Assembly (NCBI GenBank): GCA_000004985.1
Contig: GG738905.1
Strand: one strand, 5' to 3'
Length of the DNA: 64,000 nucleotides
Source: Naegleria gruberi
Taxonomy: Eukaryota
In this document: piece after piece, positions 1-64,000 of the stretch
Layout: the number at the start of each line of letters is the position of its first letter
How positions within the stretch are numbered: the stretch's first letter is position 1
Notes under the pieces: generated by a model
Database searches by the model: none
What the model saw: only the letters and a program-made list of their open reading frames with translations
What the model was told of the DNA's origin: nothing
Translations under genes and position numbers: made by a program

Positions 1-330
1 TGATGAATGGATTTACGTGGATTCTCAATGGAGTAAGCCATGGTGTTAAATAAAATACTATTTTTAATTGATTGTTAATTTCGAAAATATTATTCCAAAT
101 GTTAATAAACTTTTATTACACTACTTTAATAATATAAACTAATATTGTAATTTAACATCAACAAGGCTTGATTTAATTATTTAAAAAAAAATATTAAAAA
201 TCCGATTCCAAGATGATCAATACAACAACATCATCAACAATAATAAATAAATCCAATAATAATAATACTCATCATCAACAAAGTAAATAATTTCGGAGCC
301 TCTTCTCTCATTAATGAACAATCACTTTCA

Positions 331-984
331 ATGCCAAACAATTCCCAAAAACAAAATTCAATGGAACAATATGATCCCGAATTGAAAAAGAAATTGAAAA
401 TATTAAAAAAGGAATATTTAAAACAAAAAGCAGAGTTGGAAAGATTGGCACAAATTGCACTTTGTCAACAAGAAGAATTAAAACAAAAAGATTATCAAAT
501 TAAGAAATATAAACAACAATGTGAAGAACAATCAATTAAACTTTCAGAATACGAATCACAATTACAAATAGAACGAGAATTATGTGAAGGAGCTATTAGA
601 ATGAAAAAATCACAACAAGGGACGGCGACAAATGTTGCTGTTAATAATAATCAAGAAAAGGAAAAATCAAATCAACCACTTTCAGATAATGATCTTTCTC
701 TATTATTATTAGATGAAGGATTAACAACGAAGGATATTATGGAAAAGACATATAAATATTTACAGGATGATACCTATACTTTCATGTTAAATACAGATGA
801 ATATCAGGAAGAAGAAACAATTTCATCACTGAAACAGGAAATTGCTGCATTGAGAGAGGAAAATTTCACACTCAGAGAAGAAAAACACAAACTCAATATT
901 GAAAAGGTACATTTATATGAACTAGTACATGATCTCAATCAGAATTATCTTCGTTCCCAACAACCAAACAATAACACAAATTAA
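331..984 (+). CDS. coiled-coil protein of unknown function (217 aa)
   Basis: Uninterrupted ORF with an A-rich context before the ATG. Heptad-like K/E/Q-rich sequence (KKEYLKQKAELERLAQ, ALREENFTLREEKHKL). No recognisable catalytic motif. Confidence 0.45.
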   Translation: MPNNSQKQNSMEQYDPELKKKLKILKKEYLKQKAELERLAQIALCQQEELKQKDYQIKKYKQQCEEQSIKLSEYESQLQIERELCEGAIRMKKSQQGTATNVAVNNNQEKEKSNQPLSDNDLSLLLLDEGLTTKDIMEKTYKYLQDDTYTFMLNTDEYQEEETISSLKQEIAALREENFTLREEKHKLNIEKVHLYELVHDLNQNYLRSQQPNNNTN

Positions 985-1051
985 CTTTTTTGTAATCCAT
1001 TATCAATATGAAACACGTGTTCAAGTTAAAAAAAGAATACTTTGAAAAAAA

Positions 1052-3145
1052 ATGAATTACATTAGACAGAGATTTTTATTGGTTGTTTTGTTGTTGGTAA
1101 TTGTTAGCACTATACCTTCTTCGGAATGTAAAATTAACAAACAAGAATTTGATCCAAATAATTTTTTTAACTTTGTACAAATAACAGATGTTCATATTGA
1201 AGATTTCACATCATTGTTAAATAGACCTTCATTTCTAAAGGAAGCACAAGAAAGGTACAATGATTATATTACACTAACTCAGAATATATTACCAAATTTT
1301 GTAAAACCTCATGTAATAACAATAACAGGTGATTTAACTCATGCAATTGCTCTGAATTTTGCTAACAGATCATTGGACTGGATTGACCGAAAGATAAATA
1401 TCTATGTTCCTGGACAATGTGAAGAACAATGGGAGTTTTATTCAAATATTACAAATCTTGCTAATGAACAGTTAGTTAATTCAATGAAAAATTCACACAG
1501 CTCAATCAAGATTGTTTATCCATTTGAGGAGGATATTTCAAATCAAAGAATATTTGATTTACCAGGAAACCATGATGCATTTGGTGTTAGTAATAAGATG
1601 GATGAAAACAAATGGCTATTTTTGAAATATTCTAAAAGTGCAAAGTTTTTTAATAACGGTCAATTTTATGTTTTTGATTTGAAAAATAATTTTGGAAAAT
1701 TTAGATATTTAATGTTTGACTCAACTCCAATAATTGGAAGTTATAGACCTGTGAATTTTTTCTCTTCAATTCAAATTTCACAATTGAGAAAACTTGAAGA
1801 ATTTTTGAGTAGTAACTCTGAAGGAATTTCACAAACATTTGCTTTTGGCCACTATCCATCATCAATGATTTCAATTATTGAGAATGATGGATCTGTATCT
1901 AATACTTATACAATTCAAGATTTTTACAAAAGATTTAATATTATTTCATATTTTAGTGGACATTTACATAAGGAATTCTTTGAAATGTCAAAATATATGC
2001 CAAAGAGTGGACATATTGAAATTCAAAGTCCTGATTTTAAAAAGGAGAGAAGTTTTAAAATTATAACAATGGATAATAATAGAATTGGGTTTAAGGATTT
2101 TACTGTTAGCGAACTGGAGAAAAAACCAGGAGTAATTATTTCGCATCCAAAGGATTGTAGATTTATCACTGATAGAGAGCCAAAAGTGTTCAATGATAAT
2201 TTCATTAGATTATTCATCGTTTATCCATATAATATTGAAAGTGACAAGTTGAATGTTATTGTAAAGCTTGATGGAAATGTTATGGATGAAAATCTCATAA
2301 TAACTAGAGGCCAATCCGAGTATAGAATCAATTTTGATTTCAATAATTTACCAAATGATTCCTCTATCCACAAAATAACTGTAGAATTTGATGGAAGCTC
2401 CATAGTTGAACATTTATTTACAAAGGATGATTCACTTTGTGAACCAGTAAATCTCTCACGCACAGATACAATAAGGTCATTTATTTCATGGTGCGTTTTG
2501 AGCTTGGATTGGAGAACAATATTTAGAGATGTTACTCATTACTCTTGTATTGCATCTGTATTCATATTATTAGCATCAAAATTTATGTTTTTAAGGAGAG
2601 TTACATTTATTGAAGTGATATCACTAGTGCTCCAATCTGTTTCTATGAGATATGGTCTTTGGTTTTTAGGAGTACTAACTGAAGATAATAGATTTGGAGG
2701 ATTACTCAATTTAACATACTTTTACTTTAATTCTGATCCAATCAATACACTAGAACCTATTCACAAATTGGAGCCATTCACTGCTCTCTCAGCTCATTTC
2801 AATAGAGTTACCATTATTGATGACAGCTCTCTATTTTTCACACTTATTGGTCCAACTTTCGTTTTCTCACATTTGGCAATTATTATTGGATACCTATTAT
2901 TGGAATGTCTCGACAGGATTGAAAGCAGATATCACAAAAAATATTTCAAATTGAGAATACTCTTATTTCTAATTATTTCCATTTCTCATATGGTTGGATT
3001 TTTCAATTTCTATAGAAAATATGTTAGATCATATGGCAAAATTGTCTTATTCACATCATTTAACAATGTAATGTTCCCATTTTTGAATATGTCAATAATG
3101 GCAGCTCGAACATACAACGATTGTACAAAGCAAAAAGTTGAATAA
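1052..3145 (+). CDS. TMEM62-like transmembrane metallophosphoesterase (697 aa): signal peptide, calcineurin-like phosphoesterase domain, C-terminal multi-pass membrane region
   Basis: N-terminal hydrophobic signal (LLVVLLLVIVSTIPSS). Metallophosphoesterase motifs are present in order: DVH (ITDVHIED), GDxxH (ITGDLTHA), GNHD (LPGNHDAFG), GHLH (FSGHLHKE). Several predicted TM helices follow in the C-terminal 250 aa, which is the architecture of TMEM62. No intron. Confidence 0.6.
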   Translation: MNYIRQRFLLVVLLLVIVSTIPSSECKINKQEFDPNNFFNFVQITDVHIEDFTSLLNRPSFLKEAQERYNDYITLTQNILPNFVKPHVITITGDLTHAIALNFANRSLDWIDRKINIYVPGQCEEQWEFYSNITNLANEQLVNSMKNSHSSIKIVYPFEEDISNQRIFDLPGNHDAFGVSNKMDENKWLFLKYSKSAKFFNNGQFYVFDLKNNFGKFRYLMFDSTPIIGSYRPVNFFSSIQISQLRKLEEFLSSNSEGISQTFAFGHYPSSMISIIENDGSVSNTYTIQDFYKRFNIISYFSGHLHKEFFEMSKYMPKSGHIEIQSPDFKKERSFKIITMDNNRIGFKDFTVSELEKKPGVIISHPKDCRFITDREPKVFNDNFIRLFIVYPYNIESDKLNVIVKLDGNVMDENLIITRGQSEYRINFDFNNLPNDSSIHKITVEFDGSSIVEHLFTKDDSLCEPVNLSRTDTIRSFISWCVLSLDWRTIFRDVTHYSCIASVFILLASKFMFLRRVTFIEVISLVLQSVSMRYGLWFLGVLTEDNRFGGLLNLTYFYFNSDPINTLEPIHKLEPFTALSAHFNRVTIIDDSSLFFTLIGPTFVFSHLAIIIGYLLLECLDRIESRYHKKYFKLRILLFLIISISHMVGFFNFYRKYVRSYGKIVLFTSFNNVMFPFLNMSIMAARTYNDCTKQKVE

Positions 3146-3155
3146 ACTCCATTAT

Positions 3156-3983
3156 CTACTTGTCAAATACCTTTAGACTTTCCAAACAAGAGTCAACTAT
3201 TAAACTCTCCTTTGAATTCAACTTGTTAACTAAATCATATAATTCCTCACTATCCTTGAATCCTTGCTCAAATTTTTTCAACGTGGTTGCTATAAGTTTT
3301 TGATTTACAGGCATATTAAGATCTACTAAACTCTTGGTCGTTTGATTATTTAACGAGTTTTGCTGTTGTGATTGCATATATCTCAAATATAATTCATCCG
3401 TAGATGACATTCCATATCGTTGATTAATCTTTTCCTCTGGTTCTTCATTATTCTTTCGTTTTGCCAGCAGAACATCCACATAATAATACATGAAAACAGT
3501 GTGGAGAAATATTTGTTGTTCCTCTTTAGTACGTAATTGAGCAACAAGTCTTTGAAATTCAATTGTATGTTTAGCAAAATATTCTAAATTATCCTCAAAG
3601 AACTGTAAAGTATTAAAAACAAATGGAGTGAAATTTGCGTTTGGTAAAGCCTTTTTTCTTAACTTTTCCAAATTCTTTTGTTTCTTTTCTAAAATTTCAA
3701 TTTTTGTTAATTCCTTTTCCTTTTCTAACTTTTTAGCTTCCTCCTCCTCTTTTTTACTTATCTTTTCTTGTTGTTTTAAAAGCATGGTTAGGAAATCCTT
3801 TGTATTTGATTTATTTGCACTCGTCTTTTTTCTCTTTTCTTCCTCGAATTGTTTCATAAATTCCTCCAGGAAGGGAGCATTTAGTTTACTCTTTTCCGAT
3901 GGTTGTTTACTTGATGTTTTCATCTGAGGAAGGGAGGAATTCGGTTTTTTGATAGCAGTTTGTGGTTGTGCTCGTTTCTTCAT
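3156..3983 (-). CDS. K/E-rich coiled-coil protein, unknown function (275 aa)
   Basis: Long minus-strand ORF with charged low-complexity sequence (EEEAKKLEKEKELTKIEILEKKQKNLEKLRKK). Overlapping plus-strand ORFs look like antisense artefacts. Confidence 0.4.
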   Translation of the reverse strand: MKKRAQPQTAIKKPNSSLPQMKTSSKQPSEKSKLNAPFLEEFMKQFEEEKRKKTSANKSNTKDFLTMLLKQQEKISKKEEEEAKKLEKEKELTKIEILEKKQKNLEKLRKKALPNANFTPFVFNTLQFFEDNLEYFAKHTIEFQRLVAQLRTKEEQQIFLHTVFMYYYVDVLLAKRKNNEEPEEKINQRYGMSSTDELYLRYMQSQQQNSLNNQTTKSLVDLNMPVNQKLIATTLKKFEQGFKDSEELYDLVNKLNSKESLIVDSCLESLKVFDK

Positions 3984-4041
3984 TTTTTTTCAATTAAATT
4001 ATTTATTAATAAATGGTATTTAATAAATATTATTTAATAAT

Positions 4042-5680
4042 TTATTCTTTTGTTTGTATTGTAATGTCAGAGAATGGTCCACAAATATTCTGAGAATCAA
4101 TAAATATTTTCATCATTCTATAAGCTTTTGAAATGGTAGGTCTAAGTTGAAAATGGAATTTGGTGAGATCGGATGATTCCCATCTTCTTGTACCATTTAC
4201 AGAACAGACACTTCCACCAAAGATATAGACACTATTTCTATTATAATCCAGACTCATTGAAAAATAGTTTCGTCCAACAAATGTTTCATCAAATTCTGAG
4301 ATATTAAGCTCGTGAGGTGATCTCTTTGCTTCATTTGATTCTTGCCCAAATATTTGTCCAACTCCTTGTAAACATGACTCATCTGATGCAGCGATTGAAT
4401 GTTTGGTATCAACCAAGTACACAACTTCAGGATCATGACTTGAAAGTGTATCACAAACTTGCCATGTTAATTCCTCAACATCAAATATTAAAACATCTCT
4501 TGTGAAATCCTGTGGCTGATCTCTAGTATGACATGTACCACCAAAAGATAATAACTTGGTTGGTGATATCTTTACCATGTTATGAGAACGAGTTTTTGGA
4601 GTTTTAACCCAAAAATTCTTTGTCATTACTCTGTATTCGTCTGGTATTTTCTTAAATGCTGGTATTGGAGAGCTACATGGAATGGCTGTCGATTCAACCT
4701 TAATCCATGTATTTGTTTTAAAGTAGAAAATGAGTGAATCATTACTAACCTTATTAGTTAGAAAATGAATAAATCATTACTAACCTCATTGGTGCATTCT
4801 CTCCAGATCTTAATTTTCCTCCAAACACTACCATTGCATCAATCTTATCAAAATATAAACTTTGATGATAGGCAACTGTTGATGTGACATGTTCGAATCC
4901 AAACATTTTTTCCTTTTTCATGTCTTGAAATTCAACAGTTCCTGCTACATGATCCAACAATACTCTATAGAATGAATTTGTGAAAACTAAATTTCCTCCA
5001 TGACCTCCATAAACATAATATTCTCCATTCCTACGTTTTACTATGGTATGTCCTTCAAGGCCTGGAAGCCATTGTGATGATATGTATCGTCTCCAAATAA
5101 ATGTTTTCATATCAATTCCATAAAATTCATTTGACAGAGTTCTTCCTTGTTTCAACCCTCCATATCTATTAGTAATAGTATTATTAAATATTATTAATTA
5201 AAAACATACAAAAAGACTTCCTTTAAATCATCATCATAATAACATGCTGGAAATATTCTACCTCCATAACAACCATTATATGTTTTCACCTCCTCTACAG
5301 CAATTTTCTCTAATTTAAATCATCATCATCAATTCATAGGAATGATGATAAATTTACATCAATCAACAAAACAAACCTGTTTCTTCATATAATCTATTAA
5401 TTTCATCCAAATGAATTCTCATTAAACAATAATCATTCACAACAGAATTAAAACTGTGCCAAATATTAGAACCCATGAAAATATACAAATAATCATCACA
5501 AATAAATTGATAATTGTGAGAATTTTCAAAATAACGTGATGTTGTAGGATCAATATTATGAGTTGGATATCGGATCGTTGTTGTTCTTTGTTTATCGATA
5601 GTATCACCATCAACATATAATTGTTTAACCTTATCAATAACAAAATCTAAATGAGGTTTTAGTGGTGTTTGTTGTGACAT
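4042..5680 (-). CDS. kelch-repeat (beta-propeller) protein, 4 exons, about 470 aa
   Basis: Exons on the minus strand are 5377..5680, 5210..5309, 4785..5165 and 4042..4672. Introns are 5310..5376 (67 nt, GTTTGT..TAG), 5166..5209 (44 nt, GTATGT..CTAATAG) and 4673..4784 (112 nt, GTTAGT..TGTAG). Phases are consistent across the junctions (ETG|EKIAVEEV, FL|YGGLKQGRTL, PMS|SPIPAFKK). Kelch-like blade motifs YVYGGHGG, IFGG, VVFGGK and IFMGSN. Confidence 0.6.
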
Positions 5681-5942
5681 TTTTTTCAGTTACTAATCAT
5701 ACAATTACAATGAATATTGCACATTTGATCATCAAATACATCCTATTACAATAATGTAAAACCATAGATGGTCAACCATAATTGAAACATTTGAATTGTT
5801 TACAATGAAATAGATTACTCCGACTTGGATTCTTCACAAAGATGACCATGAGCCTGTACTGTACCTTAATAGTTAACGTAGTTGATGCCGATTGGGAAAA
5901 CTGTAGTTAGCAGATAAACAACATCTTTAAAAAAAACACCAC

Positions 5943-6955
5943 ATGACCACACAACAAGAATCACTGAGGACTTGGTTAATTTGTTGTCTCTTTGTAGTAG
6001 CTTTTATTGCCTCCATACAACCATATTACTCTGTATTATCAACAACAACCACTAATACATCATCATCAAGTTGTTCAACAGAGGATGGTTATCTGATTTA
6101 CAACAGGAAGCAATAACATTGCAAAATACTGTATCCAAGTTGGAGAAGGCCGTTGGAGTGTTGAATACAACCAATACTAATAGTACCTCACAAATAATTG
6201 CAATGAGAGTTTCTCAGTTGAAAAAGGTAAAGACAGCCCTTAATAATCTTAACTTGGAAATTCAAGTTATTAGTGATAGATGTAATAATTATGATGGAGA
6301 TGATTGTAACATTACAAGAGCATTGAATATTACTGGTGAATTTATGTATTTTAGTTTTGACAATGGTGATTTAGCTGACAAGTATGGAATTCCAACTGAA
6401 TCCTATGGAATGTCATTCAGTGATGCTTCCCCTAGAAAGCCATATTATGGTAAATATGCTGTGTTCAACAAAGCTACTTCTTCAAACTTTAATACAAATA
6501 GTCCAACATGGGTAACTTTTGGTACTGGTAAATCTCTTTCACTGTGGCTTAGAAAGTTAACTAATACGGATTCAGGTGTTGTTTGGAGCTTTCTAATGAG
6601 CCAACCTCCTTTATTTCAACACATGGGAAGTAATGGTTTAGCTTCAAGTGATAATCTTGAATTTTATTGGAAAACATCATCAACATTACCAATAAGGTTT
6701 TATTCTTCATCCAAATTGTTAGACAATGAATGGCATCATCTTGCTGTTGTTTGCAAGGCAACTGGAGTTGATATTTATATTGATGGAGTTTTAGACAATT
6801 CCAGTTCATCAACTTTTGATCCAGTAACAAGTAATATTAAGTTTGGCGGCCTCCAAGGTATCAACTCTGCTTTTTTCAGTGGTCACATGGACGAAATTAG
6901 AATGTTCAATGTTGAATTAACAGCTGCCCAAATCCAACAAATTTATAATTATTAA
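5943..6955 (+). CDS. signal-anchored protein with a C-terminal laminin-G/concanavalin-A-like lectin domain, 2 exons
   Basis: Exon 1 (5943..6032) encodes MTTQQESLRTWLICCLFVVAFIASIQPYYS, a hydrophobic signal/anchor. A 38-nt intron at 6033..6070 (GTATTA..CAAG) has ACTAAT 15 nt upstream of the acceptor. Exon 2 (6071..6955) has a LamG/pentraxin-like jelly-roll C-terminus (WHHLAVVCKATGVDIYIDGVLD...GHMDEIRMFNVELTAAQIQQIY). Confidence 0.5.
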
Positions 6956-7039
6956 ATCCCACTCAACAGAGTTGGTAAATGAATAAATTCAATATTGTTT
7001 ATTTACATATTAGTACATTTCAATAACCTGAAGAATTTC

Positions 7040-7486
7040 TTACTTCATAAAGGTCAAACATTTTTCAATCATTAGACTTTCATCAATTTCAGAACCATGT
7101 GAACATTGAATAGTTCCAGTCATTCCTTTAAATTTTTTCTTAACTAAATTTGTAGCTGCAGTAAATAAAAACTTTTCCCAAACATTGGTTTCATCCGGAC
7201 ACCAAGTAAGGAACATTATCTTACTTCTGATTCCTTCTCTGAGTTGAGTATTTTCAGTAGGCATTTCGAAACTCAATAAATAGCAGATGAAACGAGTGTT
7301 CTTTGGAGGAAGTTTTGGGATCAATTCGTCCAATGTGGCAAGGTTGGTCAATTCTGCATCAATTTGAATGAAATTGTCTTGCATTTTCAATACTAGAAAC
7401 TTTACATCCTTATAGACACCTTTTCCTAATCTCATTTCGTCGTAGTTTTTGACTACTTCATCGTTGATATCACAATTTTGCAACAT
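7040..7486 (-). CDS. ADF-H domain protein (cofilin/ADF/GMF family), about 148 aa
   Basis: ADF-homology pattern CDINDEVVKNYDEMRLGKGVYKDVKFLVLKMQDNFIQID ... RFICYLLSFE ... KIMFLTWCPDETNVWEKFLFTAATNLVKKKFKGMTG. Start is taken at the internal ATG (MLQNCDIN) because the upstream part of the track ORF has no domain homology. Confidence 0.55.
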   Translation of the reverse strand: MLQNCDINDEVVKNYDEMRLGKGVYKDVKFLVLKMQDNFIQIDAELTNLATLDELIPKLPPKNTRFICYLLSFEMPTENTQLREGIRSKIMFLTWCPDETNVWEKFLFTAATNLVKKKFKGMTGTIQCSHGSEIDESLMIEKCLTFMK

Positions 7487-7782
7487 TGTTATAAACTGGT
7501 TGTTTTGATTTTTGTTTTGATAATATTGAAGGTTTGGAACAAAAGATTTAGCAGGATTTAAGCTCACTTGAACTGTATCAAAATGAAGACAGGTGATTAA
7601 CTTGAAAGATTGGTGGTGCATCAACCAATAGAATTGTTGTATTTTTGATGGACAAGCGGAATTTTGCATTTCATCAACTTGGTATTGTAAACTTTCCAAT
7701 ACAAAGATCACAAATAAATTTGATACAAAATTCAATTAAATAATTTTAAAACATTAAATTTGAGTGGAATTTTTAGAAAAAA

Positions 7783-9528
7783 ATGGAATCACCTCTCAAA
7801 AAGAAGAAACTCGATCACAACACAATAATACCACGAGAGGAAGAAAATATTACTTCTAATGAAAATGTTAAAATAATATTTTCTAATGAATTATCAGAGA
7901 GTTTAATGTTGAAGAAAAAACTAGGAGGAAATAAAGTCCGAACTTTCCATATAATGATGTCATCCTCCTCTGTTAGTATTGATGGTTTATATGATATAGA
8001 TTCGAAGCAAGTAAGAGCGTGTCCACAGAGGAAATGGTTAATTCTTGGTACAGGTAAAGAGATTTTAATATATGATTCGGAAAGTGGGAAATTGCTACGA
8101 ACAATTAAATTAAGGCATTATTTATTTGATTTGGATAGTAGTGGGGAATGTTTGTACATCTATTCGGATAGGAGGATGAGGAAAACGAAACTTGATTTAT
8201 CTTCGGAATGGAAAAGCTGTAAATTTTCAGTGGATCGCTTTACTGTTTGTGAATCCAAGAATGAAATTTATACCATTCACAAGTTGGATATCACTGTTTT
8301 GGATTCTAATAATGGCTCAGTTAAGAGGAGCATTGACATAGGTGAGGATTTCAGTAAGAAGTGGAGATGCACAAAAATTTCATACGACGAGAAGGAGGGA
8401 AAGATTTATCTTTCAGGTAGGGCTGCATTAGAATCAGATGACAGCAGTACTAGTTCAAATGATTCTTCAGATGAAGAACCTGGTGGTTGCGGTGTTATCA
8501 TCGTTGAGGAACGAACTGAGGAACGCAATTATGTAAAATGTGAGGATGGTGTTGATTTTACCATGCCATTTGGAAAGTATTTTGCGTGTTTCACATTTTC
8601 TGATATGGCGTATATCTATGATTCTAAGACAAAAGATTTATTGTCAACCTTTTACTCTACGGATATCTGTGAAGAAGACGAAAGGATCACTTATTTTGAC
8701 AGCGTTACTAATACATTATTCTGTCAAAAAAAAGAAAGAATTTACTGTGGAAAACTTAACATTATGGAGAGCTTAATTGAGACACCAATCAACAAAGAAA
8801 CATGCTTTGCTCTTGAGAAATTGGGAGGTAAATTACCAACAGCTATTACAATGTTTCAATCTACCAATTCATTTAATTTTCCAGAATGCTTAGAGTACTT
8901 GACTGGAATTAAGTTTGCAAATAGGAAGTTGTGGTACATTGATGAAGAGATTGCAAAATATTTTACATTTAAAAAACGCTCGGAACCCTCAACAACAATG
9001 AAGAAATGGATGAAAGAAAATGATGCCATATTGATTGGAGGTTGTTATGACGATTCAAAATTGGAACGTAACAAGTTTGGAGTTTGTCTCTTTGCAAAGA
9101 AATCAGAAGTTTCTAACACAACAAGTGGTGATTTCCCAATTTATTTGTATTACAAAAAAAATAATGATAATAATAATGTAATTAAGAGGTTTTATCTATC
9201 AGAGTTTATTTCCAAATTGGGGACTGCAGAGCTAGTCAAAGAAGAAGATAACTATTTGATTTATTTTGAAAAAATTTATGAAGAATTATTGAAACAAGGA
9301 ATTATTGATTCAGAAAAGAGAGAACTCAATCAATCTCTTTTATTTGAGCAATATCAGAAACTGTTTTGTGATATTAACGAAAAATATGGAAGTTTGGGAC
9401 AGCATTTCCAATTTTCAACAATTAGATTTGAACAAAAAGATTACAAAAAGATTGATTTGCTTGTATTATCTGAATATTGTAGTAATTATTGTGTTGTAAA
9501 TCTGGATGATGTTTATTGGAATAAGTAA
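7783..9528 (+). CDS. hypothetical protein (581 aa)
   Basis: Long uninterrupted ORF with an A-rich Kozak-like context (gaaaaaaATGgaa). Mixed composition with Ser/Asp-rich patches. No family recognised by eye. Confidence 0.4.
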   Translation: MESPLKKKKLDHNTIIPREEENITSNENVKIIFSNELSESLMLKKKLGGNKVRTFHIMMSSSSVSIDGLYDIDSKQVRACPQRKWLILGTGKEILIYDSESGKLLRTIKLRHYLFDLDSSGECLYIYSDRRMRKTKLDLSSEWKSCKFSVDRFTVCESKNEIYTIHKLDITVLDSNNGSVKRSIDIGEDFSKKWRCTKISYDEKEGKIYLSGRAALESDDSSTSSNDSSDEEPGGCGVIIVEERTEERNYVKCEDGVDFTMPFGKYFACFTFSDMAYIYDSKTKDLLSTFYSTDICEEDERITYFDSVTNTLFCQKKERIYCGKLNIMESLIETPINKETCFALEKLGGKLPTAITMFQSTNSFNFPECLEYLTGIKFANRKLWYIDEEIAKYFTFKKRSEPSTTMKKWMKENDAILIGGCYDDSKLERNKFGVCLFAKKSEVSNTTSGDFPIYLYYKKNNDNNNVIKRFYLSEFISKLGTAELVKEEDNYLIYFEKIYEELLKQGIIDSEKRELNQSLLFEQYQKLFCDINEKYGSLGQHFQFSTIRFEQKDYKKIDLLVLSEYCSNYCVVNLDDVYWNK

Positions 9529-9638
9529 CTGGTAATGTTTGGAAAGTAATTGAAATGGCATTGTAAACAATCCGAAATAAAAAAAGTTCCTTAAGAAATC
9601 TAAAAATATTTTTAGAATTAAAAACAAATTAAAAAATT

Positions 9639-10290
9639 TTGATCATGTCATCATCATCGGAGGAGAAAGCAACACTGAATATTAGATTATTAGATGGCAC
9701 AGCAGTTCAAGCAATATTCAAGGCCGATGCCAAACTATCTGTGGTACAGCGTTATGTTCAAACAAAAGCTGTTGAATTAAAAAAACATTTATTGCCTTTT
9801 GGGAAGGCCTACATTGAAGATAATGCTATTGAATTCCAAACTTTAAATCCAAAAGTTACATTTAAATACGAAGATTTCCCAAATATAACATTAAAAGAAG
9901 CAGGCTTATATCCTCGAGCAGCTATTTCAACAGTTCTTGTTGGTATTGATAGACAAATGAAAAAAGGATCACAAGTTGAAAAGGAAGAACGAGGTAAGTT
10001 ATTATTCTTAACTGTTACTCATCATCATAGCCATTCATAATAAGAGTAAACTCCATTCCGATCCATTAAAAGACGACTTTAAAGAAAGACTAAGAATGGA
10101 AGAAGAATTAGCCAAAAAGAAGGAACAAGAAAAGAAGAAGGAAGAATTGGAAAGACTCAGACTTCAAATCGAGGAAGACAAATCCAAGAGAAAGGAAATT
10201 GATTGGGTAGGTAATGCCTTGAGAAAGGACAAGCCAACTACTGCCACAAAATCATCACCAACACTCCCTCCATCCAATGATGATAATTAA
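9639..10290 (+). CDS. UBX-domain protein, 2 exons, about 191 aa
   Basis: Exons are 9639..9993 and 10073..10290, with a 79-nt intron (GTAAGT..AAAAG) at 9994..10072; the junction reads EER|DDFKERLRMEEEL. UBX-like core FQTLNPKVTFKYEDFPNITLKEAGLYPRAAISTV, then a K/E-rich coiled-coil tail. Confidence 0.55.
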
Positions 10291-10706
10291 TCATTTCTTT
10301 TGTAAATTCTCTCCTTCATTCTAATGTAATCATGTAAGAGCTCTTCTCGTTGTTCTCTTGTATAATTTTGTTCGAAACGTGTTGGCCAACGTTCAATATC
10401 AACATGTTCTGCATTCATTGGAGGAATATAAAAATTATTATCACTATTAGCAGCACATGTACCCTCCTCGGAACGTTCATAACTCTTCAAAACAGAAAGT
10501 AAAAAGAGGCCTTCTCTTTGTTTTCTCTGATTGATACGATCATCAAATCTTTCCTTAACAAAATTATTTTCATAATAATTAACTAATTCATAAAACAAAT
10601 AGACATAAAAAATAGAAAGAGAAAGATGGAAGGCTGGATAAGTTCTAAATTCATACTTTCCAGAAGTTAAATACTTGAATCTATTCACTAATCCTTTTAT
10701 CGACAT
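10287..10706 (-). CDS. small hypothetical protein with one predicted TM helix (139 aa)
   Basis: ORF with an A-rich start context and a hydrophobic stretch (FHLSLSIFYVYLFYELV). Its ATG lies only 26 bp from the divergent ARV1 ATG. No homology recognised. Confidence 0.35.
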   Translation of the reverse strand: MSIKGLVNRFKYLTSGKYEFRTYPAFHLSLSIFYVYLFYELVNYYENNFVKERFDDRINQRKQREGLFLLSVLKSYERSEEGTCAANSDNNFYIPPMNAEHVDIERWPTRFEQNYTREQREELLHDYIRMKERIYKRND

Positions 10707-10732
10707 TTTTTAATATTAAATTTATATTAAAA

Positions 10733-11715
10733 ATGTCTCGATCATCATTGGTTGCCTCAAACACGAAGGCTTCTTCATGTCGGAATGTTTGTACTCACTG
10801 TGGATTTATGCAGGATCATACAAGTATTTATACGGAAGGAAAAAAAGATATTAGATTAAATAGATGCGAGAATTGTAATGAATTGATTGATAAATATGTG
10901 GAGTATGAATTTACTACCATCATGTTCGATTTACTCTTGTTGAAAACTAAAGCTTTTATTCATGTTTTATTTAATTATATTAATAGATCGAGTTTAATTA
11001 ATGTAAATATTAGAAAATTTAATTTAATTATTTAAAATGTTTAGAATAATTTAATGAGATTGATATTATCTTCAATATTATTGAGAACTTGTATGTTTTA
11101 TTAATTTGGAATAGAAATTTAAATAATATCCATATAGATTTAAAGTTTTTATTGTTAGGAGAAAATGATTTGGAAAATTTATGTGGTAATTTCAAATTTG
11201 TGTTTGGAGAGCAAAACAAATTGGTTTTTCTTGAAAATTCCTCAATTTTTTACTTTATTTTCATATTAATGACTCTTGAAATTTGTCTTTCAATTGGGTC
11301 AAATGTAATACTCACATGGTTATTCCAGAAAGAAAGAATTGGAAACAGATTAAAGTTAATAGTATTGGGTACCATGTTGAGTGAATTTTCAGAGTTACTA
11401 AGAGCTCCACTTATTATTTGGAGAGATGAAATCAATCCAATGTCTCCATACATTACATTTTCCATAACTATTTACAATTTCATAACCATGATGACAATAT
11501 GTAGAGTAGTAATATTTGAGGTTAAGGAAAATATGAGCCAATATTCAAATTCTTTCTCTAAATGGTCAATCTCATTCATAATAACTTTATTTACCTTTAC
11601 TATCAAATGGTTATTCTGTTCATATTTTACAACCTTCCTTTTACACCAAATTAATTGCTCTCAGAGAGAAATCAATATTTTGGATGTTTTCAAACATATT
11701 TCATTTTGGAAGTAA
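10733..11715 (+). CDS. ARV1: ARV1-family protein (ARV1 homology domain zinc ribbon plus C-terminal TM domain), 2 exons
   Basis: N-terminal AHD signature CRNVCTHCGF...IRLNRCENCNELIDKYVEYEFTTIMFDLLLLKTKAFIHVLFN. A frame change to the downstream TM-rich ORF (11059..11715) requires a small intron near 11002..11058 (GTAAAT..AG); the exact acceptor is uncertain. Confidence 0.65.
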
Positions 11716-11720
11716 ATTAT

Positions 11721-12611
11721 TTATTTGAAATATTTACATTCTGGGTTTTGGCGTTTACCATGTCCAAAACCTGGTAAATTCTTAGCATCTGGTTGTTGAG
11801 AAGCATAAACAGCAGCAGGAATGAGCTTTTTAGTAGTAGGTGCTTCCATATCAAATGATGTAAGATCAGTATATTGATTAAGTGGTGAGAAGAAAGAATT
11901 CGCTCTCAAATAATTGGCCCAAGAAAATTCTTGGAATTCTTGGTCAATCTTACCATAACCTCCTTGTCTTCTATCGAAATAAGCAAGAGAACGGAATGGA
12001 TCATTCTTTAAATACATAACTGAGGATGGAAGAGAATCTGGGAAATTATGTAATGGCTTGCCAAATTCATCATATGTATATGTCAAATTGTTCTTAATGA
12101 GAGTATTCCAGAAATTTGTCTTTGATAAGGTTGAATAATCTCTTTGAATAGTAGCGTAGACATATCTTTCAGTAATGTCACTATACTTTGGTGGAAGATA
12201 AGAACCCCTCATCATGAAAATAGCATAAATTAAATGGTGATGATCAGTAATATACAGACTAGAATTAGAATGGGTATGTTGATGATTAGAGTATGGACCG
12301 ATAACAACCGGAACTGGCTTCTTTTCTAATTGTTTGAAGAAGTCACCATTTTCAGCTAGTTCTTCCAATTTATCTCTTTTACATGCAGCAGCTACATAAC
12401 CAATTGGTAATTGTGTTGGAAAAGCATCAACAATTTTCATCAAACAAGTATCACCTTGCTTTGCAACACCCTTGTTAATCAAATCAAAACAGAAAACAGG
12501 TTCCGATGATTCTTTAGGTCCCTTAATCTTGAACCTTTCTTGGGGTGTTGCTGTTTGCACATAAATAACACCTAATACCAAAAGGATAGTTAATAGCGAG
12601 AACCCTCTCAT
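11721..12611 (-). CDS. secreted hypothetical protein (about 297 aa from the MRGFSLL start)
   Basis: Signal peptide MRGFSLLTILLVLGVIYVQTA with a poly-A context before the ATG. His-rich patch (NHQHTHSN, DHHHL). No family recognised. The track ORF extends upstream with a non-signal sequence, so the internal ATG is preferred. Confidence 0.45.
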   Translation of the reverse strand: MRGFSLLTILLVLGVIYVQTATPQERFKIKGPKESSEPVFCFDLINKGVAKQGDTCLMKIVDAFPTQLPIGYVAAACKRDKLEELAENGDFFKQLEKKPVPVVIGPYSNHQHTHSNSSLYITDHHHLIYAIFMMRGSYLPPKYSDITERYVYATIQRDYSTLSKTNFWNTLIKNNLTYTYDEFGKPLHNFPDSLPSSVMYLKNDPFRSLAYFDRRQGGYGKIDQEFQEFSWANYLRANSFFSPLNQYTDLTSFDMEAPTTKKLIPAAVYASQQPDAKNLPGFGHGKRQNPECKYFK

Positions 12612-12949
12612 CTTTTTTTTATTAAGATTTTTCGGAGTGTTGATATTGAGGCAGTGTAAGCTTTTAACAACAAAGATAAATAATGCGTACACATTTCTTT
12701 CTGTTAGTGAACCTTTCAATCTCATAGCATTTCAGTTTTTTGAAATTAGCTTTTCGAAATGTTCCCTCTGTAAATAGTTTTAGGAAACTAAATGAATATG
12801 AATCAATAATTAAGGGAATCAATGAGATGTAATAGTTGTAAACGGATTCTTATTTGATTGGATTAGTGGCGGCGGAATAGTTTTTTTTAGAATGAGGAAC
12901 GCTATTTATGTGGTGGAATTTTGACGTCAATATCAAACCAATCAAAAAA

Positions 12950-13628
12950 ATGAGTAGTAAAGTAGATGAAATTTGCAAAGTAGTACAGAAATACTCGGCT
13001 ATTGCATTTTCAGGCTTCTTAACTCTGCACTTGTCAAACACTATTGTGGGAAGAGTTTCACAGTCATTGTATGACACTTATCAATCATATTTGAGACAAG
13101 TGTATCGACCAAATTGGTTACTTGGAAGATCTGCTGAATATGTCTGCATTCTTACTCCACTAGCTGTTCATATAATTTGTGGTATTATTAGAATGAGTAG
13201 AAGATCATTTAATGAATCAAAATATGCCACTTGGATGGAATATTTGAAAAGTAAATTATCCAATCCATTACAACTCCACAGATATGCTGGATGGATTTTA
13301 ACCAGTATCGTTCCTATCCACGTTATTGCAACAAGATTCTTTTATCCAATTGATTCTGATTTCAGTCAAGTAACCCATTCTATGGAGAAGAAACCTGGTG
13401 CCTTAGTTATGCTTGCTACCTTATTATACTGCCATGTTATTGGCTGGTGTTTTCCATTATTCCTATGGATTGAATGCCACAATTTTCAAGTACAAGTTTA
13501 CAAAGAGATCTGTTTACATTGCATGTGGTGTTATATTTGCCTTGTCCTTTGCTGGATTCTTGGGCATGTCTGGTTATTTATATTCAAACATTGATAGATC
13601 CAACTATGAAATATGGAAACAATTTTAA
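12950..13628 (+). CDS. 5-TM membrane protein of unknown function, 2 exons
   Basis: Start taken at MSSKVDE. Sensible sequence jumps from frame 2 to frame 0 around 13370..13406; a 37-nt GTAACC..CTTAG intron gives ...DSDFSQ|LCLLPYYTAMLLAGVFHYSYGL.... Five hydrophobic helices with conserved His residues. Confidence 0.4.
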
Positions 13629-13633
13629 ATAAA

Positions 13634-14392
13634 CTATAATTTAGATCTTCTTTCACTTGGATGTGATTCGGTGTATGGTTGTTTTTTCTCTTCCTCCCCA
13701 TCAGGAAGTATCTCAATAGTGACCCCTTCCTCTGCTTCTTTCTTTTCATCAGTGCCATCATTTTCTTGCGTGTTTTGTGGCTGGTTTGGTGCACCAAGTG
13801 GATTCTTTAAACCTAACATTCCAGCTAGGGCCTTTAATTTATCTTCGTTTTTGTGATATAATTCAAATAAATTATTACTATTCAATATTGGAGTTCCATA
13901 AACCTTTAAAGAATTAAGTTTGCATTTTCCATTTTGTTCCTCATCCAAAAGTTTGAATTGGAATTTCAAATATTTTAATTGAACAGGTTTAGAGAAAGAT
14001 ATCACAAACGGCCTTGTTCTTTTCAAATCCGTACTTCTGAGTCGTGTTAATTTTTTAAAATTAATCTTCTTTTCATCAATCGAGAATGAAATATTAATTT
14101 CTTTAGGAACAGAATTTTTATCCAAATCCAAAATAATTTTTCTAACATTGCAAGCCAAATATAATTCCAAAAGTAGTGTTTTTTGGTTGACAACATCGTC
14201 ATTATTCCATGATAAGCTTGTTGGAGGTGCATTTAAAACATGGGAGACATCCCGAACATTTTTGTTAGAAACTTCCAACAAGGAACTTCCTATCGAAGGA
14301 GAACTAATATTAACAATATTTTGCTGAGCATAATCCCAAATTTTTGGCACGAGAAGTGTGTAGAGAGCACCTGATGAAAGCATTTTTTTCAA
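13634..14392 (-). CDS. PITH-domain-like protein (252 aa)
   Basis: C-terminal half resembles a PITH/galactose-binding-like fold (PVQLKYLKFQFKLLDEEQNGKCKLNSLKVYGTP), followed by an acidic tail. The assignment is tentative. Confidence 0.35.
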   Translation of the reverse strand: MKKMLSSGALYTLLVPKIWDYAQQNIVNISSPSIGSSLLEVSNKNVRDVSHVLNAPPTSLSWNNDDVVNQKTLLLELYLACNVRKIILDLDKNSVPKEINISFSIDEKKINFKKLTRLRSTDLKRTRPFVISFSKPVQLKYLKFQFKLLDEEQNGKCKLNSLKVYGTPILNSNNLFELYHKNEDKLKALAGMLGLKNPLGAPNQPQNTQENDGTDEKKEAEEGVTIEILPDGEEEKKQPYTESHPSERRSKL

Positions 14393-14759
14393 TTTTAAAA
14401 TAAATTATTAAATAATTATTATAATATTACAATATCAATTCAATGACGATCTTATTGTCCAATTATGTACAAGGTACAAAACTGTTCTCGATAGATTAAG
14501 AATAGCAATTCTAAAAAATTGAACAAAACATCAAACTGTTACCCCATCACGAATGCCACAACAGCGTCATCATCATACGAGTAGTAACCTCGTGAGCCAT
14601 CATCACTTTTTTTTCTTTGCCGCCTTGCTTGTGATTGCATTAATCATTCTCTATCTGATTGGAAAGGCCTTTGGATCAAAGTGATTTCAAATTGGCGCCA
14701 ATAATGTAGATTCTTCCCGCCAAATGCAAAATAAAATTAAAAAAGTTTAAGAAAAAAAG

Positions 14760-16232
14760 ATGAACAGTTCTACCACCTCAAATTCAACTTATTCTCAAAG
14801 CTATAAGACTGGCAGTGACTCATCATCTTCCGGGTTCATTTCATTACCTGGTATTCCATCGGGAAGAAGAAAAGTATTTAGAAATGAACCTGTTGTATCG
14901 AATACTAAATATTCCTTCTCCTCTTGTACTAAGAGAAGAATTTTAAAACACGTTGCTGATAATGAGGATAATATTAATAACTATCTCGTGAGGGAGAATA
15001 AAACTCAAGAAGACGATCCGAAGAAGAGATTCATTTTCAATGCAGAATTTCATGTTTGTCTCCATACCAATAAGAATATCAAGGTAGTCAAGGATTTGGG
15101 AAAACAACCTTCCGATGTTGTTGATGTTGAAGGTAGTAAGCATTCTTTCTCCAATGCAAATGATGCTGCATGTTTTTATCAGGACAGCACAACAGAAAGA
15201 AGGAGAAGAAAGGAAGAAAAGCTAAGAGTTTTCAATGATACTGTAAAACAAAGAATCAAAGAGAAGAGTAAGTCAACCTTAATAGAAAAAGAAGCAGCTG
15301 CTGCTAGGATAAAATATGAAAAGGAGAGAAAGAAGGAGCTCTATAGAAAAATGTGTAATTATGGCAAACAAGCTAATAATTTGAATATGAAAATTGCGTC
15401 CGGAGGAACTACCCCAAGATTGAATTCAACAAATGGAAATATATCACCAAACTCTTCTAAAATTTCTTCTGGATCAGTAAGCAATACTCCCAGAACACCA
15501 AGAACACCAAGAGCAGATGCAAGAGGCCAAGCGTTTTCATTGGTAGATTTAGATTTGCAAGATCAAAGTCATGAAGAGTGTGAAGGTCATGACGAACAAT
15601 TTGTAAATTTCAAATCTCCAACCCAGTCCAACAGTTCTGAATCAACTAGTGTAACCACAGAAGACTCTTACACAAATGAATCAGACAATGGTAACCCTAA
15701 AAAGACAGTGAATGCCTTTAACCTTTTCGCCAGACAAAACTTGGCAAATGTTGTTCCATCAACTTCCTCAGAGGTTTACGCTCATTTCGAAAAGGGAATA
15801 AGCAAAGAGGATAACAATATTATTGTACAAGCTCCATGTTTTACAGTATACTTAGACGATCCAATTCATACTTTTACTCTCAACAAACCTAATTACATCC
15901 CTCTCAATACTAGTAAGGCTTCAGATAGCGAAATTATGTCATTCAAATCATCAGATACTTATCAATCTGCTGTTCATTCAAATGCTAGGTCAGGATCAAA
16001 TAAGGAACAAAAGAAGAAGGAATACAGAGAAGAAAAGAGGTATCTCAAACAACTCAATAAGCAGTTCTTAGAAACGGTAAAGAACATGAGTATTGAACTG
16101 CCTAGTCTGTGTCACTGTGACATTGAAACCATGGATGTCAATGCACAACATTCCAATAACTGTTATTACTTCCAAAATAAGAATGATTATGCAAGAGATT
16201 TATCTTCTCTATTTCATTCGTATAACCTTTAG
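14760..16232 (+). CDS. Ser/Thr- and Lys/Glu-rich hypothetical protein (490 aa)
   Basis: Uninterrupted ORF with a poly-A context before the ATG (aaaaaaagATGaac). Low-complexity S-rich N-terminus, a TPRTPRTPR repeat and a KE-rich coiled-coil segment. Confidence 0.4.
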   Translation: MNSSTTSNSTYSQSYKTGSDSSSSGFISLPGIPSGRRKVFRNEPVVSNTKYSFSSCTKRRILKHVADNEDNINNYLVRENKTQEDDPKKRFIFNAEFHVCLHTNKNIKVVKDLGKQPSDVVDVEGSKHSFSNANDAACFYQDSTTERRRRKEEKLRVFNDTVKQRIKEKSKSTLIEKEAAAARIKYEKERKKELYRKMCNYGKQANNLNMKIASGGTTPRLNSTNGNISPNSSKISSGSVSNTPRTPRTPRADARGQAFSLVDLDLQDQSHEECEGHDEQFVNFKSPTQSNSSESTSVTTEDSYTNESDNGNPKKTVNAFNLFARQNLANVVPSTSSEVYAHFEKGISKEDNNIIVQAPCFTVYLDDPIHTFTLNKPNYIPLNTSKASDSEIMSFKSSDTYQSAVHSNARSGSNKEQKKKEYREEKRYLKQLNKQFLETVKNMSIELPSLCHCDIETMDVNAQHSNNCYYFQNKNDYARDLSSLFHSYNL

Positions 16233-16302
16233 CTCCGAGTTGTCAAAGTTTGTAAATATCCCTAAGTTATTGAATAAATTAATTTTTATTCTCAACTCGT
16301 AT

Positions 16303-17913
16303 TTAGGCTGAGAAAATAACAAATATTGGTAAAATAATATCATTAATAATGAACGGCAGAATATCTTGTGTAGTAATGTAATAAGTTGAAAAACACAACA
16401 TTGCAATAGTTGTACAAGCATTTGTCAACATTCCCAAAGTTCGAAGAGAATGGTGAATAGTATATCCAATCCAAAAGAAAATCCTACAAAGTAGAAAGGT
16501 TATAGAAGCAAATACAATAATTCTAAGATTTTCTCTCGAAACATAATAACCAAGTATGAGACAGCCCATTGAATGCATTATAAACTGCTCAATTGAATTT
16601 TGTAACACTCTTTGATGAATAGTTATCCTTAATTGATGTTCCTTATTAATTAAATTAGTTAGTAGTGGATTACTCGCTTCTTCAAAAAGTCTATTCCTAA
16701 CAATGGCCACAAATACAAGTGGAAATATCCAAGAGCTAACAAATATACATTTCATTGTAAAGTAAAATCTTTCAGTCAAATTATCTCGTCCTTCCAATAT
16801 ATTTTTCAATACATCTGTATTAAAGTAAATATTATACCAAATAATTGCAAAAATTCCAAACATTGAAAATCCACTAATAAACATAGTTAACATATCTCTT
16901 TGTATAGTTCTGTTTGCTTTTTCTTGTTTCCTTATTGCTTCAATACTTTGAGGGCTACTACCATTAGGTGCAATTACTCTTGATTGAATTCTGAAAAATT
17001 TAGCAATCATTAAAGAAAACAACCTAAAGTATCTATTTTGAGACATACTTGTCAGTAACATATCATCATCTGTATCCGTATCAGTTGCAAAACTTGATTG
17101 TTGTTGAATTTGCTGTTTGTACTTTTGCATTATTCTCTGTTTTAACAAGGTTGGAGTTGAAGGATAAGTTTCAGTTCTGTTTCTTCTCGTAATAAATGTA
17201 TCCAAATTTCCCTCACTCTTTGTGTGAATAATTTTAGATTGGAGTGGAATTGGTTTTGTTGAAATTGGTTCTTCCTCCTCTTCTTCTTCTTCTTCCTCAT
17301 CGTCCTTCCTTGTAGAGAGGAGTTTCTCTGAATTACTTAAAATTGTAGAGAAATCCATCATATTTACAAGACTGCTATTTGGTGTTTGTGGACTCTTCTT
17401 TTCCTCATTGTTATTAACATTATCTGATTCCATTTCTTCCAAAGTATTATCATCATAAAGTAGAGCATTTGCTTCCTCTTCTACCAATTGTTCAAATGAT
17501 AGAAAACTTCCATGACTTGGTTTAATTAAAATTCCTTCCGATGACGATTCCGGAGTTTGATCATTCCCCACACCTCCACTAACAAGAGATTGTTTGTTAT
17601 ATTGTTGTTGGGTGGTAATGTCCATGTCTGTGTTAATTTCCTTCTTCTCTCCAATTTCCTCTCCATCATTAATGGAGTAAATTGGTTGTGTATGATGGTT
17701 GTTTGTTGATGATGAAGTTATTGGTTCTACTATATGAGGTTCTTGTTCTTCTTGCATTATTACTTGATTATTTACAGCATGATGATCATCTTCCGAAACG
17801 TGTGGTGCTTTAACCATTTGATCATCATCCTCTTGTTGTGTTGTTGATGATGAAGGTTTGGAGGTGGGTGATGACGATGATGAATTTTCTGTTAGTTGTT
17901 GGTGTTGACTCAT
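16303..17913 (-). CDS. membrane protein with a long acidic disordered N-terminal region (11-residue poly-Glu run) and a C-terminal MAPEG-like four-helix region
   Basis: Start taken at MSQHQQ. The C-terminal TM segment has a MAPEG-like motif (HQRVLQNSIEQF, compare RAHLNDLENI of microsomal GST). The EEEEEEEEEEE tract is encoded by a GAA/GAG run near 17280. Confidence 0.4.
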   Translation of the reverse strand: MSQHQQLTENSSSSSPTSKPSSSTTQQEDDDQMVKAPHVSEDDHHAVNNQVIMQEEQEPHIVEPITSSSTNNHHTQPIYSINDGEEIGEKKEINTDMDITTQQQYNKQSLVSGGVGNDQTPESSSEGILIKPSHGSFLSFEQLVEEEANALLYDDNTLEEMESDNVNNNEEKKSPQTPNSSLVNMMDFSTILSNSEKLLSTRKDDEEEEEEEEEEPISTKPIPLQSKIIHTKSEGNLDTFITRRNRTETYPSTPTLLKQRIMQKYKQQIQQQSSFATDTDTDDDMLLTSMSQNRYFRLFSLMIAKFFRIQSRVIAPNGSSPQSIEAIRKQEKANRTIQRDMLTMFISGFSMFGIFAIIWYNIYFNTDVLKNILEGRDNLTERFYFTMKCIFVSSWIFPLVFVAIVRNRLFEEASNPLLTNLINKEHQLRITIHQRVLQNSIEQFIMHSMGCLILGYYVSRENLRIIVFASITFLLCRIFFWIGYTIHHSLRTLGMLTNACTTIAMLCFSTYYITTQDILPFIINDIILPIFVIFSA

Positions 17914-18030
17914 TTTTAAAATGGTGATGAAGATAAAAATTGTGAATGGAAAATTTAAGGAGAATATCACAATTTAAAACTGGATTATATAATACAATAG
18001 AGAATGTTAACCTAGTCCAATAGTTTTCAA

Positions 18031-19074
18031 TTAATGACCATACATGAATCTGAATTGTTCCAAAAAGACGAAAGTGAGAAGAGTGTGAGGACCCAATCTC
18101 AAAAAGTATGGAGTGAAACCTCTCCACAAACTCAATATACCTTCATTCTTAATAGCCTTAGTAATGACATCAAGTGGTCCCTTATATTCAGGAACCATTT
18201 GACCAGTAACTGGATCCAAAACAGTTTTCATACTTTGAAGTCTTGTCTTGGCCAAATCTACAGGAATTGAAACAGCAGTTGATGCAAATCCACTGATTAA
18301 TGAACTGACACAGTGACATCCAATACCATCTTGCATAATATTGTATTTGATAAGAACTTCCTTAGCTTGAGAATAGAAAGATAATTGAGCAGCATTGAGA
18401 ATAACAGCTCTAGTAACAGTTGGTGATGTTCCTCTCCATAAACTCTTAATTCCTTCATCTTTAGCTATTCTAACTAATGCTTGACCTACATGGCTATAAT
18501 TGAATTTACCAGATGTCATTCTAATCAAACAAACTTCAGCAGGATTTCCTACAACCTAAATAATGATAAGTATTAAATTCCTATTTCCTTACTTACAGCA
18601 CCAATACCACCAGCAACCATTCCTGAAACAATTTTCATTGCAAAGTTTGGTTGAACTTTCTTTCCATTACTATCTGTGGTTGTGAGATAATCTTGCAGAG
18701 CATTAAAAACACCCAATCTAGTTGTTGTGTAAGTGAGTTGTCTCAATATACCAGCATCTAATCCTTTATAAATTCTAAGAATACCTTCTTGTTTAATAAG
18801 ATTAGAAACAATAGTCACTGGGGATCCTCCTTGCAATTGCATTCTTGTCTATTATTATGATGGGCAATAATTCAAACATGATGATATTATTCATCCTATT
18901 CGGAAATGAAAAATTTACCTTTATAAGATCAACTGGTTGAACAACACAAGTTGCCATCATTCCACTTAAACCTCCAAAGTAAAATCCTAAATATTAAACA
19001 TTAGAATCATTTGATTATATTGTCATCATACCTTGAGCACTTGTTAATGTTTTTGCCTTCTCTGTCGTTGCCAT
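18031..19074 (-). CDS. mitochondrial 2-oxoglutarate/malate carrier (SLC25A11-like), 4 exons
   Basis: Exons on the minus strand are about 19030..19074, about 18919..18985, 18596..about 18851 and 18031..18553. The introns are 40-75 nt: GTATGA..TTTAG, GTAAAT..TAATAG and GTAAGT..TATTTAG (the last is 42 nt, 18554..18595). The spliced protein reads ...VQPVDLIKTRMQLQGG... and ...GGIGA|VVGNPAEVCLIRMTSG..., matching the carrier signature. The C-terminal repeat is VDLAKTRLQ...GFTPYFLRLGPHTLLTFVFLEQ. Confidence 0.8.
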
Positions 19075-19251
19075 TTTTTTTGGTATTTTTACTTTTAGTT
19101 TTTAAGCCGATAAGTTGGTTTAAATTTTCCCTTCGCCTTGTTTGATATTTTCCGATTGAGTAAAAGTGCCATAACTGAATGTTTTTTCCTAACCGTGACA
19201 AGTGGCATCTTGTTTACAAAATTAAGATTCTCAAATAATTTATTCCTAGGT

Positions 19252-22125
19252 TTAGTTGGTTTCTTCGTCATCTTCAATAATGTGTGGGTTGACAAAACCA
19301 GTTCTTCCTTCAATGTTAACATCTGCTTGTTCTTCTTCTTCATCTTCTTCTTCTCCCTTAATTTTAGCAACTGGATCTTGTTGAGGACCAGCAATTAAAA
19401 GTAAAGAAGGCAAGAATAATAAACCATGAAGAGCTCCAGAAACTACAATAGACAAATACATTCTAAAGTAATAAATTCTGAAAAGTTCAGAGTGGGAGAA
19501 GGCAAGGACAATTACACCAATAAATTTGGTGAAGGTAATACCAGAAAGGACAGATGAGCCCATTTCAATCATGGCCTTCTTTACTCTGTCTTTATGGGTT
19601 CCTCTAGCTTTCATAAATGCTCTAGTAATATGTACACAAAATTCAACACTTATACCAATTGACATTACCAAGTTGACAACAGATAAAGCATTTACATAAA
19701 TACCCCAAACTGCCATAATTCCCAACAAATTAGTCAAAATCATGGAAATACAAATCAAAACATAGATTGAGGCAACTGGAGAGCCTAGTAAAATTAAAGT
19801 AGTAAGGAAAACTGCACCACTAGCAATCATAATGTTCATTGCTGAAATTTCTGGTAAATAGAGATATTGGGCGAAATAAATATAATAAATACTATAAGGA
19901 TAGGTTTCAAGTGGACCAAAACCGCTGGTTGGACTATACTTTTGTGGATTGGAAAGATAAGTGGAAGTAAAGTATGATGACTTCATACTATTGATAAAAT
20001 CTTCCTGTGTTACCAATGTCTTGGTTTGTGTCATTAATCTTGCTGCATCAATAGATTTTCCATCAGCAGAGAATTTCACATCTTGCTTAAATTGGAAGCC
20101 ACAAAGTGGGACAACTTGGAAATTAATTTTACAGCATTCTTCTTGTTGAAGGAATTCCTTTAGCCATTCTACATAGTGTTCAGGAGGTACGTGGCTTGCA
20201 GAAACGTTCTTGTGTGAGCATTCATTACTCAAAACCCACTTTTTGAAATCTGTGTAGAAGAAAAGAATACTTCCTCTATCCAAATACTCGGTTTCTGCAA
20301 CAATATTCATCATTCTACTCATTTGATCTTGAACTGCATGTGAAGTATAATCCAAATTCTTTGTAACATAATAAACAGGAGGTCCTAAATCAACATATTC
20401 TCTTTGTTTTAAAAAGTATTCACCAAGATATGATCCAGTTGGTAAGGCAGTAATTTGATCAAGACCTTGGCTCAAAAACATGGAAGCATAAATAGAGGCA
20501 CCACATAGACCAAGGAAAACAATTAGAATGAAAAAGCTCACAGGAAGGAATGTCACAATTGGTGCAATAATCTTTTTCATGATAAATCTGGCTCCTCCTG
20601 CAATACTGATCCAATCTCTAGTGAAGTACTTGTTAGTAATAACGACAGTAGGTTCCAATTCCAATCTATTAGAAAGTCTTCTTCTCAAATCCAAAGATAA
20701 TAAAGCAGAGAAACATGTAACCTGAAGAACAAAGTTTGCAATAATTGCAACACCTGAAAAGATACAAAAGGCTTGTACGGCAGGCATTTTGGTCAAACTA
20801 CCAAGCATGAAAGCCAAAAATTCAGAAATTGAGGCAAGGGTCATTGAAGAACCGACAGTAGCCATTGTTTCAGCAATAGCCTCAGCAACTGTTAACTTGG
20901 AGCCCTTTCTTTTAACAACTTGATCAAGATGGTTAGCCATAATAAACATGTTATCTACACCAATAGCAAGAATAAGGAAAGGCATGACCTCCATAATAAT
21001 TAATGTGGCTGGTACACCTGCCAGACAACAAATACCAGCTGAAATAACAATTGACATTACCACAATAATCACACCAGCAAGACCCATGATAATTCTGGAT
21101 TTGATTGGGTGAATTTGACCTAGTGAAATGGCAACATAAACAAACATTACAGCATAACTTATGAGAACTGTAGAAATATCTCCACTGGTTTCATCAGCCA
21201 ATTCATCTTGTACAGATCTTTCAGCAGACACATAAATGGTGGAATAAGTACGAGGTTTTTGAGCAACTTTCAAAAATTCCTTTTCCCATAATAAAGCTCT
21301 TTCAGCTGTCACATTATCATTATTGAGAAGTATTGTGACAATAAGTGCCTGTGCTGTGGCATATGATGTTGTTGCATTGTAGGATACTTTACCAAACATT
21401 TGCTTATCATAAAGAGGAATACCAATATCTGATAAACAAATTGGGGATAAACTAATTCTTTGACTAAAATCCTTGTTAATAAACAATACTTTGAATAATT
21501 AAAACATACGTGCACAAGTATACGTGATTGACGAGTTGGTTTTTTCCAGTTTCGAAAGTGTTGTAATTCATTTGATAAAATTGAAGTGGTGATTGAATCA
21601 TGCATCCCTTAGATGGAATAGGCTTGTAGCATAAATCATCAAGTGTAATAGGTGCTGTTGAACAATTTCCATCATAAATTTTAATACTGTCAATTTCTCT
21701 TTGAATTTGAAATAATTCTTCCATCATGTCCACATTGATTGCATTCGTAATTGAAGTGTTTTTAGGGAAAATAATCATTTGTTCAATTCTAAAGAATGGT
21801 GAGAATTGGTCATCGAAATAGTTCTTTTGTTTCACAGTATCACTGTCAGGTGGAACCTATCAAAAAAAACACATTAATATCATATGATGATTTTAAATCC
21901 ACTTACCCAAAGACCTTGAGGATCAGTGATTAATTGAATGTTTTTAATTCCCACACCAATTCCGGCAGTAAAAATCACTGCAATCACAATAAATAATATA
22001 GGAACTGTAGCAGTAGCATATCCAATATAATAAAAGATGGTACGGAAAATCTTATCCAAATAATATGATGGTAATGATAAATAATAGGATAAACCCTTCT
22101 GATTGTTGTTATTATTGCTATACAT
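19252..22125 (-). CDS. Patched/NPC1/Dispatched-family RND transporter with sterol-sensing domain, 3 exons, about 935 aa
   Basis: Exons are 21907..22125 (MYSNNNNN...ITDPQGLW), 21510..21856 and 19252..21463. Introns are 21857..21906 (50 nt, GTAAGT..GATAG) and 21464..21509 (46 nt, GTATGT..TTTTAG, with TTAAC upstream). Sterol-sensing-domain motif VMPFLILAIGVDNMFIMANH, 12 predicted TM helices and two large loops. There is no cysteine-rich luminal N-terminal domain before TM1. Confidence 0.75.
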
Positions 22126-22600
22126 TTTGTGTTGATGAAGGCTTGACAATCAAAATAAATATGTTGTGTTGTTTAATAATCTATTAAAATTGTTTTAATA
22201 CTCCAAACACTGAATCAAAGTCGTTGTAGGGAGGAGGTATCACACAATTATAATACTATTAATGATAATGTTGATGCTGATGATGTATTAGTGTGCCTTT
22301 AGCCTTTGCAATAAGTCTTAGAGGAGTTTTTTTTTAGCTTTTTGTCAATACATGATCGGAATACGATAATCCAATGTAACTCCTCAATAATAATAATGGA
22401 GGAGGAATTAAGAGGCTTTATCAAGTTGGTTGATTTTGTAAATTTAGAGTAAGGAAGAGGAAATGGAAGGAAAGATTGAATGCATTCATGATATTGGTTT
22501 GAATGGAGAAGGTTTCCATTTAAGTTAAAGTTGTTGGAAGATATTTTTTTGGATTCAATGATCAGAATGAAATAGTTTAGTTTACAATAATATTTGAAAC

Positions 22601-23705
22601 ATGGCAAATAAAACTGTAGTTAAGAGATCCGTACCTGCACAATTACGGAGAGTCAAGTACTTGTTGTCTAATCACAAATCATTAATGGATCGCTTTAAAA
22701 CAGAGTTGACTAATCACAACTTCCTTCACATAAAAACAAAAAAAATGTCTAGAGCTTTCTCTCGTTTTGATTCTATCAAATTCACTGTTGTTAGAGGTGA
22801 AAAACTAATGGTTGGTGATTCGAATGGACTTAGTGACCCATACGTTTTAATTATTGATCAATCAACAAAGCAAACTCTTCACAAAACGGTTGTCGATAGA
22901 AAAACTTTAAATCCAAGATGGAATTCAACATTTTGGAAACGTTACACTGAAGAAACACCAAAGAATCTCAAGTTAAAGATTGAAGTTTATGATTGGGATG
23001 ATGACAAGGATGATGTAAGTTATTATGATATATCTTCTTGGTCAATTAAACAACATATAGGATTTCCTTGGTTGGTTTGAAATTGAACTTGATCCAAACG
23101 TATTGAATCCAGATCAAACATATGAATCTTCACATCAATTAGAAGATGCTACAACTGGTAAAGTTTGGATCAATTACAAATGGGATACATCAGAAAGAAA
23201 GCCAAGTGCCAAGACATCAAGTACAGGAATTGGGTCAGATGGTTTCAAGGTCATTACAGAATTGAATTCAAGTTGTTTCATTCCTAAAGTTCCAAGCTCT
23301 TTTGTTCTTATTGGAACAGATGTTGATTCATTGAATCAAGATTACACAGTCACTTGTGTTGATTCCACAAATGGTAATACTCTCCTCTTTACCTTTACAA
23401 AACTCAAATCCAAAACATTTGAGAAGGCAAAGGAAGATCACTTATTCATCATGTTAAAGAGTTTGAAAGATAAATATCCAAACTTGAAGGCATTGAAGAG
23501 TGATGTTGCTGGATCCACATTTGGAGGAAAGGTCAACTCTTCAACCAAGAGTGTTTATGATGCTGGTAATAAGACAGTTATAACATCAATTTGTGCCAAT
23601 TTCAAGAACAAGGCATTCATCAATTTGGCTTTAATTTCAAAAGGAGAAGATTTGGCTGCCATGTTAGACGATGTAATGATCAAGACAACTTTGTTAGCTC
23701 TTTAA
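22601..23705 (+). CDS. C2-domain protein, 2 exons, about 353 aa
   Basis: Exons are 22601..23014 and 23061..23705, with a 46-nt intron (GTAAGT..ATATAG) at 23015..23060. C2 signature: GLSDPYVLIIDQ...LNPRWNSTF...KLKIEVYDWDDDKDD|DFLGWFEIEL. Confidence 0.6.
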
Positions 23706-23807
23706 AAAATTTGTAATTTATTAATGTACTTGTAACTGATATAAAATTGAACTAATTTGAACTAATTTTCCATTGTAACGTTTTGATTTTGGTAAAATTC
23801 AAGAGTT

Positions 23808-26501
23808 TTAAATAAACAATACGGATAAAATAGAAATGATTATTACATCTAAACTAAGGATGGCCATGAATGATGAATTAATTACAGAACCTCCACCAAC
23901 TACTTTCTTACTTTGGCTAGTGATTGGACAATTAGATGCCATTATTTGGTAGGATCCATAATAATCCAATCCTATTTCAATACCATTTGTTGTCTTTGAT
24001 ATCTTTGAAATTCCACCATTTCCAACAGTACTTCCAATAGAGTAGACCTTTGAATTAATACTCACACATGATGCACTTGAAATCTGTTGAAGAACTACAG
24101 TTCCCTTTGATTTTGGAGGAACTTCAACAGTAATAGAAAAGAGGTTATTAGAATTGGACCAATACACTGATAACTTTCCGTTTGGAGTTTGTACTGCTCC
24201 TTTAGCCCATGTTAATGAACCAGTTTGAGGTTTTACAACCCATTCAGAGTAACCAGTACTAGTAGGTCTGATTCCTAGAACGTATTTTGAAAGCAATGGA
24301 GAAACGCCACCACTCCAAGCATGAGCAAAACTGTTTGAGGCGCTTTGAGTGGCTCCAATTTCAATACTTTCCCAAAAAGCATTGGTAAAGTAAGGTCCCT
24401 CAACAGTCATTGGTGTCCAAACTGAATTAATAATATCAAATGCATGATCTTCTCTATTTGATTCAAATGCTGCTGCTGCATGGAAGTAAGAAATGTATGG
24501 AGAGGTAAAAGATGCTCCAGCATTCTTGAATGTTAAATAATTAGAGCCAGACTTCAATTGATCTTTCATAGTATCCAGTAATGTGCTGGAAAAGTTCTTT
24601 CCTCTCAAAGATGCAATGCCTGATAATATTGCGAATGCATTGGTATCCTGAGCTATGCCAGACTTTTGATCTGAAATAATGTAAGTACCCGAGTTTGTAT
24701 CAAACAACTTTTCATTAACTAGTTGTTTTGTAGAGTTAGCTCTTATTAAGTACGTTTCAGCCAAATTTGTTTCTCCAACTGCTTTTGCCAAAACTGAAGC
24801 AGATTCCATTGCCATAGCATATTGAATATTTAGTTTTGTAAATCTTCCCAAAAGCATTCCTAAACTTGGATAAAAGTCATAGGTCCAATTTGGATTAACA
24901 CCTTGCAACAAACCATCACTACCTTTAAGAGAATCGAAAGCATTAATGAGTAATTTCAATCTTGTCCATTGTTCCTTAACAAAAGATAAATCGCCAGAAT
25001 ATAGATAGTATTCCTCAATAGCTGATAACGAAGCTAAAAAGTATGTATAACTGTAAAATATTGGTGTTACAAAATCGTCAGATGGATCAATGGTTTGATA
25101 AGGGAAACCAGTACCAATTCTAGAAGAAACAAATCCACTTTTCAATTGATAGGATGTGCATATTCCAAGAGTTCCACTTGCATATTCATTAGCATAATAA
25201 GAATAGTATAATAATGGGCCTGCTACGAGTAAGTCACCACTCCAAACATTACGATCTCTCTTAGCACCATCCAGAATTACAGCTACAGGGTTGGTTCCAA
25301 CTCCAAAATCATGAGCTGATTGTTTTGATGTGAGAGGATCTTGATGAAGAATGCTACCACTGACATCAACTACTTTAAGATTCTTAATAAATGCACTTTG
25401 ATACTTTTTAGCAGAAAATCCAACTCCACCTGGAACAACTGATGGGATGTATGGATTAGTGGACTGAGGAAGATTAATATCAAATATCAAGGCACCATCT
25501 ATATAAACCTTAAATACAAGTTGATTAACAGAAGCAAATACATCATACCATTGATTTTCAACCAAGTTAGGAAGCGAAGTATTGTAATACAAGGTTTCAT
25601 AAGGGTAAAGCTCTTGTGCACTTATTACTTGAATCATATTTGGATTATGAGAACTATTTAGGCTATTTAAGGTGACTCTTGTTTCAGAATAGTCGTTTGA
25701 TCTAATAGCAAAAGAAATACCATTCTTCATAAATAGAGTAGAGAAGGATACATTATAATTAATCCATGACATTCCCTTTAAAAAGACACCTGCAGTACCT
25801 GGTGAAATATAAAGACCTTGATCAGTGCTAATAAACCCAGGTTGAACAGTTCTTGGTGGGACCATGTTCAATTGTAAAGTTCTTACCCCCATATTCCACA
25901 TCTTGTTGTAAACCTCATTAGAACAAGAGAAAGCACCATTAGATTGAGAAGGATCTCTGGTATAGATAGCTGATGTGAATGAAACAGAAGAGATGGTAAT
26001 AGAAGCTCCAACAGTAAGTAATTCAATTCTCTGATAACGTTGAGCTCCTTGGATACCATTTGTATCAAAATGGCCAGCTATTTCAATGGTATGGATATTT
26101 ACTCTGTCCAAATCAAAGGCACGAATCATTGGATTGAACAACATGTCGCCATCCTTAATATTTGGAAGACTTTCAGAATAGGATACTCTAATTTCTATTG
26201 GACTTTGAGAAATGGATGCAATGTCAAACATTGGAAAACCAGCAACATTTTGTCCATAATCCAAAACAATGGAAGCAAGATTACCAGACATGTCATTATT
26301 GAGAGTAAATGGAAACATTCCATCAGCACCTGCAACAGTAACACTACCATTCACAGATAAAACAGATTTTGGTTTTTGGACAAGTGGCAAATCAGCAATA
26401 CTGCTGTCACCATTCACAAACATTTCATTGAGGTTAACCCACAACGCAACCAAAACGCTTAATACCAAGCATAAAACAGCTCTACTAGTTGTAGTTGTCA
26501 T
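23808..26501 (-). CDS. secreted (alpha/alpha)6-barrel glycoside hydrolase, alpha-L-rhamnosidase (GH78)-like, 897 aa, intronless
   Basis: Signal peptide MTTTTSRAVLCLVLSVLVALWVNL. The motif KRDRNVWSGD resembles the GH78 catalytic-domain R(D/E)RxGWxGD box. Size and composition fit bacterial or fungal rhamnosidases. The family is not certain (GH78 versus a related six-hairpin glycosidase). Confidence 0.5.
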   Translation of the reverse strand: MTTTTSRAVLCLVLSVLVALWVNLNEMFVNGDSSIADLPLVQKPKSVLSVNGSVTVAGADGMFPFTLNNDMSGNLASIVLDYGQNVAGFPMFDIASISQSPIEIRVSYSESLPNIKDGDMLFNPMIRAFDLDRVNIHTIEIAGHFDTNGIQGAQRYQRIELLTVGASITISSVSFTSAIYTRDPSQSNGAFSCSNEVYNKMWNMGVRTLQLNMVPPRTVQPGFISTDQGLYISPGTAGVFLKGMSWINYNVSFSTLFMKNGISFAIRSNDYSETRVTLNSLNSSHNPNMIQVISAQELYPYETLYYNTSLPNLVENQWYDVFASVNQLVFKVYIDGALIFDINLPQSTNPYIPSVVPGGVGFSAKKYQSAFIKNLKVVDVSGSILHQDPLTSKQSAHDFGVGTNPVAVILDGAKRDRNVWSGDLLVAGPLLYYSYYANEYASGTLGICTSYQLKSGFVSSRIGTGFPYQTIDPSDDFVTPIFYSYTYFLASLSAIEEYYLYSGDLSFVKEQWTRLKLLINAFDSLKGSDGLLQGVNPNWTYDFYPSLGMLLGRFTKLNIQYAMAMESASVLAKAVGETNLAETYLIRANSTKQLVNEKLFDTNSGTYIISDQKSGIAQDTNAFAILSGIASLRGKNFSSTLLDTMKDQLKSGSNYLTFKNAGASFTSPYISYFHAAAAFESNREDHAFDIINSVWTPMTVEGPYFTNAFWESIEIGATQSASNSFAHAWSGGVSPLLSKYVLGIRPTSTGYSEWVVKPQTGSLTWAKGAVQTPNGKLSVYWSNSNNLFSITVEVPPKSKGTVVLQQISSASCVSINSKVYSIGSTVGNGGISKISKTTNGIEIGLDYYGSYQIMASNCPITSQSKKVVGGGSVINSSFMAILSLDVIIISILSVLFI

Positions 26502-26754
26502 GTTTTTTTCTAATTGATTTTCTCAACATTTCAGAAGAACTTATTCACTTAAATACTCGCCACTCTGCTTGAGCAAAACTTGCTTGGTTTTGTGCGTTGG
26601 AATACTAAAACCAAGTTCCATCTTCCCTGCGCTGAGTAGAAGGAAACTCAGCTTGGAGCGATATAGTTGATTGAATCAGAAATGTAACAAAATATTAGAT
26701 GCAAAAGGGATATGTTTTGATGCAAGGAAGTACAACACATGATTGAAATAAAAC

Positions 26755-28288
26755 ATGACAGATTCAAAAGAGTTCCACCCGATTGCTTGTAATTTTTGTA
26801 GACATCTACATAAACAATGGTAAGAATTTGATAATTATTATTTAAATTATTTAAATATGATGAAAAATTATTATAGTGGTAAGTTGTTGAAAGGAAACAT
26901 TTTTTAATAATAATTATGAAATAATAGGAAAACAATTACCGACATGTTCCAGATGTGCAACAAAAGGTATTACATGTGAATATAAAACACCAAAGAAGAG
27001 AAAGATTGCTTCGATATCATCAGCATCGGAATTGCCTGCAAAAGCAGTTTCAAAAGAAGTTGTGGAAAATAAGGATGTACCAGCTGATACAACAATTGTT
27101 TCTAGGTATTCAAAGCAATTTACAAAGAAACAAATAATTGATTTGTATTATGTGATGATTTGTGATCATTATATTATTGTTGAAAAAGAATTGTTGGAGA
27201 AGTACATCTTGAATGAGGAAATAACAGATCAGCAACCCTTAAAGAAGGAAATGAATGCCTTCTTTCATTCTATTCAAGCATTGTTGGAACAGAGATTTGG
27301 TTTTTGCGAAATTGCAGAAAAATCAGCCAAGAAATCAAGAGATTTACTATCAAAGATTTTTGATCAAGTTTCAAACTATTATGTTGCTTGCTGCTATTCA
27401 TCTCTTGGAATTTATGAAATAGGAACAGGAAGAGGAAAACTTGCAAAATTCTATATCAAAACAGCTAAATTTTACTTTGATGGGATTGAATTGGAAAAAC
27501 TTAATAATTCTGAACGTTTACTGCTCGAACTTATATCAGTAATGGAACTAATGATTGAGGATGATTTAGGCACGAACAAAATTCTAAAAGATTTCCCAAG
27601 TTACTTTTACATGGCAACCAGTACATCAGTTCCTCAACAATTTCTAGAAAAGATTCCACAACAAGTTGACTTATCAAATTTGGAGACGTATTTGGAAGTT
27701 ATTTGTCAAAGTCTCAAAGAATTTTTCATTTCTAAAGCAAAATCAACCAGATCACAATTTGACCTTATTTGGTATAGTGCTGGTTCTAATTATTATTTTG
27801 AAATAGTTCATTATGGACTGAAATTATTGTTTCTTATTCAAAATTGTCCAGAATATAGATCAGAAATTGAGCAAACTGCTTGTAAAATAACATTACTTTC
27901 AGATAGTGAATATTTTCCATTTACTACATTTGCTGCTATTCCTTATTTTACAATGGCTAGTAGAGTCCATGTACAAGTGGCCAAGGAAATTGAAAAGGGA
28001 TTGAGAAGCAATCTGTCTTATGATATTTATTCAATGATTACAAAGGATTACCGATCTCTGCATGTATTGAAATCACGTTATAAAAGAGTGAATGTTGTGG
28101 CTGGAAGTGTGATATTGGAAATGGAGGAAATATTGAAAAAAAGAGATATTGAACCAATCACCCAAGCAGAACACAACAGTGTATATTCTCCCCTTACTAA
28201 TTTCTTAGATATGTTGTTCAATCCAGACGATTCATTCAGCACTTCTATGATTTCCAGTTTAATGGACCCTTCACAAGATAAGATTTAA
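26755..28288 (+). CDS. Zn(II)2Cys6 binuclear-cluster transcription factor (candidate), 3 exons including a putative 2-nt micro-exon
   Basis: Exon 1 (26755..26819) encodes MTDSKEFHPIACNFCRHLHKQ plus TG. The downstream exon (26928..28288) encodes KQLPTCSRCATKGITCEYK.... Joining them through the 2 nt at 26882..26883 (flanked by TATAG| and |GTAAGT) gives C-x2-C-x6-C-x6-C-x2-C-x6-C exactly. A single-intron join instead gives W at the third Cys position. The C-terminal 400 aa has no family recognised. Confidence 0.5.
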
Positions 28289-28471
28289 CAAATCGGAGAG
28301 TTTAAGTTGCACAATAAACAAGGAAATTAAATGTACTACCACGACTAATTTAACATTTGTAGTATTCCTATCAAATTCAAGCAACACTTTAATCATTTCA
28401 CTATTTACAAAATCACTACAGTCAACCATCAATTCTTGTCAACTGATTGTTGCTTACCATTTTAATAGACT

Positions 28472-28479
28472 TGACGTCA
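28472..28479. promoter_or_regulatory. perfect palindromic CRE/ATF site TGACGTCA in the 940-bp region upstream of the Sec14-like gene
   Basis: Exact 8-mer palindrome. A second copy is at 12922..12929, just upstream of the MSSKVDE start of the 5-TM gene. Confidence 0.3.
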
Positions 28480-29226
28480 AGAGCACATTATTATAATTAG
28501 CAAGGACATTTCAATAAACTTTCCATTTGCACAAAATCGAAGCAACACCCAAAATCCATCTGCCTTCTTGTTATTCATGCAGTGCTTGTTTTGGTTGGGT
28601 AACATAACGGCTCACATGTCCCTTTTTGTAACACTTGAAAACACTCATTCTCAATTGAATAATAATATTTTCTGTTTTTAAGCATTCAATCATTACAATT
28701 AAATTGGGATTCTCTCTTTCCGAAGTCTCCATTCCAATAATAACACTGAGATGTTGTCTACCACATCAACAAACGTCGTACAGAGAATTGAATCGTAGTT
28801 GGAGGAGGTATTAATAGATAAAACTACAACACGATCGCACATGAACATTCTCATTTTTGCATTCATGCGCCCTTATCTGATGCTTCAGTTAATAATTAAT
28901 TGTGTGATGATGGAAGTACAGAGAGAATAGCCCATTAACGAGGTGAAGAAGGAGGAAGAATTGGAAATGATGCGCGCTCGCCATTTGCTCTTAATAAGTC
29001 TTGGTGATTTTTAATGGCGGACCGTTTCATTATTTGATTGTCAAAACCAAAAAAACAACTCAACAACACTACCCAACCAACCTGCAAACTGCATAGCGTG
29101 GTTATTATCCAACACACAAAAACCGAAAGGCATTAAACGTTCGATTTTGAAAAGATTTTCTGAACGTTCCCTCACTAATAATATAATTCGAATAGAGCCA
29201 GTTATTGAAAATATTCTTCAACAACA

Positions 29227-30288
29227 ATGAGTAGTACTCTTGATTTACAAACAACTAATACCACATCAACAATGCCACACAGTTACTCGGAATCTGAGAT
29301 TCAAAACTTGGGTGATGATGTTTCTATTGATAGTGAAGAATTCAATAATACCGTAGTTGCTATGGACCAATTAACACTTGGTTCCACACCACTAGACGGT
29401 CTTACTGATAAGCAATTGGAAATATTGAAGAAGTTTACCCAAATGTTTGAAGATGACCGTTCCAAACTGACCCAACTTCAACAATATTATTGTTTCCATG
29501 ATAGATTCTGTTTTGTCAGATATTTGAAAGCCAGAGATTGGGACATTCCAAATGCTACTAAATTATTGAAGAGTTCTCTTACTTGGATTGAATCCTCATA
29601 CAAGCCATTTAGTTTAACTGCTAAACAATTATGGTTAGAAGCATCACCTGCCAAGACTTATATCAAGGGTCATGATAAGGCTGGTCGTCCAATTATTTAT
29701 CTTCATGCCGGTAGAGATTTCACAAATGATCCTGCTACTGGTGTTAGTTTACTTGTTTATAATTTGATTGCTGCCAGTTATAGAATGGGTCCAAATGGTT
29801 CTCAAATGACTTGGATTTGTGATTTCAGTTCCTACACAACAAAGTCTGCTCCTCCATTGGCAGTTTGTAAACAAGCTGTTGAAATTTTATCTTCACACTT
29901 CCCTGAAAGACTTGGTTTGTGTTTGATGGTCTTTGCTCCTAAGGTTTTCTATTGGTTCTTCAAATTAATTTCTCCTCTCATTCCACCTGTCACTAAGCAA
30001 AAGATTCAATTCTGTAAGGGCACCAAACAAAAGGATATGAGAGCATTCTTTGAACCATTTGTGGATATGTCTCAACTTGAAAAGAAATATGGAGGTGATC
30101 AAGATTTCACATACAATCATAAGGAAATGTGGGCTCACGAAATTGAACATGATTTGAAGAGATTGCACAAAATTAAGGAAGCTGGTGGTATGAAACCAGA
30201 AGAAGCTGATGCTTTAATTAATGAACCAATTATTGACACTTTGGAAAAGCACAACAAGTTTTTCAAAGCCAGACATGCTTCCAAATAA
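29227..30288 (+). CDS. Sec14/CRAL-TRIO lipid-transfer protein (353 aa)
   Basis: CRAL-TRIO N-terminal helix region (FLKARDWDIPNATKLL). Lipid-binding core HDKAGRPIIYLHAGRDF...WICDFSSYT...HFPERLGLCLMVFAPKVFYWFFKLISPLI...KIQF. Intronless. Confidence 0.75.
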   Translation: MSSTLDLQTTNTTSTMPHSYSESEIQNLGDDVSIDSEEFNNTVVAMDQLTLGSTPLDGLTDKQLEILKKFTQMFEDDRSKLTQLQQYYCFHDRFCFVRYLKARDWDIPNATKLLKSSLTWIESSYKPFSLTAKQLWLEASPAKTYIKGHDKAGRPIIYLHAGRDFTNDPATGVSLLVYNLIAASYRMGPNGSQMTWICDFSSYTTKSAPPLAVCKQAVEILSSHFPERLGLCLMVFAPKVFYWFFKLISPLIPPVTKQKIQFCKGTKQKDMRAFFEPFVDMSQLEKKYGGDQDFTYNHKEMWAHEIEHDLKRLHKIKEAGGMKPEEADALINEPIIDTLEKHNKFFKARHASK

Positions 30289-30653
30289 GACGAGCTATCT
30301 AATAATTTAAACATCCATTCTCTTTCCTCCACTGTGAATAACACCTCCATCAACACACTAAAACAAAAATAAATTAATTTATTCGAATGTATTTGCTGTA
30401 GTATTTAATTTTCAAGAAATTCAACCTTTTGTTGGACTGCAACTGTCCTTAATGCCACCTAGTGATGAATAATGAACGGTATCAGTTGCAGATTTTTTAA
30501 ATACCACACCAAAACATGGAAAATTCACTCCCAAATTTCCAATCTTTATTTTTCAAATTTGGAATTTCCACACACAATTCAACATTCCTTTGAATTTAAT
30601 ACTTACACCTCAGCGTGTGAATAGAATTGAAGAATTGAAAAAAACACTAAGAG

Positions 30654-32621
30654 ATGGTCACCAAACATTACACTTCCATTAACCATGACAGTGCACCAGA
30701 TGATTTCACAACACAGCAACAAGCAGTATCATTCCACCACAACACAACTGTGAAATATCATACAGTAGTAACTCAGACAGAGAATCATAACAACCAAACA
30801 ATCAGCACAGCTAAAAAGACACCCACTCCGAAAGGTCCTCACACCTACAATTCATTTGTTGCCTATTGTTATTGTGTGAATTATATATTGGGAGTTGGAG
30901 TTTTGGGAATTCCTTATGCTTTTCAGAAAGGTGGTCTACTAATGGGTCCTATCTTTCTCTTAATAGTTACATTATTGGCTGGTATGGTTCTGGTTTGGAT
31001 TTTAGAAACATTGTGTAGATCTGTGCCATTCTTTAAGGAAAAAGAAGAACAAAAGAAGGATTACAAAATGTTGTCTGCTTCCTCTTCAGTTTCATTACCC
31101 ACAGTTGAATCGTCAGCTTCTGTAGATTCTAATATTAATGCTGTTGAAGAAGAGGAAACATCTACTACTCCTCCTGATGATAAAAAAGAAACTAAACAAG
31201 TTGACACTACTTCAATTGCAACAGAAGAAGGAACAAGGATTGAATTTCCATTCCCAGAAAAGAAGTATGAAATGAATGAATTGTGTGCACTCCTTCTTGG
31301 TTGGCCAGGTAAAATAATCTATGAAGGAGCTCTTGCATTATGTCTGTATGGTAATTTATGGGCCTTGTCAACTATATTTGCAGAGTCAATGTCATCAAAT
31401 GTTCCACTTCCAGTTGGACCTAATAATTACAATTGGTTTACTTGTAATGTTTACACAGATGGTTCATCAAATTGTGATGCATTGTACAAAATTTATATTG
31501 GAGTTTTTGCTTTATTTGTTATTCCAATGACTTGTTTGAATTTAACAGAACAAAAGATTGTTCGTAAGTAGAATTTCATGCTTTTTAGTTAACATTTTAC
31601 AATTTCAGAAATATTCTTGACAATATTTAGATATGTTGCTTTAACATTGATGGTTGTGACAACTTTGGTTTCCATATTTGTTGATCCTTATTCAAGATAT
31701 GAACATAATCCACATATTGCAATGGAAAGACATGGACCATATACTTCACCAACTAGCTTAGTTTCTGTGTTGGGATTTTCTACTCTATTACCTGTTTGCA
31801 TTTATGCTCAAATTTTACATCATTCAGTTCCTGGTTTGGTAAGTTGCAACAATTTTTGAAATATTTTACAATTGTTGTAAATGTAGTGTGAACCAGTGAG
31901 GAATAAGAAACATTTACCTAAAATTTTCACATCAACCTTCATTACCACATTCTTTATTTATTCATTATTGGGAATTGTGCTTAGTATTTATTATGGAGAT
32001 AACATTCAACCTGCTTGTTCATTGAATTATGTTTGGTACAGAGGTGGAAAACCATTTGGAATGAGACAACCATGGTGGAGTCATGTTATTATATGGACAA
32101 TAGCGTTATTCCCTGCTGTAGATGTTATTTCTGCATTTCCATTGGTAAGTTATTGTGATAATTTTACACATTCGAAACTATTCCCAATTTAGAATGGAAT
32201 TACTTTGGGAAATAATTTGTTTGCTGCCTTCTTCTCTGGAACCAAGTGGATCAACAATAGAAAGATCCAAATCTTGTTTAGATTAATTGTTGCCATTCCA
32301 CCATTGATCGGTGCCTTATTTGTAAAGAATCTTGACGCTAGTAAGTAGTTTGATTGATTAAAATTTAAAGTTTAATGAAATACAGTTTTGAAATATGTTG
32401 GATTATTGGGATTTTTAATAACATTTGTAATTCCTCCACTATTATACATTGTTGCAAAGAGAAAGATTTTTACTAAATATGGACAACAAGCATCTCCAAA
32501 AACTCCATACACAATTCCAATCATTAGCTCCATTCCAATGGCAATTATTTGTATTGTATTTGGTTTAATAGCTATAGTTTATTGCATTACAGAAAATATC
32601 ATTTCTGCAGTTTCTTCCTAA
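30654..32621 (+). CDS. amino acid transporter (AAAP / SLC38-AVT-like), 5 exons, about 594 aa
   Basis: Exons are 30654..31563, 31609..31838, 31887..32144, 32193..32340 and 32386..32621. The four introns are 45-48 nt (GTAAGT..TTTCAG, GTAAGT..ATGTAG, GTAAGT..ATTTAG, GTAAGT..ATACAG). Aa_trans signature NYILGVGVLGIPYAFQKGG and about 11 TM helices. Phases are consistent across all junctions. Confidence 0.7.
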
Positions 32622-32638
32622 CTTTCTAATAAAAAAAA

Positions 32639-33656
32639 CTAGAGATTTCTATGGAATGGAGTATCATAATAACCAGTAATATCAGGTCCCAAAGGAACGA
32701 TTCCAAATCCATTAATTCTTCTATGAGATCCAAAGTAGTGCTTTTTAGTTTGGTCAACATTAAAAGTTTGTGAAAGAATTCCACCATCCAATTGATAAAC
32801 TTCCTTCATGTAATTATAAATATTTGGATAACCATGTCTAAGAGATTTCAAATTACATTTAAAGTGAGTATAATAAACAATGTCAAATCTCAATAAAGTT
32901 GGTAATAATCTCAAATCAGCTTCTGTCACATGTTTGCTTCCCTTTACAATAAATCTTTGACTTGACAAGATATTTTCCAATTCATCCAAAGTTTTAAAAA
33001 GTGCATGGAAAGCTTCTTCATATGCTTGTTGTTTCTGAGCAAATCCACATTTATAAACTCCATCATTAATGTTAGGATAGACCCATTCATTGACTTTATC
33101 AATTTCACTTCTCAATTCTGATGGATATAAATCAAGTGATTGATTTCTTGTTGCAAGGGAATTAAATTGATCATTCATCATTCGAATAATTTCACTTGAT
33201 TCATTATTTACAATTAAATGTTGTTTCTTATCGTATAGAACTGGAACTGTAATTTTACCTTCGTAATTTGGATTAGATTGCAAGTAGATTTCTCTCAAGA
33301 ATTTGGCATCCAATCCAGAGATGGTGTCTTGATCACCTTCATGACCAAATCTCCAACCCTCTTTCGAATATTAAATAACTTTCGTGTATTTCAATTTACT
33401 TACCTTCTCCAAGAAAGTTATCAACAAAAACAACAGGAATAATCTTCTCTAATCCCTTCAATGTTCTAACAAGATCTGTTCTATGACACCAAGGACATGC
33501 GTAAGCTAAGATCAAAGCATATCTATCAGATTCTAATGGAAACTGTTCAGAACCAACAAATTCTCTAAATTTACTTGCAGTTCTAACGAATTTTCCATGA
33601 TCATTCTTAACCTCTGCATTGAAATCATAAATCTTGTGTGGTGAAGTGTTTGACAT
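32639..33656 (-). CDS. Xi-class glutathione transferase / glutathionyl-hydroquinone reductase (ECM4/YqjG-like), 2 exons
   Basis: Exons are 33404..33656 and 32639..33360, with a 43-nt intron (GTAAGT..CGAAAG) at 33361..33403. Diagnostic active-site box YACPWCHRTDLVRTLKGLE (the CPWxHR of GHR enzymes) and a downstream GWRFGHEGD stretch. Confidence 0.75.
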
Positions 33657-33944
33657 TTTTTCTTGTTTTTTGAATATTCAGCTTTGAATCTTTTCTTTGA
33701 TTTTTAAATAGGAAATTGAGCTGTTTTGGTGCGCACGCTTTTTGCGTAAGAATCCCAAGTGAAATTTAAGCATGTACTATTTACATAGTTAGTGCTTTTA
33801 TGAAGGTTTTGAATCGTTCTAACAATGTTGCAAATTCTTACAGAAACAACAATACAAGGGAATTCAAGCTTAGCAACAATTTCACGAATTTTATTAGTTT
33901 GCTGTTGTTTGGGAAGCACGTGTAGGTTTTCTTTACTCACAAAA

Positions 33945-35699
33945 TCATGGATTTGCTATTCTGGTTTCTTCTTCCTCTTGAGTATTACTAGTGTTTGAGT
34001 TAGTTTCCTGCTCAGATTTCTCAGTTTTAACAATTATCTTGTTAGCTCTCTCGTGGGCAATCCTAGCTTCCTTAACCCAATCAATTCTAAAAATGATATA
34101 TATAAGAACAATGACAGCCATTAGAACCATACATGACGTCAATCCTAACCATAATCCCAAAAGTTCCAGCTTGGCAACAAATGCCAATAAACTACTAACT
34201 GGTAAACTGAATAAATAATAAGCAATGAGATTGAGGATCATTGTAAGAAATTGAGAGGAGGCTCCTCTCAATACACCAGTGCTAGTTCTCTGAATTCCAT
34301 CTACAATTGCAAATACGGAAATTATTGGAAGAATGGATGAAGCAACACTTCTCACTGATTCATCTGTTGTGTATAAAAGTGGAATCCATCTCGAACATAT
34401 TCCAATAATTGTTCCACTCACACTCATACATACTACAGATGAGAAAATACATAAATAAGCAGCATATTTGGCACCTGACGGATCGTTGGATCCTAATTTC
34501 TGGCCAACCATAACACAAGATGCATTACTCAGTGCCAATGGTAACATGAATGAAAGAGAAGCAATATTAAAAACAATGGAATGAGCCGCCACTTGAACAG
34601 CAGATATGAACGAGGCCACTATGGTTGTAAATTCAAAAGCCCACACTTCTGCACAAACACCAATCGTTCCTGGAATTGCCTGTTTGAAGAAAACCTTAAA
34701 TCCACCTTCCCATTTAAATACCTCATCCCATTTCATAGCTCCAATTAAAATCTCTCTAATATTCTCTCTATGATGAAAAAGAACATAAATATAACTGAAT
34801 ATTATGAATAATCTGGTTAATGTTGTGGCAATGGCTGCTCCTAAAAATCCAATTCCCTTAAATCCAATTCCAAATACAAATAACCAATTCAATCCAAAAT
34901 TCACAATTACGGCAGCAATTGGAATTAAAGTATTTGGTAATCTAATATTGACAGATGTCAAAAATCTTGCAGTTGATCTCGAAAATGCAAATGGAATTAA
35001 TCCAGGTAATAAATATCTAACAAATTGACCTGATAAATGTGAAGTTACTTCATCCATTCCCACTAAATTCAATATAGATTCCAAAAAGAACAAAACTACC
35101 ATAACAGGTAATAAAAATAATATTAAAGTAATGAAACTTCTCATCATCCAAACTCCAACCAATGGTTTGTTTTTTGCACCAAAAGCTTGTGCCACAAACG
35201 TATCCTGACCACTGATAATACCAACAGCAATAAAACTCAAACTAAAAAAGATTGCATTTCCCAATGCTGAACCAGCCATATATTGTGAATTTCCCAAATG
35301 TCCAATAAACATTAAATCTTCAATTCCAAGCATCTTATTTGATACATTCATCAATATTATTGGAAATGCAATATCAATCATGTGTTTAAATTGAGATTTC
35401 ATATTGAAAAATAAATCTTTTAATTTCTCCTTTAGGGAATTTTCATTCTTTCCATTATTGGGTATTAATTCCTCATCACCACCGTCATCATCCAGTATTG
35501 TTGGGAATTCTTTTTCTTCATCATGAATGCCAACTTCGGAAGACAATTCACCTAACATTCTTTCATCATTGTCTTGATTAATACTTGTTGATGAGTGCAA
35601 TGTTGCATTTAATATCGTCGTATCGGTCTTATTAATTGTTAAATGCAATAATGTATCGGGCGAGGAGTTTGAGGGCTGTTCATGGAGGTGTTGAGGCAT
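33945..35699 (-). CDS. MATE-family multidrug/toxin efflux transporter
   Basis: Start taken at the MPQHLHEQ ATG, which has a poly-A context. Twelve TM helices. MATE N-lobe signature PIILMNVSNKMLGIEDLMFIGHLGNSQYMAGSALGNAIF...GQDTFVAQAFGAKN. Intronless. An acidic N-terminal tail precedes the first helix. Confidence 0.75.
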   Translation of the reverse strand: MPQHLHEQPSNSSPDTLLHLTINKTDTTILNATLHSSTSINQDNDERMLGELSSEVGIHDEEKEFPTILDDDGGDEELIPNNGKNENSLKEKLKDLFFNMKSQFKHMIDIAFPIILMNVSNKMLGIEDLMFIGHLGNSQYMAGSALGNAIFFSLSFIAVGIISGQDTFVAQAFGAKNKPLVGVWMMRSFITLILFLLPVMVVLFFLESILNLVGMDEVTSHLSGQFVRYLLPGLIPFAFSRSTARFLTSVNIRLPNTLIPIAAVIVNFGLNWLFVFGIGFKGIGFLGAAIATTLTRLFIIFSYIYVLFHHRENIREILIGAMKWDEVFKWEGGFKVFFKQAIPGTIGVCAEVWAFEFTTIVASFISAVQVAAHSIVFNIASLSFMLPLALSNASCVMVGQKLGSNDPSGAKYAAYLCIFSSVVCMSVSGTIIGICSRWIPLLYTTDESVRSVASSILPIISVFAIVDGIQRTSTGVLRGASSQFLTMILNLIAYYLFSLPVSSLLAFVAKLELLGLWLGLTSCMVLMAVIVLIYIIFRIDWVKEARIAHERANKIIVKTEKSEQETNSNTSNTQEEEETRIANP

Positions 35700-36059
35700 T
35701 TTTTTGTTGAAAAAGATTCGCGCTAACATGTTACATAATAACCATTTCAATGCCATTTTTGGATTGTTCTAAATACTCAAATGCTTTTAGAATATTATTT
35801 GATTACAATTGTTTTCAGACTCAAATGAACTTGAGAATTCTTAAGGTCAATCAATTTGTGTCCATATCATTTCCATGCTTCTTCCAATAACAAAATCACA
35901 TTTCCATTACAATATTATTTTGTAATTTTCGTGTTTTTTAAAAAGTTCACTAAACATCTCCCAAAATAGCTCTCCACAAATCAAAAAACAAATCAAAATT
36001 ATCCAAATTTAAATCCTTAAAAAAAATTTCTCAAAAAAAACAGCAAACACTAACTTACA

Positions 36060-36665
36060 ATGTCTCAAGTCTCAACAATAGATAACGGAGCAACCTCATC
36101 ATCATCATCGGCAGGAGGGAATTATGATGCCATTTTGGATGCGGGGATTGATAGTATCGATCTTTCAAATCACGTTCATTTGAATAGAGAATTGGAGAAG
36201 GCTTCTGATGATCAAAAAGAAATTGTTTATCCAACTTTGAATTCCGAAATTGCCACTATTGATTCATCAAACAAGGTTGCTGAAAAGAAGGAATTTGTAT
36301 CAAAGGCTCTGTTAGTTTCGATAGGAGTGGGAGGCATGGGTGGTTACATGTCTGGTAATGTTATTAGGATTGGTAGTAGAGTTGTTTTTGGTGCAATTGC
36401 TGCTGTTTTATTGCTCGGAACCACTTTTACTTCAGTTTCAAGAACCTCCCTTAGAAAGAAGACCTCCACGAACAAGATGGTCAATGATTTGGAACAGTAT
36501 GAAATGTTGGCAAAGATTGGAATTGATGCTGCTAATAAGCAATTGCAAAATATTAATTTCAGAGAAATAATAGTTCACAAATGGGATCAACTCAAAGAAT
36601 ATACAAAGGATAATTATGCACTCACAAGTTCATTCTTGTTGGGTTTTATTATTTCCATGTTTTAA
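36060..36665 (+). CDS. small membrane protein, FUN14-like (201 aa)
   Basis: Gly-rich TM segments (LVSIGVGGMGGYMSGNVIRIGSRVVFGAIAAVLLLG), reminiscent of FUN14/FUNDC outer-membrane proteins. The assignment is tentative. Confidence 0.35.
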   Translation: MSQVSTIDNGATSSSSSAGGNYDAILDAGIDSIDLSNHVHLNRELEKASDDQKEIVYPTLNSEIATIDSSNKVAEKKEFVSKALLVSIGVGGMGGYMSGNVIRIGSRVVFGAIAAVLLLGTTFTSVSRTSLRKKTSTNKMVNDLEQYEMLAKIGIDAANKQLQNINFREIIVHKWDQLKEYTKDNYALTSSFLLGFIISMF

Positions 36666-36704
36666 ATATTATACTGTTACCTTAATAAATTGTTTATATC
36701 CTAA

Positions 36705-38306
36705 CTAGTTATCTGGATTTCTGGAATCGATAACATCGAATATTGAAAGTGCTTCATCTGCCTTTGGATGTCCTTGTTTTTTGGCAATAAGGAAGAATGA
36801 ATAGGCCAACTCTCCATTTTGATTATCCAAAAAGAATTTTCCTAATACGAAACTAGCTCTAGAATTTCCCAATTTAGATGATCTTTGTAAACATGAAAAA
36901 GCATATTCCATATCAGCTTGCTCCCATTCCTGTTCAAACATATGAAGACAACCAGCTCTAAACAAAATACCAGAATTATTTGGATCGATTGACAAATATT
37001 TAGAATAGGTTTGATCTGCCAAATCCAAGTTAGGTTCCAGTAATACTTGTCCACTCTCTGAAACCTTTCCATCCTCATAGAATCCAGCCAATAAACCAAG
37101 TGCCTTAAGATTTCCATTATCTGCTGCCTTTTTTAAATATTCTAAACCTTTCAAATCATCAACTGGTGTGGCAATTCCTAAAAAGTGGAATTCAGCAACT
37201 CTCATTAAAGCATCTGGATAATTTAAATCAGCTGCCTTATTATACCATTCCAATGCCTTTTCATCACTTTTTTCAAATGATTTTCCATATTCATAAAACT
37301 CTCCCAATCTAATCGACAAATATTATTGAAATATTTCACATTATGTTACAACATTTCAATCATTAAAACTATAATTAACATACCTATACATGCATCCTGG
37401 ATTGTTCTTTTCAGCTCCAAGCTCAAACCAAACTCTAGCTGTTGTATTACTTGAAGAGAGGAATTTGGTCTTTAATGGATTTGAAATAAAGTCAAATTCA
37501 AGATAATACTCCTTATAGAATAGCATACCAGCAAAGTAATAAGCTTCTGGATAACCTGATCTGGCACTTTCTAATATAAGTGAATGAATTTGCTTTGCTT
37601 CATATGGAAGAATGAAGGTATTTCTAAGTAATTGAGCTAGTGCCAATGATTTTTCTGGAGTTTTCTCTTTAGAGTAGACTAGTGCTTTTTTCAATAATAA
37701 ATGAGTGTAAACTTGATCGATTTGAATGCTTGCATCCCCTTGTTTCGAATAGAAAACTTTCAAGTTGTGACGATCAGGTGTTGTTTCCTCCTCACTGTCA
37801 TCATTTTCAAAGTTTTCATCCACAAATAAATATTCCAAAGAAGGTAATTTCATTTCCTTCATGCAATTTTCCAATGCTTTCTTCGTAATCTTATTTCTAC
37901 TAATATCCAATAACTTTAATTGATTCCATTTTGAATGATTCATCAATAAATCCAAACATTCATCATTCAATTCACACTCAACTAATCTCAATTCCTCCAA
38001 TTCTTCCCATTCACTATTAGAAACTAACTTTCTAACACTTGATTCGTCTAAATTTCCTCCCAAAATTTGTAAAATCTTCAATCCTTTAAAATTTGAATTT
38101 TCACATATTGCATCCACTTCTTCCGAACCCACTTTCGTATTTAATAGGAATATTCTCTTCAGAGGAGTTTCAATTTTTTGTAATTCTTCCGAGGCAGTGC
38201 TACTTTCACCCAATTCGAATAAAGTTTCTTGCTCCCAATCAATGGCTTCCGAATTGTCCAACTCCTTGTTTGTGTGTGGTAAATTCATAACGTGTTCTGT
38301 TTGCAT
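36705..38306 (-). CDS. LRR plus SEL1-repeat protein, 2 exons
   Basis: Exons are 37384..38306 (leucine-rich repeat region LKILQILGGNL...LRLVECELNDECLDLLMNH...LLDISRNKI) and 36705..37308 (SEL1/TPR-like repeats ALEWYNKAADLNYPDALMRVAEFHFLG...AADNGNLKALGLLAGFYEDG). They are joined by a 75-nt intron (GTATGT..CGATTAG) at 37309..37383; the junction reads CMYR|LGEFYEYG. Confidence 0.6.
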
Positions 38307-38474
38307 TTTTTTTTTCTAGTGTGTGAAATTCAGGTTTCTAATAGATTGTTTAATAGGAATGGGAAATGGATTCTTCAAATTCAATTTCAGAAATTAACAG
38401 CATTGAACTATTTGGAACTATTTCAAATTATGTAACAGTGTGAATATAAATGTTACATTCAAAACAACTGTTGA

Positions 38475-39425
38475 TTGTTTAGAACAAACTTCTACAATAA
38501 GAGTAGTGGAACATGTGAAGTGATAGAAGGGCCTGTTCTCATTACAAAAACACCAGGTCTATTCAGATCCGATATGAGACTATTCCAGGCAGTGAAGAAA
38601 GATTGCTTGACCCATTTAAAAGATGTAGTTGTGTTTTCCTCTTTAGGACCAGAATTTGTACCTTCTCTGATATCTGGAGCTGATTTAGATGGTGACCATT
38701 TTTACATTTTCTGGGATTCTGAGCTTGTGGAGAATATACAATGTGTTGATGAAAAGGAACCATCATCCATATTATCGAATACACCAGTCAATAATAACTC
38801 ATTGAATACTTACAATTGGAGCTGTCTCTATACAAACATTCCAACTTTTTCAGAAGATGTTATCGACAATGTTGGTTTAGAGGATGAATTTGATAATTAT
38901 GAAATAGCCATTAAGAAGTCGTATCAAAAATTGCTATTAGCTCTTGACACTTTCAAATATTGCTCCTTCTCTCACTTACTTGAATTGAGAAGAATTTTTG
39001 TTGATTACTTTGCAATTAATTGGGCAAACAATAATGAATATTACAATATCATGTATCAAATCGCAAATGCCATTACCTGCACCATAGACGCTCCAAAACA
39101 TGGACAGTGGAAAGAATGGAAAGACTTTCTGCCAATCATATCAAATATTCCAAAAAGCCCACATTATTTACTTACAGGGAATTGTACTATTTCACATTCG
39201 ATATTTGGTAAAAATGTAAAGATTGAATGCAATTATGATGGAAATGGTGGCGAAGCTTTTTACCTACTATTCGAAAATTGCCTTAAGAAATATGATTTAG
39301 AAACGTATGACCCTATTTGGACATCTCCAACTCTTGAAAATCCAATTGCAATAGATATTCATGATGACACCAAGGACTACAGAAATAATTTAATCAGTAT
39401 TGGATCAAGCATCAAATCAAATTGA
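38475..39425 (+). CDS. RNA-dependent RNA polymerase (eukaryotic RDR/QDE-1 type) C-terminal fragment containing the DLDGD catalytic motif; possibly truncated or pseudogenic
   Basis: GPVLITKTPGLFRSDMRLFQAVKK...VVFSSLGPEFVPSLISGADLDGDHFYIFWD matches the RDR catalytic core. The ORF is only 316 aa and begins at TTG. An in-frame stop lies just upstream and the first ATG is 34 codons in. Only about 170 bp separate it from the start of the neighbouring minus-strand gene, so there is no room for the roughly 600-aa N-terminal part of a full RDR. Confidence 0.45.
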   Translation: MFRTNFYNKSSGTCEVIEGPVLITKTPGLFRSDMRLFQAVKKDCLTHLKDVVVFSSLGPEFVPSLISGADLDGDHFYIFWDSELVENIQCVDEKEPSSILSNTPVNNNSLNTYNWSCLYTNIPTFSEDVIDNVGLEDEFDNYEIAIKKSYQKLLLALDTFKYCSFSHLLELRRIFVDYFAINWANNNEYYNIMYQIANAITCTIDAPKHGQWKEWKDFLPIISNIPKSPHYLLTGNCTISHSIFGKNVKIECNYDGNGGEAFYLLFENCLKKYDLETYDPIWTSPTLENPIAIDIHDDTKDYRNNLISIGSSIKSN

Positions 39426-39477
39426 AATAATAATAATCATAAACTAACTATTAAAGACATGTTAAATATTATTTAAT

Positions 39478-39720
39478 TTATTTATTAACACCTGGGAAGG
39501 AATCAACGTATTTAATCTTAAAATCAGGGAAGGAATCAACAATTTTAATCTTGTAATCAGGGAAGGAATCAACAATTTTCCATTTACCTGCAGAATCAGG
39601 GAAGGAATCAACAAGTTTAACTTTGAGATCAGGGAAGGAATCGACAATTTTAACTTTATAATCTGGGAAACTGTCAACGAATTTAATCTTTCCGTAAATC
39701 TTGGAAACGTCTGGAGCCAT
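39478..39720 (-). CDS. small ORF (80 aa) made of seven tandem copies of an 11-aa unit (K-x-K-x-VDSFPD-x)
   Basis: MAPDVSKIYG KIKFVDSFPDY KVKIVDSFPDL KVKLVDSFPDS ... KIKYVDSFPGVNK. It is encoded by a 33-bp tandem DNA repeat (atcagggaaggaatcaacaattttaatcttgta), and the coding frame is maintained across all copies. Confidence 0.4.
   Translation of the reverse strand: MAPDVSKIYGKIKFVDSFPDYKVKIVDSFPDLKVKLVDSFPDSAGKWKIVDSFPDYKIKIVDSFPDFKIKYVDSFPGVNK
39490..39700. repeat. 33-bp tandem repeat array (about 6.5 copies), in-frame with ORF 39478..39720
   Basis: Directly visible periodicity on the plus strand of the motif gggaaggaatcaacaa (written here) recurring every 33 bp, with minor substitutions. 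Confidence 0.8.
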
Positions 39721-39952
39721 TGTTTATTTGTTTTTTTTTGATCTAATTAAAACTACATCTTTTCTAATCAAAATGATTTTATTGGTTGTTGTGAAATTCA
39801 CACAACATCATGTTCTGACATGTTCCAATAAAAAAGGAAGAAAATGATGCTTCATCATTATATCCATCAATCGAGTCAGTGGTTACAATATTAGAAACTA
39901 CAGATATTTTACAGTTTCAAGTTGATAGGTTTTTATTTTAAACCAAGTTTAA

Positions 39953-41506
39953 TTACAATTCATCCTTACGAGTTGTTGGTGTAAGGATTTTGAGGTAAAT
40001 TTCAAGGATTTTCTTTTCTGATTGAATGTATCTGACAGCACATTTCTGAGACATGGTCACAGGAAGTCTTTTTCCTAGTATTGATTCATTTTCTTGTATC
40101 ATTTCAATAATATTATCCAATCTTTGTTTGATGAGTCCTCTAATTGTTTCAATGACAATCTTTTCATTTCTATCCGAAATTGGGTTGATTAGGATTTTAG
40201 CAATCATGTCTCTCTTCTGATCCAATGGTGCTAATGAATTGGCAATATCAGAGAGGGCCTTAATTTCCACTGAATCACAGCTCAATATTCTCATAATGGC
40301 AATAATATTCGGATCAAATATTTCACTGAGAGTATGTTCTACTAAATTAAAGCTATCATCATTATAGTAGAGAGTTTGTGTGAGATGATATTCATCAAGG
40401 GAGGTCATTGAGAGTAAACGCACTCTTTGATTGTTGAGCTTCTTATCGACAGTGGACATTCTCCTCATTACAGATTCTCTCATATCAATAACAGTGATAG
40501 TATTATTCAAAAACTCAATTTCTGGATCATCCAATGGACAAAAACCATAATCCATCATGAGAATATGATTCAGTGTTGGAGTTAATTTTCCATACTTTAC
40601 AAAAAGTTGATTTCCAGCTTTGACTCTCTTTGATGTTTTGAAAATGAGCTCATTGGTCTTCTTGTCAGTGTAAGAAATTACATTTGCACCAGTCTTTGAA
40701 AAGTTAATAATATCACCCAATGGAACAAAACATGAACGATCTGTCTTGATTCTGTAATCATAAATCGAGTGAATTCTAGACCAACTGAGAGAAACAAAAT
40801 GTTCAAATAATCCAAGAGTAATTGAAGAAGTGTTTCTAATTGGTTCTAATACTGTCAAATCATTCAATAATGGATTGACAATTTTTTGAAATGAATTGGC
40901 AATACTTTGTCTTCTTGTAAGAGCTGATGGAAGTAATGTAGACCCCTTCAATAATGTTAATTCTTCTCCACCAAAAAGGAATGCTACTTTTGGACCTTCA
41001 TCACGAAATGGTCTTGGTAGAGATCCAATATATGGAGTGAATTTGACAGCATCAGCATCAAACTTCATTTCAGGATTGCTTGATTGAGCCAAATTAAATA
41101 AATAAACAATCATCAAAACCATTGCATTAAAAATTGACAAATCCCCTTCCTGTAATCTCTTTAAAGTATCCAATGACTTGGCATTCTCATGTTTAAATAA
41201 TTTTTCAAATATAAATTTCGAATCCAGCAAGGTCTCTTGTTTTAATTTAAACAAAATTGTATTCTGTTTAATATCTTTAGTGGCAACAAGTGCCTTTCCA
41301 AAATCAACCACTTGTTTAATTTCAAATAAATTATCATTCACCTCCGAATGTTCCTCTTCTCTCATCCACTTTGTCAATAAATTAAATCTTTCATCATTCG
41401 ATGCCACAACAACACTCCAATGATAACAAAATACCATCATTGTCATCAATAAGAACATCATCACAAAATTCCTTGATGATGAATGATGAGCTTTCATGTT
41501 GGGCAT
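39953..41506 (-). CDS. SET-domain lysine methyltransferase (SETD6/RBCMT-like, with Rubisco-LSMT-type substrate-binding region), 517 aa
   Basis: N-SET FGKALVATKDIKQNTILFKL. Post-SET region CFVPLGDIINFSKTGANVISY...AGNQLFVKYGK (compare ALVPxxDxxNH...GEExxxxYG). Hydrophobic N-terminus. Intronless. Confidence 0.5.
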   Translation of the reverse strand: MPNMKAHHSSSRNFVMMFLLMTMMVFCYHWSVVVASNDERFNLLTKWMREEEHSEVNDNLFEIKQVVDFGKALVATKDIKQNTILFKLKQETLLDSKFIFEKLFKHENAKSLDTLKRLQEGDLSIFNAMVLMIVYLFNLAQSSNPEMKFDADAVKFTPYIGSLPRPFRDEGPKVAFLFGGEELTLLKGSTLLPSALTRRQSIANSFQKIVNPLLNDLTVLEPIRNTSSITLGLFEHFVSLSWSRIHSIYDYRIKTDRSCFVPLGDIINFSKTGANVISYTDKKTNELIFKTSKRVKAGNQLFVKYGKLTPTLNHILMMDYGFCPLDDPEIEFLNNTITVIDMRESVMRRMSTVDKKLNNQRVRLLSMTSLDEYHLTQTLYYNDDSFNLVEHTLSEIFDPNIIAIMRILSCDSVEIKALSDIANSLAPLDQKRDMIAKILINPISDRNEKIVIETIRGLIKQRLDNIIEMIQENESILGKRLPVTMSQKCAVRYIQSEKKILEIYLKILTPTTRKDEL

Positions 41507-41864
41507 TTTTTTTAATTATAATTTTATTCTCCTATTTAACATGATTGTTGAGGATTCGCTTTGATTGTTAATAGGAGAATTGCTGAAATCAAAGCTCAAT
41601 ATTTTCTGTTTCAACTTGATCGAATTTAAAGAAAATTCCATTTGAATAATTAAAGGAATGTTTTCTCCAAGTTAAATCTCAGAGAAATGTTAATCAAGAT
41701 TGAAGCAAGGTTATGGGAATTGTCTGTTATTAGATAAGGTGCATAATAGAGCAAATTATCTGAAAAAGCAATAAAACTAAATCCCAAAAATCTCTTTTGA
41801 CTATTTTCCTTTTTGAGAAATTCGATTCATATTTTCAAACTTTGAAAATCATATTATTCAATGT

Positions 41865-42899
41865 TTATTCACAATCATCAACAGAAGTGATGCTAACATC
41901 ACATCTCCAAGTTGTTTTATACATTTTCCTTCTGATATGTTCTTCATATCTTGAAATGAAGAAATTATCTTTCAGTATAACTACTCTGCCTGATCTCCAC
42001 TCAGTAACAAGTAGGTCTCCATTTCGGTCATTCAAAGAGATACCCAGAGGATAATCAACACCAGTAACACTCTCGAGATATTCTCCCTCAGATGTGAATA
42101 TCTGTATTCTATCATTAAAGCTATCTGAAACATAAATATTTCCAGTTCTTTTCTCAACACAGACAGAACATGGCTCATTGAACTCGCCATTTTCCCTTCC
42201 TCGTTTACCAAAACTTTTGATAAACTTTCCCTCCTTAGATATTATTTGAACTCTATGATTGTATCTATCTGTAATAATTAAATTATCATCATTTCCGAAA
42301 CAAATATTTCTTGATTGAATAAATTCCAAATTCCCACTTCCATGTTTTCCAAATTCCCTCACATAATTACCGTTGGAATCTAAAACAAGAATTCTATTAT
42401 TTGCTTGATCACAAAGATAAATATTTCGCTCCTTTGAATTGAAATCAATAGCAATTCCAGAAGGTAAATTAAAACCACCAGTAGTTTTCCAAATTAATTT
42501 TCCAAAGACTGAATATTTGTACAATGTATTATCATTTGATCCAAATAATATTGTTGAATCCTCTGGATTGAACTCAATATAAAATGGAATATCTGCACCA
42601 CAATCAATTTTGTATTTCCATTCGTATGTATTTAACTCAAACACTTGAATAGCGTTATTTCCTGAATCACAAACAAATATCAGTTCTTGATTATTATCTA
42701 CGCACATATCGTATGGATTGGAAAACCTTCTATTTACTCCCAATATTTTCTTATAACAGTATCTTACATTGTTTGTGTTGATCATCACTTCCTTCCCGTC
42801 TTCTTCTTCGACAACCGTTTGCCAATCTAGTTCTTCTTCCTCTTGCAAATCATCATCATCGTAGAACATCTCATCTGTAAAATCATCATCATCTGACAT
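41865..42899 (-). CDS. NHL-repeat beta-propeller protein (344 aa) with an acidic N-terminus
   Basis: Repeated NHL units (FNLPSGIAIDFNSKERNIYLCDQANNRILVLDSNGNYVREFGKHGSGNLEF..., NHRVQIISKEGKFIKSFGKRGRENGEFNEPCSV..., NDRIQIFTSEGEYL). N-terminal DDDD/EEEE run. Confidence 0.6.
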   Translation of the reverse strand: MSDDDDFTDEMFYDDDDLQEEEELDWQTVVEEEDGKEVMINTNNVRYCYKKILGVNRRFSNPYDMCVDNNQELIFVCDSGNNAIQVFELNTYEWKYKIDCGADIPFYIEFNPEDSTILFGSNDNTLYKYSVFGKLIWKTTGGFNLPSGIAIDFNSKERNIYLCDQANNRILVLDSNGNYVREFGKHGSGNLEFIQSRNICFGNDDNLIITDRYNHRVQIISKEGKFIKSFGKRGRENGEFNEPCSVCVEKRTGNIYVSDSFNDRIQIFTSEGEYLESVTGVDYPLGISLNDRNGDLLVTEWRSGRVVILKDNFFISRYEEHIRRKMYKTTWRCDVSITSVDDCE

Positions 42900-43026
42900 T
42901 TTTTTTGATTGTTAACCAGTAGTCAAAGAGATAGAACTATTTTGGATTTGCTTTCGTTTACAATTTTTCCTCCATGTTCACCTTTTGCTTTATTGAACCA
43001 TTTTTAGATTAATAAATAGTTTTATT

Positions 43027-44692
43027 TTACAAGTTTTGCAAGCCCAACAATTCAGCAATTCTACGACCATAATCCTTATCAGCCTTATAGAAGATTTGTA
43101 ATTGTCTCAATTGAATTTCCTTCTTGGCATTCTTCAAGTGCAAAGCAATATTGTGAACAAGTCTAGAACGATCATATTCAGTCATAACTTCACGATACAA
43201 AGTACCAGCTTGGACGTAGTCATCATTTGGATGATTTGGCTTGGAACGAGTAATGGCACCTTGAACCTTAGTTGGGTGTTCAATCAATTGCTTAGCTTCA
43301 TATGGACCACCGAATGTGTTTGGTTCATAGTTTGGAGCAGAACCACCGTTACCATTGACAGTCATGGAACCATCTCTGAATTGACAGTTCAATTTAGCCT
43401 TAAGTGGAGCATTAATTGGAATTTGAGCATAGTTAGCGCCCAATCTATGTCTGTGAGTATCTGGATAAGAGAAAAGTCTACCTTGGAGCATCTTGTCAAG
43501 GGATGGTTCAATACCAGGAACCAAGTTAGATGGAGAGAATGCAGATTGTTCAGTTTCGGCAAAGTAATTGTTTGGATTACGATTCAAAACCATTCTACCA
43601 ACTGGAATGAGTGGATAATCCTTGTGTGCCCAAACCTTAGTAATATCAAAAACATCAACTTTGTACTTGGCAGCATCATCAACTGGCATAATTTGGAAAT
43701 AAACCTTCCAAGCTGGGCTGCTTCCTTGCTTAATTGAGTTGAACAAATCACGAGTAGCATGATCTGGATCTTCACCAGCCAAACGAGTGGCTTCTTCAAC
43801 AGTCAAATTCTTAATACCTTGTTCAGTCTTGAAGTGAATCTTAGCCCAGAAAGCTTCACCTTGTGAGTTAACCAATTTGAAAGTGTGACCAGAATAACCG
43901 TTCATGTGACGATAAGAAAATGGTGTACCTCTATCACTGAACAAAACAGTAAGTTGGTGAACTGATTCTGGAGTCAAACTCAAAAAGTCCCAGAATGCAT
44001 CAGGATCCTTCAAGTTTGATTGTGGATTTCTCTTTTGGGTATGGATAAAATCTGGGAATTTAATAGTGTCACGAATGAAGAAAACTGGAGTATTATTACC
44101 AACAAAATCATAATTTCCTTCTTCAGTATAGAATTTAACAGCAAAACCTCTTGGATCTCTATCAGAATCGGCACTACCCTTTTCACCACCAACAGTGGAA
44201 AAACGAGCAAAAACTGGAGTTCTCTTACCAACACGATTCAAGAATGCAGCCTTGGTGAATTTAGTGATATCATGAGTGACTTCAAAATAACCATGAGCAC
44301 CAGCACCCTTTGCGTGAACAACTCTTTCTGGGATTCTATTATAATGCAACAATTAAAATGTATAAAATTAATAAAACAATGTCTTATAATACTAACCTTT
44401 CACGATCAAAGTGGGCCAATTTGCTGATCAAATAAGTATCTTGCAAAAGGATTGGTCCATTATTGCCAGCTGTGAGGGAATTGTTGTTATCAGCAACTGG
44501 ATGGCCAAATTCATCAGTCAAAGTACTGTTGTTGTATAATAATATTATGAATGATGAAAAGCATTTTAATATTAATCAATCGACATATAATTTTAATGTG
44601 TCGTAAATTAAAGAAGATAGGAAAATTCGCACAAAATTGATGAGCACTAGGTTATTGCTCTGAAACCTACCTGGTGTAATCGTAGTTAAAGT
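43027..44692 (-). CDS. catalase (monofunctional heme catalase), 3 exons, 489 aa
   Basis: Exons are 44661..44692 ([11 protein letters not shown]), 44406..44525 and 43027..44344. Introns are 44526..44660 (135 nt, GTAGGT..CAACAG) and 44345..44405 (61 nt, GTTAGT..TAATAG). The spliced protein ...[27 protein letters not shown]...FSDRGTP...[14 protein letters not shown]... matches catalases nearly residue for residue. Confidence 0.9.
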
Positions 44693-45128
44693 TGGTAGAC
44701 ATTTTTTTTGTTGGAGTTTTTCTGACGAGCACAAAATCCCTATTCGCCAAACAAACGGAGAAAAATTATTGTAAATCATATGCCAATCATGGCCTGCATT
44801 CTCTCTTCAATGTTGACAGAGACCCTTTTCGTAGTTGAATAGATTGAAAACCACTCGTTCAACCCAGATAAGTGCCACTTTACAGAGAATCCTCTTAGAA
44901 GATAAAACTTCAAGCTTAGACAATATTTGGTTCTCGCACAAGAAATAGCTGGTTACAAACCATTCATTTGGTGTTCAATTGATCATTTCAAGTAATAGAA
45001 ATTAATTGAACTATTAACCTTTTAGTGGTTAAATTTGAATATAATACTTCTAAACATAGAATTCTCTAGTGTCCAATTTATTAGTTTGTACATTTAAATA
45101 AGTTATGTGATGAACAAATCAAACAAAT

Positions 45129-46121
45129 TTACAGATGGTTAGTGATTTGTTTTGGTGGTAAATCTTTGGCTAGAGATGATGCTGTTGTTTCCGACCTGTT
45201 GTTTCTTCCAGACTTTGAAGGAGAAGGATTAATAGAAGTAGACTTCCTCTTCTTTGATGTTTCACAATCAGGGCAAATATAGGTGCCAATAGAGTTTGCT
45301 TGATATTTCTTTAAACCTAAACATCTTCCATGAAACCATCTATTAAAAGGTAATGTTAATAAATATAAGATAGTAAAGAATACGTACTTATCACAACGGT
45401 CACAAGCGATCATCCAACCATAAGAAGCTGGTCTGTTACACTTGCAATAGAGTGTTTCATCCTCTTCACTGGAATCGTTTTCAGAATCATCAGAGTCTTC
45501 ACCACTATCAGAGTCACCTTTGTCTTCCTTTTTCTTATTGGCTCTATTGATAAATTGTCTTCTCTTTTTGTTTGATGAATTTGGTGAATCTGTAATAGAG
45601 GAGGTTGAAGAATTGGTATTACTACTACTACTACTTGTAGTTGGTTCCTTTCTATTTGACCCAGAATCTTCAGGTGATGAAGAATTACAAGTAGAAGAAG
45701 AAGTAGTGGTGGTTGTGGATTCGTTAGAGGGCGAGTTTGAAGCTGATACACTTTGAAGGTGTAATGATGCTAGGGCATCAATTGTTGTTGAAGTTGGTGA
45801 TAAAAGTGCGGTAAGAGGTTTTTCTGTTTTTACCTCTTCTTTGATAGGGGTAGAAGGTGGTAAAGTAGAGTTATCAATGGTGGTAGTTATCATCATAGAA
45901 TCGTTACTACTATCCAAAGTATTTTGATTATTATTATCACTTGGAGGAGGTGTAGTAGTTGTATTAATTATGGTTGGAGGTGTTGTTGGTTGTGGAGAAT
46001 GTTGAGTTGGAGAGGTTGTCATATTAAATTCTGGGTGAGTAGGAGAGGTCTTGGATTGGGAGTGGAATCTCTTTTTTAAAGGGACACTATTCATTTGTTC
46101 TGTATATGATTCGTATTTCAT
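45129..46121 (-). CDS. PHD-finger protein with a Ser/Thr/Pro-rich N-terminal region, 2 exons
   Basis: Exons are 45388..46121 and 45129..45339, with a 48-nt intron (GTACGT..TTTAATAG, TTAAC upstream) at 45340..45387. The splice restores the PHD signature ...LYCKCNRPASYGWMIACDRCDK|WFHGRCLGLKKYQANSIGTYICPDCE. Confidence 0.6.
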   Translation of the reverse strand: MKYESYTEQMNSVPLKKRFHSQSKTSPTHPEFNMTTSPTQHSPQPTTPPTIINTTTTPPPSDNNNQNTLDSSNDSMMITTTIDNSTLPPSTPIKEEVKTEKPLTALLSPTSTTIDALASLHLQSVSASNSPSNESTTTTTSSSTCNSSSPEDSGSNRKEPTTSSSSSNTNSSTSSITDSPNSSNKKRRQFINRANKKKEDKGDSDSGEDSDDSENDSSEEDETLYCKCNRPASYGWMIACDRCDKYVFFTILYLLTLPFNRWFHGRCLGLKKYQANSIGTYICPDCETSKKRKSTSINPSPSKSGRNNRSETTASSLAKDLPPKQITNHL

Positions 46122-47249
46122 GGTGATGATGGTTGGGAGAACTTATATATATATTGGAAATATTGGATGGGAGTATTTAAACAATTAATATTGAAATACT
46201 GGTGAATTTTAAAAGTATGATGGTAGGTTGGGAGAAACTACAAATAAATCCTTTGGCACAAGTGTTACGGTTTTAAAAGTGTTCCGTTTGTGTCTCTAAT
46301 TCATAGGATTGGAATTGATCTTTCTTGTATATTACCAATAGGTTGATGATCCTATGGATTGGTTGGTAAATTTAAAAAAGTATTGCTAAAAGTTGGAGGG
46401 AAGTATGTTGTTTGAAGTATCTTCTTGCAACTTGGGGTGAAAGTGTTGAATGGATGTATTTTTTTTCTCTGGAGAGTTTTGATTGCAAGAGAGGGTGGAG
46501 TTGGGTTACAATGGCAAACACAAAAAACGCGCTCTTTTTTGCTAGCTATTTTTGATTTTAGGACAACAAAGAGGGACTGTAGTGATTAGTGCACAAAAAT
46601 GGCGAAGAGACAAAATTTGTGAGAATCGAATCATGACAATAACATATTGCTCTCAAGATAGAAGCACTTTTCACCAACATTGATTTGTTGGTCTTGTAAA
46701 TAAACAATTAACTATTATACGGTTTCAAATAATCATCTTTGTCAATTCAAATAGTCTTTTTAAACTCATTAGACGACAAATAATTAAAGGTTTCTTGATG
46801 GCCATTATTTACGGAGTTAGTGTCTTTGAACATTGTGGTTTTTCAGAAACTCTTAGAAACCTTGTTTCACTCCAGTTAATGGATTGATAGGAAATTATTC
46901 TTAGTACTATCTACTATTAGCTGATCCTTCCATCAATATATTATCTTGATTTCATCATTAAAGCCTGTTTTGCGAAGAAGAAACCCGCAATCGCAAGGCA
47001 TCAACGAGTTGATTTAACGCACTTCCATATTCCTTGTTACCGAATATCTAGGATGAGTATTTTTTTAAAACTGTTGGTCTTATTAATACTTTTGATGGTC
47101 CATCAAAAGCAAGAAACTCTTGTAGTAACTTTTTTAAATAATTGAGTATGGACACGACAAATTTTGCTCCAATATCATTCAAAATCACTCTATGGATTAT
47201 ACATTATTACTGATAGTTCAACTTGAAAACTAAACCTTCATCTTGTTTT

Positions 47250-48410
47250 TTATTTCTCTTCTTGTTTTTCGGCAATAGTTTCAGGAGGAGTTGTACTGTC
47301 TTGTGTTGTTGTGGAACTAGTAGTAGCATCAATTGGTGGAGTAGAGGTGGTTTCAGTCTTTGAGTTTTCGTCGTTGTTTTCTGATTGTTGATTTTCAGTT
47401 TTGGTTTCTTCGCCTCCAATTATTTCAGTTGATGTAACGACATCAGAATCAAGATCATCACTCATGAGGATTTTTTCTGATTCTTCAGTAATGGCTTTCA
47501 TTAAATCGACATCCTTCTCTTCATTAGAAAAAACAGTCTCTGGAATGCAATAAATAGTGTTACTTTCATATTCTTTCTTTGGTGCGAAACCTTCCAATTT
47601 ACACAAGTGATTAGAATAGAATTTCAAAGAATAGCTGCAAGTACTTGGTTCTTCAATGTCACCAACAAAGTGAGCACTTGCTTCACCATGAGCATTAGGA
47701 TTGGTTAACTGCCTTCTCTTTAAATCGGTGGCACAATACATTCTCAATTCTAGTGTTCTTGGTTGTTTTGTCAAATCGCATGGTGTTCCCTTTTCGAATG
47801 GAATTGAAATATAGCTCTCCTCTGGAGTTTGCTCATTAAAATTGATATCAAAATATTTGACATTCTTATTGGTAGGTGATTGTTCCTTACTATATCCTAA
47901 AAAGTATTCATTTGTGACAGTATGTTGCTCTTGATGGAATTGTCTTACAAATTTGTTAAAACAAAATTCGTATAACCACCAACCAGCAATTCTGAAATAA
48001 CAATTACTGATAAATTTTGGGAAAATATTTTCAACAATTTCCTTCTTAATTCTTTCAGTCTTTTCTTCAAGGGTTTCTTTTTTCACAGTTTCCTCAGATT
48101 GTGAATTATTCTTTTTAACTGGAATGTGACATCTGTGAAGTTCCTTTTCAAAATTCATATATACAATATCCATATTTTCAACATCCGATAAAACATTAAT
48201 ATTTTCTGTAATTTTAATCTTGTATTTTGGATTAATATCCGACAATAAATTATTAGAATTACTAGAAGATCCAATTTCTCCATTCGCAGATCCAAAACCT
48301 ATTAATAATAATATACACATCATTGCTAATAAACCTATTGTACAATATTTAATCTCCCGATGATTGCACCATGATGATAAAGTGTGGTGAGACAATGTTG
48401 ATGATCTCAT
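47250..48410 (-). CDS. OS-9/Yos9-like ER lectin with MRH (mannose-6-phosphate receptor homology) domain
   Basis: Signal/anchor MMCILLLIGFGSANG. MRH-domain pattern with conserved Cys and aromatic residues: CYFRIAGWWLYEFCFNKFVRQFH...LGY...YISIPFEKGTPCDL...RTLELRMYCA...HFVGDIEEPSTCSYSLKFYSNHLC. Acidic Thr/Ser-rich C-terminal tail. Confidence 0.55.
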   Translation of the reverse strand: MRSSTLSHHTLSSWCNHREIKYCTIGLLAMMCILLLIGFGSANGEIGSSSNSNNLLSDINPKYKIKITENINVLSDVENMDIVYMNFEKELHRCHIPVKKNNSQSEETVKKETLEEKTERIKKEIVENIFPKFISNCYFRIAGWWLYEFCFNKFVRQFHQEQHTVTNEYFLGYSKEQSPTNKNVKYFDINFNEQTPEESYISIPFEKGTPCDLTKQPRTLELRMYCATDLKRRQLTNPNAHGEASAHFVGDIEEPSTCSYSLKFYSNHLCKLEGFAPKKEYESNTIYCIPETVFSNEEKDVDLMKAITEESEKILMSDDLDSDVVTSTEIIGGEETKTENQQSENNDENSKTETTSTPPIDATTSSTTTQDSTTPPETIAEKQEEK

Positions 48411-48921
48411 TTTTTTATATTTTGATAATTATTGAATTTTTTTAATAATAAATAAAAGATCAAAAGGCAAACACGTGTTTGAATGAAGATGTGGTAATCT
48501 TAAATTCAAAGAAAAAGGAGCTTGTGAGTTCATACTTTCTTACTATCTATTGTTTTAATTATGAAATGCAAGAAATTCCAATCAAAACTTAGAAAAAAGG
48601 TTCTCAATGTATTACATCAGTATATACATTATGACTTAATCTTTCTGGGTAAGTGATGATTTAGTACTATTATATTAATTTAAGTTTGTGTTTTTTCTTA
48701 AAAAGGTGGAAATAATGCTCCATTGACAGTTGATGTTGGTGTTTCAGGAATTGTTAAGGTAATTGATAATTTTAAGGATGAGCAAAATGGCTCATATGTT
48801 CAGTTTGATGGCACTCCATTAAATTGGTAATTTAATGCAATCATTAATTTTAACTTGAATTCTTCAATTTCAAGATTTTTCAAAAATCTGCAAGAATTTC
48901 TAAAAATAAAAAATAAAAAAA

Positions 48922-50922
48922 ATGAGTTTTCTCTTTGGCAGCAAGAAAAAGGAGAATTTATTTGATAAATTAAACCAAAACAACAATACAGTTAATAATG
49001 TCTATGGGGAGACAACGGGTCTTCTCTCGGCACAATATAGCTCGAGTACGAGTGGAGGAAGTCCTCCGAGTAATAATCAAGAGAAGGCTAATACAATATT
49101 TTCAGAGTTGAGTTCGTTCAAGCCTCCAGAGGGTGAACATAATTTAAATCCAATACGGAGTGATTTTGCAATAATGAAAAAACAATCTTTTAAAAAGGAG
49201 GAGGATTATTTTACTAAACAAAACGAGGAAAAGAAACCAGTACAAATATCATTGCAAGAAAAGGTTCACGGATTATTTATTGATTTATCGTATGCTTTGG
49301 GAATTTATGGAGTACCATCACATAGATTGGAAATGCATTTGAAAACATTATTTGATTGTTTTCCATTGGAGAAATGTGAATTTAGATATACACCATCAAG
49401 TTTGTGGTTTTGCTTTACCCCAAATTTTAATTTAAATAGGAATGATGAATATGAGGAGGGAGATGGAATAGTTACTCATAACAGTAATGCATACCTCTCT
49501 AAATCAAAGTTTTATGTTGTAAAATTGGATGAATATGATTTGGAAGATATGGATTTGGTTAAATTATGTGAGTTGGATCAATTGGCTTCGGAAATTCCAG
49601 AGTTAATGGCCGTTACAGAAAATAATCCTGAATCACTTTCAAATTTAATTGATGATTTAAGAGGAAGAATTAGAACAATTATTTCGAGATATTCTTTTGT
49701 GAGATCTGCTATCAGATTATTTATTGCCAATCTTATTTCAGCAAGTATGTGGGTAATGTACTATGATGGATCATGGATGGAAATGTTGTGCGGTTTAATC
49801 GTGGGCATTGCAACAGGAATTCTTGTTGTAATTGCTGAAAAATATCCATCTTTTAATAGAGTCAATCCATTTATTTCTGCCATTGTTGCAGGTACAGTTG
49901 CTTCTCTTACTAAGGTTATTTTCTCCAAAATGTTGACTGAGGAGGACAGGGGCAAATATCCATTTTCTGTCTTTCTGGTGACACTTTGTGCACTATTCGG
50001 TTTGCTTCCTCATGTCAGTTTTACAAATGGAATATCCGAGTTGGCTACAAAGAATTTAGTTTCTGGGTCTATGAGAGTTTTCTACGCGTTTGTTCTCATT
50101 CTACAGGTATGTTTTAATTCATTTGCACAATTCTAATAATGCTGAATTTTTCAGATGGGATTTGGAATAGTTGTTGCTGATAAGATTAGTTATTTATTCA
50201 ATATTTCAATGTTGGAGGAAAATTATTTCAAGAATGGACAGGATGATAGAGAGGAATTACCACTTTGGCTTGGATGTCTTTGTTTACCTACAATCATTCT
50301 GGGTAATTATTTGGATTACAAATTGCCCATTGTTTTCAAGGATCCAAATTCTGAGCAACATTTTTATTCTGACAATGATGTTTTTTACAATTTCACAACT
50401 TTTTATCATTACATGATTAGAAAGATCAAGACCATTCACTTGCCAACATTTGGATTTGTTGTTCTAGTTTCATATGCTGTCTATGTTACAACCACAGTAA
50501 CAGATGACTTTGTTGGGGAGGAAATGTCTTGTCTTCTAGGAGCTTTTATTGGTAGGTTATTAATTTCATTTTGAAACTCAAAATTAATAATAATTAATAA
50601 TAAGGAGGAACCATTGCTAATATTTATGCGTATGTAACAAATAGACCAGAGTTGGTCATCTCAATCAAGTAAGTATTTATTCATAAGAAACAACTCATTC
50701 TCTTAAACCCTTAGTTGTTTGGATTTACTGGTACCAAGTACTTATGGTGTCACAGGCATTGCTAAATTTTACGATAGAGATCAAAGTGATGAGCTGCAGT
50801 CTGGAATCAAGTTTATTGCTGACTTGTTGGTGATCCATCTTTCTTTATCTATTGGTTTGCTTCTTTCAGATTTAGTATCTCCAAAACAGAAAACAAAGAG
50901 TGGGAGTTTTACAATAGTATAA
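48922..50922 (+). CDS. ThrE/PRM10-family membrane protein (DUF1212 plus DUF3815 architecture), at least 4 exons
   Basis: Exon 1 (48922..50106) has HGLFIDLSYALGIYGVPSHRLEMHLKTLF. A 48-nt intron (GTATGT..TTTCAG, TTCTAAT upstream) sits at 50107..50154. Exon 2 runs 50155..about 50551. A 19-24-nt mini-exon ends at 50668 (GTAAGT donor). The last exon, 50715..50922 (CLDLLVPSTYGVTGIAKF...), follows a 46-nt intron. The boundaries of the mini-exon are uncertain. Confidence 0.55.
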
Positions 50923-50942
50923 TTTAATTAAATAGTTTTTGT

Positions 50943-52655
50943 TTACAATGGAATGTTGGATAATTTCTTGGTTGGATTTTCCTTCTTCTTTGTTCTTAAA
51001 ATTTCCAAATCTTCGATAATTCTTTGTCTAGTTTCGTGTGGCTTGATAACATCATCCAAGAATCCACGTTCAGCAGCAAGAAGTGGAGTAGCAAACTTAT
51101 TACGATAAGTTTCTTCACGATCCTTTTGAGTTTCTCCTTCAATACCCTTAATAATTTTAACGGCACCTTCTGGACCCATGACAGCAATTGTGGCAGTAGA
51201 CCAAGCATAGTTATAGTCACCTCTCAAGTGCTTTGAAGACATGACGTCATAAGCACCACCGTAGGCCTTTCTAGTGATAACAGTAATCTTTGGAACAGTA
51301 GCTTCAGCATAAGCGAACAAAAGCTTAGCACCGTGACGAATAATACCACCGTATTCTTGAGCAGTACCTGGCAAGAAACCTGGAACGTCAACAAAGGTCA
51401 AAATTGGAATATTGAAAGCATTGGCAAATCTAACAAAACGAGCAGCCTTAATAGAAGAGTTGATATCCAAAACACCAGCCAATTCGCAAGGTTGGTTAGC
51501 AATAATAGCAACAGTTTCACCATTCATACGAGCGAAACCAGTAATAATATTCTTAGCATAATCTGGCATAATTTCAAAGAAAGCATGATCGTCAACAATT
51601 GGCTTAATAATTGAAGAGAGCATGTTATATGGAGCATTAGTATCAGATGGAACAGCAAAGTCCAAACTCATATCCTTTCTATCAACTGGATCATTTGTAG
51701 CAAGAAGTCTACTTTCAGCATTTTCTCTGTTGCTTGATGGCAAATAGCTGATGAATTCTCTAGTGTATTTGATTAATTCAATATCATTGTCAAAGGCACG
51801 ATGAGCAACACCACTGACTTGAGTATGAGTTTGAGCACCACCCAATTGTTCGGAAGTAACAGTTTCACGAGTGACAGAGTGAACGACATCAGGACCAGTA
51901 ACAAACATATAACTTGTGTTACGAACCATGAAAATGAAATCAGTCATTGCAGGACTGTAAACAGCACCACCAGCACATGGTCCACAGATCAAGGAAATTT
52001 GTGGAACAACACCACTAGCATTAACGTTACGTTGGAAAACTTCAGCATAACCAGCTAAACTGGCAACACCTTCTTGAATTCTAGCACCACCAGAGTCATT
52101 GATACCAATAACTGGAGCACCAACTTCCATAGCCTTGTCCATAATCTTACAAATCTTTTGAGCATGAGTTTCAGAGAGAGATCCACCAAAAACAGTGAAA
52201 TCTTGACTGAAAACAAAAACTAATCTTCCATTAATTGTACCATGACCAGTAACAACACCATCACCTGCTGGTCTATCCTTTTCCATTCCAAAGTCAGTGG
52301 CTCTGTGTCTAACAAAAGCATCATATTCTCTGAATGATCCTTCATCAACGAGAAGATCAATACGTTCTCTGGCTGTAAGCTTTCCCTTTTGATGTTGTTT
52401 TTCCATTCTTTCAACACCTCCACCAAGTTTTGCTTCCTTTTTAACGTTATCAACTCTTTCTTGAAGTGTTCGCAGAATTTCTGGAGGAGCTTGTTTACTT
52501 GGAATGTCCATCACACCAGAAATATCAATTTCTGTTGGTCCTTTACTACCGGAAACTCTATTCAATTGTTGGGAGAACATTCTACTTCCCATCATGCAGG
52601 AAGTACTCTTCAACAATGAAGTATTGAATAATTTTGATGATTTACGAAGCAACAT
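50943..52655 (-). CDS. PCCB: propionyl-CoA carboxylase beta subunit (carboxyltransferase), mitochondrial precursor, 570 aa, intronless
   Basis: Near-colinear identity with PCCB over the whole length: [55 protein letters not shown]...[20 protein letters not shown]...[26 protein letters not shown]...[16 protein letters not shown]-terminal presequence [15 protein letters not shown]. Confidence 0.9.
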
Positions 52656-53065
52656 TTTTTTTTTAAATTTTTAAATTAAAATCGAAGAATTTTCAAATCG
52701 ATATTGTCAAGCCCAAATTCTGCTCTCTGATAAAGTATTAGGCTTTGTGGCGCTCTTTCAAAGATGCCACACCAAAATGCAGAGAATTTTACTTGGTCAT
52801 TTTCTGATGGACTCCTTGCGACGCACATTGATTTTGCGTGTTTTGAGACGTGCGTTAAATTGTAAACAAGAGTTCAGGTTTACAGTGAGTTGTTAATAAT
52901 AACAAGCAGATGGCCTCTTGACAAAAATCGAACAAGTTTTTCCTTAATTAAATCTTGAGGTCTGCTTTAAGAATGGCGCCAATTGTTTTTATTGTTATTT
53001 ATCGTTATTAGTTTCAAAATGTCTAACAAAAAGTGGAACAACAACAATAAATTAAATTTAAAAAA

Positions 53066-54570
53066 ATGAAAGATAATGATAACGATTATCATACTATCAA
53101 ATATGTTCACAGTGAGAGGTATTTGAATGCCTGTTCAAAACTACCAGCATATAATAGACATTCGGAACAACCTTATGGTAGTGCTGCTAATTTAATACAG
53201 GAGGAAATTGATGAATTACCTTCAAGATCGGAACTTGTTCATTCTCTGATAGGTTAGTGTGATGATTGAAATATAATTTGTTGAATATGTGAGAAGAGGC
53301 TTTTGGAATTTTGGAAAAAGTGGAAAGCATTGAACCAGAAAAGGCTCTGATGAAGGATTTACAAATTTATCACTCAAAAGAATACGTTCATGCATTGTAT
53401 AAAATCGATAAAAGTTTGAAAGCAAGATCGTCATTGGGTGATAAAGAGGAAGATATGAGTGATGAAGAAGTATCGAGTGATGAATCTTCAAATAGTGATA
53501 ATGATGATGCAACTGATATTGAGGAATTAAAAAAACAATTTGGATTGGTGGATGATGCTCATGATTTTAAGGGAATGGTATGGATAAATGAAATTGGATT
53601 TTATTGAAATATTACAAATAGTTTAATTATGCTCTTTATATTGGTGGGTCCTGCAATGCCATAGCAAAAGAGGTAAATCACTTTTTGAAGAGTAGCTCTA
53701 GTGAGGAACGATTGACCATTTTGAATTTTGAAGGTGGAAGACATCATGCAAGAAAATCAAGGGCAGCTGGATTTTGTTATGTTAATGACGTAGTAATGCT
53801 ATCATTACTGATTAAAAGAAGGAAGATTCTATGTATTGATATAGATATACATCATGGTGATGGAACTGAAGAGGCTTTCTTTAGCAGTGAGAGAGTATTT
53901 ACAGTATCATTCCATCAATTTGGACCTGGACTCTATCCAGGAACTGGTACCACTGATAATAATGGAACAGGTCGAGGAAAATATCACAATCTCAATGTGC
54001 CACTAAAAGAGGGATTGTCAGATAAGAATTTTGAGAGAATTTTCACTTCAGTAATTGCAAAATCATTCGAAAAGTTTGAACCAGAAGTTGTTATTCTAGT
54101 GATGGGAGCTGATAATCTGAATGGAGATCCTCTTGGTACATGGAATTTGAGTTTGGAAAGTTTCGAATATGTAACCAATTTTGTAAAGAATGAGTTAAAG
54201 TCAAAGGTAACGATTATTGTTGGTGGAGGTAAGTTTCGAATATTTTCTCAATTTGATTTACCAAAACAATTTAGGTGGTTACAATTACATACATACTGGT
54301 AAGTGTTTTCTTTGTGAATATCTTTATTGAAATCTTAAAGCTATTGCCTATGCTACAGTTTCGAACATGATGGTAAATAATTGTAAATTACCAGAACTTA
54401 TCCCAGAACATTCATTCTTTGAATTGTACAAGAGTGTTGGATTTTCATCAAATGTTAACCATGGAGTAAAGAGGGATGAAAACACTGAACAATATCTCAA
54501 AGAAATCGAACAACAGTCAATCAAGCAAATTGATAACATCCCTCCAAAATCAAATGCCGCCCAAATTTAA
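53066..54570 (+). CDS. class I histone deacetylase of the HDAC8 type, 5 exons, 437 aa
   Basis: Exons are 53066..53252, 53294..53577, 53622..54228, 54275..54298 (a 24-nt exon encoding GYNYIHT) and 54359..54570. The introns are 41, 44, 46 and 60 nt. HDAC8-like junction and active-site strings: VHSLIE|EAFGIL, FNYALYIGGSCNAIA, GGRHHARKSRAAGFCYVND, IDIDIHHGDG, FHQFGPGLYPGTG, VGGGGYN, ELIPEHSFF. Confidence 0.85.
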
Positions 54571-54592
54571 TATTATATTTTTTTAATTAAAA

Positions 54593-55063
54593 ATGTCTCT
54601 ATTCGAACAAATGACAAGTGCCGAGCCATTATTCTGGTACTTGAGTAGTGACAGTAAATCAACTCAACATACAGATAATCCTCATCCTATAGAAGAAGAA
54701 CTTGTTTTAGAATATTTAGAACATTTCCAATTACAATTATTTTCAGCAGTATCAACAGAAGGAGCAAAAGAAAGGGATGTTCTTGCTCGGGAATATGAAT
54801 TATCATTGGAAAGACAACAACAAAACATGAATTCAATGTACCGATCTAATAGTCCATCAACAAGTTTAATGGCTGATGAATATACTGAAGAAGAGGATGA
54901 AGAACAAATTGAATATCAAGATGAAGAAGCTGCCCTTCAGGAGGAAATGGATGAAGTTGGCAGATCAATTGTTTTTGATTTAAATGATGGATATATTGAA
55001 GATATGGATGAGGTGATTGAACCATCATATGGTGGGCAGGATTTAAATGAGAGTTTCATGTAA
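54593..55063 (+). CDS. small acidic protein of unknown function (156 aa)
   Basis: ORF with an A-rich start context. D/E-rich C-terminal half (TEEEDEEQIEYQDEEAALQEEMDEV). No family recognised. Confidence 0.4.
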   Translation: MSLFEQMTSAEPLFWYLSSDSKSTQHTDNPHPIEEELVLEYLEHFQLQLFSAVSTEGAKERDVLAREYELSLERQQQNMNSMYRSNSPSTSLMADEYTEEEDEEQIEYQDEEAALQEEMDEVGRSIVFDLNDGYIEDMDEVIEPSYGGQDLNESFM

Positions 55064-55225
55064 ATCACCATTCTTGAATTTAAAAGAAGAATTAATTGTA
55101 AATATTTTGAAATACTTGATAATGTAAGATATTCAGTTACTATAATATGTTGAGTCAATTATTATTGAGCAAAACACAATATCCCAGTCAACCAAACTAT
55201 TATTGCCATTTAAATCTAAATAAAT

Positions 55226-64000: not shown

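What the first reader, a model, noticed from the sequence alone, without database searches (positions are those of the whole stretch)
23808..28288. Divergent pair: intronless GH78-like secreted glycosidase and a Zn2Cys6 transcription factor share a 253-bp promoter
The 897-aa GH78-like gene (minus) and the Zn2Cys6 factor (plus) start 253 bp apart (26502..26754). In filamentous fungi, rhamnose-utilisation regulators (RhaR-like Zn2Cys6 factors) control alpha-L-rhamnosidases, so this could be a small co-regulated sugar-utilisation module. The glycosidase has no introns in a genome where most genes have them, and it has a bacterial-type catalytic-domain motif (RDRNVWSGD). Horizontal acquisition is therefore possible.
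Basis: inference. Interest (0 to 1): 0.5.

Follow-up and report, generated by a model that had tools for sequence, protein, structure and literature searches.

The report
Amoeba rhamnosidase gene with linked regulator
This is a gene pair in the amoeba Naegleria gruberi, not a fungus: a rhamnose-cleaving enzyme gene next to a zinc-cluster DNA-binding protein gene, kept adjacent in three related amoebae, and there is no sign that the enzyme gene came recently from bacteria.

Summary
An uninterrupted 897-aa GH78-family ORF lies at 23808-26501 (-). A Zn2Cys6 gene starts at 26755 (+), 253 bp away.

Most of the interpretation does not hold:
- The window is Naegleria gruberi (Heterolobosea), not a filamentous fungus.
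- The factor is not an RhaR relative. Its only detectable homologues are in Willaertia magna and in one uncultured relative.
- The motif DGAKRDRNVWSGD is the GH78 catalytic motif. Aspergillus enzymes and at least 584 bacterial genomes share it.
- Long uninterrupted ORFs are common in this window, and the gene's codon usage is typical.
- The enzyme's nearest relatives are eukaryotic: Willaertia 56%, bdelloid rotifers 48-51%, Protostelium 36%. These form a clade in 200/200 neighbour-joining bootstraps. The clade's sister group is fungal, not bacterial, in 194/200.
- A recent bacterial transfer is therefore not supported. An old transfer, or transfers between eukaryotes, remains likely.

New points:
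- GH78 and the factor are neighbours in three heterolobosean lineages, in three different arrangements, while flanking genes differ. This supports a functional module.
- No shared promoter motif was found.
- Reading the zinc cluster requires a 2-nt microexon. The reference annotation misses it.

The parts
23808..26501 (-). Intronless CDS of an 897-aa GH78-family alpha-L-rhamnosidase-like protein (NCBI 'predicted protein', Naegleria gruberi). The stop codon is at 23808-23810.
   Evidence: AlphaFold model: pLDDT 87, pTM 0.87. The best Foldseek PDB matches are all GH78.
26430..26501 (-). N-terminal signal-peptide-like segment MTTTTSRAVLCLVLSVLVALWVNL (aa 1-24).
   Evidence: Read from the sequence. 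Low-confidence N-terminal helix in the model. Homologues in Willaertia and rotifers have similar N-termini. No predictor was run, so this is inference.
25845..26375 (-). N-terminal beta-sandwich domain (aa 43-219).
   Evidence: Aligns to aa 16-189 of A. niger rhamnosidase 8iwd. Modelled as beta strands.
25332..25835 (-). Beta-sandwich insertion of about 170 aa, ConA/lectin-like (aa ~223-390). It is absent from the 640-aa Aspergillus enzymes.
   Evidence: Weak Laminin_G_3 hit, below cut-off. Bacterial homologues carry a weak PF06439 hit at the same place. All-beta in the model. There is a gap here in the alignments to 8iwd and 8hmm.
24279..25295 (-). (alpha/alpha)6 catalytic domain (aa 403-741).
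   Evidence: Pfam Bac_rhamnosid6H. PDB sequence matches. Foldseek matches.
25233..25271 (-). Catalytic motif DGAKRDRNVWSGD (aa 411-423). D416 aligns with the general acid Asp335 of BtRha78A, and D423 with Asp342.
   Evidence: Residue roles come from PMC11901676. D411, G412, R415, R417 and D423 are invariant and D416 is nearly invariant across 23 homologues.
24369..24371 (-). Codon of E711 in the FWE motif. It aligns with the general base Glu595 of BtRha78A. H727 and W729 follow.
24081..24275 (-). C-terminal beta-sandwich domain (aa 743-807).
   Evidence: Pfam Bac_rhamnosid_C, 53.9 bits.
23811..23870 (-). C-terminal hydrophobic tail FMAILSLDVIIISILSVLFI, preceded by GGGS. It looks like a GPI-anchor signal or a C-terminal membrane anchor.
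   Evidence: The tail is shared with the Willaertia, rotifer and P0013 homologues. It is absent from the bacterial, fungal and Protostelium sequences shown. No predictor was run, so this is inference.
26502..26754 (.). 253-bp spacer between the two start codons (35% G+C). It contains no CGG or CCG triplet.
   Evidence: Its two short hairpins are not significant and Rfam finds nothing.
26755..26819 (+). Exon 1 of the Zn2Cys6 gene (MTDSKEFHPIACNFCRHLHKQ plus TG). It is missing from the reference model XP_002671401.1.
   Evidence: It is conserved with Willaertia (FHPIACVNCRKLHKRC) and with the uncultured lineage (CLRCRKLHKRC).
26820..26876 (+). Intron 1 (57 nt, GTAAGA...TATAG).
   Evidence: Inferred from frame and homology.
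26877..26878 (+). Inferred 2-nt microexon TG. It completes Cys22 (TG|T) and starts Gly23 (G|GA).
   Evidence: It is the only splice path found that keeps the frame and the six-cysteine spacing. The spliced product aligns without a gap to the intronless Willaertia orthologue. No RNA evidence.
26879..26927 (+). Intron 2 (49 nt, GTAAGT...AATAG). The reference gene model uses it as well.
26928..28288 (+). Last exon of the Zn2Cys6 gene. The 475-aa model has its zinc cluster at aa 12-39 (nt 26788-26977) and a PKKRK nuclear-localisation-like motif at nt 26990-27004.
29227..30288 (+). CRAL/TRIO (Sec14-like) gene. It is the third member of the block shared with Willaertia.
   Evidence: Pfam. 37% identity to the Willaertia neighbour. 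tblastx.

Best explanation
The locus belongs to Naegleria gruberi.

Enzyme. The minus-strand gene encodes a catalytically intact GH78-family glycosidase, most probably an inverting exo-alpha-L-rhamnosidase. Its general acid is an Asp (D416) and its general base a Glu (E711). It has a signal peptide, a lectin-like beta-sandwich insertion and a C-terminal hydrophobic anchor. It would therefore act on the cell surface or in the phagosome and lysosome lumen. There it would trim terminal rhamnose from bacterial or plant glycans that the amoeba ingests.

Regulator. The plus-strand gene encodes a Gal4-type Zn2Cys6 DNA-binding protein with a PKKRK nuclear-localisation-like motif. Its first three cysteines lie in an unannotated upstream exon. 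That exon is joined through a 2-nt microexon.

Linkage. The pair was already linked before Naegleria and Willaertia diverged. It has stayed adjacent through rearrangements. The factor is therefore probably the dedicated regulator of the glycosidase.

Origin. The enzyme belongs to a eukaryote-only clade: Heterolobosea, bdelloid rotifers, an unidentified eukaryote and Protostelium. This clade sits inside a subfamily shared by bacteria and fungi. Its presence in these eukaryotes reflects an old transfer, or transfers between eukaryotes. It does not reflect a recent bacterial acquisition by N. gruberi.

Shown: gene structures, family membership, conserved catalytic residues, conserved linkage, clade membership. 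Inferred: substrate, localisation, the regulatory link, the microexon.
For: Organism:
- The ORF is 100% identical to an N. gruberi protein.

GH78 membership:
- Two Pfam domains pass their cut-offs.
- phmmer finds A. niger and A. oryzae rhamnosidases and BtRha78A at E 6e-30 to 2e-27.
- The AlphaFold model has pLDDT 87. Its eleven best PDB rows are all GH78, with target TM 0.80-0.83 to 8hmm and 8iwd.
- D416, D423, E711, H727 and W729 align with BtRha78A Asp335, Asp342, Glu595, His620 and Trp622. They are invariant or nearly so in 23 homologues.

Zn2Cys6:
- Pfam Zn_clus scores 33.1 bits on the spliced model.
- The spliced model aligns without a gap to the intronless Willaertia cluster.

Linkage:
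- Willaertia locus L001 has Zn_clus(-), CRAL_TRIO(+), GH78(+). The Naegleria factor matches that Zn_clus gene at E 4e-48 over aa 6-441.
- Only these three genes are shared between the 64-kb window and the 22.6-kb Willaertia locus.
- In the uncultured lineage L087 the GH78 is 59% identical and sister to Naegleria. A homologue of the factor, with a zinc cluster, starts 115 bp downstream of it on the same strand.

Origin:
- Exhaustive phmmer gives Willaertia, P0013 and Protostelium as the best representatives.
- The protist-rotifer clade has 100% support and 200/200.
- Its sister group is fungal in 194/200 bootstraps and contains bacteria in 4/200.
- Codon usage and GC3 are typical of the window.
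- The Willaertia and Adineta genes are also intronless.
Against: - There are no expression, binding or enzyme data.
- The 253-bp spacer has no CGG or CCG half-sites. The GH78 upstream regions of the three lineages share no k-mers beyond shuffled expectation.
- In Willaertia a CRAL_TRIO gene sits between the factor and GH78, so the shared bidirectional promoter is not itself conserved.
- Part of the conserved adjacency could be residual synteny. The second Willaertia copy is only another haplotype or homeologue.
- The microexon has no RNA support.
- The trees are neighbour-joining with a simple distance correction. The fungal sister position could be long-branch attraction: pairwise identity to bacteria (up to 34%) exceeds that to fungi (up to 30%), and indels are ambiguous.
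- The model of the factor's C-terminal part was too poor to classify.
Confidence: 0.55

Rival explanations
1. The two genes are neighbours only by descent. The GH78, Zn2Cys6 and CRAL_TRIO block is a leftover of ancestral gene order in a compact genome, and the factor regulates something else.
For: - Head-to-head ORF pairs 47-511 bp apart are common in the window.
- No conserved cis-motif and no CGG triplets were found.
- The relative orientation differs in every lineage, and a third gene intervenes in Willaertia.
- No rhamnose catabolic genes lie nearby.
Against: - The adjacency survives in three lineages whose factor proteins are only 23-34% identical.
- Flanking genes are not shared, and the block has been rearranged internally.
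- The factor family was found nowhere else among 5.8 billion proteins.
Confidence: 0.35
2. One reading: the glycosidase is a recent horizontal acquisition from bacteria, shown by its lack of introns and a bacterial-type motif.
For: - The Pfam families are named 'bacterial'.
- At least 584 bacterial genomes carry the motif.
- The highest non-eukaryotic pairwise identities, 31-34%, are to bacteria.
- Distribution among eukaryotes is patchy.
Against: - Orthologues in conserved linkage exist in Willaertia and a third heterolobosean.
- The nearest relatives are eukaryotic at 36-59% identity and share signal peptides. All but Protostelium also share the C-terminal anchor.
- The clade has 200/200 support and a bacteria-containing sister group in only 4/200.
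- Codon usage is typical.
- The motif is also in Aspergillus GH78 enzymes.
- Long intronless ORFs are the rule in this window.
Confidence: 0.03
3. The gene is an ancient eukaryotic gene, inherited vertically and lost in most lineages. No transfer is involved.
For: - In the neighbour-joining trees the protist-rotifer clade has a fungal sister group.
- Homologues occur in both Ascomycota and Basidiomycota.
Against: - Distribution is extremely patchy: some Heterolobosea, one amoebozoan and bdelloid rotifers, but no other animals.
- Rotifer sequences are 48-51% identical to amoeba sequences but much less similar to fungal ones, which does not follow species phylogeny.
- The Adineta gene lies near a chromosome end and is intronless. 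By my recollection, that is typical of foreign genes in bdelloids.
Confidence: 0.12
4. The reference annotation is right. The factor starts at ATG 26861 (459 aa) and has no functional zinc cluster, and the upstream exon is non-coding or a relic.
For: - NCBI/JGI model XP_002671401.1.
- A 2-nt exon is very unusual.
Against: - The reference product keeps only cysteines 4-6, which is half a cluster.
- The upstream exon is conserved with Willaertia (FHPIAC..CR.LHK.C) and with the uncultured lineage.
- It opens with an ATG just after an in-frame stop.
- Both inferred introns have GTAAG...AG boundaries.
- The spliced product matches the intronless orthologue with no gap.
Confidence: 0.1
5. The enzyme has the GH78 fold but a different specificity, or it is a non-catalytic lectin-like surface protein.
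For: - It is only about 20-30% identical to characterised enzymes.
- It carries an extra lectin-like insertion and a membrane anchor.
Against: - The acid, the base and the His/Trp residues aligned to the BtRha78A pocket are all conserved.
- From my knowledge of CAZy, every activity described for GH78 is cleavage of an alpha-L-rhamnoside.
Confidence: 0.15

Closest known systems
Aspergillus GH78 alpha-L-rhamnosidases AoRhaA (PDB 8HMM) and A. niger N12-Rha / Rha-2 (8IWD, 8IWF)
   Same: - Best sequence and structure matches among solved structures: E 6e-30 and 4.5e-29, target TM 0.80-0.83.
- Same DGAKRDRxVWxGD acid motif and the same order of N-terminal beta-sandwich, (alpha/alpha)6 domain and C-terminal beta-sandwich.
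   Different: - About 20% identity in the Foldseek structural alignments.
- The Naegleria protein has an extra lectin-like beta-sandwich of about 170 aa (aa ~223-390), a C-terminal extension and a hydrophobic anchor.
- The base region reads FWE rather than FIE.
BtRha78A (BT1001, PDB 3CIH) of Bacteroides thetaiotaomicron
   Same: It uses an Asp as general acid (Asp335) and a Glu as general base (Glu595). Both align with D416 and E711, as do Asp342, His620 and Trp622.
   Different: It is a bacterial, periplasmic or surface enzyme of a polysaccharide-utilisation system, with a different N-terminal region and no eukaryotic targeting signals.
Bdelloid rotifer 'alpha-L-rhamnosidase-like' genes (Philodina roseola B3G4P2, Adineta vaga, A. 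ricciae, Rotaria)
   Same: - 48-51% identity over about 90% of the length.
- Same domain order, signal peptide, conserved C-terminal Cys and hydrophobic tail, and no introns.
- Same strongly supported clade.
   Different: - No Zn2Cys6 neighbour.
- The host is an animal in which such genes are regarded as foreign (my recollection of Gladyshev et al. 2008, not checked here).
RhaR, the Zn2Cys6 rhamnose regulator of Aspergillus, and its rhamnosidase regulon
   Same: A Zn2Cys6 protein associated with GH78 genes. It is the conceptual model for a sugar-responsive regulator and its target.
   Different: - There is no detectable homology outside the 40-aa zinc cluster. No fungal protein was recovered.
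- No Fungal_trans domain was found.
- There are no CGG sites in the spacer and no L-rhamnose catabolic genes nearby.
- The organism is a heterolobosean.
Fungal catabolic or biosynthetic gene clusters with an embedded pathway-specific Zn2Cys6 factor (Gal4-type)
   Same: A regulator gene is physically linked to its presumed target, and the linkage persists through rearrangement in three lineages.
   Different: The unit here has only two, perhaps three, genes. It lies outside fungi, and the regulatory link is not demonstrated.

Membership tests
Glycoside hydrolase family 78 (alpha-L-rhamnosidase) | Significant sequence similarity to the GH78 catalytic module (Pfam Bac_rhamnosid6H) and to the C-terminal domain (Bac_rhamnosid_C). 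| tested here: met
   50.9 bits (cut-off 24.5) and 53.9 bits (cut-off 22.1). phmmer against PDB GH78 chains gives E 6e-30 to 8e-5.
Glycoside hydrolase family 78 (alpha-L-rhamnosidase) | (alpha/alpha)6 barrel flanked by beta-sandwich domains. | tested here: met
   AlphaFold model with pLDDT 87 and pTM 0.87. The eleven best Foldseek PDB rows are GH78 structures, probability 1.00.
Glycoside hydrolase family 78 (alpha-L-rhamnosidase) | Catalytic general acid (Asp or Glu in the RD/ER motif) and general base (Glu) are present. | tested here: met
   D416 and E711 align with Asp335 and Glu595 of BtRha78A. They are conserved in 23 homologues.
Glycoside hydrolase family 78 (alpha-L-rhamnosidase) | Hydrolysis of alpha-L-rhamnosides with inversion of configuration. 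| not testable with these tools
   This needs an enzyme assay.
Zn2Cys6 (Gal4-type) binuclear-cluster DNA-binding proteins | Six cysteines spaced CX2CX6CX5-12CX2CX6-8C, with Pfam Zn_clus above its cut-off. | tested here: met
   CNFCRHLHKQCGKQLPTCSRCATKGITC scores 33.1 bits against a cut-off of 21 and covers profile positions 2-39 of 39. This holds only with the microexon splice, which the intronless Willaertia orthologue supports.
Zn2Cys6 (Gal4-type) binuclear-cluster DNA-binding proteins | Fungal-type middle homology region (Pfam Fungal_trans or Fungal_trans_2), as found in many fungal members. | tested here: not met
   No Pfam hit up to E = 1 other than Zn_clus. The structure model was too poor (pLDDT 48.6) to test the fold. 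This domain is common in the family but does not define it.
Zn2Cys6 (Gal4-type) binuclear-cluster DNA-binding proteins | Sequence-specific DNA binding, classically to CGG triplets. | tested here: inconclusive
   The 253-bp spacer has no CGG or CCG. No conserved motif is shared across the three lineages. Binding itself cannot be tested here.
RhaR orthologue (Aspergillus L-rhamnose regulator) | Full-length homology to fungal RhaR proteins. | tested here: not met
   Searches with the protein and with a two-sequence profile recovered only Naegleria and Willaertia proteins. No direct comparison with an RhaR sequence was run.
Recent bacterium-to-eukaryote horizontal transfer | The gene is nested within a bacterial clade and absent from related eukaryotes. 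| tested here: not met
   Orthologues are present in Willaertia and an uncultured relative. The eukaryote-only clade has 200/200 support, and a bacteria-containing sister group appears in 4/200.
Recent bacterium-to-eukaryote horizontal transfer | Atypical composition or codon usage relative to the host genome. | tested here: not met
   GC3 is 0.235, and the codon-usage distance of 0.159 lies within the window's range of 0.138-0.324.
Ancient transfer or transfer between eukaryotes | Patchy distribution that conflicts with organismal phylogeny. | tested here: met
   Heterolobosea, bdelloid rotifers, an unidentified eukaryote and Protostelium form one clade. Donor and direction are unresolved.

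The most novel reading that the evidence does not exclude
Heterolobosean amoebae carry a dedicated, co-inherited regulator-target pair: a lineage-specific Gal4-type Zn2Cys6 factor and a membrane-anchored GH78 rhamnosidase. This would be a fungal-style pathway-specific regulatory cluster outside fungi. The same anchored enzyme gene was passed between eukaryotes, from a protist lineage to bdelloid rotifers or the reverse, rather than coming straight from bacteria. In addition, the factor's mRNA would need a 2-nt microexon, one of the shortest exons proposed for any protist.
Probability: 0.3. Interest if true: 0.55.

Novelty: new member of a known kind. Interest (0 to 1): 0.4.

Why it matters
- It corrects three things: the organism, the gene model of NAEGRDRAFT_73457, and the origin story of the enzyme.
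- If the regulatory link holds, it gives a simple, testable transcription factor and target pair in Naegleria, an organism with almost no characterised gene regulation.
- It would also show that Zn2Cys6 factors act as linked pathway regulators outside fungi.
- The close relation to the bdelloid rotifer 'foreign' rhamnosidase genes points to protists as a donor, or as fellow recipients, for part of the rotifers' acquired gene set.
- None of this overturns current understanding. It is a modest addition.

Tried and rejected
- Small RNA or structured element in the spacer: two perfect hairpins (26583-26615 and 26631-26652) were seen. Folding z-scores are -0.8 and -1.1, and there is no Rfam match even at E<=1. 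Rejected.
- Conserved cis-elements: no k-mers are shared beyond shuffled expectation between the Naegleria spacer and the Willaertia promoters, or among three GH78 upstream regions. There are no CGG/CCG sites.
- Larger sugar-utilisation cluster: the neighbours are NPC1-like, C2, CRAL_TRIO, an amino-acid transporter, GST and MatE genes. Rejected.
- Single-intron splice alternatives for the factor: every in-frame acceptor gives TGA (worked out by hand from the sequence). Rejected in favour of the microexon.
- Fold of the factor's C-terminal region: the AlphaFold model from two sequences had pLDDT 48.6. It was unusable, so no fold search was run.
- Zn2Cys6 neighbour at the rotifer and P0013 loci: none found.
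- Shared indels to decide between a fungal and a bacterial sister group: ambiguous.
- The look-up of encoding contigs for the Naegleria protein itself: not on record.
- Literature: no paper in the library links Naegleria with rhamnosidase or with Zn2Cys6. I could not retrieve a citable figure for N. gruberi intron density.

Full report
**Observation**

The window has about 32% G+C. At 23808-26501 on the minus strand it carries an uninterrupted 897-codon ORF.
- Pfam places the product in the GH78 rhamnosidase family. Bac_rhamnosid6H covers aa 403-741 and Bac_rhamnosid_C covers aa 743-807, both above their curated cut-offs.
- On the plus strand an ATG at 26755 follows an in-frame TAA.
- It opens a short exon encoding MTDSKEFHPIACNFCRHLHKQ. 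The 418-codon ORF 27032-28288 lies downstream.

**Organism**

The 897-aa product is 100% identical to a 'predicted protein' of Naegleria gruberi. The locus therefore belongs to a heterolobosean amoeboflagellate, not a filamentous fungus. This removes the basis for the RhaR analogy as stated.

**The glycosidase**

Solved structures:
- The closest by sequence are A. niger N12-Rha (8IWD/8IWF), A. oryzae AoRhaA (8HMM) and Bacteroides BtRha78A (3CIH).
- An AlphaFold model built on 23 homologues is confident, with pLDDT 87 and pTM 0.87.
- Its eleven best Foldseek PDB rows are all GH78 rhamnosidases. Target TM-scores to the two Aspergillus enzymes are 0.80-0.83.

Catalytic residues:
- D423, H727 and W729 fall on pocket residues Asp342, His620 and Trp622.
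- These residues are invariant or nearly invariant across 23 diverse homologues.
It occurs in Aspergillus enzymes and in at least 584 bacterial genomes.

Differences from the 640-aa Aspergillus enzymes:
- an all-beta insertion of about 170 aa at aa ~223-390;
- a signal-peptide-like N-terminus;
- a C-terminal hydrophobic tail preceded by small residues.

I read these last two as secretory entry plus a GPI or membrane anchor. That is inference by eye.

**Origin of the glycosidase**

The word-indexed search gave these identities:

| Relative | Identity to the Naegleria protein |
|---|---|
| metagenome protein P0002 | 59% |
| Willaertia magna | 56% |
| bdelloid rotifers | 48-51% |
| actinobacterial-type proteins | 30-34% |
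| Ascomycota | 25-28% |

- An exhaustive phmmer scan of 1.84 billion representatives found 4690 relatives. Its top three were the Willaertia cluster, an unidentified eukaryote (P0013) and Protostelium nocturnum at 36% identity.
- A scan of one genome per prokaryotic species found hundreds of bacterial homologues in Burkholderia, Paenibacillus, Actinomycetota, Chloroflexia and others. None exceeds 34% identity.
- Neighbour-joining trees gave 100% bootstrap support for Naegleria plus P0002, for that pair plus Willaertia, for Heterolobosea plus rotifers plus P0013, and for all of these plus Protostelium.
- With 119 sequences and named fungi from both Ascomycota and Basidiomycota, the protist-rotifer clade was monophyletic in 200/200 replicates. 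Its sister group was fungal in 194/200 and contained bacteria in 4/200.
- I treat the fungal sister position with caution. The method is simple, the branches are long, pairwise identity is higher to bacteria, and shared indels are ambiguous.
- The GH78 gene's GC3 and codon usage are ordinary for the window.
- The Willaertia and Adineta orthologues are also intronless.
- Many ORFs of 300-1385 codons run uninterrupted in this window. By my recollection of Fritz-Laylin et al. 2010, only about 36% of N. gruberi genes have introns. I could not retrieve that paper here.

A recent bacterial acquisition by N. gruberi is therefore not supported. An old transfer into eukaryotes and spread among eukaryotes, rotifers included, fits the patchy distribution best. 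All clade members except Protostelium also share a eukaryotic-style anchor.

**The transcription factor**

- The upstream exon ends with TG. The downstream frame begins GGA AAA CAA.
- The only path I found that keeps the frame removes 26820-26876 (GTAAGA...TATAG) and 26879-26927 (GTAAGT...AATAG). This leaves the dinucleotide TG (26877-26878) as an exon.
- The product carries CX2CX6CX6CX2CX6C and matches Pfam Zn_clus over the whole profile, at 33.1 bits against a cut-off of 21.
- The Willaertia orthologue has the cluster in one exon: FHPIACVNCRKLHKRCNKTLPSCSGCIQRGIQCEYRTPK. It aligns to the spliced Naegleria sequence with no gap across the junction.
- The reference model XP_002671401.1 (NAEGRDRAFT_73457, 459 aa) starts at an ATG inside my intron 1. 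It uses the second intron and lacks cysteines 1-3.
- I conclude that the reference model is truncated. The microexon remains an inference until RNA data are checked.
- The rest of the protein has no Pfam domain.
- It has no homologues other than Willaertia's among 5.8 billion proteins.
- It is therefore not an RhaR orthologue.
- A PKKRK motif follows the cluster.

**Is the pairing meaningful?**

The 253-bp head-to-head arrangement alone is not evidence, because such pairs are common in this window. The comparative evidence is stronger.

| Lineage | Arrangement |
|---|---|
| N. gruberi | head-to-head, 253 bp apart |
| Willaertia | orthologous Zn_clus(-), CRAL_TRIO(+), GH78(+); the second copy is a haplotype or homeologue |
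| Uncultured lineage (L087, 40% G+C) | a homologue of the factor, with a zinc cluster split by its own intron, starts 115 bp downstream of GH78 on the same strand |

- tblastx shows that only these three genes are shared between the window and the Willaertia locus.
- The GH78 of the uncultured lineage is sister to Naegleria's.
- Three lineages, three arrangements and unshared flanks suggest that the adjacency is retained for a reason. That is the pattern expected for a regulator and its target.

Against this:
- I found no shared promoter words and no CGG half-sites.
- There are no rhamnose catabolic genes nearby.
- The rotifer and P0013 loci have no such factor.

I put the regulatory link at roughly 0.4-0.5.

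**Verdict**

The family assignments and the module idea stand. The fungal framing, the RhaR analogy, the 'bacterial motif', the intron argument and recent bacterial transfer do not.
- Both proteins are new members of known kinds.
- The conserved linkage, the kinship between amoeba and rotifer genes, and the probable 2-nt microexon are modestly interesting and testable.

Noticed in passing
window 26820-26927: Two canonical short introns (57 and 49 nt) are separated by a 2-nt exon (TG, 26877-26878). The reference model XP_002671401.1 starts at ATG 26861 inside the first intron, so it lacks half the zinc cluster.
   Followed up: partly
L001 19129-19815 (Willaertia magna JBEGDK010000027.1): A second, truncated copy of the Zn2Cys6 gene lies about 6.5 kb beyond the GH78 gene. 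Its first ~230 aa are nearly identical to the full copy, and it then diverges into unrelated sequence. It is probably a partial duplication or a disrupted gene.
   Followed up: partly
L087 4262-5140 (ENA ERZ27315067 k141_1785084): In the uncultured relative, the zinc cluster of the factor is interrupted by a 42-nt GTAAGT...CAG intron between Cys3 and Cys4. The position is a few codons away from the Naegleria introns. This region of the gene seems prone to intron gain or sliding.
   Followed up: no
L085 10001-12655 (Adineta vaga CP075495.1, 15.83 of 16.27 Mb): The rotifer orthologue is intronless and lies about 0.4 Mb from the end of a 16-Mb chromosome. About 8 kb without called genes lies upstream of it.
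   Followed up: no
L002 6406-8202 (JGI 3300061463): P0013 is a 47.5% G+C homologue with a GPI-like tail. It comes from an unidentified eukaryote, sits beside split protein-kinase fragments, and branches with the rotifer and heterolobosean sequences.
   Followed up: no
window 26583-26615 and 26631-26652: The shared spacer has two perfect short inverted repeats, with 9-nt and 7-nt arms. Folding energy is not better than shuffles and Rfam finds nothing.
   Followed up: yes
window 22601-23080 and 23103-23705: Two same-strand ORFs lie just downstream of the GH78 gene, separated by 22 nt: a C2 domain (159 aa) and a 200-aa ORF with no Pfam hit. They may be exons of one gene.
   Followed up: no
window 63604-63675: A tRNA-Glu (anticodon TTC) is the only Rfam or ARAGORN hit in the window.
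   Followed up: yes
protein searches: No protein named as N. fowleri or N. lovaniensis appeared among the GH78 homologues listed. The library searched carries no names. The gene may have been lost in that branch of the genus, or those proteomes may not have been sampled.
   Followed up: no
window 19252-21486: A 744-aa ORF carries sterol-sensing, Patched and NPC1 domains (Niemann-Pick C1-like). It is probably part of a larger gene with introns.
   Followed up: no

What the first reader, a model, noticed from the sequence alone, without database searches (positions are those of the whole stretch)
26755..26945. Putative 2-nt micro-exon restores the third zinc-ligand cysteine of a Zn2Cys6 DNA-binding domain
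Exon 1 ends ...CNFCRHLHKQ plus TG at 26819 before a GTAAGA donor. The coding frame resumes at 26928 (KQLPTCSRCATKGITCEYK). A direct join makes the split codon TGG (Trp) at the position of the third zinc-ligand Cys. The dinucleotide TG at 26882..26883 lies between a good acceptor (TTATTATAG|) and a strong donor (|GTAAGT). Including it as a 2-nt exon gives TGT (Cys) and GGA (Gly), and the result is a textbook C-x2-C-x6-C-x6-C-x2-C-x6-C cluster. The flanking introns would be 62 and 44 nt, typical for this window. The alternatives are recursive splicing or a non-functional domain.
Basis: partly seen in the sequence, partly recalled or inferred. Interest (0 to 1): 0.7.

Follow-up and report, generated by a model that had tools for sequence, protein, structure and literature searches.

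The report
Two-base exon in Naegleria transcription factor
A Naegleria gruberi zinc-cluster transcription factor gene can only be read in frame, with all six zinc-binding cysteines, if a 2-base exon between two short introns is spliced in; the public annotation misses it and truncates the protein, but no transcript evidence was available.

Summary
The window is Naegleria gruberi and the gene is NAEGRDRAFT_73457. The TG lies at 26877-26878, and the introns are 57 and 49 nt.

A direct join of 26819 to 26928 does not give a Trp variant. It is a frameshift with a stop after 38 codons.

No single GT/GC-AG intron keeps all six cysteines. Only join(26755..26819, 26877..26878, 26928..28288) gives CNFCRHLHKQCGKQLPTCSRCATKGITC. 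That product passes the Pfam Zn_clus threshold and aligns to PUT3 and GAL4.

Exon 1 carries the family motif EFHPIAC..C..HK. Intron 2 sits at a position shared with three homologous genes. The closest N. fowleri homologue has a 12-nt micro-exon (QCDK) over the same cysteine codon. One N. fowleri gene model skips that exon and two include it.

A second N. gruberi-like assembly has the identical sequence across the region. A canonical rescue of this quality arose in about 5 of 100,000 shuffles.

No transcript evidence was obtainable. The verdict is a very probable 2-nt coding micro-exon: a new member of a known kind (1-nt exons are proven in plants) and an annotation correction. One inverted repeat linking the two introns is unexplained.

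The parts
26755..26819 (+). Coding exon 1: ATG ... CAA TG. It encodes MTDSKEFHPIACNFCRHLHKQ plus the first two bases of the Cys3 codon. It is absent from the public model XP_002671401.1.
   Evidence: Searches give the sequence and translation. The family motif EFHPIAC..C...HK is shown. The one difference from the second strain in this exon is synonymous (GCT>GCA).
26820..26876 (+). Intron 1, 57 nt, GTAAGA...TTATTATAG, phase 2 inside the Cys3 codon (position +2). No other family member examined has an intron at this position.
   Evidence: The same GTAAGA donor is used by the paralogue intron in L007. Its length is typical of the window.
26877..26878 (+). The 2-nt micro-exon TG. It supplies the third base of Cys3 (TGT) and the first base of the following Gly (GGA).
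   Evidence: It is the only YAGNNGTAAGT in the window. The shuffle probability is 5e-5 under strict criteria. The sequence is identical in the second assembly L001.
26879..26927 (+). Intron 2, 49 nt, GTAAGT...GAAATAATAG, phase 1 in the codon after Cys3 (position +4). The public JGI/NCBI model uses these same boundaries.
   Evidence: Homologous genes in L003, L005 and L008 have an intron at the same position and phase.
26928..28288 (+). Coding exon 3: GA + KQLPTCSRCATKGITCEYK... through the TAA stop. It holds Cys4-6 and a ~400-aa family-specific C-terminal region with no Pfam match.
   Evidence: A HMMER search found 125 homologues, the best at E=1e-89.
26860..26862 (+). ATG used as the start codon by the public model (MKNYYSG|KQLPTC...). 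It lies inside intron 1 of the model proposed here.
   Evidence: compared.
26826..26846 (+). Left arm of an inverted repeat, 6 nt inside the 5' end of intron 1.
   Evidence: The repeat is 21 nt and 90% complementary. Its score of 15 compares with 7.9±1.4 in shuffles (P about 5e-4) and a maximum of 10 in 75 native AT-rich segment pairs. The minimum-free-energy fold pairs the arms, but the z-score is only -1.05.
26902..26922 (+). Right arm of the inverted repeat, 5 nt inside the 3' end of intron 2.

Best explanation
The locus is the N. gruberi gene NAEGRDRAFT_73457, one member of the large Zn2Cys6 (Zn_clus) transcription-factor family of Naegleria. Its true coding sequence is join(26755..26819, 26877..26878, 26928..28288), 475 codons.

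Two ordinary short U2-type introns of 57 and 49 nt flank a 2-nt exon, TG. This exon completes the codon of the third zinc-ligand cysteine and starts the next codon.

The 3' splice site of intron 1 and the 5' splice site of intron 2 are only 2 nt apart. The factors that bind them (U2AF at ..TATAG|, U1 over -3..+6 of TG|GTAAGT) cannot sit there together. I therefore infer that the two introns are removed one after the other, each by intron definition. After the first excision, the other intron has a normal-sized exon on that side.

Skipping the TG gives a frameshifted mRNA with an early stop. Such an mRNA is non-productive.

Shown here:
- the sequence anatomy;
- that this is the only canonical in-frame path;
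- that the product is a complete Zn2Cys6 domain;
- that homologues share the intron-2 position, and that the nearest homologue has a micro-exon at the same codon.

Inferred:
- that the TG is actually included in mRNA;
- the sequential order of splicing;
- zinc and DNA binding by the product.
For: - Only the three-exon path keeps the frame and all six Cys. All 19 single GT/GC-AG introns that keep an ORF delete at least three of the six Cys.
- The spliced product scores 33.1 bits on Zn_clus (E=6e-8, cut-off 21). A hypothetical in-frame Trp version scores 21.7 bits.
- It matches the solved Zn2Cys6 domains PUT3 (E=1.6e-4), LAC9 and GAL4; the printed PUT3 alignment runs through the cluster.
- The micro-exon cysteine (C22) is at least 90% conserved in a 21-member family alignment. 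The consensus is HPIACxxCRKxHKxCDKxLPxCxxCxxRGxxCEY.
- The splice signals are canonical and strong: ATG|GTAAGA, TTATTATAG|, GTG|GTAAGT, AATAATAG|.
- The intron lengths match the 41-50 nt mode of candidate introns in the window.
- Chance of such a rescue is 5e-5 under strict criteria and 2.9% under lenient criteria. The motif occurs once in the window.
- The intron-2 position (+4, phase 1, G|GT...AG|) recurs in L003, L005 and L008.
- N. fowleri FDP41_010721 is the closest homologue outside N. gruberi (about 40% identity). It has the 12-nt micro-exon CAATGCGATAAG = QCDK between canonical introns at the same cysteine. Gene models XP_044567429.1 and CAG4711921.1 include it, and XP_044567455.1 skips it.
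- An independent assembly of a 99.2% identical strain has the same sequence through the region. Changes in the coding sequence are 3 synonymous, 1 non-synonymous and one in-frame 12-nt indel.
- Exons of 1 nt are proven in plants and are routinely missed by annotation, which gives truncated N-termini (PMC4674806, PMC8831610).
Against: - There is no transcript evidence. The 5.8-billion-protein collection holds no product spanning the junction, and its cluster members are genomic ORF calls or the truncated JGI model.
- No ortholog of this particular gene was found in another species, so conservation of AG|TG|GT across diverged introns could not be tested. Two metagenome scans returned nothing.
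- The intron-1 position (+2) is unique among the loci examined.
- The public annotation offers a different model, though it gives an incomplete domain.
- A 2-nt exon has, to my knowledge, not been demonstrated in this lineage.
Confidence: 0.8

Rival explanations
1. The public model is essentially right. Transcription or translation starts at the ATG at 26860, and only intron 2 is spliced. The protein has only Cys4-6 and so lacks a zinc cluster. The upstream ORF with Cys1-2 is then a relic that is no longer joined to the gene.
For: XP_002671401.1 / EFC38657.1 is modelled this way (MKNYYSG|KQLPTC...). Intron 2 is common to both models.
Against: - Half a Zn2Cys6 cluster cannot bind the two zinc ions (established knowledge of the fold).
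- Exon 1 starts with ATG just after an in-frame stop and matches the family motif residue for residue.
- It ends exactly at a strong donor, in the one phase that the TG can rescue.
- Its only difference from the second strain is synonymous.
- JGI models of other N. gruberi paralogues are demonstrably N-truncated. For 54561, DNA of a near-identical N. gruberi-like contig (L007) shows a simple intron whose first exon, holding Cys1-2, the model misses. The 73153 model starts after the cluster.
Confidence: 0.07
2. Both introns exist, but the TG is mostly or always skipped (donor at 26820 joined to acceptor at 26927). The result is a frameshifted, non-productive mRNA. The gene would then be either a decaying pseudogene or one kept low by unproductive splicing, with micro-exon inclusion as a regulated minority event.
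For: - Very short exons are prone to skipping in general (PMC4674806 introduction).
- The inverted repeat 26826-26846 / 26902-26922 would bring the outer donor and outer acceptor together, which could favour skipping.
- One N. fowleri gene model skips the homologous 12-nt exon.
Against: - The 452-codon exon 3 is intact and conserved, and strain differences look like purifying selection. A dead gene is therefore unlikely.
- In organisms with short introns, splicing generally works by intron definition, so each intron should be removed on its own (general knowledge).
- The internal sites (TATAG| and |GTAAGT) are at least as strong as the outer ones.
Confidence: 0.1
3. The region is an artefact or is spliced non-canonically. 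Either an assembly error removed or added bases in a single intron, or one intron with non-GT-AG ends is used. An example is 26820..26916 (GT...TA), which would give Cys-Glu-Ile-Ile-Gly.
For: A join from 26819 to 26917 would also give TGT and an in-frame product with a C3-C4 spacing of 9. I worked this out by hand from the sequence.
Against: - An independent metagenome assembly has the identical sequence.
- The alternative needs a GT...TA intron while two perfect canonical introns lie in the same stretch.
- The family spacing between C3 and C4 is 6, which is exactly what the TG model gives.
Confidence: 0.03

Closest known systems
Single-nucleotide exons of plant APC11 and VPS55 (Guo & Liu 2015, PMC4674806; Yu et al. 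2022, PMC8831610)
   Same: Both are ultra-short coding exons flanked by two canonical introns with a strong GTRAGT donor right after the exon. Both are missed by genome annotation, giving proteins with wrong or shorter N-termini. Splicing is proposed to be sequential because two spliceosomes cannot assemble on both sides at once.
   Different: The plant cases are proven by RT-PCR and reporter assays and are conserved across land plants. This one is 2 nt, lies in a heterolobosean amoeba, has no transcript proof, and has no ortholog to show conservation.
12-nt micro-exon (QCDK) of N. fowleri FDP41_010721 / FDP41_011179 (L002 3774-3785)
   Same: It belongs to the same gene family and is the closest homologue outside N. 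gruberi. Its micro-exon covers the same third-cysteine codon of the Zn2Cys6 cluster, and one public model skips it.
   Different: It is 12 nt, bounded by phase-0 introns at -3 and +9, whereas this one is 2 nt with boundaries at +2 and +4. Skipping keeps the frame there but breaks it here. The N. fowleri gene is the ortholog of another N. gruberi gene (73153, 63% identity), not of this one. Its two introns resemble each other, and the two here do not.
Recursive splice sites (ratchet points) of long Drosophila introns (from my own knowledge; not read here)
   Same: A 3' splice site is followed almost at once by a strong 5' splice site (AG..GTAAGT), which implies stepwise removal of the flanking sequence.
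   Different: Ratchet points leave zero nucleotides and serve very long introns. Here 2 nt must stay in the mRNA and both introns are about 50 nt.
Fungal spliceosomal twin introns, or stwintrons (PMC5639578, PMC5587772; listed, abstracts only)
   Same: Both are complex intervening sequences removed by consecutive splicing reactions. Stwintrons have been linked to small shifts of intron position between homologues, a pattern also seen in this family (-4, -3, 0, +2, +4, +9).
   Different: In a stwintron the inner intron interrupts a splice signal of the outer one. Here each intron has its own complete donor and acceptor, and 2 nt between them are kept.
Gal4/Put3-type Zn2Cys6 DNA-binding domains (PDB 1d66, 1ajy)
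   Same: The spacing is C-x2-C-x6-C-x6-C-x2-C-x6-C, followed by a basic linker. There is a direct sequence match and a Pfam Zn_clus match.
   Different: The host is not a fungus. The roughly 400-aa C-terminal region has no Pfam match, including to the fungal middle-homology domain.

Membership tests
Zn2Cys6 binuclear cluster (Pfam Zn_clus, PF00172) | Six cysteines spaced C-x2-C-x6-C-x5-12-C-x2-C-x6-8-C | tested here: met
   CNFCRHLHKQCGKQLPTCSRCATKGITC, but only with the TG exon included. The public model has only Cys4-6.
Zn2Cys6 binuclear cluster (Pfam Zn_clus, PF00172) | Score above Pfam's gathering threshold, and similarity to solved domains | tested here: met
   33.1 bits against a cut-off of 21, E=6e-8. 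PUT3 1ajy E=1.6e-4 and GAL4 1d66 E=1e-3.
Zn2Cys6 binuclear cluster (Pfam Zn_clus, PF00172) | Binds two Zn(II) ions and DNA | not testable with these tools
   Biochemical property; inferred from the motif only.
Ultra-short coding micro-exon (15 nt or less) | A canonical 3' splice site directly upstream and a canonical 5' splice site directly downstream, with both flanking introns of viable length | tested here: met
   TTATTATAG|TG|GTAAGT, with introns of 57 and 49 nt. Window introns are mostly 41-50 nt.
Ultra-short coding micro-exon (15 nt or less) | Inclusion is required for, and restores, the reading frame and a conserved residue | tested here: met
   Skipping gives a stop after 38 residues, and inclusion gives Cys3, which is at least 90% conserved in the family.
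Ultra-short coding micro-exon (15 nt or less) | Present in mature mRNA | not testable with these tools
   No transcript-derived sequence across the junction was found in the protein collection. Metagenome scans were empty.
Ultra-short coding micro-exon (15 nt or less) | Conserved in orthologues | tested here: inconclusive
   No ortholog was found. A 99.2% identical strain has the same sequence but is too close to be informative. The sister-clade gene in N. fowleri has a 12-nt micro-exon at the same codon with different borders. Three homologues share the intron-2 position.
Recursive splice site (zero-length exon) | The 3' and 5' splice sites are directly juxtaposed (AG|GT) and nothing is retained | tested here: not met
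   Two nucleotides lie between AG and GT, and they must be retained for the frame.
Stwintron (spliceosomal twin intron) | An internal intron interrupts the donor, branch point or acceptor of an external intron, which becomes functional only after the first excision | tested here: not met
   Both introns have complete GTAAG. donors and YAG acceptors in the genomic sequence, and the only outer intron (26820-26927) gives a frameshift.

The most novel reading that the evidence does not exclude
The TG is a constitutive 2-nt exon. That would make it the second-smallest exon known in any eukaryote and the first ultra-short one in Discoba. Its processing would be assisted by the 21-nt inverted repeat that pairs the 5' part of intron 1 with the 3' part of intron 2, holding exon 1 and exon 3 together while the two introns are removed in a fixed order. 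In this reading the micro-exon is also a snapshot of intron movement. In this gene family the introns around the single Cys3 codon occupy six different positions (-4, -3, 0, +2, +4, +9). Micro-exons of 12 and 2 nt would be intermediates in intron sliding or repeated gain at one hot spot.
Probability: 0.15. Interest if true: 0.75.

Novelty: new member of a known kind. Interest (0 to 1): 0.55.

Why it matters
If confirmed, this corrects the model of NAEGRDRAFT_73457 from a protein with half a zinc cluster to a complete Zn2Cys6 transcription factor. It also flags a systematic weakness in Naegleria annotation. Zn_clus is the largest transcription-factor family in Naegleria (78 genes in N. gruberi; PMC8296547 Table S3). 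Of the 140 family proteins fetched here, 16 carry only the C-terminal half of the cluster.

It would extend exons of less than 3 nt from land plants to a deeply divergent amoeboflagellate with very short introns. That would show that splicing driven by intron definition can cope with a 2-nt exon.

The family also offers a compact natural series for studying how intron positions shift around one codon.

The claim can be tested directly with one RT-PCR or a k-mer search of existing RNA-seq reads.

Tried and rejected
- **Single canonical introns.** I enumerated every single GT-AG or GC-AG intron that could join the upstream ORF to the downstream ORF. All 19 in-frame solutions delete at least three of the six cysteines, so this was rejected.
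- **Non-canonical single introns.** Worked out by hand, a join from 26819 to 26917 gives Cys but needs GT...TA ends and a C3-C4 spacing of 9. Rejected.
- **Direct join as a Trp variant.** It is a frameshift. Rejected.
- **Tandem duplication of the two introns.** The global alignment score of 9 is below the shuffle mean of 10.7, so there is no support. Simple duplication of intron plus TG would also add 2 nt to the mRNA.
- **Introner-like repeated element.** There are no other copies of either intron in the window beyond AT-rich 11-20-mers.
- **Other Zn2Cys6 genes in the window.** None were found.
- **Transcript-derived proteins.** The homology search returned one cluster, whose three members are two ORF calls on ENA and Logan contigs and the truncated JGI model.
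- **Orthologues in JGI metagenomes.** Two scans, one with the single protein and one with a 4-sequence alignment, found nothing.
- **DNA of the N. gruberi sister paralogue 73153 (P0005) and of 54561 (P0047).** Neither was on record. The latter was recovered through a near-identical ENA contig.
- **Literature.** No paper in the library mentions Naegleria together with Zn2Cys6 or Zn_clus in the main text, and none deals with micro-exons in Naegleria.
- **RNA structure.** The minimum-free-energy fold of 26810-26937 is not unusually stable (z = -1.05), so I make no functional claim for the inverted repeat.
Full report
**Identity of the window.** The long ORF downstream of the finding is 100% identical to a protein cluster that contains XP_002671401.1 / EFC38657.1, the "predicted protein NAEGRDRAFT_73457 [Naegleria gruberi]". 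The window has about 33% G+C. It carries short introns with GTAAGT or GTATGT donors. The host is therefore a heterolobosean amoeboflagellate, not a fungus. Zn_clus is nevertheless the largest transcription-factor family in Naegleria, with 78 genes in N. gruberi and 56-58 in N. fowleri (Herman et al. 2021, PMC8296547, Table S3).

**Check of the observation.** The sequence reads ATG(26755)...CAT AAA CAA TG(26819) | GTAAGA...TTATTATAG(26876) | TG(26877-26878) | GTAAGT...GAAATAATAG(26927) | GA AAA CAA TTA CCG ACA TGT... An in-frame TAA lies two codons before the ATG.

- Exon 1 translates to MTDSKEFHPIACNFCRHLHKQ.
- The downstream frame is open from 26930 to the stop at 28288.
Those bases are the AG inside GTAAGT.
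- The introns are 57 and 49 nt, not 62 and 44.
It gives ...HKQWKTITDMFQMCNKRYYM*, so the alternative to the micro-exon is a 38-residue peptide, not a Trp-substituted domain.

**Is there any other way to splice it?** I enumerated every GT-AG and GC-AG intron that joins the upstream ORF to the downstream ORF without a stop. All 19 solutions delete at least three of the six cysteines. A non-canonical join from 26819 to 26917 would give Cys, but it needs GT...TA ends and a C3-C4 spacing of 9 instead of the family's 6. The three-exon path join(26755..26819, 26877..26878, 26928..28288) gives a 475-residue protein containing CNFCRHLHKQCGKQLPTCSRCATKGITC.

- This product scores 33.1 bits on Pfam Zn_clus (cut-off 21, E=6e-8). 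A hypothetical in-frame Trp version reaches only 21.7 bits.
- Its first 71 residues match the solved Zn2Cys6 domains PUT3 (E=1.6e-4), LAC9 and GAL4 (E=1e-3); the printed PUT3 alignment runs through the cluster.

**Chance.** YAGNNGTAAGT occurs once in the 64-kb window on both strands, at this site. I made 20,000 dinucleotide-preserving shuffles of the 108-nt gap, keeping the outer splice sites fixed. An internal exon of 30 nt or less that restores the frame, gives Cys, leaves introns of at least 30 nt, and has a YAG acceptor and GTAAG donor arose in 5e-5 of them. With any AG...GT it arose in 2.9%. Candidate introns joining long ORFs elsewhere in the window are 41, 45, 46, 48, 48, 50, 75, 157, 188 and 210 nt, with GTAAGT or GTATGT donors and TAG or CAG acceptors. 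Both proposed introns are therefore ordinary for this genome.

**Exon 1 belongs to the gene.** A HMMER scan of 1.84 billion representative proteins found 125 homologues. They come from N. gruberi, N. fowleri, N. lovaniensis, Willaertia magna and metagenomes. Sixty of the 140 family proteins fetched carry a full cluster. The consensus is HPIACxxCRKxHKxCDKxLPxCxxCxxRGxxCEY. Exon 1 (EFHPIACNFCRHLHKQ) fits this residue for residue, and the micro-exon cysteine is at least 90% conserved.

The public model instead starts at the ATG at 26860, inside intron 1 (MKNYYSG|KQLPTC...). It uses intron 2 with the same borders and so has only Cys4-6. JGI models of other N. gruberi paralogues are truncated in the same area:

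- The model of 54561 starts inside a simple intron directly before Cys3 and misses the first exon with Cys1-2. This is seen in L007, a contig of an N. gruberi-like strain that encodes a near-identical 515-aa protein.
- The model of 73153 starts after the whole cluster.

**Comparative evidence on the introns.** I read the DNA of eight homologous genes. Positions are counted from the first base of the Cys3 codon.

| Gene or locus | Intron position(s) near Cys3 |
|---|---|
| Window gene (73457) | +2 and +4 |
| L003, L005, L008 (metagenome heteroloboseans) | +4, phase 1 (TGY G\|GT...AG\|AC) |
| L004 (N. gruberi 82297-like), L006 (N. fowleri FDP41_013612-like), L009 | -4, phase 2 |
| L007 (N. gruberi 54561-like) | 0 |
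| N. fowleri FDP41_010721 (L002) | -3 and +9 |

- Intron 2 of the window gene therefore sits at a recurrent family position. Intron 1, at +2, is so far unique.
- The +4 position in L003, L005 and L008 is exactly that of the window gene's intron 2.
- Public models splice the -4 intron correctly in two cases (P0129 and P0133).
- In L002 the structure is ...CAT AAG|GTAAGT(68 nt)AAAAG|CAA TGC GAT AAG|GTTAGT(187 nt)TTCAG|AAA CTC... This is a 12-nt micro-exon, QCDK, that carries Cys3.
- XP_044567455.1 skips that micro-exon (CRKMHK|KLPSC). XP_044567429.1 and CAG4711921.1 include it (CRKMHKQCDKKLPSC).
- CAG4711921.1 probably comes from the transcript-hinted Augustus annotation of Herman et al. (PMC8296547). 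That attribution is my inference.
- The N. fowleri gene is the closest homologue of the window gene outside N. gruberi, at about 40% identity. It is the ortholog of N. gruberi 73153 (63% identity), so the window gene is a sister paralogue.
- A micro-exon over the Cys3 codon is thus not unique to this gene, although its borders differ by 5 nt on each side.

**Second assembly.** An ENA metagenome contig (L001) is 99.2% identical over 2.6 kb and identical across both introns and the TG. This excludes a private assembly error. Within the coding sequence the two strains differ by three synonymous changes (one in exon 1), one non-synonymous change and one in-frame 12-nt indel. This is weak evidence, but it is consistent with a working gene that includes exon 1.

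**How it most likely works.** Each intron has its own complete signals: ATG|GTAAGA...TATAG| and GTG|GTAAGT...AATAG|. The acceptor of intron 1 and the donor of intron 2 are 2 nt apart. The footprints of U2AF and U1 on them overlap (established knowledge of spliceosome assembly), so I infer that the two introns are removed sequentially. This is what has been proposed for plant micro-exons, where one flanking intron is often detained and spliced later (PMC8831610). Either order gives the same mRNA. Skipping gives a premature stop. The arrangement is neither a recursive splice site, because 2 nt are retained, nor a stwintron, because neither intron interrupts a signal of the other.

**Unexplained feature.** A 21-nt, 90% complementary inverted repeat links 26826-26846, which is 6 nt inside intron 1, with 26902-26922, which is 5 nt from the end of intron 2.

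- Its score of 15 exceeds dinucleotide shuffles (7.9±1.4, P about 5e-4).
- It also exceeds all 75 native AT-rich segment pairs in the window (maximum 10).
- The minimum-free-energy fold pairs these arms, but the overall stability is not unusual (z = -1.05).
- It may help hold exons 1 and 3 together, it may favour skipping, or it may be a relic of how the introns arose. I cannot tell which.
- The two N. gruberi introns are not similar to each other. The two N. fowleri introns are (local score 33 against 18.4±2.9, P about 0.001), which hints that the N. fowleri micro-exon arose by duplication of an intron.

**What is missing.** There is no transcript across the junction. The protein collection holds none. 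Two metagenome scans for relatives found nothing. The literature held here says nothing on micro-exons in Naegleria.

**Verdict.** This is a very probable (about 0.8) 2-nt coding micro-exon in an ordinary member of the Naegleria Zn2Cys6 family, with a truncated public annotation. The kind is known: 1-nt exons exist in plants (PMC4674806, PMC8831610). This is therefore a new member rather than a new kind. It is still of moderate interest because of its extreme size, the lineage, the frame-breaking cost of skipping, and the cluster of shifting intron positions around one codon.

Noticed in passing
L002 3706-3972 (N. fowleri VFQX01000007.1, reversed): A 12-nt micro-exon CAATGCGATAAG (QCDK, 3774-3785) carries the third cysteine of FDP41_010721. 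XP_044567455.1 skips it, while XP_044567429.1 and CAG4711921.1 include it, so public N. fowleri annotations disagree.
   Followed up: yes
L002 3706-3773 versus 3786-3840: The two introns flanking the N. fowleri micro-exon resemble each other over about 55 nt (local score 33 against shuffles 18.4±2.9). This suggests the micro-exon arose by tandem duplication of an intron with a few exon bases.
   Followed up: partly
window 26826-26846 and 26902-26922: A 21-nt, 90% complementary inverted repeat links the 5' part of intron 1 to the 3' part of intron 2, placed symmetrically 6 and 5 nt from the outer splice sites. It is significant against shuffles and against native AT-rich segments, but the fold is not unusually stable.
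   Followed up: partly
L003 ~2489-2526; L004 ~3062-3106; L005 ~2009-2046; L006 ~957-1080; L007 ~385-433; L008 ~1177-1221; L009 ~1519-1563: Introns in homologous genes cluster around the Cys3 codon at six different positions: -4, -3, 0, +2, +4 and +9. Positions -4 and +4 each recur in three or more genes. This looks like a hot spot of intron gain or sliding.
   Followed up: partly
proteins P0005 (NAEGRDRAFT_73153) and P0047 (NAEGRDRAFT_54561); L007 255-440: Other JGI N. gruberi models in this family are N-terminally truncated. The 54561 model starts inside the intron before Cys3, although a clear first exon with Cys1-2 lies upstream. The 73153 model starts after the whole cluster. Of the 140 family proteins fetched, 16 have only the C-terminal half of the cluster.
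   Followed up: partly
L002 5814-7802: A second Zn_clus gene (639 aa) lies directly downstream of the N. fowleri micro-exon gene in tandem. Its zinc cluster is uninterrupted by introns.
   Followed up: no
window 27039-27050: A 12-nt in-frame indel (AVSK) in the linker after the zinc cluster distinguishes the window from the 99.2% identical metagenome strain L001.
   Followed up: yes
window 23808-26501 (-) and 29227-30288 (+): The neighbouring genes are a single-exon 897-aa alpha-L-rhamnosidase-like protein (Bac_rhamnosid6H and its C-terminal domain), transcribed divergently from the transcription-factor gene, and a CRAL/TRIO (Sec14-like) protein.
   Followed up: partly
window 63604-63675 (+): A tRNA-Glu (TTC) gene, the only Rfam or ARAGORN hit in the window.
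   Followed up: no
window 27100-28285 (+): The roughly 400-residue C-terminal region of the protein is conserved in 125 homologues, but it has no Pfam match, including to the fungal transcription-factor middle-homology domain.
   Followed up: no

What the first reader, a model, noticed from the sequence alone, without database searches (positions are those of the whole stretch)
38475..39425. Truncated RNA-dependent RNA polymerase ORF carrying the DLDGD catalytic box
The 316-aa ORF matches the catalytic core and C-terminal third of eukaryotic RDR/QDE-1-type RdRPs (SGADLDGDHFYIFWD). It has no room for the roughly 600-aa N-terminal region, and an in-frame stop lies immediately upstream of its TTG start. 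It could be a pseudogene remnant, a relic of a larger gene disrupted by the neighbouring LRR-SEL1 gene, or a short RdRP isoform. Its 3' end converges within 53 bp on the minus-strand tandem-repeat ORF (39478..39720), so read-through from either side would make dsRNA.
Basis: partly seen in the sequence, partly recalled or inferred. Interest (0 to 1): 0.65.

Follow-up and report, generated by a model that had tools for sequence, protein, structure and literature searches.

The report
Truncated RdRP gene fragment in Naegleria
This is a real but incomplete copy of a cellular RNA-dependent RNA polymerase gene in the amoeba Naegleria gruberi. It keeps the catalytic DLDGD loop but lacks most of the enzyme, and the genome has at least ten complete copies elsewhere, so it is most likely an ordinary gene remnant.

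Summary
ORF 38475..39425 (+) matches Pfam RdRP PF05183 (E 6.7e-24) and carries SGADLDGDHFYIFWD. It is Naegleria gruberi gene NAEGRDRAFT_73464 (XP_002671405.1), annotated as a 283-aa product starting at ATG 38574.

A profile built from 76 full-length RdRPs matches only ORF residues 9-246, which correspond to profile positions 565-756 of 975. Nothing else in the 64 kb matches. By QDE-1 numbering the ORF holds about four-fifths of the second barrel (DPBB2) and the flap. It lacks the slab, DPBB1, most of the neck and the head. It is therefore cut at both ends, not only at the N-terminus, and cannot be a stand-alone two-barrel polymerase.

N. gruberi has ten complete RDR genes in a published catalogue, and three were recovered here on other scaffolds.

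The retained segment shows no decay: it has an open frame, gene-like codon usage, and 25 of 25 clade-invariant residues. Either the truncation is recent or the piece is kept for a non-catalytic role. The data cannot separate these.

The 52-nt convergent spacing is normal for this window. The finding is ordinary and of low interest.

The parts
38475..39425 (+). Stop-to-stop open frame of 316 codons plus stop: the RdRP fragment. Residues 9-246 are homologous to cellular RdRPs.
   Evidence: ORF list. Pfam PF05183, E 6.7e-24. Own profile of 76 full-length RdRPs: E 5e-51, profile positions 565-756 of 975. Foldseek top hits are QDE-1 and RDR2.
38574..39425 (+). Publicly annotated CDS NAEGRDRAFT_73464 (XP_002671405.1, EFC38661.1, UniProt D2VWQ3), 283 aa. 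It starts at the first in-frame ATG, which falls inside DPBB2 at about QDE-1 residue 971.
   Evidence: 100% identity to P0001; accessions. The 33 codons upstream of this ATG add 35 bits of RdRP homology (171.2 against 135.7 bits).
38682..38696 (+). Codons for D70-L-D-G-D74, the metal-binding catalytic loop (QDE-1 D1007/D1009/D1011, RdRP motif 6).
   Evidence: Sequence. Alignments to QDE-1 and RDR2. These columns are invariant in alignments A1 and A3. QDE-1 numbering from PMC1750930.
38307..38474 (.). 168-nt spacer between the two divergent genes. It looks non-coding in all frames, ends with the in-frame TGA at 38472-38474, and holds four of the five short-uORF ATGs that precede ATG 38574 (the fifth is at 38513).
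   Evidence: Codon log-odds of -0.46 to -0.85 in the three frames. Translations. List of upstream ATGs.
38366..38482 (+). Speculative 5' mini-exon (ATG 38366..38439, MDSSNSISEINSIELFGTISNYVT) followed by a 43-nt GT..AG intron (38440..38482) that would join the ORF frame and give a 338-aa product. Weakly supported.
   Evidence: The frames join. The RdRP profile gains only 1.9 bits. The donor GTGAAT differs from the GTAAGT/GTATGT donors of the short introns inferred in this window. A 43-nt length is itself typical of those introns.
39210..39422 (+). C-terminal tail, residues 246-316, with no significant homology and a low-confidence model. It replaces the ~260 residues (neck and head) that follow this point in the closest full-length relative.
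   Evidence: The match to P0002 ends at ORF residue 245, which aligns to P0002 residue 847 of 1107. pLDDT is below 50 for 248-254, 257-263 and 273-316. Codon usage is still gene-like, 0.321.
36705..38306 (-). Divergent neighbour NAEGRDRAFT_73463 (XP_002671480.1), 508 aa. It has a weak LRR-like region and Sel1 repeats, in two exons (38306..37384 and 37308..36705) separated by a 75-nt GTATGT..TAG intron (37383..37309). It is not part of the RdRP gene.
   Evidence: Pfam Sel1 E 3.8e-19; LRR_8 only 15 bits, below the cut-off. Intron read from the sequence. The spliced product is an exact match to the public protein.
39478..39720 (-). Convergent 80-codon ORF made of six 11-residue units VDSFPD[YLF]K[VI]K (33-nt DNA period). 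Its stop lies 52 nt from the fragment's stop.
   Evidence: ORF list. Tandem Repeats Finder: period 33, 5.8 copies. Repeat family D1. Gene-like codon usage, 0.425. No family match.

Best explanation
The locus is a doubly truncated paralogue of a cellular (QDE-1/RDR-type) RNA-dependent RNA polymerase in the Naegleria gruberi nuclear genome. By QDE-1 numbering it keeps roughly residues 938-1180: about four-fifths of the catalytic barrel DPBB2 with the DLDGD metal loop, plus the flap. It lacks the slab, DPBB1, most of the neck and the head.

A two-barrel polymerase forms its active cleft between DPBB1 and DPBB2, and DPBB1 supplies invariant basic residues. This product therefore cannot polymerise RNA on its own. 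RNA-silencing polymerase activity in this organism is supplied by the complete RDR genes elsewhere in the genome.

The most likely history is a fairly recent loss, or partial capture, of a gene from an RDR clade that has no other annotated member in N. gruberi. That leaves a transcribable remnant next to a divergent promoter region.

Shown: identity, extent, missing parts, intactness of the retained part, and existence of complete paralogues. Inferred: lack of catalytic activity, recency of the truncation, and lack of function.
For: Identity:
- Pfam RdRP, E 6.7e-24.
- PDB sequence hits to QDE-1 and RDR2.
- The 21 best Foldseek hits are all QDE-1 or RDR2, with TM-score 0.40-0.51 normalised on the query but only 0.13-0.20 on the target, so the model covers a small part of the enzyme.

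Extent:
- The profile of 76 full-length RdRPs (975 positions) matches ORF residues 9-246 at positions 565-756. Every other six-frame piece of the 64 kb scores E > 1.
- tblastn with 60 full-length RdRPs finds no other piece.
- ORF residue n corresponds to QDE-1 residue n+937. QDE-1 domains are slab 390-646, DPBB1 690-792, DPBB2 916-1018, flap 1025-1161 and head 1196-1372 (PMC1750930).

Flanks:
- The neighbour's ATG is 168 nt upstream and a convergent stop is 52 nt downstream.
- The upstream spacer is non-coding-like.
- There is no in-frame ATG before codon 34, although codons 1-33 carry 35 bits of homology.
- Five upstream ATGs precede the annotated start.

Redundancy:
- Ten N. gruberi RDRs are listed in PMC4791657.
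- XP_002679167 (1235 aa), XP_002676936 (1745 aa) and XP_002670772 (1384 aa) each carry a complete PF05183 domain.

Precedent: truncated or degenerate RdRP paralogues are described in fungi, for example C. parasitica rdr4 (PMC4182546).
Against: - The retained segment shows no sign of decay. The frame is open for 316 codons. Under neutrality it would stay open with P >= 0.05 only up to about 4.6-5.7% nucleotide divergence.
- Codon usage is gene-like along the whole ORF, including the non-homologous tail (0.244 overall, against 0.348 +/- 0.116 for genes).
- All 25 positions invariant in seven full-length relatives are kept. Identity to those relatives (33-46%) equals that among the full-length proteins themselves.
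- No close parental copy exists in the annotated N. gruberi proteome. The nearest relative is a metagenomic protein at ~40% identity. A recent partial duplication of an extant gene is therefore excluded, and 'recent truncation' has no independent support.
- Expression and translation were not tested.
Confidence: 0.6

Rival explanations
1. A short RdRP-derived protein maintained by selection. It would consist of a single catalytic barrel (DPBB2) plus the flap and have a non-catalytic role, for example binding or titrating a partner of the full-length RDRs, or acting as a dominant-negative or regulatory subunit. It would be translated from ATG 38574, or from a 5' mini-exon (ATG 38366) spliced over a 43-nt intron.
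For: - Open frame of 316 codons. The neutral expectation is a stop after ~1% divergence (median) and fewer than 5% of lineages still open at ~5% divergence.
- Gene-like codon usage throughout, including the tail.
- 25 of 25 clade-invariant residues, and every invariant or near-invariant position of the 34-sequence family alignment, are kept.
- No accelerated divergence relative to full-length relatives.
- No close parental copy that would mark a young duplicate.
- The mini-exon and 43-nt intron join the frames, and introns of 41-50 nt appear common in this window.
- The AlphaFold model is confident for residues 1-95 and 140-235.
Against: - No relative of the same short architecture could be shown to be a complete gene. 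No close homologue exists in any other organism in the databases searched, so conservation of the short form is untested.
- Conservation of the catalytic triad and of codons 1-33, which lie upstream of the only in-frame ATG, is what recent truncation predicts. It is not what a non-catalytic protein starting at codon 34 predicts.
- The proposed donor GTGAAT is unlike the GTAAGT/GTATGT donors seen in the window, and the mini-exon adds only 1.9 bits of homology.
- Five upstream ATGs precede ATG 38574.
- The public gene model has no such exon.
Confidence: 0.27
2. The gene is really complete, or is one half of a split enzyme. [quoted passage not shown]
For: - The retained part is intact and retains all catalytic residues.
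- The N-terminal boundary falls close to the start of DPBB2, at QDE-1 residue 938 against 916.
- PMC1750930 notes that in multi-subunit RNA polymerases the two barrels lie on separate subunits.
Against: - No N runs or repeats lie at either junction. Both flanks are ordinary annotated genes, and the left neighbour's spliced product is an exact match to the public protein.
- No N-terminal RdRP piece is found within 38 kb upstream or 25 kb downstream.
- All ten catalogued N. gruberi RDRs contain both halves, and none is an N-terminal-only fragment.
- The fragment also lacks the head. A simple two-way split does not explain that.
- The direct test, a search of the N. gruberi proteome for an N-terminal fragment of the P0002-like clade, could not be done reliably. 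One search did not even return its own query sequences.
Confidence: 0.06
3. The locus matters as a source of double-stranded RNA. Read-through between the fragment and the convergent repeat ORF 52 nt away would yield natural antisense transcripts that feed the RNAi pathway.
For: The two stops are 52 nt apart and no intrinsic-terminator-like structure lies between them. If both genes are transcribed, their 3' UTRs must overlap or be very short.
Against: Convergent ORF pairs with gaps of 5, 10, 39 and 70 nt occur elsewhere in the same window, so this geometry is the norm in this compact genome and singles out nothing. The terminator scan is a bacterial model and is irrelevant to a eukaryote. No RNA family matches. 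No small-RNA data are available.
Confidence: 0.07

Closest known systems
Cellular two-barrel RNA-dependent RNA polymerases (Pfam PF05183): Neurospora QDE-1, Arabidopsis/maize RDR2
   Same: Homologous catalytic barrel DPBB2 with the DxDGD loop, the preceding motif ('TKTPGLFRSD' aligns to 'aRsPahfpsD'), and the flap helices ending in the 'AVDfPKtG'-like motif (here TIDAPKHG). Sequence and fold matches are significant.
   Different: Only about 240 of roughly 1000 core residues are present. The slab, DPBB1, most of the neck and the head are missing. The annotated start removes a further half of DPBB2.
A protist RDR clade represented by metagenomic P0002 (1107 aa, ENA ERZ27315067), Pedospumella encystans P0003, LNAP01 P0004, Helgoeca nana P0010, and more distantly Vermamoeba P0006 and Echinamoeba P0024
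   Same: This is the fragment's nearest family: 39% identity over 240 aa to P0002, and 46% over ungapped columns. Shared signatures are SGADLDGDHF, CS..HLL.LRR.F.D and APKHG.W.
   Different: All of these proteins have the full PF05183 domain from about profile position 11-59 onward, and P0002 has 260 residues after the point where the fragment's homology stops. There is no synteny between the P0002 contig and this window.
The complete N. gruberi RDR paralogues (NaegRDR1a-c, 2a, 2b, 3-7 of PMC4791657; XP_002670772, XP_002676936, XP_002679167)
   Same: Same organism and same family, with the DLDGD box. The RDR2/RDR6 group shares the 'W....W......AxDAPKxG' region.
   Different: They are only distantly related to the fragment (75-80 bits, against 164 for P0002). 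They are full length, 1235-1745 aa. Three of them carry C-terminal Sel1 repeats and one also a TLDc domain.
Truncated or degenerate RdRP paralogues in fungi (Cryphonectria parasitica rdr4; the degenerate Aspergillus nidulans QDE-1 orthologue), PMC4182546
   Same: A member of an RdRP gene family with an incomplete RdRP domain, coexisting with intact paralogues and interpreted as non-functional.
   Different: C. parasitica rdr4 loses the DPBB/DXDGD part through premature stops in its transcripts. Here the DLDGD part is what survives, and the rest is physically absent from the locus.

Membership tests
Cellular RdRP (PF05183; QDE-1/RDR two-barrel polymerases) | Significant match to the family profile | tested here: met
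   PF05183 E 6.7e-24, 84.9 bits against a cut-off of 23.8. Own 76-sequence profile E 5e-51.
Cellular RdRP (PF05183; QDE-1/RDR two-barrel polymerases) | Catalytic DxDGD loop in DPBB2 (QDE-1 D1007/D1009/D1011) | tested here: met
   D70-L-D-G-D74 aligns to the catalytic loops of QDE-1 and RDR2. The column is invariant in the 34-sequence alignment.
Cellular RdRP (PF05183; QDE-1/RDR two-barrel polymerases) | Complete DPBB2 (QDE-1 residues 916-1018, motifs 4-6) | tested here: inconclusive
   ORF residue 1 corresponds to QDE-1 residue 938, so ~81 of 103 residues are present from the TTG and ~48 from the annotated ATG. Motifs 5 and 6 are present. The motif-4 region is absent or unrecognisable upstream.
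Cellular RdRP (PF05183; QDE-1/RDR two-barrel polymerases) | Second barrel DPBB1 with the invariant Q/K/K residues that complete the active cleft | tested here: not met
   Profile positions 1-564 have no counterpart in any frame of the 64-kb window, and tblastn finds nothing. Pfam covers only positions 375-465 of 582.
Cellular RdRP (PF05183; QDE-1/RDR two-barrel polymerases) | Slab, neck and head domains (head-mediated dimer in QDE-1) | tested here: not met
   Profile positions 757-975 are unmatched. Homology to P0002 stops at residue 847 of 1107. The tail is modelled with low confidence. The target-normalised TM-score is only 0.13-0.20.
Cellular RdRP (PF05183; QDE-1/RDR two-barrel polymerases) | RNA-templated RNA synthesis | not testable with these tools
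   Needs recombinant protein and an activity assay. Inferred to be absent because DPBB1 is missing.
Processed or unitary pseudogene | Disabling lesions (stops or frameshifts) within the homologous region, or relaxed constraint | tested here: not met
   No stop or frameshift in 948 nt. 25 of 25 invariant residues are kept. Divergence is not accelerated. The only lesions are the truncations themselves and the lack of an in-frame ATG before codon 34.
Processed or unitary pseudogene | Absence of transcription or translation | not testable with these tools
   No expression data can be reached here. N. gruberi RNA-seq exists as ENA PRJEB23822 (PMC6142364).

The most novel reading that the evidence does not exclude
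The fragment is a naturally occurring, selectively maintained 'single-barrel' derivative of a two-barrel RNA polymerase (DPBB2 with an intact metal-binding loop, plus the flap). It would work in trans. One possibility is that it is one half of a split RdRP whose DPBB1-bearing half is encoded elsewhere. The other is that it is a regulatory or decoy subunit for the large N. gruberi RDR family. The evidence does not exclude this: the retained part is fully intact and unaccelerated, and the N. gruberi genome could not be searched for a matching N-terminal half.
Probability: 0.05. Interest if true: 0.7.

Novelty: new member of a known kind. Interest (0 to 1): 0.15.

Why it matters
As it stands, this matters little. 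It adds an eleventh, incomplete locus to the already large RdRP family of N. gruberi. It also flags a public protein (XP_002671405.1, named 'RNA-dependent RNA polymerase' in UniRef) that should not be counted as a functional polymerase in RNAi gene censuses.

It would matter more if the short form proved to be expressed and conserved. A free-standing catalytic barrel of a two-barrel polymerase would bear on how such enzymes evolved from single-barrel ancestors and on how their subunits came to be split. That reading has no positive support here.

Tried and rejected
1. Upstream exons restoring a full-length gene. Six-frame profile search and tblastn with 60 full-length RdRPs over the whole window found nothing.

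2. Relic coding sequence in the 168-nt spacer. Two tblastn alignments run through the two in-frame stops. The similarity is only an extension from the strong downstream anchor, and adding the spacer gives 0-2 bits. I treat it as unproven.

3. Mini-exon plus 43-nt or 70-nt intron. The frames can be joined, but homology gains 1-2 bits and the donor is atypical.

4. The fragment and the neighbouring Sel1 gene as two pieces of a rearranged RdRP-Sel1 fusion like NaegRDR2a. Only repeat-level similarity was found (27% over the Sel1 region), the LRR part has no match, and the fragment belongs to a different RDR clade.

5. Viral or mobile-element origin. There are no relatives in IMG/VR with either the protein or the alignment, and no flanking repeats.

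6. Close relatives in metagenomes, to test conservation of the short form. The single-protein scan found none, and the alignment scan found only distant RdRPs.

7. Search for an N-terminal half in N. gruberi with an alignment of N-terminal regions. The word-index search returned six unrelated-source proteins and not even its own query sequences, so it is uninformative.

8. The first structure prediction, with 8 sequences, was too poor to use (pLDDT 50).

9. Synteny between the contig of the closest full-length relative and this window: none.

10. Rfam and NCBIfam scans of the region: nothing.

11. The literature has no mention of the locus tag or accessions.

Full report
**What the window is.** The ORF product is 100% identical over 283 residues to a Naegleria gruberi protein. 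That protein is EFC38661.1 / XP_002671405.1 / UniProt D2VWQ3, locus NAEGRDRAFT_73464, on a 290,827-bp scaffold. The window is 32% G+C and densely packed with ordinary eukaryotic genes: MatE, GST, CRAL/TRIO, catalase, NHL, SET and others. The left neighbour, once spliced over a 75-nt GTATGT..TAG intron that I read from the sequence, is an exact match to XP_002671480.1. This is therefore N. gruberi nuclear DNA, and the finding concerns a gene that is already in the public annotation.

**Observation.** The open frame 38475..39425 has 316 codons, and the SGADLDGDHFYIFWD motif is there. An in-frame TGA sits directly upstream at 38472-38474. The neighbour's ATG is at 38306, 168 nt away. The stop of a minus-strand tandem-repeat ORF is 52 nt downstream. 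The RdRP assignment is robust. Pfam PF05183 matches at E 6.7e-24. QDE-1 and RDR2 chains match by sequence. A profile I built from 76 full-length relatives matches at E 5e-51. An AlphaFold model made with a 34-sequence alignment (pLDDT 70.9; residues 1-95 and 140-235 confident) has QDE-1 and RDR2 structures as its 21 best Foldseek hits, followed only by the beta-prime barrels of multi-subunit RNA polymerases at non-significant E-values. A frame this long has a chance probability of about 1e-11 at this composition.

**What is present and what is missing.** The alignment to QDE-1 puts ORF residue n at QDE-1 residue n+937, so D70/D72/D74 correspond to D1007/D1009/D1011. Salgado et al. (PMC1750930) define the slab as 390-646, DPBB1 as 690-792, DPBB2 as 916-1018, the flap as 1025-1161, neck helices up to 1195, and the head as 837-888 plus 1196-1372. 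On that map the ORF begins about 22 residues into DPBB2. It then runs through the catalytic loop and the flap, including the family's 'AVDfPKtG'-like motif, here TIDAPKHG. It ends near the start of the last neck helix.

My 975-position profile matches only positions 565-756 (ORF residues 9-246). Positions 1-564 and 757-975 have no counterpart in any of the six frames of the whole 64 kb; every other piece scores E > 1. tblastn with 60 full-length proteins agrees. The closest full-length relative continues for 260 residues beyond the last aligned position.

The public model starts at the first in-frame ATG (38574, codon 34). That removes about half of DPBB2. The 33 codons before it carry 35 bits of family signal, so they are coding sequence by descent. 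Yet no ATG can initiate them. A 5' mini-exon (ATG 38366) and a 43-nt intron would join the frames. Introns of 41-50 nt seem common here, but the donor GTGAAT is unlike the GTAAGT/GTATGT donors I could infer, and the exon adds under 2 bits. I rate that model at about one in six. In any case it would add 22 residues, not the missing 600.

**Relatives.** An exhaustive phmmer search of 1.84 billion representatives gave 1477 hits. The nearest is a 1107-aa protein from an ENA metagenome assembly: 39% identity over 240 residues, and 46% over ungapped columns. Next come proteins from the chrysophyte Pedospumella, an unnamed LNAP01 contig, the choanoflagellate Helgoeca and the amoebae Vermamoeba and Echinamoeba. 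All of these have the full RdRP domain.

N. gruberi's own RdRPs are more distant, at 75-80 bits against 164. Three of them were recovered: XP_002679167 (1235 aa), XP_002676936 (1745 aa; it matches the NaegRDR6 alignment row at 98%) and XP_002670772 (1384 aa; NaegRDR2a). Bollmann et al. (PMC4791657) list ten N. gruberi RDRs: 1a-c, 2a, 2b and 3-7. All ten span both halves of the domain, and the present fragment is not among them. The fragment is the only annotated N. gruberi member of its particular clade, so it is not a young partial copy of an extant gene.

**State of the retained segment.** I looked for decay and found none.
- The frame is open. 5.4-6.7% of possible single substitutions would create a stop. 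A neutrally evolving copy would lose the frame at a median of ~1% divergence and would still be open with P = 0.05 only at ~5%.
- Codon usage, scored against 23 long ORFs of the window, is 0.244 (genes 0.348 +/- 0.116; off-frames -0.5 to -1.0). It is positive in every sub-segment, including the non-homologous tail. The 168-nt spacer upstream is negative in all frames.
- All 25 positions invariant in seven full-length relatives are kept, a record as good as that of any full-length member in leave-one-out counts. Pairwise identities are as high as those among the full-length proteins.
- All invariant and near-invariant positions of the 34-sequence alignment are also kept.

Either the truncation is recent, or the piece is still under selection.

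**Mechanism.** A two-barrel polymerase builds its cleft between DPBB1 and DPBB2. DPBB1 contributes invariant Q736, K743 and K767, and the head mediates the dimer (PMC1750930). A product with one incomplete barrel and a flap cannot be an autonomous polymerase. This is an inference from established structure, not a test. I commit to the reading that this is a non-catalytic remnant of an RDR paralogue, redundant with ten complete genes, and probably transcribed at some level from the divergent promoter region (confidence 0.6).

The main rival is a maintained short protein with a non-catalytic role (0.27). The intactness data support it. Three things weaken it: there is no conserved short orthologue, the conserved codons 1-33 have no start codon, and five upstream ATGs precede the annotated start. 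A mis-assembly or a split enzyme (0.06) is not excluded, but nothing supports it. The junctions are clean, both flanking genes are normal, and no N-terminal piece lies within 25-38 kb. I could not search the rest of the N. gruberi genome; my attempt through the word-indexed protein search was uninformative.

**The dsRNA suggestion.** The 52-nt convergent gap is not distinctive. Other convergent ORF pairs in this window are 5, 10, 39 and 70 nt apart. No RNA family matches the region. Nothing singles this pair out.

**Other leads that failed.**
- There are no relatives in IMG/VR.
- There are no close relatives in JGI metagenomes.
- No repeats or mobile-element signs flank the fragment.
- There is no synteny with the contig of the closest relative.
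- Three N. gruberi RdRPs carry C-terminal Sel1 repeats and the fragment's neighbour is a Sel1 protein. That resemblance rests on repeat-level similarity only: 27% identity, no match outside the repeats, and a different RDR clade.

**Comparison with known cases and verdict.** Incomplete RdRP paralogues alongside intact ones are documented. C. parasitica rdr4 is interpreted as a non-functional RdRP pseudogene, and the A. nidulans QDE-1 orthologue is degenerate (PMC4182546). The present case differs in that the catalytic-loop segment is what survives, and it survives in pristine condition.

It meets the profile and catalytic-loop criteria of PF05183. It fails the DPBB1, slab and head criteria. 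It should therefore be called an RdRP-derived fragment, not an RdRP. It is a new, minor member of a known kind. Interest is low (0.15). The only route to something notable is expression and conservation of the short form, which public RNA-seq (PRJEB23822) and comparative Naegleria genomes could settle quickly.

Noticed in passing
window 36705..38306 (-), compared with P0017, P0013 and P0015: Three complete N. gruberi RdRPs (XP_002670772, XP_002679167, XP_002676936) carry C-terminal Sel1 repeats, and one also has a TLDc domain. This RdRP-Sel1 architecture was not seen in the other relatives scanned. The RdRP fragment's divergent neighbour is itself a Sel1-repeat protein. Similarity is at repeat level only (27%).
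   Followed up: partly
window 39478..39720 (-): An 80-codon ORF made of six 11-residue units VDSFPD[YLF]K[VI]K (33-nt DNA period), with gene-like codon usage. It has no Pfam or NCBIfam family, and its exact product is absent from the 15-billion-protein collection. It may be an unannotated small repeat protein.
   Followed up: partly
window 23015-23060, 31564-31608, 32145-32192, 32341-32385, 53578-53621 (+); 33403-33361, 21906-21857, 18596-18556 (-): Candidate very short introns (41-50 nt), mostly with GTAAGT donors, join coding-like frames. The one intron verified against a public protein is 75 nt (37383..37309, GTATGT..TAG).
   Followed up: partly
L040 (ENA ERZ27315067 k141_365260) 3657-6980; L039 (same sample, k141_19464) 238-1638: The closest full-length relative of the fragment and a partial RdRP that resembles N. 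gruberi RDR2/RDR6 at 54-60% come from the same metagenome assembly, on AT-rich contigs (37-38% G+C). That sample may contain a heterolobosean relative useful for comparison.
   Followed up: partly
window 3145/3156, 11715/11721, 13594/13634, 16232/16303: Convergent long ORFs lie only 5-70 nt apart, so overlapping 3' ends are probably widespread in this genome.
   Followed up: no
window 39953..41506 (-): A 517-aa SET-domain ORF with a Rubisco-LSMT substrate-binding domain. Its exact ORF translation is not in the protein collection, so the public model probably differs in start or splicing.
   Followed up: no

What the first reader, a model, noticed from the sequence alone, without database searches (positions are those of the whole stretch)
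39478..39720. Small gene made of a 33-bp in-frame tandem repeat encoding (K-x-K-x-VDSFPD-x)x7
Seven near-identical 11-aa units are encoded by an in-frame 33-bp DNA repeat. The alternating K-hydrophobic-K-hydrophobic then VDSFPD pattern suggests an amphipathic beta-strand repeat protein or a multi-copy peptide precursor; there are no dibasic cleavage sites. Copy-number variation would change protein length directly. The function is not obvious.
Basis: seen in the sequence. Interest (0 to 1): 0.55.

Follow-up and report, generated by a model that had tools for sequence, protein, structure and literature searches.

The report
Knotted mini-protein gene in Naegleria
The repeat is a real 80-codon gene in the amoeba Naegleria gruberi for a member of a known, mostly bacterial family of tiny proteins whose solved relative ties the most complex protein knot known (seven crossings), so the family is known and its presence in a eukaryote is the only unusual point.

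Summary
The ORF at 39478-39720 lies on the minus strand. It has six, not seven, 11-residue units (K-x-K-x-V-D-S-F-P-D-x), with a 2-residue insert before unit 4.

It is not an orphan repeat. It belongs to Pfam PF19647, the "7(1) septoil knot" (Septknot) domain:
- It is 87-91% identical to bacterial homologues.
- It matches the solved structure of Ureaplasma Q9PR55 (8IWA) at E=1.8e-11.

Each DNA repeat encodes one beta-strand plus one SFPD loop. The six-unit layout showed no indels in about 90 homologues aligned by hand, so it is a fixed structural repeat. It is neither a variable tandem repeat nor a peptide precursor.

The window is Naegleria gruberi nuclear DNA; flanking ORFs are EFC38737 and EFC38738. 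The gene has host-like composition and no signal peptide. Synonymous sites are saturated against every homologue while the protein is conserved. An independent metagenome contig confirms its linkage to the neighbouring gene. The likeliest origin is an old horizontal transfer from bacteria or phage.

The physiological role of the family is unknown. Verdict: a new, eukaryotic, leaderless member of a known kind.

The parts
39478..39720 (-). Complete ORF (80 codons + TAA) encoding a leaderless Septknot (PF19647) domain protein
39658..39690 (-). Repeat unit 1 (residues 11-21, KIKFVDSFPDY): strand 1 + SFPD loop
   Evidence: Codon table; strand E10-14.
39625..39657 (-). Repeat unit 2 (residues 22-32, KVKIVDSFPDL)
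39592..39624 (-). Repeat unit 3 (residues 33-43, KVKLVDSFPDS)
39586..39591 (-). Two-residue insert (A44 G45) before unit 4. G45 and W47 are invariant in the alignment of 84 family members.
   Evidence: invariant columns G45, W47; insert present in all homologues listed.
39553..39585 (-). Repeat unit 4 (residues 46-56, KWKIVDSFPDY)
39520..39552 (-). Repeat unit 5 (residues 57-67, KIKIVDSFPDF)
39487..39519 (-). Repeat unit 6 (residues 68-78, KIKYVDSFPGV), terminal SFPG variant that is conserved family-wide
   Evidence: P76 and G77 invariant.
39721..39952 (-). 232-bp upstream intergenic region between the stop of the SET-domain gene (EFC38737) and the ATG. It has an in-frame TAA two codons before the ATG and no plausible signal-peptide exon. 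It presumably holds the promoter and 5'UTR (inferred).
   Evidence: Three-frame translation. The same junction is present on an independent metagenome contig, L001.

Best explanation
This is an intact Naegleria gruberi nuclear gene for a leaderless member of the Septknot family (Pfam PF19647, '7(1) septoil knot domain'). The 33-bp DNA repeat is the nucleotide shadow of a fixed protein-structural repeat. Each 11-residue unit contributes one short beta-strand (K-x-K-x-V, lysines outward) and one tight S-F-P-D loop. Six such units, plus a conserved G-x-W insert, wind round a common axis into a small beta-barrel. In the solved homologue Q9PR55 that chain path is a 7_1 (seven-crossing torus) knot. 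The Q9PR55 study reports that this knot resists 7.2 M urea and ClpXP unfolding. Because the number of windings sets the topology, the unit number is fixed across the family and does not vary. Most bacterial members carry a signal peptide and are exported. The Naegleria protein starts exactly at the mature domain, like a minority of bacterial and phage members, so it should stay in the cytosol. Its patchy distribution across many bacterial phyla and phages, together with its position in a eukaryotic chromosome, points to acquisition by horizontal transfer. That transfer is old enough for synonymous sites to be saturated against every sampled homologue. Shown here: family membership, fold match, gene integrity, host context and lack of a leader. 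Inferred: the knot type, expression, direction of transfer, and that the protein works as a hyperstable, unfolding-resistant module that presents its conserved exposed Phe/Asp loops to a still-unknown partner.
For: Family and fold:
- 1810 homologues at E<=0.01; the top 120 all carry PF19647 and are 59-89% identical to the query.
- 1317 clusters at 50% identity match at E<=1e-3.
- PDB phmmer hits 8iwa_A (Q9PR55) at E=1.8e-11.
- The AF2 model has pLDDT 90.4 and six strands.
- The literature reports a 7_1 knot, SFPD loops with outward-pointing Phe, and urea and ClpXP resistance (PMC10840475; PMC9278004).

Host:
- Flanking ORFs are exact matches to N. gruberi EFC38737, EFC38738 and EFC38733 on a 290,827-bp scaffold.
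- Other window genes are eukaryotic (NPC1, RdRP, MAPEG, carboxyltransferase).
- ORF GC is 0.34 and GC3 0.32, close to neighbouring genes.
- The independent metagenome contig L001 carries the same ORF joined to the SET gene's 3' end. It differs by one substitution in the ORF, a synonymous one.

Leaderless start:
- An in-frame stop lies two codons upstream of the ATG.
- Leaderless bacterial relatives exist, e.g. L016 at 91% identity.
- Phage relatives also exist.

Selection:
- Against 14 homologues, pS is 0.77-1.09 (saturated) and pN is 0.07-0.19.

Fixed architecture:
- No indels were seen in roughly 90 homologues. Only whole-domain duplications occur.
Against: - No transcript or peptide evidence could be obtained, so expression in Naegleria is inferred from ORF integrity and conservation.
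- The knot type of the model was not computed, because coordinates are not exposed. Brems et al. report a 48%-identical homologue, P73136, predicted as 5_1 rather than 7_1, so the exact crossing number could differ.
- The local Pfam hmmscan does not list PF19647 for this protein. It also fails for the bona fide members P0001, P0017 and P0104, so this is a tool limitation and not evidence against membership.
- The closest sampled homologue (L016) is itself AT-rich (GC 0.29), so host-like composition does not prove long residence.
- The direction of transfer, and whether other eukaryotes carry the gene, could not be tested.
- The physiological function is unknown for the whole family. The neighbour survey found no conserved partner.
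Confidence: 0.82

Rival explanations
1. Decaying relic of a horizontal transfer: the ORF is homologous to Septknot genes but is not expressed or used in Naegleria.
For: The exact 80-aa sequence was not found in the clustered protein collection that does hold the flanking N. gruberi proteins, so it may be unannotated. No expression data are available. It sits next to a truncated RdRP ORF, which may mark a degenerate region.
Against: The ORF is full length and starts precisely at the domain boundary. It keeps all 12 invariant family residues. Synonymous sites are saturated against every homologue while pN is about 0.1. The only substitution in the ORF between the two independent Naegleria-type sequences is synonymous. 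A neutral 243-bp AT-rich sequence would be expected to acquire stops or indels over that divergence.
Confidence: 0.12
2. Bacterial or phage contamination, or a chimeric join in the assembly, and not a Naegleria gene.
For: The family is overwhelmingly bacterial and phage-borne. The best hit is a Bacteroidota MAG of similar GC.
Against: The gene lies 232 bp from N. gruberi EFC38737 and 52 bp from a eukaryotic-type RdRP ORF, inside a 290-kb scaffold. An independently assembled metagenome contig (L001) reproduces the junction with the SET gene's 3' end at 567/568 aligned bases. No sampled bacterial or phage gene exceeds 77% nucleotide identity.
Confidence: 0.03
3. Multi-copy peptide precursor or hypervariable coding minisatellite.
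For: Near-identical 11-residue units are encoded by a 33-bp DNA repeat. Inter-unit codon identity is unusually high in Naegleria (0.73, against 0.33-0.59 in bacterial and phage genes).
Against: Homologues fold as a single knotted domain. There are no dibasic or other recurrent cleavage sites. No conserved processing enzymes appear in 149 neighbouring ORFs. The unit number and the insert are the same from Pseudomonas to phage to Naegleria.
Confidence: 0.02
4. A conflict-related mobile module: leaderless, cytosolic Septknot proteins act in phage-host conflict, for example as unfoldase- or protease-jamming decoys or as accessories of defence systems, and Naegleria has co-opted one.
For: Leaderless copies sit beside terminase genes on phage contigs and in a P2-like element (L101). 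The closest homologue, L016, lies between a DSPc phosphatase and ThsB-TIR-like and SLATT genes, with HEC-01B/DUF4276 upstream. L033 lies directly downstream of a complete Thoeris ThsB/ThsA pair. Q9PR55 stalls ClpXP in vitro (PMC10840475).
Against: Only 2 of 9 leaderless bacterial loci show defence neighbours; others are housekeeping (Hsp33, TrkH, GGDEF). Defence islands and phages collect many unrelated cargo genes. Most family members are exported, which does not fit a cytosolic target. No experiment links the family to immunity.
Confidence: 0.1

Closest known systems
Q9PR55 / UU089.1 of Ureaplasma (PDB 8IWA, 8IWB, 8IWC, 8JRM, 8W68), the experimentally verified 7_1-knotted protein
   Same: Same domain: E=1.8e-11 and 43-44% identity. 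Both have six strands separated by SFPD-type loops. The AF2 model superposes at 1.8 Å over 63 residues. Neither protein shows a typical signal peptide; Q9PR55 has a disordered N-terminus of about 11 residues.
   Different: The Naegleria protein has a canonical SFP[DG] motif in all six loops, whereas the aligned Q9PR55 sequence has SFCEE at the third loop. It has a shorter loop between units 3 and 4, is eukaryote-encoded, and is much closer (up to 91%) to Bacteroidota and Pseudomonas members than to Ureaplasma. Its knot type and stability were not measured.
Pfam PF19647 'Septknot' bacterial members with signal peptides (e.g. Pseudomonas P0017, Pirellulaceae P0104, Verrucomicrobiales P0043)
   Same: 77-88% identity across the 74-residue core in the sequences examined, with identical length and unit layout.
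   Different: They carry an N-terminal signal or lipoprotein-like leader and are presumably periplasmic or secreted. The Naegleria gene starts at the mature domain.
Leaderless Septknot genes of Bacteroidota and Spirochaetota MAGs and of phages (L016, L033, L029, L094, L101)
   Same: The start is MA(K)PDV... directly at the domain, total length is 80-83 aa, and identity reaches 91%.
   Different: These are prokaryotic or viral genes, some in defence islands or next to terminase genes. The Naegleria copy lies between ordinary eukaryotic genes.
P73136 (Synechocystis), homologue predicted by AlphaFold to be a 5_1 knot
   Same: Reported as a homologue of Q9PR55, 48% identical to it, with a closely similar predicted fold (PMC9278004).
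   Different: It is reported to have one winding fewer. Whether the Naegleria protein is 7_1 or 5_1 was not computed here. Its full six-unit alignment to Q9PR55 favours 7_1.
De novo designed knotted tandem-repeat proteins (torus-knot designs, PMC10598012)
   Same: The principle is the same: a tandem sequence repeat whose per-unit rotation makes the chain wind more than once round an axis, giving a (2,q) torus knot.
   Different: Those are helical, designed, 3_1 knots. Septknot is natural, all-beta, and 7_1.

Membership tests
Septknot / 7(1) septoil knot domain (Pfam PF19647, ex-DUF6150) | Significant sequence similarity to family members | tested here: met
   Top 120 of 1810 hits all carry precomputed PF19647, at E from 2.5e-36 to 1.1e-29. 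Match to 8iwa_A at E=1.8e-11.
Septknot / 7(1) septoil knot domain (Pfam PF19647, ex-DUF6150) | Direct match to the Pfam HMM above its gathering score | tested here: inconclusive
   The local hmmscan lists no PF19647 hit for the query. It also lists none for P0001, P0017 and P0104, which are precomputed members. The local scan therefore cannot detect this model.
Septknot / 7(1) septoil knot domain (Pfam PF19647, ex-DUF6150) | Six strand-plus-SFPD-loop units with the conserved G-x-W insert before unit 4 and a terminal SFPG | tested here: met
   (invariant G10, V15, P19, G45, W47, V50, D55, V61, D66, V72, P76, G77).
Septknot / 7(1) septoil knot domain (Pfam PF19647, ex-DUF6150) | Three-dimensional fold of Q9PR55 | tested here: met
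Septknot / 7(1) septoil knot domain (Pfam PF19647, ex-DUF6150) | 7_1 knotted backbone topology | not testable with these tools
The topology is inferred from the superposition on 8IWA.
Septknot / 7(1) septoil knot domain (Pfam PF19647, ex-DUF6150) | Exceptional chemical and mechanical stability (urea, ClpXP) | not testable with these tools
   Known only for Q9PR55 (PMC10840475).
Exported Septknot subgroup | N-terminal signal peptide | tested here: not met
   An in-frame stop lies two codons upstream of the ATG, and there is no leader exon in the 232-bp upstream region. The protein belongs to the leaderless minority.
Multi-copy peptide precursor (RiPP-like or neuropeptide-like) | Repeated core peptides flanked by cleavage sites, with associated processing enzymes | tested here: not met
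   The sequence has no dibasic or recurrent cleavage motif. No conserved neighbour appears in 149 flanking ORFs of homologues. The chain folds as one domain.
Variable-number coding tandem repeat (contingency or minisatellite locus) | Unit number differs between relatives or strains | tested here: not met
   The same six units and the same insert occur in all homologues examined and in the second Naegleria-type contig.

The most novel reading that the evidence does not exclude
The Naegleria gene would be the first eukaryotic, cytosolic example of the 7_1-knot protein. Leaderless Septknot proteins in general would be mobile conflict modules carried by phages and defence islands, possibly acting as unfoldase- or proteasome-resistant plugs or decoys, one of which an amoeba that grazes on bacteria has captured and kept.
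Probability: 0.1. Interest if true: 0.7.

Novelty: new member of a known kind. Interest (0 to 1): 0.4.

Why it matters
The family is known mainly as a topological curiosity: it holds the smallest and most complex protein knot, and no biological role has been assigned to it. An intact, leaderless copy in a eukaryotic nuclear genome would do three things. It extends the family beyond bacteria and phages. It offers a tractable eukaryotic setting for asking how such a knot folds and survives the proteasome. It adds a clean case of bacterium- or phage-to-protist gene transfer. The survey done here may also help to find a function: extreme conservation across phyla, an exported majority and a leaderless minority, and carriage by phages and in two defence-island contexts. 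For genome annotation, the gene could not be confirmed among annotated N. gruberi proteins and should be checked.

Tried and rejected
- Pfam and NCBIfam scans of the protein gave only sub-threshold noise. Re-scanning known members showed that the local Pfam scan cannot return PF19647, so the negative result was discarded.
- The afdb50 fold search, which would have given the organisms of structural relatives, was unavailable.
- An N-terminal extension or leader exon was looked for in the 240 bases upstream and not found.
- Recent transfer was tested by nucleotide and synonymous-site comparison with the closest bacterial and phage genes. All were saturated, so no recent donor has been sampled.
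- A Pfam survey of 149 ORFs flanking homologues in 78 bacterial loci found no conserved partner. The top families, Peptidase_S9 and DeoC, each occurred 6 times, which is more likely lineage synteny than a conserved partnership.
- A survey of 74 ORFs around leaderless copies found phage genes and, in two loci, defence genes. There was no consistent partner.
- Eukaryotic relatives were sought among short or leaderless cluster representatives. No taxonomic names were available. One candidate, P0007, appears to be an alternative-code read-through call.
- Codon-bias evidence for high expression is ambiguous. TCC, TTC and TAC are enriched, but GAT and ATT are not replaced by GAC and ATC. Intragenic homogenisation of the units is an equally good explanation.
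- The literature search found no functional study of the family.

Full report
**1. The observation**

The minus strand of 39478-39720 carries an 80-codon ORF, ATG to TAA: MAPDVSKIYGKIKFVDSFPDYKVKIVDSFPDLKVKLVDSFPDSAGKWKIVDSFPDYKIKIVDSFPDFKIKYVDSFPGVNK. Tandem Repeats Finder reports a 33-bp period over 39494-39690, with 5.8 copies, 75% matches and score 165. Splitting the protein at each VDSFP gives six 11-residue units, not seven, and a 2-residue insert (A44 G45) precedes unit 4. In a six-frame scan of the 64 kb for SFP[DGN], all six motifs ending in D or G fall in this ORF; the three other hits are isolated SFPN. The coordinates, the in-frame 33-bp period, the K-x-K-x pattern and the lack of dibasic sites are all correct. 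The unit count is one too high, and the strand is minus.

**2. What the protein is**

- A search of about 5.8 billion proteins gave 1810 hits at E<=0.01. The best 120 (E from 2.5e-36 to 1.1e-29, 59-89% identity) all carry Pfam PF19647. Other tool outputs name this model "Septknot" or "7(1) septoil knot domain".
- An exhaustive HMMER search of 1.84 billion 50%-identity representatives found 1317 clusters at E<=1e-3 and 772 at E<=1e-10.
- Against PDB sequences, the only significant match is 8iwa_A, "Uncharacterized protein UU089.1", at E=1.8e-11 with query residues 11-72 aligned.
- That protein is Q9PR55 of Ureaplasma. Crystal and NMR structures established it as the first 7_1-knotted protein and the smallest and most complex protein knot known. 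SFPD motifs sit in the loops between its beta-strands and its phenylalanines point outward. It shows no unfolding in 7.2 M urea and strongly resists ClpXP (PMC10840475). The knot was first predicted in PMC9278004.
- An AlphaFold2 model of the window protein, built on an 84-sequence alignment, has mean pLDDT 90.4 and six strands at residues 10-14, 21-25, 32-36, 46-49, 56-60 and 67-71.
- The local Pfam hmmscan does not list PF19647 for the query. It also fails for three precomputed members, so that negative result says nothing about membership.

**3. How the DNA repeat relates to the fold**

Each 33-bp unit encodes one strand (K-x-K-x-V) and one S-F-P-D loop. In roughly 90 bacterial and phage homologues extracted with fixed offsets, the six-unit layout, the insert before the invariant G-x-W and the terminal SFPG are identical in length, with no indels. 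In the representative search, almost every match spans query residues 2-8 to 77-80. The only length variation is a duplication of the whole domain, as in P0126 (181 aa) and P0135 (273 aa).

This is therefore an ancient, fixed structural repeat. It fits the principle that a tandem repeat winding more than once round an axis gives a torus knot (PMC10598012).

The repeat is especially visible at the DNA level in Naegleria because codon choice is unusually uniform between units:
- Identical codons for identical residues occur at a rate of 0.73 between units, against 0.33-0.59 in six bacterial and phage genes.
- Units 2-5 all use GAT TCC TTC CCT GAT.
- TCC accounts for 6 of 8 Ser codons, against a background of 10%. 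TTC accounts for 7 of 8 Phe codons, against 35%.

I could not decide whether this reflects intragenic homogenisation or codon selection.

**4. Where the gene sits**

- Flanking ORFs are exact matches to Naegleria gruberi proteins on a 290,827-bp scaffold. ORF 39953-41506(-) is EFC38737 / NAEGRDRAFT_73465. ORF 41865-42899(-) is EFC38738. ORF 23808-26501(-) is EFC38733.
- The rest of the window encodes eukaryotic proteins, including an NPC1-like protein, MAPEG, MatE, an acyl-CoA carboxyltransferase and a eukaryotic-type RdRP.
- The window GC is about 0.27-0.36. The ORF has GC 0.34 and GC3 0.32, like its neighbours.
- The ATG lies 232 bp downstream of the stop of the SET-domain gene, on the same strand. 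A TAA lies in frame two codons upstream of the ATG, and no signal-peptide exon is visible.
- An independently assembled 571-bp metagenome contig (L001, ERZ929261) carries the same ORF joined to the SET gene's 3' end. Identity is 567/568 aligned bases, and the only difference inside the ORF is synonymous (S74 TCC>TCA). This argues against an assembly chimera or contamination.
- The exact 80-aa sequence was not found in the clustered protein collection that contains the flanking N. gruberi proteins. The gene may therefore be unannotated, but I could not verify that.

**5. Distribution and origin**

- A scan of one genome per GTDB species found 280 loci encoding relatives. They fall in Pseudomonas, Lysobacterales, Gilliamella, Succinivibrio, Verrucomicrobiota, Planctomycetota, Bacteroidota, Spirochaetota, Acidobacteriota, Myxococcota, Clostridia and several candidate phyla.
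- The 80 best loci are 65-91% identical to the Naegleria protein. This is an unusually conserved yet patchily distributed small protein.
- Most carry an N-terminal hydrophobic leader. About 10 of 78 begin directly at the domain.
- The best match overall is such a leaderless gene: L016, a Prolixibacteraceae MAG, MAKPDVSKIYGKIKIV..., 91% identical, in a locus of GC 0.32.
- Thirty-four IMG/VR viral contigs also carry the domain. They include leaderless copies about 100 bp from terminase genes and one in a P2-like element.
- Nucleotide identity to the Naegleria gene never exceeds 0.77. Synonymous differences are saturated (pS 0.77-1.09) while pN is 0.07-0.19.
- The most economical reading is a horizontal transfer from a bacterium or phage into the Naegleria lineage that is not recent, followed by retention. 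The direction of transfer and the absence of the gene from other eukaryotes are inferred, not tested.

**6. Function**

No paper in the searchable library assigns a function to the family. [quoted passage not shown]

A Pfam survey of the 149 ORFs flanking homologues found no conserved partner. The most frequent families, Peptidase_S9 and DeoC, each occurred 6 times, which is more likely lineage synteny than a conserved partnership.

Around leaderless copies the picture is one of mobile or variable regions:
- Several loci carry phage structural or replication genes.
- L016 is flanked by DUF4276/HEC-01B, a DSPc phosphatase, a ThsB-like TIR protein and a SLATT effector.
- L033 lies directly downstream of a complete Thoeris ThsB/ThsA pair.
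- The other leaderless loci look like housekeeping regions.

My committed model is this. The Naegleria product is a cytosolic, monomeric, knotted mini-barrel. Its value lies in extreme resistance to unfolding and proteolysis, and in a rigid array of conserved exposed Phe/Asp loops that bind an unknown partner. A conflict-related role, such as an unfoldase-jamming decoy or a defence accessory, is a lead worth testing, but I give it only about 10%.

**7. Comparison, novelty and score**

The gene meets every family criterion that could be tested: sequence, unit architecture, and predicted fold superposable on 8IWA. It differs from most members in lacking a signal peptide and in being eukaryote-encoded. 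Knot type and stability could not be tested here.

It is a new member of a known kind. Interest is moderate (0.4). The residual interest lies in the eukaryotic, leaderless, possibly unannotated copy, and in the still-open biology of the family.

Noticed in passing
window 38475-39425 (+): A 316-aa ORF matches only positions 375-465 of the 582-position eukaryotic RdRP profile (PF05183, E=6.7e-24) and includes the DLDGD motif. The upstream space is occupied by a minus-strand LRR/Sel1-like ORF, so this looks like a truncated RdRP gene or one with missing exons. It ends 52 bp from the Septknot stop codon, in convergent orientation.
   Followed up: partly
window 39953-41506 (-): The SET-domain plus Rubisco-LSMT substrate-binding protein (EFC38737) has a hydrophobic N-terminal leader and ends in KDEL. 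This suggests an ER-resident lysine methyltransferase.
   Followed up: no
window 23808-26501 (-): An 897-aa ORF (EFC38733) matches the bacterial alpha-L-rhamnosidase domains Bac_rhamnosid6H and Bac_rhamnosid_C. It is another candidate bacterial-origin gene in the same window.
   Followed up: no
window 36705-38306 (-): Two adjacent minus-strand ORFs, one Sel1-like by eye (36705-37319) and one weakly LRR-like (37356-38306), are separated by 36 bp. They may be one gene with a short intron or a frameshift.
   Followed up: no
window 39462-39677 (-): A 71-aa ORF lies in a second frame of the same strand, across the repeat (MTVSQIIKLKLSIPSLISKLNLL...). It is most simply a by-product of the repeat's periodicity and not a second gene.
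   Followed up: partly
L016 84-5271; L033 1351-2847: The two Bacteroidota leaderless homologues closest to the Naegleria protein sit in defence-island contexts. L016 has DUF4276/HEC-01B (apparently frameshifted), DSPc, a ThsB-like TIR protein and SLATT. L033 has a full Thoeris ThsB plus ThsA immediately upstream.
   Followed up: partly
L106-L126 (IMG/VR prophage-type contigs): A group of 21 prophage-region homologues (45-50% identity) has a signal peptide and a conserved Cys pair (..DC.. and ..QCGEW..). This suggests a periplasmic disulfide-stapled variant. The gene often lies 4-5 kb from the predicted prophage end, so it may be host flank and not phage cargo.
   Followed up: no
L004 6001-12300: In Pseudomonas sp. 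MAFF 302030 the Septknot gene lies directly upstream of a urea-type ABC transporter operon and ureD. The solved homologue comes from urea-dependent Ureaplasma and resists 7.2 M urea. This may be coincidence; the pairing was not seen among the top families in the wider neighbour survey.
   Followed up: partly
L127-L130 (P0007): A leaderless homologue (83% identity) is recorded as 127 aa, but the locus 'does not translate to the query' under table 11. The call probably reads through a TGA, so the real product would end just after ...SFPGVKQ unless the organism uses an alternative code.
   Followed up: no
tool behaviour: The local Pfam hmmscan never reports PF19647, even for proteins whose precomputed annotation is PF19647. 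Negative Pfam results for this repetitive family are unreliable.
   Followed up: yes
P0126, P0127, P0130, P0135, P0141, P0228, P0241: Some family members contain two matched stretches, i.e. two Septknot domains in tandem (181-273 aa). They may be doubly knotted proteins.
   Followed up: no

What the first reader, a model, noticed from the sequence alone, without database searches (positions are those of the whole stretch)
53066..54570. HDAC8-type class I deacetylase in a genome with fungal-style features
The spliced product is closer to HDAC8 than to the HDAC1/2/3 or Rpd3/Hos2 types. Supporting strings are SLIE-AY/FG-L after the first junction, FHQFGPGLYPGTG, GGGGYN and EIP(D/E)H(E/S)FF. As far as I know, HDAC8 is regarded as largely metazoan. 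Its presence alongside a Zn2Cys6 factor and a Xi-GST is either informative about the lineage (early-diverging fungus or related protist) or marks an unusual retention. The gene also contains a 24-nt exon (54275..54298).
Basis: partly seen in the sequence, partly recalled or inferred. Interest (0 to 1): 0.55.

Follow-up and report, generated by a model that had tools for sequence, protein, structure and literature searches.

The report
Naegleria HDAC8/Hos1-type deacetylase gene
This is an intact, already annotated lysine-deacetylase gene of the amoeboflagellate Naegleria gruberi, not of a fungus; it belongs to the old HDAC8/Hos1 branch of class I deacetylases, which is found well beyond animals, so its presence here is ordinary.

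Summary
A five-exon gene at 53066-54570 (+), with 42-46-nt GT..AG introns and a 24-nt exon at 54275-54298, encodes a 442-aa protein. That protein is residue-for-residue identical to XP_002671407.1 / D2VWR1, 'histone deacetylase [Naegleria gruberi NEG-M]'. The window is therefore heterolobosean, not fungal.

The HDAC8-type call is right in a broad sense. In neighbour-joining trees the protein falls on the HDAC8/Hos1 side of class I. Support is 98% in the first tree and 100% for the induced anchor split in the largest one. Clade profiles score it about 70-100 bits higher for HDAC8 (362) and Hos1 (365) than for HDAC1/2/Rpd3 (293), HDAC3 (265) or Hos2 (222). The 50 Foldseek matches listed for its AlphaFold model, ranked by E-value, are all human HDAC8.

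At HDAC8 Trp141 the protein has Arg, as Hos1 does. The lineage also includes early-diverging fungi, oomycetes, a brown alga and other heteroloboseans. Some of these are already labelled 'histone deacetylase 8' in NCBI, so the family is not confined to animals.

The most likely role is a stand-alone zinc lysine deacetylase that recycles acetylated cohesin SMC3. This is inferred, not shown. Novelty and interest are low.

The parts
53066..53252 (+). Exon 1 (ATG at 53066; residues 1-62 and the first base of codon 63). Encodes the N-terminal strand and a heterolobosean-specific insertion in loop L1 (about residues 28-51). Ends in ...VHSLI.
   Evidence: Model; exact match to XP_002671407.1. The insertion is shared with Willaertia, and in shorter form with Acrasis and P0002/P0003, but not with the oomycete-like sequences. 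It has low pLDDT.
53253..53296 (+). Intron 1, 44 nt, GTTAGT...GAAG. An alternative acceptor 3 nt upstream would add one Glu.
   Evidence: The annotated protein uses the 53297 acceptor. N. lovaniensis reads straight through this position in tblastn, so it appears to have no intron here.
53297..53577 (+). Exon 2 (EAFGIL...DFKGM). Includes an acidic, Ser-rich insertion in loop L2 (about residues 100-140) and the substrate-binding Asp149 (= HDAC8 D101; codon 53554-53556).
   Evidence: The insertion has low pLDDT.
53578..53621 (+). Intron 2, 44 nt, GTATGG...ATAG.
53622..54228 (+). Exon 3, the catalytic core. It contains GGRHHA (R196, H197, H198; 53739-53747), DIDIHHGDG (Zn ligands D231 and H233; 53844-53852), FHQFGPGLYPGTG, and GADNLNGDP (Zn ligand D320 at 54111-54113; P326 where HDAC1 has the inositol-phosphate-binding R270).
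   Evidence: Pfam PF00850.
54229..54274 (+). Intron 3, 46 nt, GTAAGT...TTAG.
54275..54298 (+). 24-nt microexon encoding (G)GYNYIHT(A). It contains the catalytic Tyr361 (54280-54282; = HDAC8 Y306) and Asn362 of the GGGGYN signature.
   Evidence: Conserved as GGYNYIST between two introns in N. lovaniensis.
54299..54340 (+). Intron 4, 42 nt, GTAAGT...AAAG.
54341..54570 (+). Exon 5 (IAYATV...LIPEHSFF...AAQI, stop TAA at 54568-54570). There is no long C-terminal tail beyond the deacetylase fold.
   Evidence: HDAC8 aligns to near the C-terminus.

Best explanation
The locus is the Naegleria gruberi gene for XP_002671407.1, a catalytically intact zinc-dependent class I lysine deacetylase of the HDAC8/Hos1 lineage.

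Mechanism, inferred from conserved residues and the HDAC8 literature:
- Zn2+ is held by D231, H233 and D320.
- The H197-H198 pair activates water.
- Y361, encoded in the 24-nt microexon, stabilises the oxyanion.
- D149 clamps the substrate backbone.

Like HDAC8 and Hos1, the protein lacks two features of the HDAC1/2/3/Rpd3 type. It has no equivalents of the inositol-phosphate/corepressor-binding arginines (HDAC1 R270 and R306 are P326 and Ile here), and it has no C-terminal tail. It therefore probably works as a stand-alone enzyme.

By orthology its most likely physiological job is to remove the Eco1-placed acetyl groups from cohesin SMC3 so that cohesin can be reused. This step is inferred, not shown.

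Its presence reflects an old eukaryotic gene lineage retained in Discoba, stramenopiles and opisthokonts. It says nothing about a fungal affinity.
For: - Identity: exact 442-aa match to N. gruberi XP_002671407.1 / D2VWR1. The N. lovaniensis orthologue is syntenic, with the carboxyltransferase gene upstream on the - strand.
- Family: PF00850, 237 bits. The AlphaFold model has pLDDT 86.4 and pTM 0.90.
- Catalytic residues: all conserved.
- Trees: a clade of HDAC8, Hos1, oomycete-like sequences (Pythium and unnamed relatives) and heteroloboseans has bootstrap 98. The HDAC1/2/3/Rpd3/Hos2 clade that excludes this protein has bootstrap 80 with an HDLP outgroup. The induced anchor split is recovered in 100% of 200 bootstraps of a 186-sequence set.
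- Clade HMM scores: HDAC8 362, Hos1 365 and combined 389, against HDAC1/2/Rpd3 293, HDAC3 265 and Hos2 222.
- Signature residues: Pro at HDAC1 R270, where the other clade has R/K in 93 of 94; Asn in GGGGYN, where the others have Thr in 88 of 94; Ile at HDAC1 R306.
- Fold: all 50 Foldseek PDB matches listed are human HDAC8, target-normalised TM 0.87-0.94.
[quoted passage not shown] N. gruberi is listed with Smc3 (XP_002670278) and Eco1 (XP_002680835) (PMC3195147, additional file 2).
Against: - Plain phmmer against PDB sequences ranks HDAC2/HDAC1 (about 225 bits) slightly above HDAC8 (about 216 bits). Raw similarity alone is therefore not decisive.
- Only distance (NJ) trees could be built. HDAC8/Hos1-type sequences have long branches, and with the HDLP outgroup the HDAC8/Hos1 side is monophyletic in only 31-45% of bootstraps. 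It may be a basal grade rather than a clade.
- Regulatory sites of human HDAC8 are not conserved: S39 is Glu, K202 is Gln and W141 is Arg.
- No substrate, expression or localisation data exist for this protein. I could not inspect the N. gruberi SMC3 sequence for the acetylated Lys-Lys pair.
- The other HDAC paralogues of the genome could not be enumerated with these tools.
Confidence: 0.7

Rival explanations
1. It is a general chromatin HDAC of the Rpd3/HDAC1-3 kind that has merely diverged fast. It would act on histone tails inside Sin3-, NuRD- or SMRT-like corepressor complexes, and its grouping with HDAC8/Hos1 would be a long-branch artefact.
For: phmmer scores against PDB sequences are marginally higher for HDAC2/HDAC1 than for HDAC8. 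An automatic label on the Acrasis orthologue reads 'histone deacetylase 1/2'. Only NJ trees were run, and the group's monophyly against the outgroup is weak.
Against: The anchor split is recovered in 100% of bootstraps, and the HDAC1/2/3/Rpd3/Hos2 side excludes this protein in 80-91% even with the outgroup. Clade HMMs favour HDAC8/Hos1 by 70-140 bits. The corepressor/inositol-phosphate Arg residues (HDAC1 R270, R306), the HPMKPHR Met and the GGGGYT Thr are near-universal in that clade (R270 equivalent, Met and Thr 88-93 of 94; R306 78 of 94) and are all absent here. There is no C-terminal tail. All 50 listed structural matches are HDAC8.
Confidence: 0.1
2. It is an HDAC8/Hos1-lineage enzyme whose main substrate in Naegleria is not SMC3. 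The substrate could be histones directly, other non-histone proteins, or long-chain fatty-acyl lysines.
For: Human HDAC8 has many reported substrates and fatty-deacylase activity (review PMC7288346). The Naegleria protein has lineage-specific insertions in the substrate-facing loops L1 and L2. It differs from HDAC8 at Y100 (Asp), W141 (Arg) and K202 (Gln).
Against: The one function shared by the two characterised members, yeast Hos1 and human HDAC8, is SMC3 deacetylation. N. gruberi is listed with both Smc3 and the Eco1 acetyltransferase that would create the need for an eraser.
Confidence: 0.18
3. It is a decaying or mis-modelled gene: a pseudogene, or an open reading frame created by forced splicing across a dubious 24-nt exon.
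For: Microexons are easy to invent when splicing by eye.
Against: The model equals the public annotation exactly. The microexon and its flanking introns are conserved in N. lovaniensis, and its peptide is conserved in Willaertia. Every catalytic residue is intact. The model folds confidently.
Confidence: 0.02

Closest known systems
Human HDAC8 (class I; cohesin SMC3 deacetylase; PDB 1T64 and many others)
   Same: Same side of the class I tree. All 50 listed PDB fold matches are HDAC8, target-normalised TM 0.87-0.94. Shared sequence features are SLIEA(Y/F), xPGxxPGTG, GDP in place of HDAC1 GDR, and GGGGYN. Both have no long C-terminal tail and lack the HDAC1/3 inositol-phosphate-binding arginines. 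The catalytic H-H, D-H-D, Y and D101 equivalents are all conserved.
   Different: Only 27-28% identity in the structural alignments. Trp141, invariant in 24 of 24 metazoan HDAC8s, is Arg here. Y100 is Asp, the PKA site S39 is Glu and the acetylation site K202 is Gln. The Naegleria protein has an extra insertion of about 24 aa in L1 and an acidic insertion of about 40 aa in L2.
Saccharomyces cerevisiae Hos1 (NP_015393.1; Smc3 deacetylase)
   Same: Same lineage in every tree. The Hos1 profile scores the Naegleria protein as high as the HDAC8 profile does (365 vs 362 bits). Both have the GGRHHA motif, with Arg at the HDAC8 W141 position in 14 of 16 fungal Hos1-type sequences and 7 of 7 heteroloboseans. 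Both have an expanded L2 region.
   Different: Hos1 is very divergent, with the longest branch in the tree, and has a much larger L2 insertion. The Naegleria protein has GDP where yeast Hos1 has GDR. There is no evidence for any Hos1-type partner in Naegleria.
HDAC1/HDAC2/Rpd3 and HDAC3/Hos2 (corepressor-bound class I HDACs)
   Same: Same Pfam domain, fold and catalytic machinery. Raw phmmer scores are similar (HDAC2 225, Rpd3 200, HDAC3 193 bits).
   Different: Separated in all trees. The Naegleria protein lacks the HPMKPHR Met (92 of 94 in that clade), Leu at the foot-pocket position (93 of 94), the R270 equivalent (R/K 93 of 94), the R306 equivalent, the Thr of GGGGYT (88 of 94), and the C-terminal tail.

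Membership tests
Zinc-dependent histone/lysine deacetylase superfamily (Pfam PF00850), class I | Significant match to the Hist_deacetyl domain over its full length | tested here: met
   PF00850: 237.3 bits, E = 3.2e-70, profile positions 4-293 of 298.
Zinc-dependent histone/lysine deacetylase superfamily (Pfam PF00850), class I | Catalytic set: His-His dyad, Asp-His-Asp zinc ligands, and catalytic Tyr in GGGGY | tested here: met
   H197/H198, D231/H233/D320 and Y361 are present. These columns are invariant across all groups aligned.
Zinc-dependent histone/lysine deacetylase superfamily (Pfam PF00850), class I | Arginase/deacetylase alpha/beta fold | tested here: met
   AlphaFold2 model with pLDDT 86.4 and pTM 0.90. 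Foldseek against PDB gives E about 1e-31 and target-normalised TM 0.87-0.94 to HDAC8.
HDAC8/Hos1 lineage of class I | Phylogenetic placement with HDAC8 and Hos1, outside HDAC1/2/3/Rpd3/Hos2 | tested here: met
   NJ clade bootstrap 98. Induced anchor split in 100% of 200 bootstraps; the opposing clade is monophyletic in 80-91.5% with the HDLP outgroup. Caveats: distance methods only, and monophyly of the HDAC8/Hos1 side against the outgroup is only 31-45%.
HDAC8/Hos1 lineage of class I | Higher score against HDAC8/Hos1 profiles than against other class I profiles | tested here: met
   362 (metazoan HDAC8), 365 (fungal Hos1) and 389 (combined), against 293, 265 and 222 bits for HDAC1/2/Rpd3, HDAC3 and Hos2. 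Heteroloboseans were left out of all profiles.
HDAC8/Hos1 lineage of class I | Stand-alone architecture: no C-terminal tail and no equivalents of the inositol-phosphate/corepressor-binding Arg residues (HDAC1 R270, R306) | tested here: met
   P326 and Ile at those columns, where the other clade has R/K in 93 of 94 and R in 78 of 94. The protein ends about 8 residues after the position aligned to the HDAC8 C-terminus.
HDAC8/Hos1 lineage of class I | Deacetylates cohesin SMC3 (the function shared by HDAC8 and Hos1) | not testable with these tools
   Context only. Smc3 and Eco1 are listed for N. gruberi in PMC3195147 additional file 2. No biochemical data exist.
Metazoan HDAC8 in the strict sense | Trp at position 141 closing the foot pocket (24 of 24 metazoan HDAC8s sampled) | tested here: not met
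   Arg196 here, as in 7 of 7 heteroloboseans, 14 of 16 fungal Hos1-type and 9 of 9 oomycete-like sequences.
Metazoan HDAC8 in the strict sense | HDAC8 regulatory sites S39 (PKA) and K202 (acetylation) | tested here: not met
   Glu and Gln at those columns.
Rpd3/HDAC1/2 and HDAC3/Hos2 | HPMKPHR motif, Leu at the foot-pocket position, GDR(L)G, GGGGYT, and the R306 equivalent | tested here: not met
   All five columns differ from the near-invariant states of that clade.

The most novel reading that the evidence does not exclude
The HDAC8/Hos1 type is a stand-alone cohesin (SMC3) deacetylase dating back to the last eukaryotic common ancestor. Its ancestral foot-pocket residue is Arg, with Trp141 a metazoan novelty. 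It has been retained in Discoba, stramenopiles and opisthokonts, and the Naegleria enzyme really does close an Eco1-SMC3 acetylation cycle. As a further, more speculative twist, skipping the in-frame 24-nt microexon that carries the catalytic Tyr would give a splicing-level off switch.
Probability: 0.35. Interest if true: 0.35.

Novelty: already known. Interest (0 to 1): 0.14.

Why it matters
The practical value is mainly corrective.

- The window comes from Naegleria gruberi. 'Fungal-style' cues in the raw sequence should not be used to place it.
- HDAC8-like enzymes are not an animal speciality. Hos1, oomycete 'HDAC8' and the heterolobosean proteins form one old lineage.
- If the inferred function is right, the cohesin acetylation cycle (Eco1 as writer, HDAC8/Hos1 as eraser) would extend to Discoba. 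That fits the picture of a complex ancestral eukaryotic cell cycle.
- The Arg-for-Trp difference at the foot-pocket position could matter for selective inhibitor design against pathogenic Naegleria. That remains speculative.

Tried and rejected
- Raw similarity as a classifier. phmmer against PDB sequences puts HDAC2/1 (about 225 bits) just above HDAC8 (about 216 bits). This was not decisive, so I moved to trees, clade profiles and signature columns.
- Kimura-distance NJ with the HDLP outgroup. The outgroup attached inside the long-branched HDAC8/Hos1 group, so I do not claim rooted monophyly of that group.
- Whole-clade bootstrap in the 186-sequence tree. It dropped to 21-26% because three sequences jumped out of their clade: P0024 Clydaea and P0295 Hyaloraphidium (both Rpd3/HDAC2-type by label or earlier placement) and the unlabelled P0294. 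I replaced it with induced-split support on named anchors.
- ML tree programs. None is installed.
- Enumerating the other N. gruberi HDAC paralogues and fetching its SMC3. This was not possible: no eukaryotic genome collection is searchable, and protein searches list only the top 120 hits.
- Willaertia locus look-up. It failed.
- Literature searches for a published HDAC8 phylogeny including Naegleria, or for N. gruberi Rpd3 counts. They found nothing.
- A hidden intron in the L1 insertion. Rejected, because the only GT..AG candidate is 23 nt and the insertion is conserved in Willaertia and N. lovaniensis.
- Strict Zn2Cys6 motif scan of the window. No hit.

Full report
**Observation**

The region 53066-54570 (+) of an AT-rich window (32.7% G+C) contains a split deacetylase gene. 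I built the model from the three-frame translation and the splice signals.
- Exons: 53066-53252, 53297-53577, 53622-54228, 54275-54298 and 54341-54570.
- Introns: 44, 44, 46 and 42 nt, all GT..AG.
- Product: 442 aa.

An exact-sequence look-up shows that this protein is XP_002671407.1 / EFC38663.1 / UniProt D2VWR1, 'histone deacetylase [Naegleria gruberi strain NEG-M]'. The gene, all four junctions and the 24-nt exon therefore match the public annotation. The window is from Naegleria gruberi.

Pfam gives PF00850 at 237 bits, E = 3e-70. The last one reads LIPEHSFF, so its first residue differs.

The microexon encodes (G)GYNYIHT(A), including the catalytic tyrosine Y361 at 54280-54282. In N. lovaniensis the locus is syntenic, with a carboxyltransferase gene upstream on the opposite strand. 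There the same microexon (GGYNYIST) lies between two introns.

**Organism**

The closest homologues are N. lovaniensis (54% identity), Willaertia magna (48%) and Acrasis kona (37%), plus two unnamed sequences that cluster with Acrasis. Together with the exact match, this settles that the genome is heterolobosean (Discoba). It is neither an early-diverging fungus nor a relative of fungi.

**Which kind of class I HDAC**

Raw similarity is ambiguous. phmmer against PDB sequences gives HDAC2/1 about 225 bits, HDAC8 about 216, Clr6 212, Rpd3 200 and HDAC3 193.

I assembled reference anchors and verified each as an exact sequence:
- human HDAC8, HDAC1 and HDAC3, yeast Rpd3 and Aquifex HDLP against PDB;
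- yeast Hos1 and Hos2 by exact look-up.

Three trees were built.
1. In a neighbour-joining tree of 126 sequences and 367 columns, a 50-member clade has 98% bootstrap and a long stem. It contains metazoan HDAC8s, yeast Hos1, Hos1/HDAC8-like proteins of Dimargaris, Mortierellales, Glomeromycota, Endogonales and a chytrid, a Pythium group, and the heteroloboseans including this protein.
2. With more sequences and the HDLP outgroup (gamma distances), the HDAC1/2/3/Rpd3/Hos2 clade excludes the protein with 80% support. The HDAC8/Hos1 side is monophyletic in only 31% of replicates, because the outgroup sometimes attaches within it.
3. After adding oomycete, brown-algal and other sequences (186 in total), the induced split between nine HDAC1/2/3/Rpd3/Hos2 anchors and eleven HDAC8/Hos1/heterolobosean/stramenopile anchors appears in 100% of 200 bootstraps. 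The first side is monophyletic against HDLP in 91.5% and the second in 45.5%.

Three independent lines agree with the trees.
- *Profiles.* Profile HMMs were built without heteroloboseans. They score the protein 362 (metazoan HDAC8), 365 (fungal Hos1), 341 (oomycete-like) and 389 (combined). The other profiles give 293 (HDAC1/2/Rpd3), 265 (HDAC3) and 222 (Hos2).
- *Signature columns*.
  - Pro at HDAC1 R270, where the other clade has R/K in 93 of 94.
  - Ile at HDAC1 R306.
  - Asn in GGGGYN, where the others have Thr in 88 of 94.
  - No HPMKPHR Met.
  - An extra Gly in the xPGxxPGTG loop.
- *Fold.* An AlphaFold2 model (pLDDT 86.4, pTM 0.90) was searched against the PDB with Foldseek. The 50 matches listed, ranked by E-value, are all human HDAC8 (target-normalised TM 0.87-0.94).

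**HDAC8 versus Hos1**

The Naegleria protein is equidistant from both by profile score. At the position of HDAC8 Trp141 it has Arg. Trp is found in 24 of 24 metazoan HDAC8s. Arg is found in all 7 heteroloboseans, 14 of 16 fungal Hos1-type and 9 of 9 oomycete-like sequences. The other class I enzymes have Leu. The HDAC8 regulatory sites S39 and K202 are Glu and Gln here. The protein is best called HDAC8/Hos1-type, not HDAC8 in the metazoan sense.

**Distribution**

Members of this lineage with organism names include:
- heteroloboseans (Naegleria, Willaertia, Acrasis);
- many oomycetes (Phytophthora, Pythium, Nothophytophthora, Aphanomyces, Saprolegnia; Globisporangium and Achlya by similarity ranking only);
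- the brown alga Pylaiella;
- early-diverging fungi and Saccharomycotina;
- animals.

NCBI already names the Phytophthora pseudosyringae, P. ramorum, Globomyces and Entomortierella proteins 'histone deacetylase 8'. The premise that the type is largely metazoan does not hold, and its presence in Naegleria is not an unusual retention. I make no claim about which groups lack it, because only the top 120 hits per search are visible.

**Mechanism**

What is shown:
- an intact catalytic set (H197, H198, D231, H233, D320, Y361, and D149 as the D101 equivalent);
- a confident deacetylase fold;
- no C-terminal tail and no equivalents of the HDAC1/3 inositol-phosphate-binding arginines.

What is inferred: the protein is a stand-alone zinc lysine deacetylase. 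The only function shared by the two characterised relatives is removal of Eco1/ESCO-placed acetyl groups from cohesin SMC3. [quoted passage not shown] A phylogenomic survey lists Smc3 (XP_002670278) and Eco1 (XP_002680835) for N. gruberi (PMC3195147, additional file 2). SMC3 deacetylation is therefore the most likely role, but it is untested.

Two lineage-specific insertions have low model confidence and lie in the substrate-facing loops L1 and L2. They are about 24 aa after KLP and about 40 acidic, Ser-rich aa before FGLVDD. They could alter substrate choice.

**Limits**
- Only distance trees were possible.
- The rooted monophyly of the HDAC8/Hos1 group is unresolved.
- The other Naegleria HDAC paralogues and the SMC3 sequence could not be retrieved.
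- No expression data were available.

**Verdict**

The gene is already annotated. Its subtype assignment (HDAC8/Hos1-type) is a small refinement, in line with labels already used for other protists. Interest is low.

Noticed in passing
window 54571-55063: Only 22 bp separate the HDAC stop codon (54570) from the ATG (54593) of the next + strand ORF (156 aa, acidic, no Pfam match). The N. lovaniensis annotation (P0162, 1117 aa) runs the HDAC gene into downstream sequence, which is probably a fused gene model.
   Followed up: partly
L001 3001-4600 (N. lovaniensis orthologue): Intron positions differ between the two Naegleria species. From tblastn, N. lovaniensis lacks the N. gruberi intron 1 and has about 35 extra residues after FKIFH. 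It appears to have an additional intron at ...GQGR|GK... The 24-nt microexon is kept.
   Followed up: partly
window 32639-33497 (-): A GST gene (GST_C_2 and GST_N_2) with an upstream exon carrying an ACPWCH motif, as in Xi-class GSTs / glutathionyl-hydroquinone reductases.
   Followed up: partly
window, whole (six frames): A strict Zn2Cys6 pattern (C-x2-C-x6-C-x5-12-C-x2-C-x6-8-C) has no hit within any single reading-frame stretch. No scanned ORF of 200 aa or more hit Pfam Zn_clus.
   Followed up: partly
window 38475-46121: A cluster of chromatin- and RNA-related ORFs lies upstream: an RdRP-domain fragment (38475-39425, +), a SET / Rubisco-LSMT-like methyltransferase (39953-41506, -) and a PHD-finger protein (45129-46121, -). 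A catalase (43027-44352, -) sits between them.
   Followed up: no
window 23808-26501 (-) and 11721-12725 (-): An intronless 897-aa ORF matches the bacterial alpha-L-rhamnosidase domains, and a ParB-like nuclease (ParBc_2) ORF is also present. Both are possible bacterial-type acquisitions.
   Followed up: no
window 55226-59383 (+): An uninterrupted 1385-aa ORF with no Pfam match.
   Followed up: no
window 53739-53741 (codon R196): Arg occupies the foot-pocket position, which is Trp in all sampled metazoan HDAC8s and Leu in HDAC1-3. Arg is shared by Hos1, oomycete and heterolobosean members, so Trp141 looks like a metazoan novelty. This could bear on inhibitor selectivity.
   Followed up: partly
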